Shown here: in pieces, positions 1 through 64,000 of the stretch | How positions within the stretch are numbered: the first letter of the stretch is position 1 | Layout: every line of letters begins with the position of its first letter | From: Chlorokybus atmophyticus | Taxonomy: Eukaryota; Plantae; Mesostigma and Chlorokybus algae | Length of the DNA stretch: 64,000 nt | Direction of reading: 5' to 3' | NCBI GenBank assembly: GCA_009103225.1 | Contig: RHPI01001507.1 | Location: 202,249-266,248, forward strand | The notes under the pieces: generated by a model | What the model was told of the DNA's origin: nothing | Databases searched by the model: none | What the model saw: only the letters and a program-made list of their open reading frames with translations | Made by a program: the position numbers and the translations under genes

Positions 1-359
1 ACACCTGCACGCGCGCAGCCTCTAGCCATGCACATGTACAAACTTCAACACTGACTGTGCACGTGCACGCAGGTGCTGTGAGTGTGCACACACATGCACG
101 CTAGCAGATTCTGACTGTGAACACACACGCACAATTATTGTATCACCATGCACACACATGCAAGCACCTATCAATCTACACACCTGCACGCGCACAGCCT
201 CTAGCCATGCACATGTACAAACTTCAACACTGACTGTGCACGTGCATGCAGGTGCTGTGAGTGTGCACACACATGCATGCTAGCAGATTCTGACTGTGCA
301 CACACATGCACAGTTATTGTATCACCATGCACGCACATGCACGAATTGCTTGACTCTAC
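1..359. repeat. Tandem repeat with a ~179-bp unit (two copies visible, may continue left of the window), intronic
   Basis: ACACCTGCACGCGC...CTAGCCATGCACATGTACAAACTTCAACACTGACTGTGC starts at 1 and again at 180, with few substitutions. Confidence 0.85.
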
Positions 360-466
360 ACACACATACATCACAGCACACAAACACATTCGCACTGCGC
401 ACACGTGCACATTCTAGCACATGCATGCAGCACGCAAGCTCATCCAGACTGTGCACACACGTGTAC

Positions 467-1345
467 CTGCTGCTGCAGGCGTGGCCTTCTTCTTCTTCGA
501 AGGGGCACTTCGCGCAACATGCTCAGACGTTGGGCAATGCACCGGCGCAGTTTCGGAGTGCGCGGGGGGCTCTTGAGCCGGAATGGGCTCAGTCGGCACG
601 GTGCTGGGCGGCGAGTCGGGGCGTGCGTCTGGCCAAGACATTGCGGGTGCTGGGATGGGCATCTGCAGATCGGAATCACGCCACTGAGTGATGCATGAAT
701 TGAATGCACGCACGCACGCATGCAAGCTCACTCGCACACACACACACGCACTCACATCTGCAATTGCACTCTTACACACACGCACACACTCACAAGTAAA
801 ATCACACTCTCACACTCACGCACGCACGCACTATACTGCACTGCACATACACGCACGCACTCACATACGCAATCACACTCTCACACACACGCACAAACAC
901 ACACACACATACGCATGAACACACACGCACGCACGCATGCACGCACGTGCAATCACACCTGCACCAGACGAGGTCCTGTGGCTGGGTTGGGAGGGATGTG
1001 CTGCAGTAGCTCATGCGCTCGCTGCGCCCAATAGCCATCAAGGGTTACATCCGGTGACGTGGACGCAGCATAGTGCAGTCTACCTGGTGCAGCAGTGGGT
1101 TGACTAGCTTGCATTGCATGCCACAGATGCTGCATGTGCTGAGCGTCCATAGCGAGCAACACAACAAACCACCTCGCAATGCCACCGCCTCCGCCTGCCC
1201 TGCGAACTCCGCCGTCGCAGTCTTTAAAAAAACCCCAGCGTCGGCATGTTTGAAATACACGACAAAAGGTGCGAGTATCAGCTCAGGCTTTGTCGTCCAC
1301 TCAGACGCGACCGCAACTGCCGCGGCCCCCCTAACATTTCCTAAA
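467..1345 (-). CDS. Exons of an unidentified gene running off the left edge (Pro/Ala-rich segment ending SKKKKATPAAA)
   Basis: GC-rich exon 467-662 bounded by CTGCAG| and |GT on the minus strand (MPIPAPAMSWPDARPDSPP...); second exon from ~959; open frame 1170-1345 (EWTTKPELILAPFVVYFKHADAG). Start codon and family not identified. Confidence 0.5.
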
Positions 1346-1699
1346 GCCGCTCGGGAGGTGGTTTAGGAAAAGTTGATAATGCACTGCAATGCATTGCAGA
1401 CAAATAGCCACGCTGGCATCGAGGTTAAGCAGCTCGATACTAACCGGCGGCCTAATCGACTAGTGTAACTGGTGCCTCCATTAGGTTAGAACGAAAAGCG
1501 CCGCCACGTCTGATAACCGCGAGGCTCGAACCTTAGGTGTAAAGACCCTCTAAGTTGCAACTGTGGGTCCCGTCCAAAACGCTGCGGCGGTGGTGCCGCT
1601 GGCCAAGCTCAGGCTGGGCTGGAGGGCGGTGCAGGTCTAGATGCTAGTTTGTTTGTGTATTACTTGTATGGTTGGCATGGTGTTCACACGGCTTGACGT

Positions 1700-3395
1700 T
1701 GAAGGACCATGCATGGTCCTTTCACGGACCCCGCGGACCATGCATAGTCCGTACCCCACGGGCCAGGACTGCCTGGTCCGCGGGGGACGGACCGTTCCTA
1801 GTCCGTTCGGGGCCCCGCGGCCCGTGAATGACTGGCGCGGCGACGCGCACCACGCATGGTCCGTGCCGCACCATCCATGGTGCTGCACGAACCAGTACTG
1901 TACGCTGGCCCTTGAATGCGGACCAGGTGCGGTCCCGCAGTCCTGTGGCTTTGTTAGCATGCACCGTACATGGTGCCGCATGGTCCGCGCCGCACTATGT
2001 ACGGTGCAGCACGGACCAGTGACCGCGGCCCTGCCGCTATCATGAGTAGGTAGCAGCAACCTACGTAAGGTACAATAGATTGCCTAACTGCCTGATTGCA
2101 CAAATGCACTTAACGTGTTAATTGACGGCGTGTATAGCCGACAGCCGCACCGACTGTCGGCTATACACCGTGGACAGCCGCAAGTGGATAGCGGCAAATG
2201 GTCGGCGGCTAATTGACAGCCGGCCGGCTGTCAACTAAGCTGTAAGGGGCTGTCTATGCAATAAACATACTTCATAGTACCGTGCGTGTATTTGCAAAAA
2301 TCTGTGAACATGCACCATTAACATGTTCTATGCGTTTATCTAAGTATCTACGTATATGAACATTAAATATATATCATAAAATACATATATATAAAAAGTT
2401 AGCGTGTGCACAAATGGATCCAAATCTTATACGCATTTTAAATTGCTATATCAGCCGTATTATGGGGTGAGCCGTGTTGTACAAGGTATGTCTCATGTAA
2501 ACATACGTGTAAGAAGTATACATAAGTCACGTCACTTATTAAAATAGCCTCTTATGAGACCGCAGAATGATTGAAAGCCCCGACCAAACATTGTGTCCAA
2601 TCAGCCAGTAGATACCTACATTAGTGCCGCAATGCTCGGCGTTCCGTATTTATATCATATAAACGTGTATATGTATATATACGAATGTTTACATATGTAC
2701 ACATGTACATGTGTGTATGCGCACGCAAGCAGGATATTGACAACCCCAAATAAGGTTACATACTCATGAGCAGCCCCCAACAAAGCATTGTAGTTTACAC
2801 ACCTTGGCAGCCGCCGAGTTGCGGCTGCCTGTGTCATCAATAATGACTTAAAATGATGTGATACCGTGGATTAATACTGGTACAGCATATGCCCATTGAT
2901 AGCGCATGCACTGCCTATGGGCCTGTCAATTCACAACGCCGACTTCCTGTGCAATTTCCGCCGCCGACAGTCGCCAAGCGGCCGTCGGTACAGTCTATTA
3001 TGCAAACACTGCACTATCGGTACGTGAACATGTAGCTTAATGGTCAGGGTGTCGTGTTTGTATTCCAAAGATCTTGGGTTCGACTCTCGGTAGATGCATG
3101 CGTTCTTCATTCATCATTTCTAAGACGCTGCGGCCTCGTGCGCTGCAGCCTGCGGCCCCGCAGATTGGGCGTGGCCGGTGCTGCCGGCTCAAGATAGAGC
3201 ACTTTTCCGTCATTTGCATTACATCTGATGCTTATGAATAAATATTGCGGTCAATGGTCCGCTAGCCGGACCAGTAATGATTTTTAAACTAAATATTTGT
3301 GTTAAGTCCCTGGTCCGCAAACTGGCTCGTACCTGGTCCTGACGTGACCGTAAACAGGCCGGACCAGACATGGTCCACGGAATTCACTTAGCAGG
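1700..3395. mobile_element. Candidate non-autonomous DNA transposon or nested repeats: GGACC/GGTCC motif clusters bracketing an AT-rich core
   Basis: Dense GGACC/GGTCC motifs in both orientations at ~1700-2030 and ~3250-3380; palindromes at 1702-1721, 2130-2168, 2213-2234; AT-rich interior. No clear TIR or TSD found. Confidence 0.4.
3026..3098 (+). pseudogene. Degenerate tRNA-like sequence (Thr-TGT register), tRNA pseudogene or SINE head
   Basis: A-box TAGCTTAATGGTCAG and B-box GGTTCGACTC at tRNA spacing; fits 73-nt numbering with TGT at 34-36 and A37; acceptor and anticodon stems broken, D and T stems mostly G-U. Confidence 0.6.
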
Positions 3396-3579
3396 GGAAA
3401 ATCCCGGTTCGAGGGTACGGATTTATGGTTCTTTGACGTCAATCGGTGTGGTTGCGGCACGCAGCAAGTAGCTCGCTGCCCGCTGCTCCGTAGCTTGCTT
3501 GCGTCTAGGCCAGCAGCTGCCTGCTGCGCTCTCTCTTGTTATCGCTTTCAAATCCGTTACTAACGCTGCTGCGCTTTTA

Positions 3580-4190
3580 GGCAAGGAGTTGTGTGTTTAC
3601 ATGGGGAAGTTAAAGGAGAATATGCGTTTTTTGCTGCATCACCCTACGGAACGGATTTGATGGAATTTTGGGATTACTCTGGCTGAGGCAACAACCCATC
3701 CAACCCATCTACCGATTGGAGAAAGCGTGTGCTCACCATCAAGGGAGACGATGAGGAGTCCATTTCAGGTCTACGCGCGTGCTCCATCGAAGTGGAAGAC
3801 TACTCTTGCGAGGAAAGCGGGAAGGGCTTTGTCATAGCTGCGTCAGACCGATGCCAGCAGCCTGACGCAAGCCAGCAGCTTGCTGCCTGCTGCGCTCTTG
3901 CTCTCAATCTCTCCCTTTAAGTCGCTCGTTCTTTGTGTTTGTTGGCGTGTGCGTCGGCGTCAGCATCGGCGTTAATTGTGGTGCACTGTGTTACCTCATT
4001 TGCCGATTCTTATCTTGCGAAAGTTGTGCATTATGCACTATGCTCCCTCATTGCAGTTCTTACCTTGCACTTGATGGTTAATGTGGTGTGGCTGCAGGTA
4101 TGGTGCGCTCGTATTGTTGTCAACATTGATAGCCGATGAAGTTCACCCACTGTGGCAACAAGATCGCACGCTCCCAAGCATACATGCACA
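3580..4190 (+). pseudogene. Exon-like coding relics of unknown family with an in-frame stop
   Basis: After TTTTAG: QGVVCLHGEVKGEYAFFAASPYGTDLMEFWDYSG*GNNPSNPSTDWRKRVLTIKGDDEESISG...; second block CTGCAG|...|GTGAG at ~4097-4190. Confidence 0.3.
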
Positions 4191-5707
4191 GGTGAGCTCA
4201 GCAATGCTTCGTTTGCTAGCGTTATTTCCTCATGTGCGATCCAGCAGGCAACTGAGTTGTCTGCTGGATCGCACATGAGGAGTTAACCGATACCTCCAAA
4301 GGGTGTTTCCCCATTAGCGGGTTTCACTTCTCCTCCTCGTAATGGTGAAAACCAACCGTAGCGCCATGCAACCTCCTCACTCATGAAGTTGCTGTTTGCT
4401 CCACTATCAACCATAAGGTTGCACTCCCTCCATTGTCCTCGGTTATTGCAAATGCGTGCTAGAAGCTCAGCGTACTTGTTACCTCCTCGCTTGCATGACT
4501 TACCACCATGGGCGTATTCATAGCCACCTCCATTTTCTTCTTTGGTTGCGATGTCACATCCCCAACAGTAGCCTTCTTACCTACTGGGGGAGTCGTTTCT
4601 CTGATCCTCCACGCCATCTTCCTCCATTGCGTTGCGGCGTGCGCAATATGTGTCGCTAGCTGATGCAGACGTTTGCGTGCGCCGCTTCGAGCAATTGAAC
4701 GCCAAATGTTTTATCGAAAATGTTGTGCCGCGCACGTAACACTTGCGCACTCTGCTACCTGCCTCACTACGTCCACCGTGCTTCGCCACGCCGTTACGCG
4801 TGTGTACGGCGCCCACCTCCATTGGTGATCATCAAAAATCAGCTCCACCTTCCTCTGCAAGTTGTGAACTTGGTTCCCTTCGTGTCCATGCATGTCGAAA
4901 GCTTCCCGTAGACTGATCACCACGCTCTTGCTTGCTCCCACGCCTCCAGTCAGCGTTTGTTGCAGAAGACTTGTAGTACAACGCGTTGAGATGCTCCGCG
5001 ATGCGTATAGCTTCCGCTAAAGTTTTGGGGTCCCGTAGCTCCACTTCTTTGCTTCCCAAAGGTTTTAAACCACGTGTGTACTTGTCCAACTGCTCTTCCT
5101 CGGTCATGTTGGGTATGGACATCACCAACCGCTGAAAAGTAGCCGTGTACGCCGTCACCAACCCCGTTTGCACAATGGCTGCAATTTTATCGCGTGCGGC
5201 CTTCACACTCTCCGCGGGAACAACTTAATGCCTGATCTCCAAAGCCAACTCTTCCATGGTGGTCAATGGTAGCGCCAACCCACTTGCAACACGCGTACAA
5301 CGATGTCTCCACCATACAAGTGCTGCACCTTCAAGCAATGTCGCTGCAACCTCCACGTGCGAATGCGTGGGCACCTCCGTGAGCTTCAACCAACACTATA
5401 CTTGCAAAATCCATTCGTATACTGCATCTTCATCACGTTGACTTGACTCTTGAATGGCTTGGGCTTTGGCACCTTCACATGCACGCGCGAGCTTGATGCC
5501 ATGGGAACTTGTACACGCGCCATCGCATGCTCATACGCCTCGTGTTGTGCTTGTGCCGCCGCTTGAGTGTGATAACTCTTCCCTCAATGCTAAGATGGCA
5601 GCTTGAAGCCATGCGAGCATCCCACATCTCCACTAATACACTACGCTCCGCTTCCGAATGAAAAGTGTAAACGCCCACACTTCCTCTCTCACCTTCGTAA
5701 ACCGTGC

Positions 5708-5719
5708 TCCCAGATACCA
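5708..5719 (-). promoter_or_regulatory. Primer-binding site, tRNA-iMet type (degenerate)
   Basis: TGGTATCTGGGAGC begins 2 nt after the LTR end, resembling canonical TGGTATCAGAGC. Confidence 0.6.
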
Positions 5720-5721
5720 GT

Positions 5722-6072
5722 TGTAATGGTGCTTGTGCCTTGTCACCTGTGAGTTAGTTTAATCAACAACCCTCTCACCAAGACACGGTATTCACATCAG
5801 AACCTTGCCCCCTCTGCCAAGCACACACGCGCGCCCGGCCACGCGCGTACGCACGGGCATGCGCTCGCAGCTACACACCAACTTGTGTAGCGCCTTGGAT
5901 CGTCATGCAAGCGAGCACACACCAGTGGACACACGCTAGCAACCCCTGCTAACCACCACCAAGCTTGCACACCAGAAACTAGGGAGCTAAAGGTTGTATT
6001 GCACATTGTAGAATGTCGCTTTTATACCTACCAGTCTGCACATGCTACTGTCTTGACGATGCCTGTGCTACA
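5722..6072 (-). repeat. 5' LTR of the Gypsy relic (351 bp, TGTA...TACA termini)
   Basis: Minus strand begins TGTAGC at 6072 and ends CATTACA at 5722; TATAAAA near 6020; immediately followed by a PBS-like motif. Confidence 0.7.
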
Positions 6073-7238
6073 CAAAACTAGATTCTAGAATGTTATTGCA
6101 GAACCTTGTAGTATACTTTAAACCTTTTTTACACACCAAAGATCTCCGAATTAGGTGCTCATGTACTACTTGGCGCCAGGCCCTTCCAGAAATCCGGTCG
6201 AGGCCTTCTCGACTGACCCTCCGTTTTCTGGCACCTTCCGGACTGGTCCTGGGGCCCCGGTCGATATCCGTGGCAAACTCATAACTCGCCGATATTTGCC
6301 ACAAGTCATGAAAACGTGGTGCGCAATAAATGGGCCACGAAAAGGTCCTAAAATCATGAAAGTTGGCCTCGACTGTTACAGTGAAGGTGGTGTCGTCAGT
6401 CGCCATCATCAGCGTTGAACCTTATGCTGTGGGTGTCACCGTCGGTGGCCATTGGACTGCCAGCCTGTCCACTGTGTCAACCCGCTGCTCATCACCGCTC
6501 AGCATGCATGCTGTGGTGCCTTGTGTGCCACAGTCACCGCCGCAGGACAACCGCCGCGGGTCAGCTACGTGTCGCTTACGTGATGCACGGGACAATCCTC
6601 CCTCGTATCTAAAACTCACTTTGTTGTTGATCATTGAAGATGAGAAGCCCAAACTGAGACCCACTCGATTGCTATCAGGTCTGGATCAATGCACACCATC
6701 TATCCAGCGCTTGCTACTGCTGATGTGGTGGATCTGCAGTAGATTCTGACGCCCTGCGTCACGCGGGTTACAGGCCCCGCGTAACGCACGATTGCTGCCC
6801 GCGTCCTTCCAATCACTCATCCCACACAACGCGCGCCGTAAGACGCTTTCCAGCGTCACGTGAGAGGCCCTCTGAGGCTTGAGAAGCGTCACGCATCTCC
6901 ATGCACTTCACTACAATCTCATCGTACACATCATTCAGATTGCACTTTTTGCCCCCAACGACACGCTAACTCGGTCATTCTGTGCCCAAAGCAAATGGAG
7001 TGTAGTCTACTGTAGCCAGTATGCCGCTAAGCTGCACCGTTCTGTCTCAGCTGCTTGCCGGTCAGCTTGACAGTGTCGCGCCGCCGGCTAATTGGCAAAA
7101 GCCGCGGGCGGGCATCGGCTTGCCACAGGACGGGGTCCGTCACGGTGTATATAAAGTGCTCGGCGCTTGCTGTCAACATCATTGACGTTGCTGCTGGCAT
7201 AGTTGGCTCTGTTGCTGGCATTATTGGAGTTGTCCAGC

Positions 7239-10200
7239 ATGGCGGCGGCGTCGTCAGCGGTGTTTGGGGGGTCTGTGGCCTCGTCTTCCAGGCGGGATGT
7301 GGGAATCAGCAGGAAGCCCGAGGCGGCTGTGCGGTTGGTAGTTCCTGCTGCTGGTGGGAAGAAGGCTGGTGCAGTTCACTGGAGGCAAGCTACACGCTGC
7401 CAGGCTGTGGAGGCTACCTCGCCTGAGACTGTCGCTGCGGGAGCTGCCACCGTCGCCGCTGGAGCTGCTGCCGTGGCAGCTGCCGTTCCAGTGGTCAAGG
7501 AGAAGATTAAGGAGGTCATTGAGGAGAAGGAAGAGGTCCCCCCAGTTGAAGGTGAGCACACTCTTCATGCTCTCACACACTTGATGCTCTCACACACATT
7601 GCCTCACATGCTTGAAACCCTAATTGTTGCATTGCACACGCATATATGTGCATGCTCATGCTCATGCTCGACTGTTGACTGTTGACTTGTCTCACAGAGC
7701 TGCGCAAGTCTATCGATCCTCTGAAGGTGGTTCTCTTCCAGTCCTTCAACTGGGAGTCACATAAAAACGACTGGTATGTCATCCTGAAGAATTGCGTGCC
7801 GGACCTGGCTGCTGCCGGCATTACAGACGTGTGGCTGCCCCCACCTTCCAAGTCGGTTGCCTCACAAGGTAAGCTTGTTGAAGAATACATGTTGTCGTGC
7901 ACATTGTCATACGTATTGTCATGCACGTTGGCACACTGTCACGAACTGTTATGCTCGCATTGTGTTGTTGTCAAGCTGCAATGTAAGTGCACACACACAT
8001 GTGCCCACATGCGCGTGCATGGATACAGGCACAGGCACAGGCACACAGTGCGTGTGTGTGAACGGTAGCAACATGCGTTGTTGGTCATTAAATGCAAGTG
8101 CACAGCATTGTATGCACCTGCATATGCATGCTATCTGTTTGCATCAAATATAATGATGCTTGGTTACCACTAGTCTGCTGAACGTGTCGTGTTGCTGTGC
8201 GTAGGTTACATGCCCACGCAGCTGTACAACCTGGACGAGTCCGCCTATGGCACTGAAGCGGAGCTGCGGGAACTCATCGATGAGCTCCACAAGCATGGCC
8301 TCCGCGCTATTGCCGACATTGTCATCAACCATCGCTGCGCAGACTTCCAGGTATGCTGCATTGTTCAGTTGGCCATTGCATGTCACGCGCGCTTCAACGT
8401 GTGAATTGTGCACACACTCACCTGCGCGCACACATACACGAGTGCACATGCACGCACGCACTCACTCGCATGCACCTGTACACTCATGCACACACATGTG
8501 TATGCGAAAAAGTATCAGATGTAATGTGTGTTGTTGTCTTGCAGGATGAGAGAGGTGTTTGGGCTGTGTTTGAGGGTGGCACTGAGGGTCCCGAGTTGGA
8601 TTGGGGTCCCTGGGCAATCGTGAAGGGCGACGAGTACAGCGACGGCTCGGCCAAGAGCCACGACACGGGAGAGGACTATGGCGCCGCACCCGACATTGAC
8701 CACACCAATGAGCGTGTCCAGCAGGACCTTTCCGACTGGATGCAATGGCTCAAGAACGACATTGGCTTTGATGGCTGGCGATTCGACTTTGTCAAGGTGT
8801 GTGGATGTGCGTGTGCACATATGTGTGTGCAAATGCCTGTGCTCTCGTGTGTGCAAAAGAGAGTCTGCGCTTATGTGTGGGTGTATGCACTTGCGCGGGT
8901 GTCATTCCGTCTGTCTGTTGTGTGCAATGTGCTTACACGTCTCCATTACTTATGCAGGGTTATGCTGGCTGGGCTGTTGGGCTCTATAACGACCGCACAG
9001 AACCTGCCTTCTCTGTTGGCGAGCTGTGGGGCAACTGCACTTATGATGATAGCGGCCTTGCTTACAACCAGGGTAAGAAGCACAATCAGTCTCACCCTGC
9101 ACTGCACACATGTAGAATTGCACATGGTTTGGTCTCAAAGCATACAACTACACCTGTTGCAGTCCATTGAGCATTGCTAACAATTGCTTCCCTTGCATGT
9201 GCAGACTCGCACAGGCAGCAGCTTTGCAATTGGATTGACGAGACGGGTGCCAGCTCTACTGCGTTCGACTTCACGACAAAAGGCATTTTGCAGGAGGCTG
9301 TGAACTGCCAGTACTGGCGCCTGAAAGACCCCAACGGCAAGCCATCAGGACTCATAGGATGGTACCCAAGCAAAGCTGTCACATTCATCGACAACCACGA
9401 CACCGGATCAACGCAGGTATGGCATTTGTATTATTGTCGCGTTCTCTTCCCACTGCTCATCCCACTGCACAGTTGCAGATCCGTCTCAATCTGTACACCA
9501 CACACATCATGCAAGTCGATAGACGCTAGCAGTGTGTGCATGTTTGTTGTACACAAGCATGTGGTATATGTGCCGTAGCATGCACGTATATGTGGATGCA
9601 TTCCACCCACCAACCTGTGTGCATGTGTCATTGTGCGCGCTTGCATTGGTGTGTGCATGTGCGCACGGGTGTGTGCATGTGTGTGTGCCTGCATGTGTGC
9701 GTGAGAATGAGCATGCATCTGTGTCACACCACACAAGTGCTTTCAACTGCATTCTCAATATCTGTCATTGCTCCCCCCTACAGGCGCACTGGCCTTTCCC
9801 TGGCGACAAGGTGATGCAAGGCTATGCTTACATCCTGACTCACCCGGGCATCCCGACGGTATTTTACGACCACTTCTTCGACTGGGGGCTGCGCGAAGAA
9901 CTTCGCAAGCTCCTCGAGGTGCGGCGCCGCAACGACATCAAGGCCGACGCAGCCATCACCATCGGCCCCGCGGAGGATGATCTGTACTTGGCGTACATTG
10001 ATGACAAGCTCATCGTCAAACTTGGGCCGAGGTGAGTACTGGGATATGCTAGACGTGGCTGTGTGTGCGTGAGTGCATATGTGTCTGAGTGCGGGTGAGT
10101 TTGTGACCTGTGTTAAAGGAACAAACACACATTGACCATATGGCACTCTATCTTGCAGATATGATCTCGGGGACTTGACGCCTGATGAGAGCGTGTGGCA

Positions 10201-10249
10201 AGTGGCGGCTGCTGGCGCAGACTACTGCGTGTGGGAGAAGAAGAAGTGA
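7239..10249 (+). CDS. AMY: Alpha-amylase (GH13), probably plastid-targeted; 8 exons: 7239-7551, 7698-7868, 8205-8350, 8545-8796, 8958-9072, 9205-9416, 9784-10031, 10159-10249
   Basis: Motifs [54 protein letters not shown]; Ser/Ala-rich N-terminus; all GT-AG junctions keep frame. Confidence 0.95.
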
Positions 10250-10416
10250 AGAGGAGTGGGGTGAAATATACACCATTGTGTCCTACTTGTGAGTTGGGTT
10301 GTTGTGTGGCGCTGTACAGCTCTCAATGTATGTCTAGCAGCTCTAACATTACTATATAGCGTAGTACGTTGGCGATTGTTGCCAACACAAAACATTGTGT
10401 ACGTCGTTATTGTTGG

Positions 10417-10581
10417 TCCAACTGTGTGCAACACAGTTGGATAGTTGATACCCTGAAATGACCACTGTGGCTAGCAAGAGTGTGCCTGTGTAACTATCAA
10501 CTATCCAACTGTGTGCAACACAGTTGGATAGTTGATACCCTGAAATGACCACTGTGGCTAGCAAGAGTGTGCCTGTGTAAC
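10417..10581. repeat. Two identical 78-bp direct repeats (10417-10494, 10504-10581) with a 43-bp hairpin across the junction
   Basis: TCCAACTGTGTGCAACACAGTTGG...GCCTGTGTAAC occurs twice; TATCAACTATCCAACTGTGT-GCA-ACACAGTTGGATAGTTGATA at 10495-10537. Confidence 0.9.
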
Positions 10582-11495
10582 GCATGTTGCTGGCTGTGCA
10601 GCACGCCAACAATGGTGCAAACTCAGTATCTGAATGCTGAATGCTGCCCCATGTGCAGCTTTTTACACAGTTGTCTATGTTAGAGGTTCTTGCTGGTTTC
10701 GCTTTTAGCTTGCGGGGTTACAAGCGTAGTGTGCACGCATGTGCTCAGCAGATAAAGCTGCAAAATGAAAGTCGTATCATTAATGCAGGTACATCACCTT
10801 GGTGTTGTGCTCCACTCTGTGTTGGCTTGCTGAATGTGCGCGTGTGTGCACTAAACTTGCATTGCTATTATAGTCTATACATATACATAGTAACTGACTG
10901 TGGAGCTGTCACTACCGTACAAGACGCTCTTCTTATGAAACTGGTCGTACATAATCTAGTATATCATCGAAGTACGTAGTGTTTTAATAAGCACATCCGT
11001 GTGTACCTGTTGATTCAGCTGTGCGCTTAGTGTACAGGATGCTGCCAGTAGTGTTTAAAATGTTGTGCGTGCGGTGCATGTGATGTTGTCACTGCCTGAA
11101 TGCATGTCCTATGCATGCGTGCATGAGCGTTGATGACATATCAGAACACTTGCAAGGCAAAAACGATAGCATTCTCAGCTGCAGTCATCTTGCCACTACG
11201 TTTGTGCGTATGCATAAGTGAGATATTTCATGGCAGCAACGTCATGTCACACCATTGCATCAGTGCATTGCGTTAGTAACCATAGGTGTCCACACATCAA
11301 ACACAGTTGCGGCAAATGCAACTCATGCTGATGCAGCGGCAGTCCGTGTATAGCATGCATGTATCGTCGTATGGTTTTGCAAATGTACTTGTGCAATGCT
11401 AGCTACACAGTAGTAATCGCAAACCAAAATGTTCGTGCAAAATAACGAAACTCCAGTAGTGTTACACATGTGTCCCCATCCTTTACTTGAAGCTA

Positions 11496-13657
11496 CTATC
11501 TACAGAAGAGCGTCTCCCGAGTATCGTTGCCAGTCACAGGATTGGTGCTGCATTGCAAGGGAAATGCACACAGTGGTCAGGAGAACAACAGTGACAATCA
11601 TTGGGTTTGTGTCTTATATACAATTGACTGTGTAATCTCAAAGTACACGTGCTCAGGCATCAGTGCATGTGTTAGCATGGTGTGCATTGCGCAGGGGTCA
11701 TAGCTATCTGTTGCCGCTCACATGCACGTGCCAACTTTAGCACACATGCACGCGCATGAGCACGTGCACACAAGCTTACCCCTTGGCGCTCTTGCATAGG
11801 AGCTTGCGCTGATCGTCCCGCAGCAGCACATCCGTAAAATCTGCCAAATACAGCATTCACAATGATCAACGCATGCAAGACCTTGCATAGCAACCCCACA
11901 TACTGGCTAATGACATTCGCAAACGTGATGGACAAACCCACGTCAAGTCACGAAGAGCAACTACTGGTTATCACACCTGCGCCTTCAACAATGGCCTCCT
12001 TGAATTGCGTGTTGCCCGTCACAAACGCGCCCGTCAAGTCGGCATTCGTGAAATTTGTCTGCGCATAACACATCAATAACCAACGGGCATTGATAGGCTT
12101 ATCGACACATCAGTGATGCGATACAACTCCGCTCCATACTCTGAAAGCGTTGGCAAGGGACAAGTCTGCCGTGCGCATGTCAGTGTTGCTGAAGTCAGCT
12201 CCTGTGCAGTGAACACGTGTTGTTGTGTGGACGTGAAGCCGCATGAGGTAAAGCAAACAGCAAACAGGTGTTGATTACCAAGATAAATTGATAGTACACA
12301 CTTGCTGCCATGCAAGCGAGCTTGCTACTATACAAAGACAATGCACTCTTCCAAACAAACACCAAATCACTCATCGACCCACAAAGAAGGCAAAACGCAG
12401 CAAGGCAGAAAGTGATACCTGTCAAGTCGGCGTCGAAGAAAGTTGCACCAACCAGCTTGGCTCCAGCAAGATTGGCCTGCCGCAGCACAGACTACGCACA
12501 TGCACACGCAGCTTTGAGTAAAGTACCACTTGATACAACCACAAACCACAGCCCGATGGTGGTGACGCGTGTACGCTCATGTGCGTGTGTCTGTGCGCGT
12601 GCGCGTGTGCGAGTGCATGTGCGCATGTGTGTGCATACGCTCATGTACCCGTGCACGTGCACGCACGTGCGTGCGTGCGCGCATACGTGCGTGTGCGCAT
12701 GTTTGAGCCTGTGTGCGTCTTGCCTTACCGTCTTAAAATCTGCTTTTGTGAGGTCGAGTCCGTGGAAGTCCTGCCCAGTCAGGTCCTGCCCGCGCGTCAC
12801 TTTCTGACCCATGGGACCACCGCCCTGTTGTGCAGAGGACAATGACAAAGCATGTCAGCACGTACACAAAAATGCATGCATGACCACAGTCGCATGGGCG
12901 CACACGCACGCACGCATGCATGCAGCGATCGAGTTGTGTTGCAGCGCGTGTGACGATGACGCGCGCGCCTCTTTGGCTATGCCAATCAACAGCTACTGTC
13001 CGCAGACAAACAACAAGCATGTGCACAAACAACGACAGCTACATGATGCTATGCTGAATCCCCAATTGCACCAAACAAGGCCGAAAACAGGCACTGCATT
13101 CAGCATTGTGGACAAGCGTGTGTGAACGTGCATGCGTGCCAACCTTGTAAGCAAGAGATGGCTCCGCAAAGGCCAACGACAACGCCACAGCGGCGGCGGC
13201 GGCGGCGGCAGCGAAGCCTGGCAGAGACGAAGCAAACGAGGGAGCCTGCTGCTGCTGCTGCGGCTTCTCCTCCGCGCAGTCCTGTTAAGTGTGATAATCA
13301 CCCACATGCACGATCATCATGAGAATGTTTCACACATGAACAGTAGACAGTAGAGCAACAACAACAACAACAACACTAGCAACAGTAATGGCAACAGCAC
13401 GCTTGTATAACCTTCAAGGAGCATGCTACAGCCCGCCGCCCGGCCTTCACCCTGCACGCACAACAACACTGAAAACCTATAAGCAGCCAGCCAAGGCCCA
13501 GGCCTGGTCTGGCCTCGCCTAGCCTGGTCAGGCCTGGTCCATCCCAGGTTGGTTCTCACCGTGCATGCGTGGGCGCTGAGTTGCGCCTCAGCGGCAGCGT
13601 GCTGCTGGTGGTGCGGGTGGCGAGAGCGACTGCGGAGACGACGCCGCCGGCGGCCAT
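11496..13657 (-). CDS. TL15: Thylakoid lumenal 15 kDa pentapeptide-repeat protein
   Basis: Spliced product: transit peptide MAAGGVVSAVALATR..., [111 protein letters not shown]; matches the Arabidopsis TL15 pattern as I recall it. Confidence 0.92.
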
Positions 13658-15145
13658 GACGAGGACGACGACGACGAGAACGACGACGACAAAGAGGAAG
13701 AAGAGGCTAAGCAGGTGATGCTGATGTCAGCAGCGAGGGTTTTGCGCGCAGGTTTTAGGACACAATAAGTCTGATGAGCATGATGATTGGGAAAATAAGA
13801 GGAAAAGCATAGAAAAAGGAAGGAGATTGGGATCGCTGGTCACTAACTCAGTGGCATGCAACTGCTAGCCACAAAGTTCAATATGAATTTCTTATTAAGT
13901 GTGTAGTTATCTAGTGTACACTTTCCACAACACTGCATGAAATGGATATTCGCCTGCATGCGTTGCATGTTCACTTTTTACTTTATTATGTTCATCAACG
14001 GTAATAGCTTTCAACAAGTAATGATATAAATTCTTGAGACATGCTGTATACCAATTCATGTCATGTAAAATTACCGTGAAATTCTAAACACATGCTTCGA
14101 TGTTTACAAGTATAAATATAGTTTCTCAGCCAACAAATTTCCTTAAAAATACTCGCAATATATAAACCCCTTATGATTCTCTTAAGTCATATAAAAGACA
14201 CTTTCCAAAGAATATTTCATTCATTTCACTATGCTAAACATAAGCTATGTTGACATGGCTGATGCAATAAAGTTATTTACCACTTACTTTTAATGAAATA
14301 ACAAGATGAAGTTGTTGCTGACAAGCCTTATCAAACTCAATCATCTATGCGTCAGCATGAGTCCTTGAGTGTGAGTGTACGTTGCCACATTTCCAACAAC
14401 AACTTCGTGGATAATTCTGTTGCAATAAAAGTTTTTGAAGTAATTGTTCAAGCTGAATGCCCTCATTCGATGTCCTCCCCATACTTTTGTGCATCTCTTA
14501 AGGGATTATATTGTGCTTTGCACATTATTATGGTACAAGGTATATGCACCGCCGCGTATAGCCGGGCTGCGGCGGTTATAACCTTATTGATCATCGCGCG
14601 TTACTGAGAAGAGAATACCGATATGGGCGACTATGGGGGTCATGTTAGATGCAATACCCCATCAATCGGGTTTTTGAGGCATTCTCCAAACCGCTTACGC
14701 TCGTCCTGCCCTCTTGCACTTCCACCTAGCCAGTGGGATTGGAGACATTTTCCAAGGAGCTCACGCTTGTCTTGCAACTCAGTGTACTTGCGCCTATCAA
14801 TGAGCTCGTGGGTGTAGCTTGCCCCTACCGTAATCGAGTTGTCTGGCTGTGCTATGCTTGATTCGAGTGTTCCGATGCATTCACAACATCAATCAACCTG
14901 CAGACACGATTGCACACTCACACCATCACCACATGTTCCAGACTATGTGTGTGAATATAGAGTAAGTATAGATTGGATACTATCACACCACACATGTCCC
15001 CAAACGCACATCGCTCAGCACACCACACACACCACACCATCATCGTCATAACCACCCCATTGTCGTCTTACTGTTGCTGCGATTTAACCCACTGCCCTCG
15101 TCACCACAACGTCCAGCACCCGTTCCCGCCAGCGCAGCGTCCGCC

Positions 15146-16663
15146 TCAATACCTGCCGGTCCCAGGCAGCACCTCACCGTCGCACTTGTGGCGCGCCTTC
15201 TCACGCTCCTGTTGCCATTGAGCAAACTCCGGAAACTTTTCTTGCCATGAGGCTGCAGGACAGCTGAGGGCTGTTATGGTTGTTATACGAACTTCATGCT
15301 GCCGACAAAACAACAACCGGTCTAACACGCCATCTGAGCAGGTCGAAGCCTTCCGCCAGGCCCACAATGTCCATGTACTGCGCTCGATGTTGCTGAAGTC
15401 GGTCGCTAACCGCTTACAGCGTGTTTCAACCGCAAGCGACGACATGCGGACGACCACTCTTGGATCACTCAAGAAAAGCCGCAGTGCAAGGCCCCTGCTG
15501 CCTAGCTTGTAAGATTCATACATGTCCATGAGAGTCTCAAGCTTGCTGCGCACGGCAGCACTGTTGCAGTAAAGTAGTTCCGGGCAGCGTTTTACCAAAC
15601 GGACCAACTGAGCATGGTCCATCGCTAGGAAAGCCCGCCAATCAGCAACTTTTTCAGCCACAACGTCTGGCGACCGTGCTAGGACACGAGGAGTGTTGTG
15701 CAGCATGGCGACAAGTTCGTCGTCGCTCAAACTCAGACATGCTTTCAGCTCCGCCATGTTTGTCGCAAGACTCTCAGGAGATTTACTGATAAGATCAGGC
15801 CAGAGTATTCTTGTCGTGCTTGCACCAGGAAATAACTTGCGCATCTGTGGTACAATTTGTTGACCACATTCAATTGTGATCCACATTGTGTATTGACCAT
15901 AATCACAAAATGTTAAAGCTTGGTCAAATGGCATGGCATACCTCATGTATGCGCCGTTCAAGCTCCGTGCGGTTGCGGAATAAGGACCTAGTTTTCCCTT
16001 GTCTCATGAACATCTCCACCCGTGGCGCAGAGAGAGATAAACCCTGCCAGAACTGGCGCATAGCGGTTTGCTCGCTTTCTGACCATGGGGGCAGAGGCTG
16101 TCCCCCCCTCTTTCTTGCTGGCAACTTGTAAGCAAACAAATCTGTTGGTACTGGTCAACTCGAAGACAACGGGTTGCAGTTGATAAACTCATGCGTCTCA
16201 CGCAAAGTAGCTCACCGCGTTGCTCTTGTCCTCCTGATCGTTGTTGAGAGTTGCACTGCATGTGATGTGCAATCGTTCTGCAACGTTGGTATGGTGTCTC
16301 CGCCTGACACCATACCCGCAAGCTTTGTGTTGTGAGCCGTGCTGACATTGGTCAAACAGCAAACACACGAGCAGCAGGCAGACATAATGTGTGACTCTGG
16401 CGTGCAGCAGCTCACTTGTGTGCAGAATGGTACAACCGCGGTGTTGTCACTCTGACTGTGGCAGCTTTTCTTTGGCCAGGTTTGTGTGACAGCGCCGGAA
16501 CTTGCACTGGCAAACAGTCGCATCAAGTCAACTGGCAAGCCACGTGCAGTGTGTTGACAAAAGGGACTTGCACAAGCAGGCTGGCATTTGCTTATCGGGA
16601 CTTACCAGCGTTAATCTTTGATGCGCTGCACGGAGAGTGCTGGATGAGGTAGGTTGGCCCCAT
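15146..16663 (-). CDS. mTERF: mTERF-family protein, probably organelle-targeted (4 exons, long last exon 15146-15843)
   Basis: Repeated Leu-rich helical units ending xP (LISKSPESL, MLHNTPRVL, LVKRCPELL, LFLSDPRVV); in-frame GT-AG upstream exons give a basic Ser/Thr-rich N-terminus. Start codon tentative. Confidence 0.75.
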
Positions 16664-18582
16664 GTTGGAAGTGAACGTGGGAGGTAAGCTTCACCCAGTT
16701 GTAGCGCACCAACCAGCTAACCCATGCAGTGCTTGACAATGCTGCAGCAGAGACAAAATCGTCAGATTGCACCATGGCACTCAATAAGGTACTTGCCATC
16801 AGCCATGCATTGCATTGAAGGCAGCATGGCTAGGTTGATAGGTTCCGAGTGTACATCGACTGTGATCCAACCTACATGAGTAGAACGTGACCGTGCTTAC
16901 TCAAACTGCGGCACTGGCTCTACAATCGAATGCACGAAGCTAGTCAGGTGGTCTGCTTCAAGAGCACACATGTCCAAGAGGAGACGACATACGCAGCACT
17001 GTATGTGGAACTCAACAAACAGCAAATGCAACAGACTCGTGCAGCACAGCGTGTCATAGCAGCACAAGCTGCAATTTGTTGCAACCAAAAGATTCGCATG
17101 CAGGACAAGCGCACTGTCTGTAAGCGAGCTAGGATGACAAACAATAGCTGAGTAATTAGTGGATTTGGTAAGATGCGACGCATGCAGCACAAGACATGCA
17201 TGTAAGCTGCATGTCACACAACATCTTGTCAAAGACATCTCGCAAACTGCGTCTGTCACACAGGCGGTTTGTGAGCTTTGCAACCACGCTGACTGAAGCA
17301 GTGCACAAGCACTACTGACAGCCATAGCAGCAGCACCACTTGCATGGCATACCACTGAAGGAAGTTGCCGGGTCCTGCTGCTGTCCACTGTCCTGTCAAG
17401 GCAGGCCATGCATGCCTGCGGGGCTTATCCCGCCCCCACCACCGCCCCCGCTGGCCATGCCCGTGCAGCCCATAACGTCCATAACCAGGCAGCCAGCATG
17501 CTTGGCACAAACCGTGGCTGGCACCCACCGCCACAGCCGCCCACAACACCGCCGCTGCCAACAACAATATCGCTGCCTTCCCTAGTCTTGCTTGCTATGC
17601 ATGTCAGTGCCGTTGTCCACGGCTTGGGCGCCGTGGGCGCTGGCGGTGGTTGCTGAGGCAGCTGCTGCTGTGGGAGATGATGTGGGAGGCAACGACGAGC
17701 ATGCTGCCGCCTGGGGGTTGTCACGGGCGACATGGCTGTCAGGAGCGGGCGGAGGAAGAGGACAGAGCATCTTTCGCGCAGAGTGTGGTGTATACACATA
17801 TGCCTGCGCTACATAGCGCCTCTGCTGCACAGATTGTCGACACCATGCACACTCTTGCCTGCTGTCCGCTTTACTTTGCTGGTGTTGTGGTCTGTTAGCT
17901 TGGCTACTATAGTCAGGCTAGCGCTGCTCTGGCCCACCAAATCTTGTGAATGCAACTGTTGTTGTGCGTGATTGCAATTGCATATATTCTTCATCTACTT
18001 GCTTTATAGCACGAACACACGCTTGCTGTAGTAGTAATGAGGGAGATATATGTAGAAGAGCAATACGATGGGTAGCATTGTAGTTACAATGACTACACGC
18101 TTTACCTGACACGAAAGGCCACGGATGACTTGAGCAATGCACTTCATGTCTAGCTGTGGGTGGACATCCAACTTCGCTTTCGTATGATGGTGGCGGCAAT
18201 ACTCGTGCATTTGCAAAGGCTGTGGCACCAAAGCATAACATGCTACCTGTAACACGCAGCCAGCCAATCACCAAGACATTGCTCATGGGGGCAAGTTGCA
18301 GAGAACAGCTCGCCGCCACATCCTTGCATGACCTCAACCCTGCACCCTGCAATAGCCTACCACCACCCCTACCAAAACCTACAGCCTGCTACAGCAGCAA
18401 GCCCACAACTTGCCTTAAAGCAATTGATGTCCACATGACGACACTTATGCACAACACAACAAACCATTGGCCATCACCATCACGCCTTGGCAGCAGTAAG
18501 CAGCAGCGTACCCTTTCTGCAACTGGCTTGTTGGGATGTGTATTTGTGTGTGAGTGAGAGTGTGTGGTGTTGTGTGTCTTCA

Positions 18583-21500
18583 TCAAGCGCTGTTCAAAGG
18601 TAGCCTCAGCCCCTTTTGGATCTGACCCCACCCGATGAGTCGCCAATGCTTCTCAACACGCCTCGACAGGGCAATCTTCTCGCCCTCTTTGGTGCATACA
18701 GGTGATGTCAGCTGCAGCTTTGCAAGATCCGACTTGACGGCCAACACGCGCGCGCCGGTGCACATTGAACCGATGTTGAGCATGAGCACCTCACCCTTCC
18801 CAAGCTTCGCCACCTGCAAGCACATCAGCAGGCTTGGATGCAGGCTCAAACCACAGCTGAGGCACATGTACATGCAGCAATCGCAGCCAAAACAGCAGTG
18901 AAACTCCTTATATACGAATTGCACTGCAGCAGTGCATGCATGTGACTAAGAGAATAAGTGACTCACTGAAGAACTGAGTGAATGAATGCATCTATGCACG
19001 AATAACTAAATGAGCGAACCAGAGAGCAGTGAATAACGGACGCAGAGAAAGCGAGCAGCTGCATGCCCTCACCTTGCCACCCTTTTCTGAACCCATAGTC
19101 CGCACACCCAGCAATCTTCTCAAGAGGAAAAAGTTCACTTCCAGCTCTGTGAAGACATCAGGGAGCTTGCCAACCTCGCCCAACACCTGCGCAATGAACA
19201 CATTTGTCATGGATATGAACATATCAAGGTACAAACTGTATGCATCAGCAACAAAACAGCTTCCATACCTGTCCTACAAGTCGATCAGCACGAGTCAAGG
19301 TGGGATCAATTGTTGTGCCGACACCGATAAGTCCACCCGGCACAGCGTACTGAAGCTCGTTTGATTCAGCAAAAAGACTGACGATTCGGCTGCGGATTGG
19401 CGTGCACTTCAAGCGGCCTTCGCTGTCCTTGGAGACAATGCCCGGACGCACTTCAATCTCTTGACCCATTTTCAACACACCCTGCCATAATAACGTTGAT
19501 CAGTCAGTGAACAAGTGCCAGTCAGCTTCAGATTGACTGAATATGAGTGAGTAACTGTGCATGCCCGCGCACGAGAGCTTGCACGCAGTGGATATGTTTG
19601 TACTGTAGCACACTCATTTGCTTGGTCATCCGCAAAGTACATGTGACAGGTACCTGCAGGATAGAGCCTCCAGCCACTCCGCCTTTAATATCGTCCACCT
19701 CAGCACCAGGCTTATTCACATCGAATGATCGAATGACAATCATCTGTGGTGCGGAAACAAAGTCCCTCACTGGAACGGGGATCTGCAAAACCAAAGACGC
19801 AACAGAAGTCAGCACAGCGACATACTCCTTCAGACAAGAAGAACACACATGCATGGCAGTCTGTATCAGTGACAGACACGCAGGTTGACATGTCTGTACA
19901 TTCACCGACATACCTGTCTATACATGCCTGTGCGAGCACGCATGGCATGCATGTGTGCAAGCATGTGCGTGTATGCAGCTTTCATGTCGTGCAACCATGT
20001 GCATAGCCATAGCAACAACCAGCTGCTACTGTTGAATGACATATACGCTCTAAGCATCCTGACACCAAGCACCTTGCCAAACAGAATGCACGCACTGACC
20101 TTCTTTGCGATGTACTCGCAAACAACATCAATGTTGTACTTAAGCTGCGCGGAGATGGGGATGATGGGAGCACCATCGGCAATCGTTCCCTGAATAAACT
20201 TCTCAATCTCTTCATGTTGGTTCGCTGCACTCGACTCCTGGATCAGATCCACCTGTGGGAAGGAACACACTTACAATCAGCCACAAGCCTACATAACAAC
20301 GAGTTATTCACCACCATCAACAATGAACAGAATGCGCACCTTATTCTGCAAGATCAGTATGTGTTTCAGTCGCATAATTTCAACAGCAGCAAGATGTTCG
20401 CTTGTCTGGGGCTGCGGGCACGTCTCATTGCCGGCAATGAGGAGGAGCGCCCCGTCCATGACGGCCGCGCCGTTAAGCATGGTAGCCATGAGAATGTCGT
20501 GGCCCGGGCAATCAACGAAGGACACATGACGTATCAACCGCATCCGGCTTGGGGGGCCACCCGCCGCATGAGACTCGCACAATGGGGCATCCTCTTTGGC
20601 ACTCCCATACGCTCTGCAAGTCAACAATAACCTTTACCTCATGTGCATGCCTCATGCGCGCATAACAGCATAACAGACTGCACAAACAAAGCTTGCCAAG
20701 AGAGTCACACATGCTTGCATACATGCAAAGCAGATTACATGACAAGTGGCCAGTATTGAGCAAATGTGGTAAGCCAACCAATGCATACCTAGCTACTATG
20801 TAAGCGACAGAGAACGTGGTTAAGCAGATTGATGCTGCAGACCAACATACAGGCACGCATGGTCGACAAGTATAGGTATTGTGAACTGACTGTGTTCACA
20901 GCAACATCATGCACATAGGGTCAGAAGCCAACAACATCACTGCAAGTTTGATGCACATACTTGTAGCACGATGGCCGTGGGCATCGCTCATCCTCGCACT
21001 TGTAGATTTTTGCATTTGCATAGCCAAGCTTGATGGTAATGTTGCGCTCGAGCTCGTTCTTGAATCGCACAGTCTGCAGGACGGAAAGACAGCCAACATT
21101 CAAAGATAGTGTTGGCAAGACAGTGTGGATACACATGTAAGCATGCGGAACCACATGGCAACCATTGCTTGCGCATACTGGACAGCTGCATGCAACGCTG
21201 AACACAACACATGACACAAGTGCATCGCACAACAACAACTGCAGCTTGTGTACTACGCGAGTACTACGCGAAATAATAGTAAAGAATAACGACAATGTTC
21301 AATGTCAAGGTCTGACCTGCGAAGACTGCATGCAACTGAAGTGTTTGCAACGCTGCACTGCACGCAGGATGCACTACACATGCATACGTAATAAGATGGC
21401 AAATCTGTGGCGTGCATGCATGATGCTTCGAACATGCATGTGGCAGATCTACGACATCCAACTATGCAACGCCGTTGACAGATTAAACATAGAAAAGCAT

Positions 21501-21820
21501 ATAAGCATGGACTGTAGCAACACAGTCTAATGACCGGAAAAACCATACCTGTACGCCAGAGATAGCCTTTACAACTGTGGACTTGCCGTGGGCCACATGC
21601 CCGATAGTGCCTGCAGCGAAGGACACAAGTCAAGTCAGCAATCCAACAAGTCGAATGACAGCCAAACGCTTGCATGCTTGCTGCAACGTAGAACCTTACG
21701 AAACTGCAACCTACCTATATTGATAGTAGCCTGGCGGGAGATAACTTCTGGGCTGAGCGGATTCAGCTGAGTAACGTCAAGCTTTGACAAGTCCTGCTCT
21801 AGCAACCCTTTCTTCGACAT
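18583..21820 (-). CDS. EIF2S3: Eukaryotic translation initiation factor 2 subunit gamma
   Basis: [99 protein letters not shown] across 9 exons. Confidence 0.98.
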
Positions 21821-21950
21821 GCTGACTAGCACTGACAGCTGCTCAACTGAGCAGCACCACTCGAGCTTTCTTCCCTACACCCACAGTCACCCTGCAGACC
21901 ACCGGCCAAGACCAGACCAACAGCCTACCAGGCGAAGCCAGCACTGGGCT

Positions 21951-22120
21951 AAACCCTAATTGCTCAGTCTCTCAGCGCTGCTCCACTTGACCTCAACCCA
22001 AGCAAGCACACCCCGTCCAACCTCAGATCAAGCCTCCTTGTCCTTGTCCTCCTCCTTCTGATCCTTCTCCTCCGCCGCCGCCTCCGCCCCCTTCGCCTCC
22101 GCCGCCGCGGGTTAGGGTTT
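21951..22120. promoter_or_regulatory. Two telo-boxes (AAACCCTAA) in the eIF2-gamma promoter and 5' UTR intron
   Basis: AAACCCTAA at 21951-21959 and TTAGGGTTT at 22112-22120; telo-boxes are known upstream of plant translation-machinery genes. Confidence 0.7.
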
Positions 22121-22235
22121 TGTTCTGTCGGCGACTTATTTTGCTTGGTTATAGTATTGTGTGCATTGTTAACCGTAAATTGAGTACTTCTTCAGTTAGA
22201 TCTGATCTCAGATTACAGTTAGTTTGAAGCCTGAT

Positions 22236-22269
<34 letters not shown>

Positions 22270-23140
22270 GAAGGGAGCTCTGCGTTGCTTGTGGGGACCG
22301 CATGAGGATTACGAGGACGAGGAGGACGAAGAGGAGGAGAAGGACGGAAAGGCTGGTTGGGAGAGACTATTGACTGCGGCGTTTGAGCACGTAAGTTGCA
22401 GTGGTGCTTACGGGCCGGGTGGCTTCAGGGTTTTGGTGCTTTGCCTAGTCTAATGCCGTCCACGTGCTTATTATTGACTATTGCCGCTTGCCGAACTGGT
22501 TATCGTGTTTACCGTGTCATCGTTATGATCGTGCTTTAGGCCGGTGTCTATTATGCAAAATGTGCCAATCTTCGGTCGCGACCTTCTCTGTTGGGAAGCC
22601 ACATCTAAATCTGTTGAAATGCCAACAAAGGCAGTAGAGCTTGTTTGGGACCTACGTAGTAATCCATTGTTACGGCGCAAGCGGCATTGACTACAAAGGG
22701 ATCGTTAATTCTCGAGCATGTCTGCTGCGGTACAGCTATGCTTGCTCGTCATCAGCGCGTGTTTTGGGCTGGTTGAAGGCATGCTTGAGGTGACGAGTTG
22801 GTGCAGACATGCATTTACGCATGGAAACTGGTGCTGGCAAACACGCACGTGCGTGCCTGCGCACACTTGTGCGCACTTGCACATATACACATGCACGCAC
22901 AGGCGCGCGCGCGCGCTACTGCTTAAGCACATATGCGCATGGCCACTTGTGAATGTGTACATCCACGCAAGCGCTGTGAAGCCCTTCTCACAGCTCCTAC
23001 GCTTGCAACCCCATGTGACCTTGATCATACTATCACATCTGTTTACAAGCGTTGTGATTCAATGAATGCATATGCAGGACACTACAGGGGAGAGTAAAAA
23101 GCATACACATTGGTCATTCTCATCCAGAGCAAAGGCGGCC

Positions 23141-24555
23141 ATGGAGCTGAGAACAGCCTCCACGCTGCTGTTATGCGCTTGTTTGGCTCTACTTTCTTGC
23201 ACCATCCACTCTGCAGGTATGTTACGGCTACTTGTATATCACTTCTGCAGCTTGTCTTGTCGCGAGTGTATATGCATATGGGTGTGTCTGTACACAAGCG
23301 TCATATGTGTGGTTACAATATATCTGGGTGTGCTACTGTCACCTATGAACCATGGTTCCAGCTGGTGATCATTGTAACCTATGGATGTGTGTAGCTTTGT
23401 ATCAAACTGCAACTGTATGTTACATAGATCGTCGTTAGTCCCTATGTGCATATCAGCCCTTAATTGCTAATGTATGTATGCGCAGCGGCTGCTTCCGTAA
23501 CGCTGAAGTCGCTGGTCATTTACAACAAGCACGAGTCATTTGGCAGACCGGAGATCTACTTTGAGTGTTTGGGCAACACGACGGAGGCGCGCGCAATGCT
23601 GGATGACGTGCAGAAAGAAGGTCTGTTCACTGGTTTGTGATGGTCATTGAACCCTGCAACTACCCTGTGTGTGTCATGTTTTCCAGTCAATTCATGTTTG
23701 TACATCTTGCTATCAGCATATTGCCTGCCTTCGCGGTACTTGCGATGTTGTTTGTTGACCACTGAGCATCACTATGTGTTGTTGCACTGGACGATCATTG
23801 CTGTTGCCTTGCCAAGCGGAATGGATGTGAGCTTCCGAAAAAGCACATCTGATGTCAAGCACACATATCTTTTATTGTCATGAGATGTTGTACAAACACA
23901 TTACTCTTTACCTGTGCATTGTTGCTGTTGGTAGCAGTCTCATCACATACTTCATTGGGCTCTCAAAATCCTTGTGACTACATACCACACCGACCTATCC
24001 TGACAAGTTTTGCCTGATTCATGTTCTGCAGGTGTCGTGTACAATTTCACAGCCGATGCATCCTGGCAACCCGCTGTTAAGAACTTGTCAGAGGGGCAAT
24101 GCATAACATGCGGCTTTTTCGAGAAGGACCTTCTGAAGTCTGATGACCAGTTGGGCACATTTGAGCTGTGTTACAACACCTTCGCCTACTTGAATAAAGA
24201 CACTGGTATCCCCAACAAAGCGCTCATCAAATCCGTCCCAACCGAATTTGATGCAGTTTTCGAGTGCGGGAATTGCACATTTAGTTCTGATTCATCACAA
24301 GCGTCATCCGGAGGGACGCAAACAGGAGATTCAAAGGCTGACGAGCAGTTTCATAAGGGACACGGGGCCATTTTCGTGCTGTTTATTGTTATGGCGTCCA
24401 TAGCTGGAGGGTTTGCGTTGGGTGTTGGCGCGGTGAAGCTGTATAAGCACCAACAGAAGCGGAGAAAGCTCAAGCAGATGCAGCAGTTTGAGATGCTGTT
24501 TGTTGAAGATGGCCACCACATCTATGGCCTGGACGATGCCGATGAGATATTGTAG
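23141..24555 (+). CDS. Type I membrane protein of a conserved plant uncharacterised family (3 coding exons: 23141-23216, 23486-23620, 24032-24555)
   Basis: Signal peptide MELRTASTLLLCACLALLS; ectodomain VTLKSLVIYNKHESFGRPEIYFEC...SWQP...C..CGFFEKDLLKSDD...C; TM AIFVLFIVMASIAGGFALGVGAV followed by a basic KKRRK-like stop-transfer stretch. Confidence 0.8.
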
Positions 24556-25368
24556 ATTGGATGCTGTAATGACTTGATCATTAGATGCCGTATAGCATTT
24601 GTAAATAGCTGTCATACTAGTGGTTGGTTGGCGGTTTTACTCTTTTTGTGTTTGTTGTCATGTAGAATTGTCTGTTCATTAGCAGCACAGGGCTGGCGGC
24701 TTAGAACCCAGATAGGTGCCACTCTCTTGTACATACTACCTTATTGTCGTGCGTAACATGGTGTGGTGTCCATGGCTGTTGTCATGGTGTCCATGAGGTT
24801 GGTGCTGCTTGGCAAATGAGCCCATAGCCAGTATATGTAACATTCATTTGTTAGCCACGAACGGCAGACTTGCGATTTTGTTGACCTTGATCTCAGCCAC
24901 AACAATGCGCCTCAGCAACAGCATGTCACTTGGTCGCAGCATGTTCACAATGGCAATTTCATACAAGAACATGGAATCATCACTTGTGCGTGAGGCTTGC
25001 TGTGCCAGGTGCGATGCCTGGATCGCAGCTACGGTTGCGTGTGATGGCTATACATATTGTGTGCTTGGTGCAGGGAAGCACAACCAACAAGATAGTCAGC
25101 CAGCTAGAGTGCATGACATTAAAACACAAACCCAGCAGGGTTTCGTTGTGCAATCTTTGTGTGCTGGCATATGCGAATGCGGCTGGGCGGGGTGGATAGA
25201 CGGATGCTTATAACAATCTGAACGTGACAGATGTTGCATGCACTAAGCACGCATGCGCATTGGAGAAAACATGGCAGTAAGCAAAACAATGATGTACATT
25301 CTCAGAAAAGGGAGGCTCAGCGCAAGGAAATGTCTCACACTCAAAGCTTTAACAGGTAATGAGAGTTA

Positions 25369-27178
25369 CTACAACTTCTTTTTCCTGTCTGCTTTACTCT
25401 TCTCGTCAAATGCCACACATGTATCCGCCGCTAACTTCATCTGCAGCACAACATGATATAACAGCATCAGACACGCAACCACTCAATTCAGCACCCAGTG
25501 TGTTTATACATCACACATGCAACAACATACTCCCAAGCGATGATCTCGCCAATTCAATACCCACACATGCACGCATGCACGCATGCGCAAGTGCACGCGC
25601 AGACAGACACTTGCACACGCGCACGTACACGCATAGACAGCATGCAGCTGTCAATCTCACCTGCAGTACGTTCATGAGCTGCTTGAGTGCGCAGCCGGGC
25701 AGCGCAATCAGAAGCAGCGTCGGCGCCAAGTAGACGGGCTTGGCCATCCCCGGCAGTGAAACCTGTTTGGCATAACACCAATTATGGCACCCACGTATGC
25801 ATCCTACTCTCTGTGTGCACGTATGCGTGTGCTGACGTCAATGCATTCTGTGCACAGAGAAGCATGCACGTGAGCGCATGGGTGCACGCGTGTTTATACT
25901 TTTAGAGACCTGCATGCACACTGTAGATGCAATTGATACGTTAGGTGTGTACAGACGTGCGCATTCTCACAGACATGCATGTGGAGATAAAACCAACGAT
26001 CTCACTTATGTGACCTACGGTATCATGTGTTGCCATGCATGCCAGTTGCATAATGCAGCATGCAATCAAGGTTCCGTGCACGCACACGCATATGCAGGCT
26101 CATTAACAAACGACACAACAATATGACCAACATCGCAAACGTGTGTCCACTGCTAATACTCACGGATGGCCAGGTGTGGTAGCCGCGATCATGGAGGAGA
26201 TACAACATCAGGTACACCAGCTGCGCAAAACAAACCACACAGTAATCCATCAATCATCCGACTTAACATGCACAAAGCATGAGTGCAATCACCCTGCACG
26301 TGCGAGCGTGCGTGCGTGCGAGCGAGCGCCTGCGCGCACGAGCATGATCGTGTGCGTGTGTTTGTGTACGTTGCATGCATGCTTGCGTGTGTGCGTGTGT
26401 GTACGTGTGTGCGTGCCTATGCATGTGCGTGTGCATGCAAGTTACACGTATCTCATCCACTCACTTCCGCACTGACGCAGCAGTATCCCATGAATATTCG
26501 GTGCGAGTAGTACATCCGCAGGGGCCACGGCGTCCCCACGGCTACATTCTTATGACTCTGGTATGCCTCCAGATTGGTGCTGTTGCAAACAGACAGATGA
26601 TGCACATGCATACAGACAGGTATGTATATGAAAAAGCCACGCACGCATGCACGCACGCACATCCACTTGTCGTCGATTGCGTGAGTGGTTTTCAGCCTTG
26701 ATTCACCGACCAACTGAGTGACCAATGCAGGTTCTGTAGTTGAAACAAGTGTCCGATCACTCACTCACTGACTGGTTAGTTCAGTCACTGCCTGCCTGAT
26801 CAAACTGACTCATTGACTCATTGACTATCATGATGGCTGCATTGCTGCTGGCAAAGCTGACTCTAGTGATTCGTTGATTGAGTGGCTTGCTGTGTGTGAA
26901 CCAGCTCATGACATGGAATGCAGCCATCATGAGAGACTGGGTTTTCTGCGAGTAACAGCATAATACCAACATACGATGGATTGTTGAAGAACACAACATA
27001 CAAAGTGAGTCACAAAGTACCCACCTGTACATTCTCAACCAGTGGCTGGCGATGTCCAGAACCATCAGCCCGAGAAACAGCAAGAAGTGCTCTCTGAAGC
27101 CAAACATGACGGGTGAGTATCACACCCAACACACTCCATCACGCACACGCACATAAGTGCAAACACACTCCATCACAT

Positions 27179-27212
<34 letters not shown>

Positions 27213-29005
27213 GCGCGCACAAACACAAAACACCCATCTGTTTCCTTACTTGTATAGGTGCGAGAGCGTGAAGAGCAACGAGGCGGTGCACACGCGGTCG
27301 GTCACCATGTCAAGCACAGCGCCAAACGAGGAGGCTGTTGGGCAAAACACACAGTCATGGCAATGATAAACACAGTGATGAAGTGAGTTGTGCGTGCGTG
27401 CATGCGAATGCGTGTGTGTGCGCGTGTGCGTGTGTGCGTGCGCGTGTGTGCGTGCGCGTGTGTATTGAAGTCCGTGTGTGCGTGCATGCATGCGCATGTA
27501 TGCGTGTGGGTGTGCATATGTGAGAGTGTTTGTGTTATTGTTGCCCCCTACGCACTTTGGTTTAGTAGCCTGGCGAAGCGTCCGTCCAGCTCATCGCACG
27601 CAAAACTGCACACATAGTGAGCGTCGTGTTACTTCACCAATGCGACATTAAGTGTGTCTGTGCGCGTAGCTAGTTACTTTACGTTTATGTGTTGATTGCA
27701 TAAAAAGTCTGTCCAAAGATGTGCGTGTAGGTATGCATGCATGCAGGCATGCATGCAGAGTTGTGATTCTGTCACACAACATGCACATGGATGTGGCTAG
27801 CCTATGCATGTGTGGTGCATGACAGTAGCACACGCATGCATGTGTACTACTGTCATGCGTGTGCACACGTGTGTAGATGAATAGACATGAAGTTACGCAC
27901 ACATGCGTGTCCATATGCAACATACACTCCTGTGAGTTTGGCTACTGTATGGGAGATATGTACATCGGATGCACACAAAACATATGTCATAAACGTGTGT
28001 GTATGCCGACACATATGCCATCACACGCATGCATTAACACATAGGTGTGCACATGTTCAACTTGCAATGTCCATGTGCTTGCATAGTGAGCAAAGCTATA
28101 CACCCACCTTAGAAAGTAGAGGATCACGAACAAGGCTTTGTCTTTGAAAGCGAGGGCAAACGCCGTCATGGCGAATGCCACCCTCGCATAGCCTGCGATT
28201 GTGGCCGGCAACTGATGATTAAAGTGACATGGTATGTAACCCATACATGCATTGAGACGCTCGCACACACACATGCACGCACGCGTGAGCGCACACCCAT
28301 ACTCAGTGAATGTGCGCTTGTGTTTTTGTCAGTACAACACAACAATCACCGCTCGCAGTACTGGCACAACTCTGTGCGCGTGCATGTGTGTGGTTCTGTG
28401 TATGCACATGTGCGAGTATGTATGCGCACACGTACACGCATGCATGCGTGTGCGCGTGTATGCATGCGCGCGTGCGTGTGCATGCATATGTGCGTGTGCA
28501 CGCGTGTTCGCATGGCACGACTAACTGCATGTTGGCATGTTTATGCGTCTGCTTGCTTTTGGGAAAGCATACACTGGTGCACGACAATATATGCCTCGTG
28601 TCATACAAGACTGTACTACATGCATGCACGTCGGTTGAGCCACTTTGCCTGTAAAGAAGCATGCTTGTTACACAAACATGTAACACTTGCAGTATTTTTT
28701 CCGTATCCATTTCTAGTCTTGATACCAACGTCAGAATAGCAAACAACAAGGATACAGCTCGTACACTACATTACAACAAACCATCTTCTATTACTACAAA
28801 AAACACAAAGTGTTCTATGGGATACGTGTCCTTCGCAGTTGAGCTTTTGTTAGTTCCACATTGATTGGCCTTATTACACAGCGAGTCAGTCATGCTTTTT
28901 CTGTCAATCTCAAGCTTAGCAACCTCTGCCAATAGCTGTCAACCAATGCTGCTGCTGCTGCTGCTCACCAATGAGGTTTGGCACATAGAGGTAAACCGAC
29001 ACCAT
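25369..29005 (-). CDS. PIS1: Phosphatidylinositol synthase (CDP-alcohol phosphatidyltransferase), 9 exons
   Basis: MVSVYLYVPNLIGYARV, CDELDGRFARLLNQ.SSFGAVLDMVTDR (DGxxARxxxQxSxFGxxLDxxxD motif), LDIASHW, SHK, YxxRIFMGYCCVSAE, [14 protein letters not shown]. Confidence 0.95.
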
Positions 29006-29418
29006 CTCCTATGCCTAGGCCTGCCACCTCGGCCGGGCTGCCACCGCCGTCCAACCCTCCACAGCGACGGCCTCCAGACCAACACCCACGCCCACGCCCA
29101 CGCCACCAGCTACGCCCACCACGACGCCGCCGCCACCACCACCGCCGCCCCCGCCTAAAGTTAACTACCAGAAGGACTAATCAGCTACTTCATGCGTTTG
29201 ACAAGAACCTTTAGCCATGTTGATGTCGGTGCCAACGAGATATCGCTTTGTGCAAGAGTTCCTGTACAAAGCGTGGATATACAGTCGACATACCAGATAT
29301 CTGCGTGTGACGAACTTGTTGTTGACAGCAGCTTTTTCTGTGTAGTTTTTGCTGGACTTCTCTCACAGCCAGTGGCTGCGTCGTGGCGGCGGCGGCGGCG
29401 GTGAAGGCGGCGGCGAGG

Positions 29419-32400
29419 ATGGCGGGGTTGGTTGCGTGCCTCGCCGTGAGCGTGCTTGTCATTGGTGTCGTCAGTGGCGCTGAGTCCGTTGACACTGGCG
29501 TCGGCGGGGGGCTGCGCCGCATTGACGAGTACAGAGACATGCCTGGTGAGTGGAGCGGAGAGGCTGGCGTATATGGGTTTTGTACGTGTTCAGAAGGGTC
29601 ACATTGCCCACCAATGTTGCCACCACTGGTTTGTCAGGCATCCAACTTACACGACAGCTACTCACAATGAAGCCTGTTTCATTGCCAATGACACATCTGG
29701 CTGGTGTCATTTGACAGTCTTGTCTGACCTATGCCTGGTCATACCATTGTGGCAATGGGCTGCTTTAGCTTTGGAGTTGAGTTTGATATCACTGCATGGT
29801 AGCTTTGTTTCGCTTCATGTAGTTGTATGTGCACATGTCGGCTTCAAGCTTTCGCAAGAATGTCATAGAGTGAGTTCCAATGTGGCCAATCACATGAGAC
29901 CAAACACGTTCCTTGTGCACACCTCACATTCAATATGACTCCACTCCATCCGCTCCTGCAGGCAACACCAAATACGAACACATCATAAGCGAGCCAGCAT
30001 ACAAGCGCGCGGATCATGCGAATGACGCGTTGCCTGCTAACTTCGACTGGCGCGACGTGGACGGTATGGAAAACATGTTATGTATGTGTTCGTGCACACG
30101 CACAGGCGGACACGTGCGTGTTTGCATGCGTGAGCGCACGCGCGCACACACGTGCACTTGCTCACGCACAAGCACACACGCGCGCGCGCATGTGCATGCG
30201 TGCCTATGACTGTGATGTGCATCTTTATGTGGGTGTGCACGGCTCAAGTGTCCACTATGATGAGCTTCCTTAGTCTCATCACGTGCAGGGGTCAACTATT
30301 GCACTCGGGAACTGAACCAGCACATCCCGGTCTACTGCGGTGAGACACTCTTCTTGTGCCACGCTCATTTGTCTCATTGACCACGTGCGGATGTAGTCGA
30401 TGCCAACATTGCTCAGTTGCTCTGTTCATTCACGCAATGCATGCACCTTGTACACACGTATCTGTTTTGGTTTGTTCACTCAGCACTCACTGAGTCTCTT
30501 TCAATCACTCGCTCACTTACTGGCTCATCACCTTTGTGCAGGCTCGTGTTGGGCGCACGCGGCAGTGAGCGCGTTGCAAGACCGCATGAAGATCTCGCGC
30601 AAGGCGCGCTTTCCCGACATCCACCTCTCCATCCAAGTGTATGCATGCATAGTTGGATGCGTGTTGAGTGTTGGGGTCATATGTGTAGTACGCATGCTCG
30701 CATGCGCACGCACACCACGCAGAGATACGCATCCTCGTGCATGCGTGGGCAGGCGCACGCATGCCCGCCCACACGCATGTACACCGGCATGCTTGCATCC
30801 ACACAAACATACATGGGCATGTGCGCGCACGTCAAACACATGTGCGTAGCCACACGCATGTAGGCACGAACCCACACATGCAACTCCACATCTCCACGTA
30901 CGCGTGTTTATGCGCAAAACCATTCGTGATACCTTGCATGCACAGCATATAAAGCTTTTAGATGTAACACATCCCCGGGTGCAGTTACTTCCCTCTGTGC
31001 CTCTCACTCACTGTTACAACATAACAATTCTCACTTTCTCTCCACGAATCTCAGCCTGCTCAACTGCGCGCGCAAGACGGCCGGTTCGTGCGTTGGCGGG
31101 TCGCCGTCGGGAGTGTACCAGTACGTGCACGAGAAGGGACTGCCGCACGAGACGTGCCAGGTACTACTTTACAGAACAACATTAGGGTAACGTTGTTGAA
31201 TGGTTTTGGGTAGGCTTGCTCAGGCAGCTGTGTACGTACAAGGGCCACAGTCTCCATTGTAACGCTATTCCTAGTACTCCCTACCTGTTGTTTCACGCAG
31301 TTGATGGGGTCATCTGACACATGCACATGCACATGATCGCCCGTGCGCACCCACATGCACGCGCGCGTCTGCCCCCACCCCCACTCACTCACCCCCACCC
31401 GCAGGTCTACCGCGCCATCGACGACATCTGCTCCCCCTCCACCCTCTGCCGCACCTGCGTCCCCCCCGTCGGACAGCCCAGCGGATGCGTTTCCGTGAAG
31501 AACTACACGACGTATGGCGTCGAGGAGTACGGACGGATCGCAGGGGAAGAAGACATGGTGAGTTGAGGGGGTGGGTGGCTGCTTTACTCTTCTCGTCAAA
31601 TGCCACACATGTATCCGCCGCTAACTTCATCTGCAGCACAACATGATATAACAGCATCAGACACGCAACCACTCAATTCAGCACCCAGTGTGTTTATACA
31701 TCACACATGCAACAACATACTCCCAAGCGATGATCTCGCCAATTCAATACCCACACATGCACGCATGCACGCATGCGCAAGTGCACGCGCAGACAGACAC
31801 TTGCACACGCGCACGTACACGCANTGTGCATCTGGTGGTTGGAATCAGTGGAGTAAGTGAATTTCAGTGCTTGATCGTTAGGTTGACTGAATGACTGATT
31901 GAGTAGTTGACTGAGTGAACGACTGAGTTACTGACTGATACGCTGTTTGCATGAACGATAGACTGTCCTGGGGTGATGGGATCAACTAGTCTTTATCAAC
32001 TAGTCTTTGTGTGCAGATGAATGAAGTGTACCACAGAGGTCCGGTTGCGTGCGGGATTGACGCCAACAACGTGTTGGAGGAGTACACCGGCGGCGTCATA
32101 ACTTACAAGTGAGTGAGGAGACGCTGTCTGATACAACGAGTGTTCCACAAGATCATCAGTCCGTTGTGTTGCTGATGCCAAAGTGGTTTACTCAGTGGCA
32201 CGGCGAAGGTCAATCACATTGTGAGCGTTGTCGGATGGGGCGAAGAAGCGAACGGGCTCAAGTACTGGATCGTGCGCAACTCATGGGTAAGCAACAGTGA
32301 TGTCTAATTGATGGCCTTTATGCCTGGGGTCTTGTGCGTGCATGGACAGGCTCATGACTTTCACAATCTGCTTGGCACTATAACTACATGCAATGAGGAA

Positions 32401-32805
32401 CTTGCTTGTGATGGTATGCGTGCCATTGATGCGCAGTGCCAGGTGTATGTATGCAAACACCTGGCAGTGTACTGTGTACGCACAGCCAGGTGAGTGGATG
32501 CAGGTTACTGTTGAGTGATGTTAGTGTTGATGTCTAGTATAACACAATCCATTGTGCTATACTAGTAATGTTATCATGCAAGTCCGTGTTTGGCCAACAA
32601 TCTCATCACCCGCGTTGTTCAGGGTACCTACTGGGGCGAGGGCGGCTGGTTTCGCCTCCAGCGCGGCATCAACTCGTTACAGATAGAGAAGTTCTGCGCG
32701 TGGGCGACGCCCGGGGGATGGCGCGACGCTATGGGTGATGTCGCTGCCGGCAAGCTGTTGTCGAGGCCGCACGTGCCTGGCACGGCATCAACAAGCTCAA
32801 TATGA
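29419..32805 (+). CDS. CTSZ: Cathepsin X/Z-like papain-family cysteine protease (C1A), secreted
   Basis: Signal peptide, short propeptide, [24 protein letters not shown] (HIP insertion typical of cathepsin X), [35 protein letters not shown]. Confidence 0.9.
31579..31823. repeat. Exact 245-bp copy of 25389-25633 (PIS last exon and adjacent intron) inside a cathepsin intron, ending at an N
   Basis: Base-for-base identity at an offset of 6190 bp; right edge abuts the single N at 31824. Confidence 0.9.
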
Positions 32806-32994
32806 AGGTTGAGTAGCATGGGTTGATGTGCTTACAGAAGTAGTCATTTGTAGTCAATAAGCTCCTACAGAGTTGAGTTCCATGTATAAGAGCCGTCTTG
32901 GATTGTGTACCTTGATGTTGAGTATTGGTTGTGAGTTGTTGAGTGGCCCTAGTATGCATGCGTTACCAGGTGGTGCGTAGTGTATGATAAGGAG

Positions 32995-32995
<1 letters not shown>

Positions 32996-33067
<72 letters not shown>

Positions 33068-33292
33068 NNNNNNNNNNNNNNNNNNNNNNNNNNNNNNNNN
33101 NNNNNNNNNNNNNNNNNNNNNNNNNNNNNNNNNNNNNNNNNNNNNNNNNNNNNNNNNNNNNNNNNNNNNNNNNNNNNNNNNNNNNNNNNNNNNNNNNNNN
33201 NNNNNNNNNNNNNNNNNNNNNNNNNNNNNNNNNNNNNNNNNNNNNNNNNNNNNNNNNNNNNNNNNNNNNNNNNNNNNNNNNNNNNNNNNNNN

Positions 33293-33332
<40 letters not shown>
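32996..33332. repeat. (CT)n microsatellite flanking an assembly gap (N 33068-33291)
   Basis: Direct reading of the sequence. Confidence 0.95.
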
Positions 33333-33339
<7 letters not shown>

Positions 33340-34443
33340 ATATGTGTGTGTGTGTGTGTGTGTGCATGACTAGCAGGTTTGGGCTAGAGTGCTACCACTA
33401 TAGCCCAACCCTGCTAGTCTTCTGCTTCCCTACATACCACTACTGATATGTAGGGAAGCAGATGGAGATAGTTCAGGCCGGTGGTTGTGCGTGCGTGCGG
33501 CGGCGTGAAGTGTCGTGTTCTTGTGTGGGGTGGCACTACAACCATGTTAAAGGTGTGCGAAGCATCTTGCATGCATGCATTCTGACATTGCGTTCTTGTT
33601 GACTCATTGTTGGGTTTTCTCACAAGATGTTCTCCTCGCATTGTGAAAACGTCATGCGTGCGCAATTGACCATTGGAGGGAGAGACATATTTATATACAT
33701 ACTGCAATTCTCTAAGCGTGACATGTGTGATATCTTATGTCGCAATTAGACAACCAAGCTGCAGGCAATCAATCAATCAGCATGCCTAACCAAAGCGTGC
33801 CACTCCCAACAAACGGCACCGCAATGCATTCTCTCATCCAGAACGCTTACAGAAACGGTTCGACCGGTTCGTCAATTTGAACCGGCGTCACCGAAGGCTC
33901 CGTGACAGCATCCGCTTGCACTTGCAAAGCCACAGCCCCCCCAAATGCCCGAATCACCGGTCACTTAGCCGGCGATTTCGTTACTTTCGACCACACTCCA
34001 GGTAAAAGATACGAGACACATTATGGAAGTTGATGCTTGTACCAAACACTTCCCTACCACTGTCCGGTAAGTACAACAAGGCTGTGGCAATTATTAGGGT
34101 TACGCAGCTTCGCTTCTGGAAAGGGGACAGCTGGCAGGCGCAGGGGGCGGGCGGCAGCGTTGTCGTCCTTGTCCTCGTCGTCCTTCTTGTCGAAGGCCTG
34201 TTTACGAAGAACGCTCTTGGTCCGGTCGCTGGATCTGTGCTACACAGCTGGTGTGCCCTCTGACCCGTTTGGTGTCAGGCCAACAAGGCCTAGGATAGTC
34301 TGGGCCAGGCTAGATCAGGCCAGGCCAAGCCAGGCTAGCTGAGGTGATGGCCTCGTTTACTGTGCATTAGTGGCGGATTGCTGCACTGAGGCGCTATCAT
34401 CAAGCAGCATCAATTGGGGAACGGTTGTTGTCTCTCCCTAAGC

Positions 34444-37400
34444 ATGGCGGACGCCGCTCGCACGCCTCTCCGTCAGGTTTGCAAGATTGATTGTGTCAAA
34501 CAGATTTCAGCAGCAGGCGCTTTGTGGTTCTTGTTTGCAACACAACTGGCTTTGTTTGTTCTGTGCGGCGGCCATCAGAGACAAGTGCACATACCTCTTG
34601 TTACGATTGTGATTAACTTGCACTGAAACTGCAACACCATTGTCACTGAATGAAGCAATCAGAAACAAGTACAAACCAGTGAGCACACGTTACATCGTGC
34701 AATCAAACTGTACAGTTCGGATTGTGACACAGCCTCACATAAACAGTAAACGTGCTGCACAGACGGGCTGACATTTTCAACACTGTTGTGACACCTCAGC
34801 CGTGCTTATGCTTGCGCACAGCTGCGACTCTGGGGTCATGAGCTGCGTGGCAGAACCTATCGTGACGTGGATCATCTGATGGGAATACACTGTGTCAAGT
34901 ATATGTTGCATGGTATGCATTGCACAACACGGTAGAAATGCAGTAAACATGCAGTCTGTATATACATCGTTCAGTGTGTACGTCGTACCCTGGTGTGTCT
35001 TTCTCATGAACATTGCACGCCAGCATTAGCACAGGCACTGTTGATAGGCACCGTAGGACTGTACATCATGCATGTCTAGCGTCCATACGCGTGCGTGCTC
35101 AGCTCAATAAGATAAGACAGCATGCCGCAGTGCCAGTCAATGCTGTGCTGTTGGTCATGTCGTAGCAAGCGCACACACACGCACATGCACACTCATGCAA
35201 ACTCACCTTATGCGCAGGGCGAAGCCGCGAGCGTGCCATCTCCTCATCCCTCTGGTCCCAAGCCTCAAAACTCCTCCGTCGCATCCGACTGGGCAATGCG
35301 ATCAGGTACTTTACAGGTTGTGGGTGTATGTCAACAGGCCCCACCGGCAGAAGGCTGGTGTTTGAAAACAATGGTGAGAGTCATGATGCAACATTTGTAC
35401 AGGTACGGCTGAGGGCGGGCCGACAATCCCACTCAACTCGGCCGAGCGCGACGGATCCGTCATGGTCGCGCCTTTCCGGATCGAAGGGGCGGCCACGGAA
35501 GCCATACTCACCGCGGACTGGCTGGTGTGGGGAAAGATTGAAACCAACAAAACGGGGGTATGTTGTTCTTCTCACACAACATGAACGTACCAGTACTTGT
35601 TGTGTTCTTGAGCAGACAGGGTGCGTGTACACATGTCTCAAAAGGAAAAGTCTGACCAAGTCTTCTGATTGACGATGGCTGGAGCATTCAAGCTATTGGC
35701 TATTTGCGCATGCCATGAGTTCATGTATCATCATGTGCAAGTCGTGTGCATTTGTACTGTCTGCTGCACGTAGCGTAGTTGCATGGAGCACACTGCATAG
35801 CATGACTTGCAGCATCCGACATAGTTTGCTGTCGGGGTGTGTTAGTCCAATATAGGCAGTGTAGTTGCATGGAGTACAGATTGATGTGTGACCTTCAGCG
35901 TCTGCCACTACTGCTTATATGTCACTGTCAGTGTTAGTAGTTATAATACGCGTCAATAGTAGTAGTAGTAGTAGTTGCTGATGTACTTGAGCTTGCATCC
36001 TGTGTGACTGCACCAGAGGCTGTGGCACTGTGGTTTGCAGCTTATGCGTGTTTATTTTAACTGTGTCACACCTGTGTTCAGGTGAATCTGGCAGCCAAGC
36101 CGCTTCGCCCCGGCCGCCAGCAGACCGGCTGCGTGCCCATCTGCGAGATCATCGCCGTGCATCACCTGCCGTCCAAGCCCGCGCCCGGCACGTTCGCCGC
36201 GCTGGCGGGATGCTGCGCGCCGGATTGCGTCGAGGGAGAGGCGGATCAGGTATGGGCTGCTTGACTGAGTGTGTATGCATGCATGTGTGCACTTTCCCAA
36301 TTATCGTAAGAAGTGCACACATCAAGTATAAGGTAGGAATTGCATCTTCGTTTGACGTAACCATGTTCGTATGGGTGAACGCACGCGCACACACATATGT
36401 GCGCGCGTGCGCGTCTATGGGTATTCATGTATACGTGTGTATCAGTGCATCCACACACATGCATGTCAATGCATGCGTGCATTGACATGCATGTATGTGG
36501 GTGCACTTATTTGCTTCATCAACTTGTACATTGCAATCGTGACATGTATCTTTTAGGTACATCGCTTTGCGGTACACACATTTGAGCGGCCCGGCAAAGC
36601 TCCCAGCGACTGGAAGCCGAGGCAGCTAGTCTTCGCCACCACCAGCGTATCGACTGCGAGAGAGTGGGTGTCAAGACTGCAGAGTCTTCTGAAAGGGTTC
36701 CCAGCACGGCCACGACGCTTGCTGGTACACTAAAAACAACAACATTGCCTAACTACATTACTTCACACAAAGTATACTACATGACTACTACTTGACTGTA
36801 CACTGTGTATGTATATTTTTCTCCTAGTCTGCATGCATTGTGTATTATACAACCATGTCGTGTGTGTGAAATCATCACAGTTATCGTGCTAAAGGCAAGC
36901 TGTGCAGAATGCGGGACTCGATGCAGTTGAGCTTTATATGAGTAAAAGCATCATGAAGTTTTATGTACAGTGTACAGCACAACAACATCATGTTTTGAAT
37001 GGCAGGTGTTTGTAAACCCTTACGGCGGCAAGCGCATGGCCCTCAACATCTGGCTCTCTAAAGTGGCCCCGCTGTTCGAGCTGGCCGGCATCCAGTGCCA
37101 CGTCATCCAGACGCAGCGGGCCGGACATGCCCGCGACCACATGGCGCAGGCGACCGCGGAGGAGCTCAACGGATACGACGGCGTCGTGGTGGTGGTGCGT
37201 GTCCGGGTCTCTTCCCTACAGCAGTTCTTTGTCCGAATGTGGCCTCGTGTCATGTGGCTTCACATGTTGGGTTGCTGCATATGCTTGTTGGATCGCATGT
37301 AACCTGTCATACCATTTCACAACTGGAATGTGTTTCATGCAGTACACAGAAAAAGTATGTAACTGTGTTGGATGACATTCCAGTTCAAATATATGTAACC

Positions 37401-40400
37401 AAACACAGATGTTGCGTATGTGCAGGGCGGCGACGGCCTCTTCAATGAGGTCCTCAATGGTCTTCTCTGGAACGGGGTGATGCCTTCTCACATGCAACAG
37501 CCAACGAGCCCGTCGGATCCGGCCTCGCCGGGCGGACTGTCGCCCAAGACACGAGCCGCATACAAGTAGGTCGCACATGCGTGTGATGACGTCGCAAACA
37601 GTGTGTCGCTGTCCATTGCATGTGCTTGTAAGTACGCCGATGCCTGTTCGTGTCATACACTTATCCATACTGTATATGCAGCGCGTACCATACTAAGTAT
37701 ACAACACTTTGCAATTGTACATGCATGTGTACCACCACTCATAAAGTCCACGCATACTTGCTGTGTCAAACCACACATGCAGTGACTGACGTGTACAGCG
37801 TAGTATACATCCCACTCACACACACTTCTCCACACAGATCTGTCGTCAATGTGGCCGCGGCCCGTCGCCTCCGCATCGGTGTGATCCCCGCGGGTTCCAC
37901 CGACACCATCTCGTACAGCGCGAACGGGACGCGCAGCCAGCAGGCCGCCGCGCTCCACGTTGTCGTCGGGGACAGGCTCCCGCTCGACGTCGCGTGCATG
38001 CAGACGGCGACGGGGGTCACCAGATACGCTGCGTCGTTCTGCGGGTGGGTGGGGGTGGATGCGTGCAAAGGATGTTGTGTCTGGCGTATCATGTTGAAGA
38101 ATAGATGCATGTGTATGTGCGTGCGCATGCGCGCTGGCGTGTGAGTGTGTGTGTGTGCACACGTGTGTACGTGGTTCTGTATGGAAAGCGTACACACGCC
38201 AGTGTACACACGTCCACATGCCTGATACACTCGCACAGAACCACGCACATGTGTGCACAGTACATATGCTTGTGATCGTGTATGCAAGAGTGTGGAGTAC
38301 ACGAGTCAGTTGTGTTGTGTGTGATATGCAGGTATGGCTTCTACGGTGAGGTGATGAAGATGAGCGAAAGCTACCGATGGATGGGGCCGGCTCGTTATGA
38401 CTTTGCAGGTACTTACTCTTTATCACACAAGCTTGTGTGCTTCACCACAAGTAACTCACACAACAATCCAACTTTTGCCTTCAGGCACTCTCACTTTCCT
38501 GCGCAATCGCTCGTTTGAAGCCCGCATCAGCTTCCTGCCGCGAGACCAGACGTCCATCCACGGGCCGTCGTACCCCTCGCTGGATTCCAGTTACAGGACT
38601 TTGGGCGCCAGCACGGTCTGCAGGTGGGTGAAAACACAAGTGGTGGACTGCATGACATTTGTGTGTACGGGTTATGTTGTGTCTGTATGCGACATGTGTC
38701 TTGTATCTGTTTGAGTAGTAACAAAGGGATGTTGTGTCTGTATCATTAGTATCAAGTTGTGTGAGGGTTAAGTGCGTGCGTGTGCGTGCGTGCGTATGCT
38801 TCGTCATGTGTATGGATTATGAGTTTGTTGACGGAGGGAGTGCGTGTTTGCAGGGTGGGTTGCTGCGTGTGCCAGACAGCGCAGGCGCAAGCCGCTTTGT
38901 CGCGAGCGAACTCAAGAGGGTTGCTGCCAAACACTCTGTCTGCTGCAGCGACAAAGTGAGCATCGTCACGTGTGCATGTCCACAGAGATTTCGATGTCTG
39001 ATGTGGCTGTGTGTGAATTGCAGGCTTGAAAACCTCCAGATGTTGAGCGGGAATGGCACCCATCCGGCGACAGCGTGGTCATCAGCCAGCACACCTCAAG
39101 CAGGTTGGCAGCTCGCGTGGCTTGCAAATAACAGTCTTGACAACTGTCAAAGTGTGTGTATTGACAGCGTTTGGTGAGGCATACCGCACGCGCGCATGTG
39201 TATGTGCAGTTACTTGCCCCTTGCGTGCTGCCAGCTTTTTGCACACTGTAGTTGAAAATACGCATCTTTGCATCCTGTGGTGACTCGTCCAGTACTTTTG
39301 GGCATGTTGCATGCATTTGCACACTAAAACTTCCCGCAACTTGTGCTGTGTTTTACAGCTGCTGTTGCTGCACCGGCGCCGGTACTACCTGGCGGCGTGC
39401 TTGGGCTTGGCAAGAACACGTCGTATACGGCGCTCAAGGACTCTCCTTCTGTGTCCATTGATGCGATGGAGACGGAGGCTGAGCCGTCCTCGCCCACAAC
39501 ACCCGCCAACAGGTTGCTTGAATAGCGCGATTGTAGACATCACACTTGTCTCTGTGTGCAGCTGAGCACGCGTGCACACGCACGCGTGAGTGTCCACGTG
39601 CGTGTGCGTTCGTGCACATGTGTGCACGAACATACGTGCTTGCATGAACGTGCGGGTGTCTGCATGCGTGTGTCTCTTGTCATGACACTGCGTTACATAT
39701 CCCAATTGCCACCCGCAGGGCTGCCGAAGAGCGCGGGTCCCTCATGCGCACGGCTTCCGGCCGCCGCGCTGCCGCCGACTCCATCGCGCCGCCTTTGGTT
39801 CGCGGCAGCAGCAGCCGGCCGTCGCCCTCCTCCGCCGCCGCCAACGTCGCCAACGCCACCGCTCCCTCCACCGTTGTGGAAGTGGTGGGACCCGCGGCAG
39901 GACCCGAGCAGATGCGGTGAGGGGACATGCTGCCTTGTCTTTACTGGGTTGCGTTGCTTTGCGCATGCAAGCATCTACATAGCATGCATATTTGCTCGTC
40001 TGCAACAAGTCGTGCCGAGGAGGGTCTGGTATGCACTTACTGAAGAAACAGACACGCATGTGTTGCGGACACATCTCACCCATACATCTCTGTGCATGTG
40101 CTCAGATACAAATCTGCACAACAACCTGTATACATGTTAGTAGCATCTCAACACAGCCTGTAGTGATGTACGCCTCGTGAACCCCTCAGGACCATCCAAG
40201 GCAAGTTCATGTCGGTGGGCGCGGCACTGATGACGTGCCGCAACGACCGCGCCCCCATGGGCGTCAGCACGCACGCCCACCTCGGGGACGGATACCTTGA
40301 CCTGATACTCATCAAGGAGTGCTCCCGCCTACAGCAGTTCAGGTACGCAAAGCTGCCGGTAGTTATCATCACCATGTCACAATGGCAGTACACAGTTGCC

Positions 40401-40981
40401 AGCATTTCACACTTGTGTTTGGTTAGTGCGATGAGTAGTCGCGCTTGACTGTCTGCAGACTTCAAAGCGCATGGATGGCTTCTGTCTCATTGACGAACAC
40501 ACGTCTGCTTTCTTGCTTGCAGGCAACTGTTGCGGATTGCATCCAAGAATGCCGATCCTTTTGACTTCCACTATGTTGAGGTCCACAAGGTAGGGCTGAA
40601 AACACAAACAACTGCCACTTGTATGCAACAGCGCCTTGAATGTTGTCGTCATCACTTGCATGTACAGCCTGAACTATTGAGTAAATTGTAGCGCACATGT
40701 CTTGAATCTGGCTGGGGCTAATCAGGGCGTATAGGCATTCTTGTTGTTATTTGTTGTTGTTCAAAAGAGCCTGTCATGCAGCGACACATCCAACCTGCTG
40801 TTTCTGTTGTGCGTCCGTCTTAAGTGTCTTATCTGTCACACAGACGCAAGCCTTCCACTTCCAGCCGGTGGGTCGCGAGAGCGCGTGGAACTGCGATGGG
40901 GAGCTTCTCCCCGACAATGACGTGTACGTGCATGTGCACCACGGCCTCGTGTCTCTCTTTGCCCGCGGCCCTGAAGAGTAG
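34444..40981 (+). CDS. CERK: Ceramide kinase (DAGKc/sphingosine kinase family, ACD5-like), many exons
   Basis: RPRRLLVFVNPYGGK, GVVVVGGDGLFNEVLNG, IGVIPAGSTD, YGFYGEV...SESYRWMGPARYD, CRNDRAPMG...AHLGDGYLDLILIKECSRLQ, SAWNCDGELL...VHHGLVSLFARGPEE*. N-terminal exons less certain. Confidence 0.92.
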
Positions 40982-42096
40982 TGTGTTGGGCGGCCGCATC
41001 ATCTTCACCACGATGAGAGTTGTTGCAACAAGAGCTTCAAGCAAGTTCCAAACCTGGCCCCAACCCAGCTGTCTTATATGACTGCAATGGTCTTGAAAGA
41101 AATTGACAAAGTGGCCTTTTTGCCCAGTGTTGATGTGTTTTTGTGTAGAGTACATTGCTCTCGCCCCGCAACTCTTTGCCCTTTCTTCCTCCCTCCCCCT
41201 GTACATAGTTGTGTCTTACCTAGGAGCTTTTTGCTGTTGTCAACAAAGAGCTTGAGCCATGTGGACTCAGTTGATAACTGTTGTGGATGATAAGCTTTGC
41301 TGGTGCGCAGCAGCAGTTGTGGTGATATTGCGCTATCTTACTGCATTACAAACAGCCTTGTCACCTAACACTGCGCAGCCATCATTGTCCCAGTTTGACA
41401 TTGCCATAGCTACGCTGGCTTCACATAAGTCTGAGCCTTGATTTCGTAAACTACGTGTACGTGTGCGCGTCTCCACTCATCGCAACATACTGTTGTTTGT
41501 TGTCTGTTGATGGAAGTGGTGTATTCCCATAAATTCCATCGTGCAACTTCTGTCACTGGTGCACGATTATTATACAGTGGCATGAGAGGCAACTCTTGGC
41601 ATTGAGTGGCCTCTCATGCCACTGGCCCCGCACTCCTGGCAGCGGCCACAAAGTTCACCGTCCGGTCCATAGCGCAAAACTGGCAGGAACACAACCAATC
41701 GTCCGTTGCCAGTTGCCAGTGCACACGGGATTGTCTGTTGCCAGTATTTGCGGCAGCAGTCAAGGGGTCAAATGGTGGCGTAACCGCCACGGCGTTGCAT
41801 GCTGGGGCGGCGGCGGCGGCGGCGGCGGCGGTGAGGAGGAGGACGAGACAGAGGAGAAGGAGGAGGGGGCAAGCAATGCGGACATTAACGTGCGAAAAAG
41901 ACTGCCGACTTGAAAATAAAACGGCTTGCTGAGCTGAGCTGAGCTGCGTACAAGCTTGACTGCTGGCAAGCTTACTTGCTTCTCATCCAGGCTTAGGGGG
42001 CTAGCTAGCTTTCACATCCATGATCAGCTGAGAGTTGCTAGTAACTCTCTCTTGAACATCGGTTATTACTGTCACGGCAACGACGACGACGTCACT

Positions 42097-45000
42097 ATGG
42101 CGGATGTGGACGTCCGGACCGCCGCAGAGGCCCTGTTCGCCCCCGCCCCCGCCACAGGGCAGCCAGCGTTGGGATCGGTCATGATCACGGCCATCGCCGC
42201 CGTGGTCAAGGTGCGTGCGTGTGTAGTGTGGGGGGGTGTCAATGCCTTTTGCAACTTGACGTTGGTACTTGTATTGTGTGTCAAGCTATGCTGATGGTGA
42301 GCTCACGTACATTGCATTGGTAGTGACACAGTTGTGTACGCACATACACATACACATACACGTACACGTAAATGTACGCAGACCTGCATTGCGTATACTA
42401 TGCACACGAAAACATAAGTGCGTGCACGAACACGCACATACACGTGCACGAGTACACGTATGCACGCGTACGTGTACACGCATACCCATGTGCACACGTT
42501 ATCACACATGCACGTTGACACATGCAGGTGTTTCTGGTGGCTGCGGGCGGGGCGTTCCTTGCGCGTAAGGGACTCATGGACGACCGCATGGCGACGGGAC
42601 TCTCAAAGGTTGCCGACTTGTTGAGTTTGTTAGGTGAAGACCACATCGAATGCACACAAGTACTGATCTGTCCATGTGGCATCCCGCAGATTAGCTTCAC
42701 CCTGCTTATACCGTGCCTTTTGTTCAGCAAACTTGCAGGTACGAGCTACTGATGTGGTTATGCCTTGGCCTCATGGAATGCCGTACGACTGGGATTTCCT
42801 CATGGATTACAAACCTTGATGTTACACGCATGCACGCACGCACACAACACAAACACAAACACACGCGCACGCGCACGGGCACGCACACACGCACACGCGC
42901 TCTGTACCTCACGCAGTTCAAGCTGAAGTGGACGACCAGCTGTGGACTCTCTGGACCCTTCCAGTATGGGCGTAAGTTGTTATATCAAACAGCGGTATCG
43001 CCACTTTTATGCATTGCACGCACATTTACCTGTCGTCACACAACCCACACCCATGCCACTGTACAACGCCACATTACCACCACCCCACTACACAACCACC
43101 ACTCCAACTCCTCTCTTCCCCCTCCTCTCTTCTCAGGCTCCTGTACCAGATCGCGGGTCTCCTCCTCGGCTACGCGTTGACCTGGCAGCACGGGAATCAA
43201 TCTCCTGCGATCGATCGAGGCAGCATCGTCACCGCGACGGCGTTCGGCAACGCGCAGGGGCTGCCCATCGTGCTCGTGGCCGCCGTGTGCCAACAACTGT
43301 ACGCGGATCAGCCCAAATGTGAGTGTGAGATGGGGGAGTGTGCGAGTGTGTGTATGTGTGCGTGTAGAGCTGCACTCTTTACAGCCAAGCGTGGCTGTGC
43401 GCGTACATGTGTGCGCGTAACGCGTGTTACACGTGTCTGTGCACGCGTGGTCTTCATTCCCTCAACCGCAGCACCCAACACAACTACCAAAAAGGTGTGA
43501 AGTGCCACCAACTTCCAACCGATGTGTTCACGTGTGTGTGTGCGTGTTCAGACGAGGACCTGGCCATCTCCTACATCGCCCTCTACTCCATCAGCCAGAA
43601 CTTCCTCTTCTGGCTCTGCGGCCCGCTCGTGCTGAAGGACGAGCTGTTTTCCGTACTGAGTTTCGGCAAATGGAATAGTAACAGCAGCAACAAAGGGCCG
43701 GCGATCATAAGGATCGGGAATGGAGGGTACGTCCCGATGGTGGAGAACTTGCCCGACGGGTCCACGCCACGACTGATGGTATGTGCATTGTGTTCGGATA
43801 TAATCATGTGTGAGTGCGTGTGTGCGTGCGTCTGGGTGTGGACGTGTGTGTGAGTGCGCATGTGAGGATCACAACTTGGTCACCGTGTCGCATGTATATA
43901 TATGTGTACACTTGTGTGTTCACACATGACTGTGTCGGTATGTCTACACCTGCTATGCAATATCTACACACATGTGCATATGCACGCTCGCGTGCGCACG
44001 CACTTGGGTACATGCACATTCATGCACATGCGTGTGTACACACAGGTGCGCATGCATACGCACGCATGCTACTCACGGACATGTACACATGCACAACTCA
44101 CATGCTTCAGCCATGCGGTCATGTTGGTAGCTTCATCTGTCACACAGCCGTCGTTTGTTTCTCGTAGGGGTTGGGCAAAGATCCGCGATCGGACACGGAG
44201 TCTCCCGACAGTCCCGCAGCGCATCCCATCGACGTCAATGCGCCAAAGGATGTTGTTGGGAGTGAGTCTCATGAAGATGCATCTCATACGGTGGCACAAG
44301 CTGCGTCGTCGCCCACGCATCCGGAAAGCCGATGGAAGCAGCTACTGCATGCGGTGCGTGCGTGTGTATACTGGTCATGTGCATTCGCACATGAGAGATA
44401 CACCCATATAGGAGCGCGTGCATCGGCACACGTGCGAGACGCGCTCGCACGTCGCATGCCTATGCCGTGCACGTGTTCTTTCTATCTCTATCAACGTGTG
44501 CTCACCAGACGCATACACTCCCAAACACTCACACGCATCTCAACATCTTTTACACCATCCCAGGCCTTCCAGCCCCCTCTCGTGGCCCTGGCCGCCGCCT
44601 TCATCATCTCGTCGATCGGACCCCTGAGCGAGTCGGTGCTGAAGCCGTCGGGCGTGCTGCACGTCGTGTGGGGGGCCGCGGACGCCATCGGGCAGGCGGC
44701 CGTGCCGGTCAAGTGAGTGTGATGTGGATGTGTGTGGGTGTGGGTGTGGGTGTAGCATGTTGATGAAAAAAATGTGAACGTGACATGCTTCAGACCAGAT
44801 TACTCACATTCACACGCATTCATTTAAAGTTACGATGGGTATAGATGCGCACATGCTTGTGTTGTGTTCACATACATGTCTGCATGTATACAGGGATATG
44901 TGTGCATGCTATGCACCCACGCGTGTTTTTGTGCCTGTAGACTCACACGCACCCACATGCAATAGCATGTGTATGCGCATCTGCGTGCATGTCTGTGTGT

Positions 45001-45890
45001 CATGCGCATGCACACTTGAGTTTGTTTGGACATCTGCATGTGCATGTGCATGGGAATGTGCGCGTGGATGATACCTGCACACGCCATTGACCATGGCGGT
45101 GATGCTGCAGCATGCTGCTTCTCGGCGTGCGCTTGGCCAAGGGTCTCGACAAGGAAGACGTGAAGGCGATCGGACAGCTGGTCATCGCGGGTGTCTGCTT
45201 CAGCCGACTGCTGGTACAACATCCATGTGTGCGTGTGTGCGTGCGTGTGTGGTCCTGTGTATGCGCGTGTGCTCACAAACAACATGCTCAACCATTAGGT
45301 GATGCCGGCTATCGGCCTCGCGCTCCACTTTCTCAGAAAGGCGATGGGCTGGTCTCTTGGTGACAAGATGCTGTGTCTGGTGCTGCTGGTCGAGTGCTGC
45401 ACGCCCACCGCAAACAACTGCCTGGTAAATTTGTTTCTTGTGCAATGGTTGTTTTATGTGCCGATAGTCCGCGTGTGGCATCCAGTCGTAAACCTGTGCG
45501 CACAAGCACACGCACGCGCCTACGCTCGTGCGTGTTTTGCGTTTACAGTGGTGATGCCACGCCCGCAATGCCGGTCACATCCATAAACATACCACCGCAC
45601 TCACATGCATGTGTGTGTGGGGGCCTTTCATGGAGCGTGCGTGGGTGCTTTCATACGTGTGCGCATGTACCCGCGTTTGTGCTCATCATCTCTGTGTGTA
45701 CCATCACACATACACTTCTGCTACTCCCAACATGTCAGTCAAGTTCACAGTGCTGCTCCTTCACTCACAGATTCTGGCGAGGACGTTGGGAAAGAGCGAC
45801 AAGAGCATAGCGGTGCTGCTGTTCTTTCAGTACTGTGCGGCCCCTCTCACGCTCACTCTCTGCATCGCCATCTTCCTTTACGTGTGCTAG
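42097..45890 (+). CDS. PILS: PIN-LIKES (PILS) auxin efflux carrier family membrane transporter
   Basis: Two TM bundles around a hydrophilic loop: IPCLLFSKLA, TAFGNAQGLPIVLV, YIALYSI, FQPPLVA, IGQAAVPVNMLLLGVRL, VECCTPTANN, LFFQYCAAPLTLT. Confidence 0.88.
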
Positions 45891-47118
45891 CACGCGTGCA
45901 GGAGGGAGTTAGTGAAAGAGTGTGTGGCTTATCCTCTAGGCTTATGGTCATGAAGTGGTTGTGAAGTATCATTCGATAGAGTTGGCGCCATCATCTGCTA
46001 GTATGGGGAGGGCTCAACTTGGCCCTTTCTTGCTGCTGCTAGATTGAAATGAAGTCTCCGACGGCGTAGAGCAGAATAGAGCCAGCATACTGCATGTTGG
46101 CGTCGCCATCATCATTGTGTAGTTTGTAGCGATTTAGGAAAGCAGAGTCTGTTGTTTCCTGTATTGTTGTCGTAGGTAGCCGAGGAGATGCCTTCCTCGC
46201 TCTGTAGTGTATTGACTTGTGTCGCCAAGTGTAACAGCTGTCATTGCCAGAAGGCTACTGCTGATGGGGATTGCGTGGCTTAAAAAGAAGTGGAAGGCGT
46301 GTCTTGACGGTTGTAGATACGAGCATATTGTTAAAAGGATGTCAATAATGGCCATATGGCCATTCCTGACATTCTGTTACCGTATGCGTTACTATGCTGT
46401 TAGTGCAATATCAGTATCGTAATTGTGTAGGTGGGTCCAATAAGCTGCTGACACATGCAAGTTGCTGTGGTTTTCAAGTTGGTTGGCGACTGTCTCCTAT
46501 TGGCTGCCTTATGCTGCACTTGCACTTGCATAGCACATAGGGCTGCACTTGGGTTGTGGGCGAGCATCTGACGAGTTTTTCGTGCTGCGTTGCGCACGCT
46601 ACTAGGGGTGCCACACCGGTTTCCAATGCAAGTGACTCAGTAACGTGTGAAGTGCGTTAGTGTCTTGGGCGCCCAATGGCGAAGGGCTTGCCAACCACCG
46701 AGGCGGAGGCGGCGCGAGCAATGAAGTGAAGGACGGCGTGTGGAGTGCGTCAAGGCGGGGTGGGAAGAGGAGGCGTAGGCAAGCATTCACATTTGGGCTG
46801 ATGACTGATGACGCCATTACAATCTCGTAAAGTAGTGGTGGTCCATCGCCGGTGGGGATACATCTGATGCGTTGTGTAATGGGGCGGGCGCATACAGCAA
46901 CACCCAACATGGTGCGCAAGGACGTCTTCATTGATGCGTGATGCGGCTGTTTGATTCGGGTTTCATGGCCATTTAACCTGGAGTCTCGTGGACGAAAGCT
47001 GGATTTGATGGCGCCGGAGCCTGAATAACGCCCATTTGTGTCTTTGCGTTGTAATGTTTTTGAATTTGCGTTGTTGTGTTAGCGTTATGGCTTTGACACA
47101 GGGACCTTGTGACCGTCT

Positions 47119-47309
<191 letters not shown>

Positions 47310-47522
47310 ATATGCTACTGACTATGATGGTGCAGCGAGTGCCTGGTATGAGGGGGCAGCTGCACGAATGGCAAAGCACTAGAAACGCGGCCACCATGGC
47401 ACATGTCATGACACGCAGTTTATCATTTTGTACACATTTACACATTAGAGTCCCCTTCCGCGTTACTACACACATCTTAGCAGCAAGAAGGCAGAAAACA
47501 AAACAACCGCTGAACCAAACAA

Positions 47523-47652
47523 CACTGCGGGATACTTAAGTGCAAAGGTCTGGGCGGGGCAAACCCCGCACTGACCTTCAGCTTTACAACCGTTTAACCA
47601 CTGCGGGATACTTAAGTGCAAAGGTCTGGGTGGGGCAAACCCCACACTGACC
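47523..47652. repeat. Two 54-bp direct repeats (47523-47576, 47599-47652), each with a GC-rich stem-loop
   Basis: CACTGCGGGATACTTAAGTGCAAAGGTCTGGG(C/T)GGGGCAAACCCC(G/A)CACTGACC; the copies differ only at two paired stem positions. Confidence 0.9.
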
Positions 47653-47811
47653 AACTAGGAAAGTTAGAACAACTACACAGCAAACCTAAATTATATCACC
47701 CTACAGGTCCAACTCTAAAGGATTCATCACGGCGTAGGGGGCGCAAGTCCTGAACTGATCTGTCTGTTGCCATTATTCTATACACATCTTTATCCATCAT
47801 GAAAGGCGTAT

Positions 47812-50651
47812 TCATCGCTGCTGCGCAAGCCATTTGGATGCCAGCCACTTCTCGCCTTTCACCACAGCCCTCCCGCCTGCAGTGAGGTCATAACAACCAC
47901 AAGATATGCTCAGCACAAGAGCCGCGGGCGTCCTCCCAACGAGTGAGCATGTGTAGATAACGACGCTAGTGTGGACAACATCAGCAGTGAGACAGCCATT
48001 TTGAGGACAGCCACTTCTCGCCTCTAACAACAGGCCGACCCCCTGTGCGTTGGTGCATGCGACACAGTCAGCCATAATTCTCGCAGAAATATTGAGGCCT
48101 GCCTTCACTGCTGCATCCGGAGTTTGAATCGAATGCATAGTCTTTACTCACAACCGCATGCATTCAACTTATGCGGCACAGCATGCCTAACTATACTCGC
48201 AAGCTTGAAAACTGATCCAGAAGCTGAGTGCAGCGAATAGCACCCTTCTTGACAAGGCGACACGTGCAAGTGCACAACAATCATACATCGTGCCCTCACC
48301 ATGCAAACTGCGGGAGTCTTCATTGCCATCTGGCATGCGGCTCCAAAACATCAAGGCTTTGCCCTGCAAGCACAAGAACATGCAAGAGCTGAGACTGTGC
48401 ACAATGCTTAGCATTTATTAAAGATTGATGTGAGCAAACTAGAACAATTAACTCCTGGGGATCATGGATTGGCAGTGCTTAATAGAACAATGGAATGTGA
48501 GGCATGCCTTGGCTGGCTTGACAGCAATGCCGGTCTCCTTGTCCGAGTGTAATGGAATGCCTTTAGGAAAGAAAGTCTCACCACCTTCTTCAACATCATT
48601 CAAAAAGCTGTCGATGGCAAGCTGCATTAGCCCACTTTGAAGCCAAAGCGCATATGCAGAACAGTGACTCTTGGAGTACAAACGAAGAAAGACAAACAAG
48701 AGAGATATGCTGCATCAATGCCAGAACACCAGCAGGCCGCACAGGACAAGCTACAGTATGACACTACACGGACAATCACCGGTTGTAGTGCAGGTAAGGC
48801 AACATAGGGCAGCACAGCAATACATGCCCAACACTTACAGCAGCATGGTGCAAGCGCGCTGATCAACATCGCCAACGTCATTGTCATAATGCGGCTTGAA
48901 CTCCTGCCCTGGATAGTATCGTATAACCTGCAGGAAGGCAAGTAACCCTGAGGTCAACAATCCGGAGTGGCCACCCTGAGCAACAGTGCAACTGCGTCCC
49001 TTCAGTACCTGCAGCTTATCAGACTTGTCAATGCTAAGGTTGAACCCTAAAGCCCGGCTTGTTGTTGCAATCTTATCCTCAACGACCCGGACAACACTGT
49101 CGCAGTAGTGTGCGGCTGTCATAAACATGCCCCAGCTTGTTCGATTCTGCAAAGCACATAACAACATGAGCAACAATCTAGCGGCATGCTCCACTGTCTT
49201 AATGGACAACAAACTACTCAAGCTGTGTGGACGCAATGCTCCACCTTGCTAGGCCTGTGGCCGGAGACAAGCGACGGCTTCAAAAACGGGGTGGCCAGGT
49301 TGACCAAATGTTGGCACTCCTCATCCGTCAAGAAATGATGGATGACGACGATGTGGGGATGCATGCTGACTGTCTCTGCAATGCCGGATGTGCTGCAAAT
49401 GGGCATGGGCACGCCTTGGACATGTGGGCCAGAATTCGAGCTGCCGCTGGTCGCAGGCGCCAGTGCCAAACCCTCTGACCCTCCAGTAAATAGCGCATGT
49501 ACAGGACCTGTCGAGCACACTTATAAGCAAGAGCCCACATCTGCTGCAGTATGGTGTTGAAGGACAAGCTACACAGCAACCAGCCGTACCTTCTGAATGG
49601 AGTTGCAACTCAACCATCAGTGAGTCATTGCGCACGAAGCCCTCCCGCAGCAACTCTGTTCGTGTGATGACGCAAGGACTGGTGTACGTGTGCCGTACAC
49701 TAGTGAACTTATGCGAGGCACCTGTGCATCACTATATGTTCGGCCTGAAGCAACACAGGATGCAAATGTGCAGATTGTCCGTGCACACTGCAACATACCG
49801 ATCAAGAAGGAGTGGGTAGGGCTAACATCATTATTTATGGATACCAGAAACCTGCCGCATTCCACAGTCAGCACAGCAACAGACACAAATAAGCAGAAAA
49901 ATAAAAACCCATCGGCAAAAACAAAGCTAGATCACCTCTTATGTAGTGTAACACCAGGGGGGAGGTCGCGAGCATTGGCCAGTTGCAAGGCAACAGATAT
50001 TTGATCCGCATTCTTATCACTAAAGACAAGATACATGCGCCTGCTCAACAAACGACAATGACAACATCATCATACTGCTGCTTGATGTTGCAGTCAACAA
50101 TTTTTGACTGAATGTCACAGCCGTATGGTACCGATAAGCGAACGGTTGTGGTTGAGCTTAATAACCTGAGTGTTCTGCTTACCACTGAACACCGTCCAGC
50201 TTGAAAACGTCAGAACACACCACATGCGAGACATCCAAAGCCGCCAGCTCAGACATTGCGTACATCAGCCGCCATTGCACAACTGCAGAAGCGCACAGAG
50301 CGTAAGCGCCAGAGACTCGATGAGCGCACTGTAACATGCAACCTCAATGGAGCCAGGCCAAAACAAGGGCAGTCTCCAATCCCTTCATTCTAATGTACGA
50401 CATATGCATGACACTAGATGCGCAAGTCGCAGTCACGGGCAGAAAGTAGCCTTACCTGTTGCTGCAGCATCGCTTTGCAGTCCAACGCTGCTTGGTCCAG
50501 CCATGTCTGCTGCTGGGGATGTACTGACCTGGACTTTGGCAAAACTTAGCTCTCCTTTCGGTGCCAGATCGGACTTGCGCCAAGCGGTCTCTTCACTGGA
50601 ACTGTGATAGACTGGATCTACAGTAGCAGGTTTTGAGCACATCTCTCCCAT
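47812..50651 (-). CDS. MATH (TRAF-like) domain fused to a prolyl 4-hydroxylase-type 2OG-Fe(II) dioxygenase; about 10 coding exons, with further exon-like blocks upstream to ~51460
   Basis: Frame-continuous splicing: VVQWRL...CSDVFKLDGVQWRMYL...QISVALQL...RFLVSINN...SHKF...ELLREGFVRNDSLMVELQL (MATH), then HHFLTDEECQHLV, RTSWGMF, LQVIRYYPGQEFKPHYD, FLNDVEEGGETFFP, GKALMFW, SLHGG..V.KGEKWLASKW (P4H). Confidence 0.85.
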
Positions 50652-53600
50652 TGTCAGGCAACCTGAAAATAGTCCCCCACTCAATCATGCCAACAAACAA
50701 GGAACACTATGCACAAATAAAAGTGTGCAGAGAAATATCAAGCAAACACACTGCGCTAACGCCCCAAGATGCAACCAAAATGTCAGCTGAACACTAACTT
50801 GCACACACACCACTGCCCTTGGCAACGCAAATGACTCCAGGAATGCCCAAAACCAACCACCAAGTATTCCACAACTGTCCGTTCATCCTACAAAGATGGG
50901 CCGACTGAAACAACTCTCTCGTCTGAGAGTGGATGAGGTCAACATGAAGTCAACTCTGCTGCAGTACAAAACATACTGATGTGGAGTACTAAAGGCCAAG
51001 CTACCACCTGCAGAATCAACAACAGTCTGCACGCCGCCAACCTATAATTGAACATTGGTGCATAGCCAGTGCACGGGCATAATTGTGCTGACCCGAAATA
51101 AGCCGAAATAAGCGTTCAGTCATCTAGTTTTCGCGCTGACGTTGCAGCATCAGCGCAACGATGAGCGACATACAGACGGTTGACTAAACAGCGCGATGAG
51201 GTTGTACGGCTTCACCAAGCCAAAGCCGGGGTACAGCTAAGCTGAAAGGCAAGCAAGCTATAATGAACACATGCAGGACACCGTAATCCTCAACACAAGT
51301 ACCATGACCTATGGATTGAGGCTAGGGCTTTGGCCGTGACAGGACTGCCTCAGCGGCGCAGCAATTTCAAGCACAACGCAAGGAAGCTTACCAGCGTGAC
51401 TTGGCCGTCGTCGCCAGAGCCGAGCCCGTGGACGACCCTGCTACAGCCCCCTGCGCCATCGCCTGAACCCACCCATCTTGGCACAACAGCAGCAGCAGAG
51501 TCTAGGGTTTCAACCAGAAAAGTGTCCGCTCCGCCCCAGTAGAGAAGCACAGCAACCTCGCGATTGGTAGCGCCGCCGCCGCCACCCCTTGCCCCTCTTC
51601 GCAAGCTCCACCCTCAGCACGCCCCTAAACAACAACGTCGGCGGCGACAGACACGGCGATGGCAGGGATAGCGGCGGCGATAGACCATAACTGCTCAGCC
51701 ATGCCGCGTGTACTAGCGGGTCCTAAACCCACCCCAGTCGAATACAAACACAGTCACTCATGTAACCAAGGCATCAGCCTTCGCGACGGCTCAAAGTGTG
51801 AGCCCAAATTATTGGGTACAAGTTGCATCAACTCTGTTGATTCAACTGCGCGGTTCAGGGTATCTGTCCTAATTGAAGCCGGGACCATGGGGATTTTTTG
51901 CCTGCTTCTCGCGGTAAAACGCGTATCCTTAGCACAGAAACGTGGTTAACGGCTAACAATATCAGGTCAGCCTGTTCAGAACAACACGTGGTTAACCGTT
52001 TAAACGAACCGGCGTGTGGCGCAGCGTCTACCGGTCAGGTCTGCCAGTTTGGGATTGTGCAGGTCTTTGGCCGGTGCACATGGCGCACACACACCATGTA
52101 GTCATGTCAAGTGACAAGTTTACTCAGTGCATAGCTTATGCACAAAATAAGTGGAGTCAATAACGTTGGTATGCAAATTGCAATTTTGAGTCGAACCGAA
52201 ATATGATAAAACGACATTATGATAACACAATTTAATTATTCTTGATTAGGGTCTTTGTTCGTTTGTAGATGCATGAACTTAAGTTCAAACCTAAGCCTAT
52301 ATGCGATACGCATAATGATACAATAAAAACGCATAGCGCACACCAACGGGACAGGTTGTATAAGGGTAGTGTAAAGAGCAGATCGAATGCTAGCGCAATG
52401 GTGAGTTTATTTGATGAGTGTTGCACGCATGTCAGTGTTATTGTCAGCATATGCATGCAAACTTTGTGGCATACCCTTTGTATACATACCCGGCAAGGTT
52501 CCAAATTGCCTTTTTGGTTAGCGCACAAAGTTGTTGTCGTATAAGTTGCGCAGCACGTGCTGCCCTTTGACTTGAGATGCATCAGAGGTGTAGCTATACG
52601 CCATAACTCATGGCGTGCCTAGATGTGTCCTTCCTGTAGAAGTTTACAGGGCATATCAATCACATCTCTCATTTACGGTTGTTAACAATGTAATATTTAA
52701 TGTTCAACTTATAGTTGAACTTATTATAATGATAAAGCAAGTACCACAATGAAGCCGTCGTTACGCGATCTAGAGCATAACAACATATTGATAGTAATTA
52801 GTACACTACCACTACTCATTTAATTAATGAACTTAATAATACATTAACTCTATTACGACTTCTTTAAAATTGCTACAAATTGATGTAATTTGCTTAATGC
52901 CCTGATATGTTATATATTTACACATATATGTTACGTGGTGTATATTCACCCACGACTTGTAATCCTACATGATTTAATTACTTGTCACTTCCCTTTCACG
53001 TACTTGCTGTACAATTTAGCAAACCCATGCACAAGCTAAAGCAATAGGGGTTTACAGCACTTAATAGATGGATGCCACCAAGCAGCACAACATCTCAATA
53101 TGTAGTTACAAACACCTCTCCTCTGCACACGCACTGTGTTTACACGTGGCACGCTTTATACACACGCATGCACAGCGGGAAACATGATATGCGCGTCTTT
53201 TACGTAGAGGTGCGTGATTCGACCACTTGCCCTAATGCAATGGTAATTTTACATGTTACAACATTATCCTTAAATAATAGCAATTGTGATAGTAAATCCA
53301 AATCTTGAGTTTAAGAATACAAGCTTCTAAAGTACAAACAAAAACGATCGAATATAGCCATTGATACAAACGACAACGATCAAGTATAGCCATTGGAATC
53401 TTCATTCATGATATGTCATGTGATAAGCAAGCTTGGAGTTTAACGGCAACTTTAACATCTGTAACAATGTAATGCTAGGTGACTTAAGTGATTACAGCTT
53501 GCGCATTTTTTTTTGATTCGTAAAAAAGTTGATGTATTGCAAAGCTCACGACTCATACAAGCTACTACCGTGGTTTTGTTCAATATGCATAGTCAATCAA

Positions 53601-54167
53601 AAGTGATAAGCAATGCAATTTACAAGTAGTTTAGTTATGAATAACTTTTTCAGTGTGCCGGACTGCGCTACCCATCTTACTTTAACACTGTAATTCAACC
53701 TTGAATTCATTAAAACTGATTACCAGTACCAATATCGCCACATAGCTCAATTTCATGGCTATCGCAAATATACAGACGTTACCGCAACATAATGAGCATA
53801 GCCCATGCGGAGCTTTATATGGCGAAAATGGGCAAATAAAGGCACATGTGCCCTATTGCACATGTCGGTGTACATTGAGACCAGGGCGACATACTTTATC
53901 GCCTATAATATAGCAATTGACCTTATGGCAAGGTCACCTAGCCATAAGGTGAGTTAAACATCCAAGCATTAGGCATATTACATGACATAGTACAGATTCA
54001 ATCGCTCACCGCATGTTGTAGCGCCACCTAGCACGATGAGAACACTCTAGTTCGGAGTTAAGCTTCATATGAAGCCCAAGGAGGCTTTTAGCCCGTGCAA
54101 ACCAACGCTGTATTGCACTTGAGCCCTTGCCTGCTTGAGCACCTGCCCATCAATAAGTTGCTGTGCA

Positions 54168-54170
<3 letters not shown>

Positions 54171-54251
<81 letters not shown>

Positions 54252-54668
54252 NNNNNNNNNNNNNNNNNNNNNNNNNNNNNNNNNNNNNNNNNNNNNNNNN
54301 NNNNNNNNNNNNNNNNNNNNNNNNNNNNNNNNNNNNNNNNNNNNNNNNNNNNNNNNNNNNNNNNNNNNNNNNNNNNNNNNNNNNNNNNNNNNNNNNNNNN
54401 NNNNNNNNNNNNNNNNNNNNNNNNNNNNNNNNNNNNNNNNNNNNNNNNNNNNNNNNNNNNNNNNNNNNNNNNNNNNNNNNNNNNNNNNNNNNNNNNNNNN
54501 NNNNNNNNNNNNNNNNNNNNNNNNNNNNNNNNNNNNNNNNNNNNNNNNNNNNNNNNNNNNNNNNNNNNNNNNNNNNNNNNNNNNNNNNNNNNNNNNNNNN
54601 NNNNNNNNNNNNNNNNNNNNNNNNNNNNNNNNNNNNNNNNNNNNNNNNNNNNNNNNNNNNNNNNNNNN

Positions 54669-54698
<30 letters not shown>
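54171..54698. repeat. (GA)n microsatellite flanking an assembly gap (N 54252-54668)
   Basis: Direct reading of the sequence. Confidence 0.95.
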
Positions 54699-54703
<5 letters not shown>

Positions 54704-57241
54704 CACTGGTATTGTCCAGCAACATCACCCTTGAGCTTGTCCACGGTAGTTGAGTGGGGGGAGGCGATCGTCTACAGCGCTTTTGTTGTCACAACATCAT
54801 GGTATGGTGGAGAAGCCGAGGCTTTGCATTTGGATGTAGTTGAAGGGGGAAAGACACAGTGCAAGCCAGACGAGCATCCAGACGCATAGCGGTAGTAAAT
54901 GTGTCTACCATCACGCAGCGGCCTCCGTCCTGTAGATGAGGCTTTTTATTACTAATTGAGTGCTCCACTCTCTCTAGTTGTTTTTCTTGTTGTTGTTGAT
55001 GGTGATGTGTTGACAAGCCCGCCTTTGTCACCAGCATCATCTTCATCGTTGGTGTTGGTGTGATTCGCGCCTTCGTGCCAGAAGCAAACAGGAGGTAGTG
55101 ACCATCATATTTATTGCGTTGCACATGCACTTTTGTGTTTGCTTGTACTTGTAGTACAAGCTCAATAAACAGGTAACCTCCGCCACCTGGTAAAAGAAGC
55201 CCCCGTGTGTGTCTTTTTGCAACCATGCAATGGTGGCATTCAGCGTGGAGGTGTGCATGCGCGCGTGTTTGTGTGTCTATGCTTACTGATTAGCAGTACG
55301 CGTGTAACACTTACAAGTGTGTACACAGACGTATATGCATACACGCACGCGCGCATGTACTCACTTCATCGCACATTGCTACCTCGGCGTGAGAGAAAGC
55401 GTGCGTGCGTGCGCGCGTGCGCGCAGTTGTTGTGAATTGTTAGCTCCGACTTGATGAACACCAAACATTTATTCGTTTTATTCACGGCGCTTACAACTAC
55501 AGGGTCCATGCCTGAGCCACACCCCCACTCCTGCACAGTAAACAATGCGCCTGCCTTTACAAGAGCCGGCTCTACCCACTACCATATTATTCGTTTATGA
55601 GGCATGCACAATGCGTGTCACGCGTGTGAAAGCAATCCGGAAGAGCCCATGAATTGTACTGACAAACCACTGCGTTTGTTGTGCTCTGGCCAATGTCCTC
55701 CACTTCTTCCGCACACAAACTCACTGCCTGCATGTAATGACTGGGCAGCCCGGGAAGGTGTTGTGGTTTTGTAAGGTGAACTTGTTGATCATACCGTCAA
55801 CTGCACATCACAACACAGTAGTGAGACGCCAAACAGTAGTGAGACGCCATCATCGTCACATTACACACGCATGCACACACGCATGTACAAGCAAGCACAC
55901 AACACGGTAGCAAACTTTGGCTTGCTGTACATGCACCCAACATGTACCTTGTGCGTTGTCGTTGATGTTGTGCAGCGTCTGCCTGAACATCACCACCACC
56001 TCTTGTTGGCACTGTTGATAATAGTACTGAATACTATTCAGCAATCCCGCCGTCGCCTCTCTCGCGAGTGCATTCAGCCTCTCACTCCCAGTATCACTCA
56101 AGGCTTGTCCCACAGTGATCTCGCCATAGTAACTCTTGATGAAAGCGGCGTTGGCAGCGTTGCCGCCGGCGAAAGCGTTGTACAACTTGGTGTAGGGTCT
56201 CAAGTTGATAGGGAAGCGGCAAGGGTGGGTGTTGGCACTGTTAATGGCCCAGGTGAGGGGGGGACACGCCTGCGAGCCGAGAAAACGACCGTGCGGGAAA
56301 GTGGTCGTCCTGCGGGTGAGTGGGTGGGTGGGTGGATAAGTGTGTGTGTGTGCGTGTGGTCAGTAACATGTGACTAAGCTTACTTTTTGGGGCATTGTGG
56401 AGGTGCAGCACTAACAACGTTGATGCTGATGGAGGAAGAGGTGGACTGCCCCGCTACTGTGATTGTGAGGGCGATCTTCCTTGCTCCGGCACTGTTGTAC
56501 TGGCAAAGCCCCTCCACAGTAGACTGCACAAATGCATAATAGTTGGGGTTCACGCACGCGCACGCACACGCACACGCACACGCACACGCACACTCACACT
56601 CATACTTACCACAGAGTCTGGTCCGCACTCCAGGCTGCGTATGATACTCTCCTCTCCGATGCACGTCGCATAGTTGGTGACGCTGTCCCTTATGGCAATG
56701 CTATCCCCCACAACCAGCGTGCTGCTCCCCGTGTTGGCATTCACCGCATACGCCTCATCGATCGTCACCACAACAGGGTTGAGAGTGAGTGTTGCTGTGA
56801 GTGTCTCCGCGGGGCAATCCATTACATTGACGGACCCTTCCGATATCCTCACACGAATGGTGTTTATCTTTCCAGCTTTGAGCAAAGGGTAAGCGTATGG
56901 GCTGAAGACGTGACCCGAGCCCGAGAAGATATCGTCCGTGCCGTCGTTGTCAATGTCGTATGAGATTGTGCGGGTTTGACCCTCACAACCACGACTCGTG
57001 CCGTAGGTTGCAGCCAACAAGGCTGTCCCGCACACGTCAGCGGGAGCTACCTGCGCCGAGGCTCTGCATGCATAGCATTGTGGTGTGGTTACACATTGGC
57101 TGCTTGGTGTGGGTGGGTGGGTGGGTGCGTGCGTGCGTGTGTGCGTTGTGTCACTCACTCGCTGTCGGCGCCAAGGGTGGTGCTTGCGCTCAAGCCAAAT
57201 GCCCACTTGCCGTACTGAATGACACACACAAGAACACATCA

Positions 57242-57242
<1 letters not shown>

Positions 57243-57323
<81 letters not shown>
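57243..57323. repeat. (GA)n intronic microsatellite of copy A, matched by (CT)n at ~63173-63290 in the same intron of copy B
   Basis: Both tracts follow the ...WP|GTAC donor in the two paralogs. Confidence 0.9.
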
Positions 57324-57326
<3 letters not shown>

Positions 57327-57634
57327 TACCGGCCAGTAGAACGGTATGTTGCCCAGCATCTGAGTCACCACCGCTTGGGCTGGTGTGCCAGCGCCAGGCA
57401 GGCTGTAATGCCGACTCGTGCCGGCAACCGCATACCCTTCTTGCGCTGTTGTTACACAAACACGCAAAGGATCAGAACACAACACAGTAACAAAGACCAG
57501 CAACAACATTAACAGTGGCGCTTGCAGGTGGACAGGTACCATTGTATACGCATCTGGTGTCCTCCGTGTACAGCAAGAGGATGTACACGTTCTCCGTGTC
57601 CATGACAAGGATGACTTGGAAGGTTGCTGTCGAG

Positions 57635-57704
57635 TCGCTGTTGAGAGGATAGTAGCCCACCTGCATGCATGCATGCAGGTGGGCTACTATCCTCTCAACA
57701 GCGA
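57635..57704. repeat. Perfect 70-bp loop-less palindrome spanning a 3' splice site of NIDO copy A
   Basis: TCGCTGTTGAGAGGATAGTAGCCCACCTGCATGCA|TGCATGCAGGTGGGCTACTATCCTCTCAACAGCGA; centre between 57669 and 57670. Confidence 0.95.
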
Positions 57705-60700
57705 GCCACAAGAGAGCAACACACACAAAGTGCCATTCTGGCTGGTAGTTAACGTTGCTCAACCCTGTGAGAGGAAACAACAGCACAGTGTGCACACACG
57801 CATGCATACGCGTGCGCCTGCGTGACAAATGTGCGTGCACGCAAGCTTGTGCTCAATGGTGCGCACATTTGTGTATGTGTGCTCACCTTTCTCCACGTTG
57901 CAAGGACAGCAGCCTGTGCCTGGAAATACATAGCCGTCGGGTCGTAGTAGAATATGGCTCTCACATCAATGCTCAGGTGATCGAGCATGCCCGTGTCATC
58001 GGGTGCGGTGAGGGCTCTGTACGTGACCTCTCCACACGTGTCGCACCGCGTGTCGAGGTCGGTCCACGACACTGTCGTGCGCAGAAGAGAGCGGGAAGGT
58101 TGCCGGCTCGTAGTCGGAGGAAGGAGAGGAGAAGGAGATGTAGCCGTTGGTGTTGATGTACACGCCGCTCACGCCGTCAACGCCAAAGACAGGAACGGGG
58201 AAAGGCAAGGCCACCAATGGTGAAGAGTTGTCATCACCCCTGTTGAAAGACACCATCATATTGGTCTCTGACACGCATGCACAGGCACAGGCGCACATGT
58301 GCTGCGTGCACAAGCACCAAGTGTTGTGAAAGGAGTGTGGTGTGTATGCCACTTCCTTGTAGCATGTACGTGCATGATGCGGCAGTACGTTATTCAGATG
58401 TGTAACACATATCCACAGAAAGATTCACTGTTCTCACTTGTCAAGCACAGTGTCTCCATATTCGCCTCCGAAAAAATAGAAGTCGCTCTCAGCAGTGAGG
58501 GCCGAGGCAAAACGGTTGGGCTTTACATTGCACGCTAGGAGGCAAAGGGCCAGGAGCGGCAGCCATGACAAGCGAGGAGCCATGGTTGGGGAAGATGGTG
58601 TTGTGCGCATGGGCTTGCTGCCAGTGGGTCCTACACTATACAATACAGTCATTCTCAGCATGAGTAGACAGCCATGACTTACAGTGCCAACAGTGCCAAC
58701 AGCAATCTGCACGTCACAACTAACTTCCCGACAACTCACCTGTGCTCTCCACACGCCGCTGCAAGGCGGCGCACTCACACACAAGATGTTAAAGTGAAGC
58801 TCTCTCTCACTTATTGCTTACATACGCACTTCCGCGGCCCCAGACTACACCAAGAGGATAGCGACGGAGCTTGAGAGGTGCTGGACGGATGTTGCAAACA
58901 TATGTAATAAAAATAAACATCTCCTCTGCCATTTTTGCGCGCGTGTCAGCACCGTGCAATGTTCCGTGCGTACACCCAGACACTGCCTAGGCTAGCAGGC
59001 GGGGGACAAGGCTACGTGCCTACCTACGTGACAGCAAACATGCCGCCTAAGGGTAGGCTACCACCATATAGGCATATGTGCTGTATTGCCGCCGGGCTGC
59101 TTGGCAAGCCGAGGTTGTGTCCGTTCAAGAACGGAGTGTGCGAGGAATGCTGGCATGATAAGCAAAGAACCACCAGGACCACCTAGGATGAACACCCTAC
59201 ACTGGTTGTTGTTGTGACGTCAGTAACGTGACGGTGCCACTGTGCAATGCGTCGTTTTCGAGACATGGGGTCATGTCACAGGAGCAAGCCCGTCTCTCGC
59301 TAACGGTAAATGCAACCTGTTGACAGTTCACGTCTGCTTTTGCGGTGACACACCACCCGCGGCCCATACATGGACGCGCCGCGGAGCCGTGGCTGTATTG
59401 GGCGTACGTACTAGGTAACCACGCTGCTGTTAGGCCTGCTTGAAGTCGCAGTCGTGCTACGCACGCACCACATGCTTGTTGTTTGCTGGCTTGGTAATAC
59501 ATGGCGGGGACCGTGCCATCAACTGACAGTACGGTGCATTGGGTATCGGACTCCAAAACATCTTTCATCAAAGTAGGATGGTAATGGTCGTAGTTCTATT
59601 TCGGGCAGTGTTATCTTAGTTGTAGAGTTGGTGAGAAGTACAGTCCTCTACCGTAATACGAATCATCGTTTATCTTGAAGCTTGCCATTCCACTGACCGG
59701 GGTATTCTCGTGATGCCAAGAAGGGAGTAAAGTCTACATTCACGGGAATAATTCTGCTATGAATAAGGGTTTGCACCTACAACCTCATGCCACGTCATCA
59801 ATTACTGACGTGACCATAAAATGTGCTATATACATATATTGTGATTACATGTTATATATTAAACACGTCATATATTCATAACATAGTACCGTAATACTAA
59901 CTTAAAAAATACTCATGCTTTTAACGAGGTAATCCCTCATTTTTAGCCTGAACACACTATAAACATTGAGCCTTTGCTGTTGTCTTATGTTGTAAGGGAT
60001 TAATTTCTTGGCCAACAAAAGCTACATATTAACATTGCCAACAACTAATCTGTGGGTTCACATACGTTTCGTGCTGATGAGTTAAGTAACTCTGCACCTT
60101 TCCCGCATACCAGGCCCCATCCAAGGGCCAGTACACTTTCACCGCGCGCCCGACCAACTTGGGCCTTTCAAAAAGGTCGATGCGTAACTTGTGAAAGCCA
60201 CCATCCAGAGAGAACTTCGGCTCCTCGCCTATTGCGGCTTACTGCGGCTCCCAGCAGCTCTTCATCCACTAATCTTTCGATGTTGCATATGCAGCATCAT
60301 TGCGTTTCAAGTATTGAAGGTTGTACACCTAACGATAAGTGTGTAGCTTAATTACTCTATAAACTGCTCCCATTTTCTCAAACGCTTAGAAGTTAATTCT
60401 CTTAAAAGGGTAGCTTAACACAGATTGGCCCAATCCACTATAGCTACACGGCGTAGTTTTTAAGGTGTTTTACGGCGTAAACCCGCTCTTAGCGGCACGG
60501 TTCCAATTTTGCCATCCAGCACACGTATATTATATCATGTTGCATGCATGCTTGCATGACCAACGGGGTGGTCGTATAGCTAGTGGCTTACATGATGTGA
60601 TGGTATAACACGGAGGCCAAGTGTATATGAAAGTGAGTGCATGATGCATGATGTTGCTATGCTGCATGTTGCAAATGACATAATGCATGACCAACGACAC

Positions 60701-62068
60701 TGCGCATTATATGTATATGTGGCGTGGCTTGTGGGCAGGAAGCACGTAGGGTTGCATGGTAGGGGCTGGAACTACGGTCGGTTTGCAGTGGGGGCTTACA
60801 GTGACAATAAGCAACATGGTCGCGGCCCCGCGGCTCGTTAGCGGACAGCTACCATGCTGATGTTTTTCACAAACCTATCGATTGTGACAACCATGGTGCA
60901 TCATCAGCATGTGCAGGGTCATGCCATAAAATTTCGCTTTTTGCGTAAATTTGGCATGCAACAACAACTTCTTTTCGATAGTAAATATTAAATATGAAGG
61001 GCTATCGATCGCAACAAACATAATGGAAAATGATTAAGTATAGCCATCAAGGGATTATTGTAAGGATTACAATTCAAAAAGTCTTGTCTTGAGTTTCACA
61101 GCTACCTTTAGCTATAACACTGCAACCAACTTACGCTATCATGTATTTCGCAATACTTGTTCAAGCGAGGTCATAACAAGTTTCTTGAAAAGTTCACGAT
61201 AAGTACAAGCCACTCCCTAAGTCTTGCACAATCTGACGCGGTCTAGCACAAGTTATTACAGCGTAACACAAAGTGACCGTATAAGGGAACGTTTTCTTAA
61301 AGCGGCAATGATCTTGAGATGCCTCGTGTTGAGACTCTCAGCAACTTTAAACGGTGGCCGACAGTCACGCCCGCCACCGTTCGCCACTCAAAGCCAATGA
61401 CATGTCGCTTTAACAAGTGGCGGGCGATGCACTCCAACAGATTCTTGGCATGCATCGCTCGCACACTCCATTCTTGGGCGGCACGGTCTCGGCTCACTAA
61501 GCAGCAGCAGCACATGCATATGTAATGGTAGCCTACGTTCTGCCCTACCACTTGCAGGCAAGCAGCGTGCCATGTAGGTTGCATGTAGGTGTCACGTAGG
61601 TCCATATAGCGCTGGTGTGCTCCGCCTGCTAGCCTACAGATGGCTCAGATAGAGAGGTGTAGGCCTATGTACGGAACCTAGAACGGTGCTGGCATGTTGC
61701 GCAAAAGTTGCGTAGGAAATGGTCTTTGAAACTTTCTCTTGTCTTCATTTCCGAATCATCTGTCACCTCTCGAGCTCTGTCGCTATCCTCTTCGTGTAGT
61801 CTCTCGGGGCAGCGGGAGAGTGCGTATATTAAAAGTGATAAGCGCTAGCTTTTACCGAAACATTTTGTGTGTGACTGCGCCGCCTTGCAACCGCTGCGTG
61901 TTGCAAAGTACAGGTGAGTTGCCGAGTCAAAGTGGAGGTGTTGGCACTGTTGCGTATGTGTGTCGTATGGCTGTACAGACCCATCTCATGCTGACATTAC
62001 ACAACTCAACTCAAGGTTGAGTTGTGTATAACAGCAAACCCATACACACAACGCCTTCTTCCCCAACC

Positions 62069-64000
<1,932 letters not shown>

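Follow-up and report, generated by a model that had tools for sequence, protein, structure and literature searches.

A predicted MATH–prolyl 4-hydroxylase fusion gene in the alga Chlorokybus atmophyticus suggests a system of non-secretory proline hydroxylation not described before

In the green lineage, the known role of prolyl 4-hydroxylases (P4Hs) is a luminal one, the preparation of cell-wall glycoproteins: those of Chlamydomonas and plants carry an N-terminal signal anchor and act on these glycoproteins in the ER/Golgi lumen. The alpha subunit of animal collagen P4H is also luminal, has a helical TPR-like accessory domain, and requires PDI as its beta subunit. The animal PHD-HIF and protist PhyA-Skp1 systems serve oxygen or metabolite sensing at the protein level, for which land plants use plant cysteine oxidases. 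We know of no description of a cytosol-facing protein P4H from plants or the algae related to them, and a literature search found no report of one. PhyA (in Dictyostelium and Toxoplasma, acting on Skp1) and PHD/EGLN (acting on HIF) are non-secretory, O2-dependent prolyl 4-hydroxylases with specific regulatory targets (PMC3515798, PMC11192375).

The window analyzed here (64,000 nucleotides of Chlorokybus atmophyticus contig RHPI01001507.1, positions 202,249 to 266,248) contains on its minus strand, from 50651 to 47812, eleven predicted exons that keep a single frame over 433 or 434 codons. The corresponding public protein is Chrsp86S07997 (P0001; 429 amino acids). In the predicted protein, the peptide MGEMCSK is followed by ∼60 disordered residues, a MATH domain, a flexible linker of ∼40 residues, and a P4H domain. 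An earlier note, made from the letters of the window, had traced one frame from a MATH fold through a Gly/Ser linker into a P4H, and the exons, the frame, and the public model all agree with that reading. As far as sequence can establish it, the locus is a single protein-coding gene for a true MATH-P4H fusion. The overall explanation that we prefer, with a probability of about one-half, is that this one gene encodes a non-secretory, membrane-tethered MATH-P4H that hydroxylates a partner held by the MATH domain.

Orthologues in Mesostigma and Chara have the same MATH-P4H order and the same MG..CS start, and the independent gene models, the work of at least two annotating groups, are identical in domain order across the three species. 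The hydroxylase domains of this trio form their own old clade, separated with 100% SH-aLRT on a long stem and carrying a signature of its own (SLVSG..S.NRTS); in a profile search, the three scored 488 to 732 bits, ahead of the next protein at 159 bits. No fourth member of the family was present among the best 120 matches of each search, a fold search of the ESM Atlas and feature searches of it based on exon 6 and on P0001 brought up just ordinary clusters of 2OG oxygenases and none of the MATH-P4H type, and P0001 itself was the only match of its N-terminal 200 residues in a word-index search. Short fragments P0006 to P0013 were rejected as ordinary P4H pieces outside the MATH-P4H subfamily. 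The combination, with which the earlier note was unfamiliar, is indeed rare, occurring elsewhere only in Mesostigma and Chara among the matches listed, and a literature search found no paper describing a MATH-P4H fusion. In the Chara protein as annotated, the second half of the hydroxylase, with the distal His and the Lys, is missing, probably because of a faulty 142-kb gene model.

The MATH domain (∼residues 65 to 193 of the predicted protein) is encoded on the minus strand by exons 2 (50282-50183), 3 (50040-49936), 4 (49851-49799), and 5 (49721-49590), the last of which, searched singly, matches MATH_2 at the C-terminal end of the profile. Pfam MATH_2 (PF22486) matched residues 82 to 191 of P0001 with 35.7 bits (cut-off of 32; E = 1.2e-8); the orthologues scored under the cut-off (E = 0.0045 and 1e-4), and only Chlorokybus passes. 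The MATH sequences of the trio are barely alignable (BLASTP between the Chlorokybus and Mesostigma regions gave a nonsignificant E of 5.4), and PDB sequence searches with a three-MATH profile and a single MATH sequence matched no MATH chain. The AF2 model of the domain is of moderate confidence (pLDDT of 64). Its best 50 Foldseek matches were all MATH domains of SPOP or USP7 (TM of 0.51 to 0.68 by query), and VIA-align returned Z scores of 10.4 to 11.9 for TRAF6, USP7, TRAF1, TRAF3, SPOP, and meprin, with MATH proteins in all of the top eight places and the first chain outside TRAF/MATH-like folds at 6.7. In this model the domain is an eight-stranded antiparallel beta-sandwich of the MATH/TRAF-like type, and the MATH fold claimed at first reading is borne out by Pfam, Foldseek, and VIA-align together. 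It may reasonably be regarded as a putative substrate selector.

Exon 1 (50651-50456, minus strand) encodes MGEMCSK (50651-50631) and then a hydrophilic Ser/Pro/Ala segment that is predicted to be disordered; residues 1 to 38 have a pLDDT below 50 in the predicted model. The three orthologues start with MGEMCSK (Chlorokybus), MGLMCSR, and MGLSCSK (consensus, MG[E/L]xCS[K/R]), and a start of the form MG[E/L][M/S]CS[K/R] was found in 3 of 131 collected proteins, which are exactly the Chlorokybus/Mesostigma/Chara trio. The heptapeptide is kept across these three deeply diverged algae, and the next 55 to 250 residues are unalignable. It probably marks the true translation start, and the ATG at 50651 is preceded, 12 codons upstream, by a stop in the same frame; both observations uphold the start codon proposed previously. 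A possible acceptor (ttttcag, followed by g) occurs 11 nt before this ATG.

No hydrophobic signal or anchor was found in the trio by Kyte-Doolittle analysis (19-residue mean, first 70 residues): hydropathy peaks at 0.50 in Chlorokybus, −0.45 in Mesostigma, and 0.54 in Chara, compared with 1.65 to 3.64, i.e., a signal anchor, in ordinary P4Hs of the same alignment. The trio does have features of an acylation-type N terminus, namely, a Met-Gly start, Ser6, a basic residue at position 7, and a Cys near the N terminus. Since the conserved MG..CS start precedes an unalignable region, we infer probable N-myristoylation and S-acylation, and hence an enzyme tethered to a membrane and facing the cytosol. 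A basic residue at position 7 forms a salt bridge in N-myristoyltransferase, and Lys7 favors binding (PMC7048800). Position 3 is Leu in Mesostigma and Chara and Glu in Chlorokybus; Glu3 is disfavored by classical myristoylation rules and may favor N-acetylation, the preferred NatA substrates being Gly-starting chains with an acidic residue next (PMC7048800). On these sequence features, a protein held at the cytosolic side of a membrane is more probable than one that is free in the cytosol or nucleus. The earlier note had claimed that signal and anchor are both absent; this holds for any hydrophobic segment but overlooks the conserved acylation-like motif, and its “cytosolic or nuclear” placement is right in being non-secretory but probably too loose for a start that resembles a lipid anchor.

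The alternative closest to that placement is a soluble cytosolic or nuclear hydroxylase, not lipidated at its start, whose MATH domain selects substrates into ubiquitin signaling. It gains from the lack of a hydrophobic anchor in the trio, from the atypical Glu3 of Chlorokybus for an N-myristoyltransferase substrate, and from the fact that the well-studied SPOP and USP7 are the nearest structural matches of the MATH domain. We nevertheless consider it rather unlikely: a soluble protein leaves unexplained why the first seven residues are conserved in three deeply diverged algae when the region that follows cannot be aligned, and Pfam detected no BTB, USP, RING, or F-box domain in P0001 or P0005, which contain only MATH and the 2OG oxygenase. 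The possible link to ubiquitin drawn at first reading finds no support in this search; it draws solely on the roles of other MATH proteins.

A different function for the MATH domain, oligomerization or TRAF-like docking to the cytoplasmic tails of membrane proteins, with the P4H acting on any proline-rich (polyproline-II) stretch nearby, appears quite unlikely. TRAF6, TRAF1, TRAF3, and meprin score as well as SPOP and USP7, the strong divergence of MATH among the orthologues fits a single conserved degron-like ligand poorly, and the peptide-binding Arg and Ser of Chlamydomonas P4H-1 are kept, but no coiled coil or other trimerization element is predicted beside the MATH domain in the structure model.

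The hydroxylase begins within exon 6 (49507-49245, minus strand, as are all exons that follow), which encodes the Gly/Ser/Ala/Pro linker (∼40 residues) and, immediately after it, the P4H domain through its first strand and helix and which matches Chlamydomonas P4H; linker and P4H start are therefore physically joined in a single exon. Exon 7 (49146-49009) encodes the subfamily signature NRTS, with the peptide-binding Arg/Ser, and helix 2; exon 8 (48927-48839) encodes the P4H core, including the His-x-Asp that ligates Fe(II) (HYD, 48891-48883); exon 9 (48607-48508) continues the domain; and exon 10 (48363-48300) encodes the distal Fe(II) ligand His (48303-48301), whose “SLHGG” string crosses the splice junction. 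Pfam 2OG-FeII_Oxy_3 (PF13640) scored 44.4 bits on P0001 (cut-off of 27) and 55.9 bits on the Mesostigma orthologue, and phmmer matched the domain to Chlamydomonas P4H-1 (E = 3e-26). The AF2 model of the domain has a pLDDT above 90 and matched 3gze/2jig in Foldseek with an E of 6e-18 and a TM of 0.77 by target, the top 30 matches all being P4Hs; the predicted fold is the double-stranded beta-helix of solved P4Hs. Membership in the PHD/PhyA branch was rejected, as collagen/plant-type P4Hs rank first in Foldseek and PHD2 appears only from rank 39; a sequence search with the P4H domain returned no EGLN chains.

H342 and D344 (HxD), H408 (distal His), and K418 (2OG Lys) are all present, in columns invariant or nearly so across 58 sequences, and R285 and S287, the peptide-binding RTS residues, are conserved. 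By sequence, this is a complete collagen/plant-type P4H domain with its predicted catalytic residues intact, and the HYD, distal His, and GEKW Lys lie at the motifs that the first reading had picked out. Three residues ahead of HxD, where most P4Hs have a Tyr, each of the three orthologues has a Phe. Together with the clade's own signature and long stem branch, this substitution might suggest a pseudo-enzyme or the hydroxylation of another residue or a small molecule, but that is improbable: all Fe(II)/2OG ligands and the RTS motif are conserved, 7 of the other 55 aligned P4Hs also have this Phe, and the nearest matches in sequence and fold are true prolyl 4-hydroxylases.

The spliced exon model was searched exon by exon, the public P0001 being the sole full-length query. 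Pfam and PDB searches of individual exons gave weak hints only, because each exon encodes just 17 to 87 residues. Exon 6, used alone as a query of the whole library, retrieved P0001 with 100% identity across residues 197 to 283, exactly the offset predicted by the exon model, which indicates the same N-terminal offset in the public model. The two models differ at intron 9. The public exon 9 ends at 48523 with a GT donor and lacks five conserved residues, VKPAK (48522-48508); VKP is present at the equivalent place in Chlamydomonas P4H-1 and Mesostigma. The best-supported donor is a GC (48507-48506), making this probably a GC-AG intron, contrary to the claim that all introns are GT-AG, and the public gene model probably needs correction there. 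The last exon is duplicated, and both copies are intact candidates: 11a (48042-47981; GRPVVRGEKWLSSKWLSHC and then a stop, with the 2OG-binding Lys at 48016-48014) and 11b (47876-47812; GRAVVKGEKWLASKWLAQQR and then a stop, with the 2OG-binding Lys of GEKW at 47850-47848). The earlier note and the public model both use 11b, which is one of the two intact candidates; in 11a the G-x-P-V motif has its canonical Pro, and the match to Mesostigma is better than that of 11b.

The intron between exons 5 and 6 is 82 nt long, leaving no room for a promoter between the MATH and P4H exons, and its retention would shift the frame. An artefactual fusion, whether of two adjacent genes or of a secretory P4H with a missed upstream signal-anchor exon, could appeal to the possible acceptor before the ATG and to the one doubtful splice site of the public model, but both forms were rejected as highly improbable given this intron, the upstream in-frame stop, the conserved heptapeptide as true start, and the recurrence of the order MG..CS start, MATH, and P4H in three species, whose annotations come from at least two groups.

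Under the preferred reading of a membrane-tethered fusion enzyme, the protein would be made in the cytosol and stay on the cytosolic side, where Gly2 is probably myristoylated and Cys5 S-acylated; these lipids would tether the protein to the surface of a membrane. The MATH domain would bind a partner protein or peptide and, through the flexible linker, hold it near the hydroxylase, which, with O2, 2-oxoglutarate, and Fe(II), would form 4-hydroxyproline from a proline residue in the partner or in another protein bound to that partner; MATH would thereby take the role of the separate peptide-substrate-binding domain in animal collagen P4H. A more far-reaching proposal, which we put forward tentatively, is that the trio represents an ancestral streptophyte signaling enzyme, a lipid-tethered, cytosol-facing prolyl hydroxylase dependent on O2 and 2-oxoglutarate with a MATH-chosen target. 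Beside PHD-HIF and PhyA-Skp1, such an enzyme would offer a third and independent way of sensing oxygen or metabolites at the protein level; Mesostigma, Chlorokybus, and Chara would have retained it, and it would have been lost towards land plants.

The sequence of this gene suggests that proline is hydroxylated by a non-secretory system that has not been described before. Chrsp86S07997 is a cloneable candidate: a P4H with predicted intact catalytic residues and no secretory signal, fused to MATH and probably lipid anchored, of a type conserved across the deepest streptophyte splits. If it is active, regulatory proline hydroxylation would already have been present in the ancestors of land plants, and the MATH domain would provide a direct handle on the target. 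Its patchy occurrence, in Mesostigma, Chlorokybus, and Chara among the matches listed, could make the gene a marker of gene loss during plant terrestrialization. More modestly, the public model can be corrected at the probable GC-AG intron, and a duplicated terminal exon is revealed.

The nearest described enzymes are Chlamydomonas reinhardtii P4H-1 and the plant P4Hs (2jig and 3gze), which belong to the same catalytic family (33 to 35% identity in the structural match; 39 to 40% between the Chlorokybus P4H domain and plant P4H4/P4H2-like proteins) and share the double-stranded beta-helix, HxD...H, 2OG Lys, and RTS motif. The Chlorokybus protein differs from them in having no hydrophobic segment, in its MATH domain and acylation-like start, and in falling in a separate clade. 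Bacterial P4Hs (Bacillus anthracis and Pseudomonas PPHD) are near in sequence and fold (E = 2e-22) and are cytoplasmic; PDB entries 4iw3 and 5v7y describe hydroxylation of EF-Tu, a cytoplasmic protein, and thus provide a precedent, and many bacterial relatives have fused Sel1 repeats as a protein-binding module, but these enzymes are prokaryotic and have neither MATH nor the acylation motif. PhyA and PHD/EGLN belong to another branch of the superfamily, and none has a MATH domain; PHD2 is a distant fold match (Foldseek ranks 39 to 50; 16 to 20% identity; E of ∼1e-8, versus 1e-18 for the collagen/plant type). The MATH fold is common to SPOP/BPM (MATH-BTB), USP7/UBP12/13 (MATH-USP), TRAFs, and meprins, whose partner domains (BTB, USP, RING/zinc finger/coiled coil, and astacin protease, respectively) are absent from the Chlorokybus protein. 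The alpha subunit of animal collagen P4H (7zsc), with a homologous catalytic domain (E = 2e-11), shares the logic of a peptide-binding module placed before the hydroxylase in one chain, the accessory domain being a MATH beta-sandwich in the Chlorokybus protein and helical and TPR-like in the collagen enzyme.

There is a strong sequence-based case that the exons encoding a MATH (TRAF-like protein-binding) domain and those encoding a prolyl 4-hydroxylase (P4H) form one gene, which upholds the earlier note's claim of a MATH-P4H fusion in one frame. First, exon 6 by itself carries the linker together with the opening elements of the P4H. Second, only an 82-nt intron separates the last MATH exon from exon 6, and its retention would shift the frame. 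Third, the same domain order recurs in all three gene models, which come from no fewer than two annotation efforts. Pfam searches with exon 5 alone (MATH_2, E 0.039) and exon 8 alone (2OG-FeII_Oxy_3, E 0.043) gave hints only, because the exons are short. Exon 6 alone, used as the HMMER query against the whole library, retrieved the 429-aa protein P0001, with 100% identity over P0001 residues 197 to 283, the exact offset expected from the exon model. This protein is Chrsp86S07997 (jgi Chlat1 8601) of Chlorokybus atmophyticus, an early-diverging streptophyte alga, and is publicly annotated without a name; all full-length analyses were run on this protein.

Read on the minus strand (51200 to 47500) with exon ends anchored, the exon model comprises ten exons followed by a terminal exon: exon 1 (50651-50456, 196 nt), exon 2 (50282-50183, 100 nt), exon 3 (50040-49936, 105 nt), exon 4 (49851-49799, 53 nt), exon 5 (49721-49590, 132 nt), exon 6 (49507-49245, 263 nt), exon 7 (49146-49009, 138 nt), exon 8 (48927-48839, 89 nt), exon 9 (48607-48508, 100 nt), exon 10 (48363-48300, 64 nt), and either of two candidate terminal exons, 11a (48042-47981, 62 nt) or 11b (47876-47812, 65 nt), all on the minus strand. 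Introns are 77 to 257 nt long, and the exon phases sum to one uninterrupted reading frame, 433 codons long if 11a is used and 434 codons long if 11b is used. The motifs reported earlier are in place: HYD at 48891-48883, the distal His at 48303-48301, and the GEKW Lys at 47850-47848.

The expectation that all introns are GT-AG holds for every intron except intron 9, for which a GC donor is best supported. At the end of exon 9, P0001 reads ETGIA-GKALMF, because its model splices at the GT at 48522. Splicing instead at the GC at 48507 (intron 9; 48506-48523, minus strand), 15 nt downstream, adds VKPAK. In Chlamydomonas P4H-1, VKPIK falls exactly in the P0001 alignment gap, and Mesostigma likewise has VKP; a GC-AG intron 9 is therefore more likely and would bring the predicted protein to 434 residues when combined with exon 11b.

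The last coding exon is duplicated (47812-48042, minus strand), with 52 nt at 81% identity between unrelated flanks. Each copy is open, is preceded by a correctly phased CAG acceptor, and encodes the 2-oxoglutarate (2OG)-binding Lys. By manual count, the 16 shared codons carry six synonymous and three nonsynonymous differences, and this excess of synonymous changes suggests that both copies have been retained. Copy 11a, which lies upstream, carries the canonical Pro and is closer to Mesostigma than is 11b, the copy used by the public model; the two may be alternative terminal exons. Between 160 and 290 nt downstream of the stop codon, a 54-nt unit containing a GCGGGG...CCCCGC hairpin occurs twice, 76 nt apart and at 96% identity (47523-47652), with no third copy in the window. 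The unit may belong to a 3′-UTR or a terminator, or it may be a small repeat. Extended (GA)n/(CT)n microsatellites lie at ∼47100-47310 and ∼54100-54750, the latter flanking an N run (an assembly gap).

Both domains are real, as indicated by their Pfam and fold matches. Pfam MATH_2 scores 35.7 bits (cutoff, 32) on P0001 residues 82 to 191. A model of this domain by itself, built from three aligned sequences, reached only moderate confidence (pLDDT, 64; pTM, 0.55), but the best 50 Foldseek matches to it were all MATH domains of SPOP or USP7 (E values starting at 3e-6; TM by query, 0.51 to 0.68, with USP7 the maximum at 0.68). An exhaustive VIA-align search placed TRAF6, USP7, TRAF1, TRAF3, SPOP, and meprin on top (Z, 10.4 to 11.9), followed by Siah1 (Z, 8.6), with unrelated folds at a Z of ≤6.7. 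The MATH assignment is thus confirmed; the suggested link to ubiquitin is without support from any Pfam domain of P0001.

The predicted hydroxylase has intact catalytic residues, as had been proposed. Pfam 2OG-FeII_Oxy_3 scores 44.4 bits (cutoff, 27) on residues 328 to 425, and the domain matches Chlamydomonas P4H-1 (2jig, 3gze; E 3e-26), Bacillus anthracis P4H (E 2e-22), and human C-P4H-II (E 2e-11). An AF2 model from a 58-sequence alignment has a pLDDT of >90 over the P4H domain, and all of its best 30 Foldseek matches were prolyl 4-hydroxylases (top, 3gze; E 6e-18; TM by target, 0.77). H342, D344, H408, K418, and the RTS-motif Arg and Ser occupy alignment columns with little or no variation among the 58 sequences.

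The exon 6 search also retrieved orthologues from Mesostigma viride (Mv09414, P0005; 408 aa) and Chara braunii (GBG60506.1, P0009; 692 aa), in which MATH_2 matches weakly (E 0.0045 and 1e-4, respectively) ahead of the P4H. A maximum-likelihood tree built on 58 P4H domains places the trio in a clade of its own (100% SH-aLRT) on a long stem, outside both the land-plant and green-algal secretory P4H group and the bacterial groups. The signature SLVSG..S.NRTS plus QEFK.HYDN is common to the trio and absent from other aligned P4Hs, and a MATH profile built from the trio matches only the trio among 131 collected proteins. The gene model for Chara covers 142 kb, and a CCHC zinc knuckle stands at its end in place of the second hydroxylase half; the model is probably a chimera with a retroelement gag piece.

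Searched against a 5.8-billion-cluster collection, P0001 had no further Pfam MATH protein among its best 120 matches (annotated candidates of 0.55 to 1.75 times the query length). A profile built on the trio gave its members 488 to 732 bits, against 159 bits for the protein ranked next, and full-text literature searching for the domain pair returned nothing relevant. Within this search scope, the predicted fusion is therefore known from three streptophyte algal lineages only: Mesostigmatophyceae, Chlorokybophyceae, and Charophyceae. The architecture is real, conserved, publicly annotated, and undescribed.

No signal peptide or hydrophobic anchor had been noted, and hydropathy agrees: the peak over 19 residues within the first 70 of P0001 is 0.50, whereas the N-terminal anchors of ordinary P4Hs in the same alignment reach 1.65 to 3.64. 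The proteins start MGEMCSK, MGLMCSR, and MGLSCSK in Chlorokybus, Mesostigma, and Chara, respectively; the next 55 to 250 residues are not alignable, and Chara has an insertion of ∼190 residues at this point. Conservation of the heptapeptide argues that 50651 is the true start codon; an in-frame stop lies 12 codons upstream. Only the trio has an MG..CS-type start (3 of 131 collected proteins). A Cys near an N-terminal Gly is the usual partner site for S-acylation, and Gly2, Ser6, and Lys/Arg7 agree with the classical N-myristoylation pattern. In N-myristoyltransferase, a basic residue at position 7 makes a salt bridge, and Glu3, found only in Chlorokybus within the trio, is atypical for myristoylation and could favor N-acetylation (PMC7048800). 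We infer that the protein would be membrane tethered, on the cytosolic face.

We propose that the protein is made in the cytosol and stays on the cytosolic side, probably lipid tethered. The MATH domain would bind a partner, the flexible linker would let the hydroxylase reach it, and a proline would be hydroxylated in an O2- and 2OG-dependent manner. A testable implication, and a moderately surprising one, would be that the plant lineage has nonsecretory prolyl hydroxylation. In cell-biological terms, the enzyme would resemble the cytoplasmic PhyA/PHD enzymes, but Foldseek does not place its P4H in that branch. Many bacterial P4H relatives (P0025, P0029, P0054, P0072, P0076, and others) carry Sel1 repeats and similarly join the hydroxylase to a protein-binding module, and animal collagen P4H, too, binds its substrate peptide through a distinct domain within the same polypeptide.
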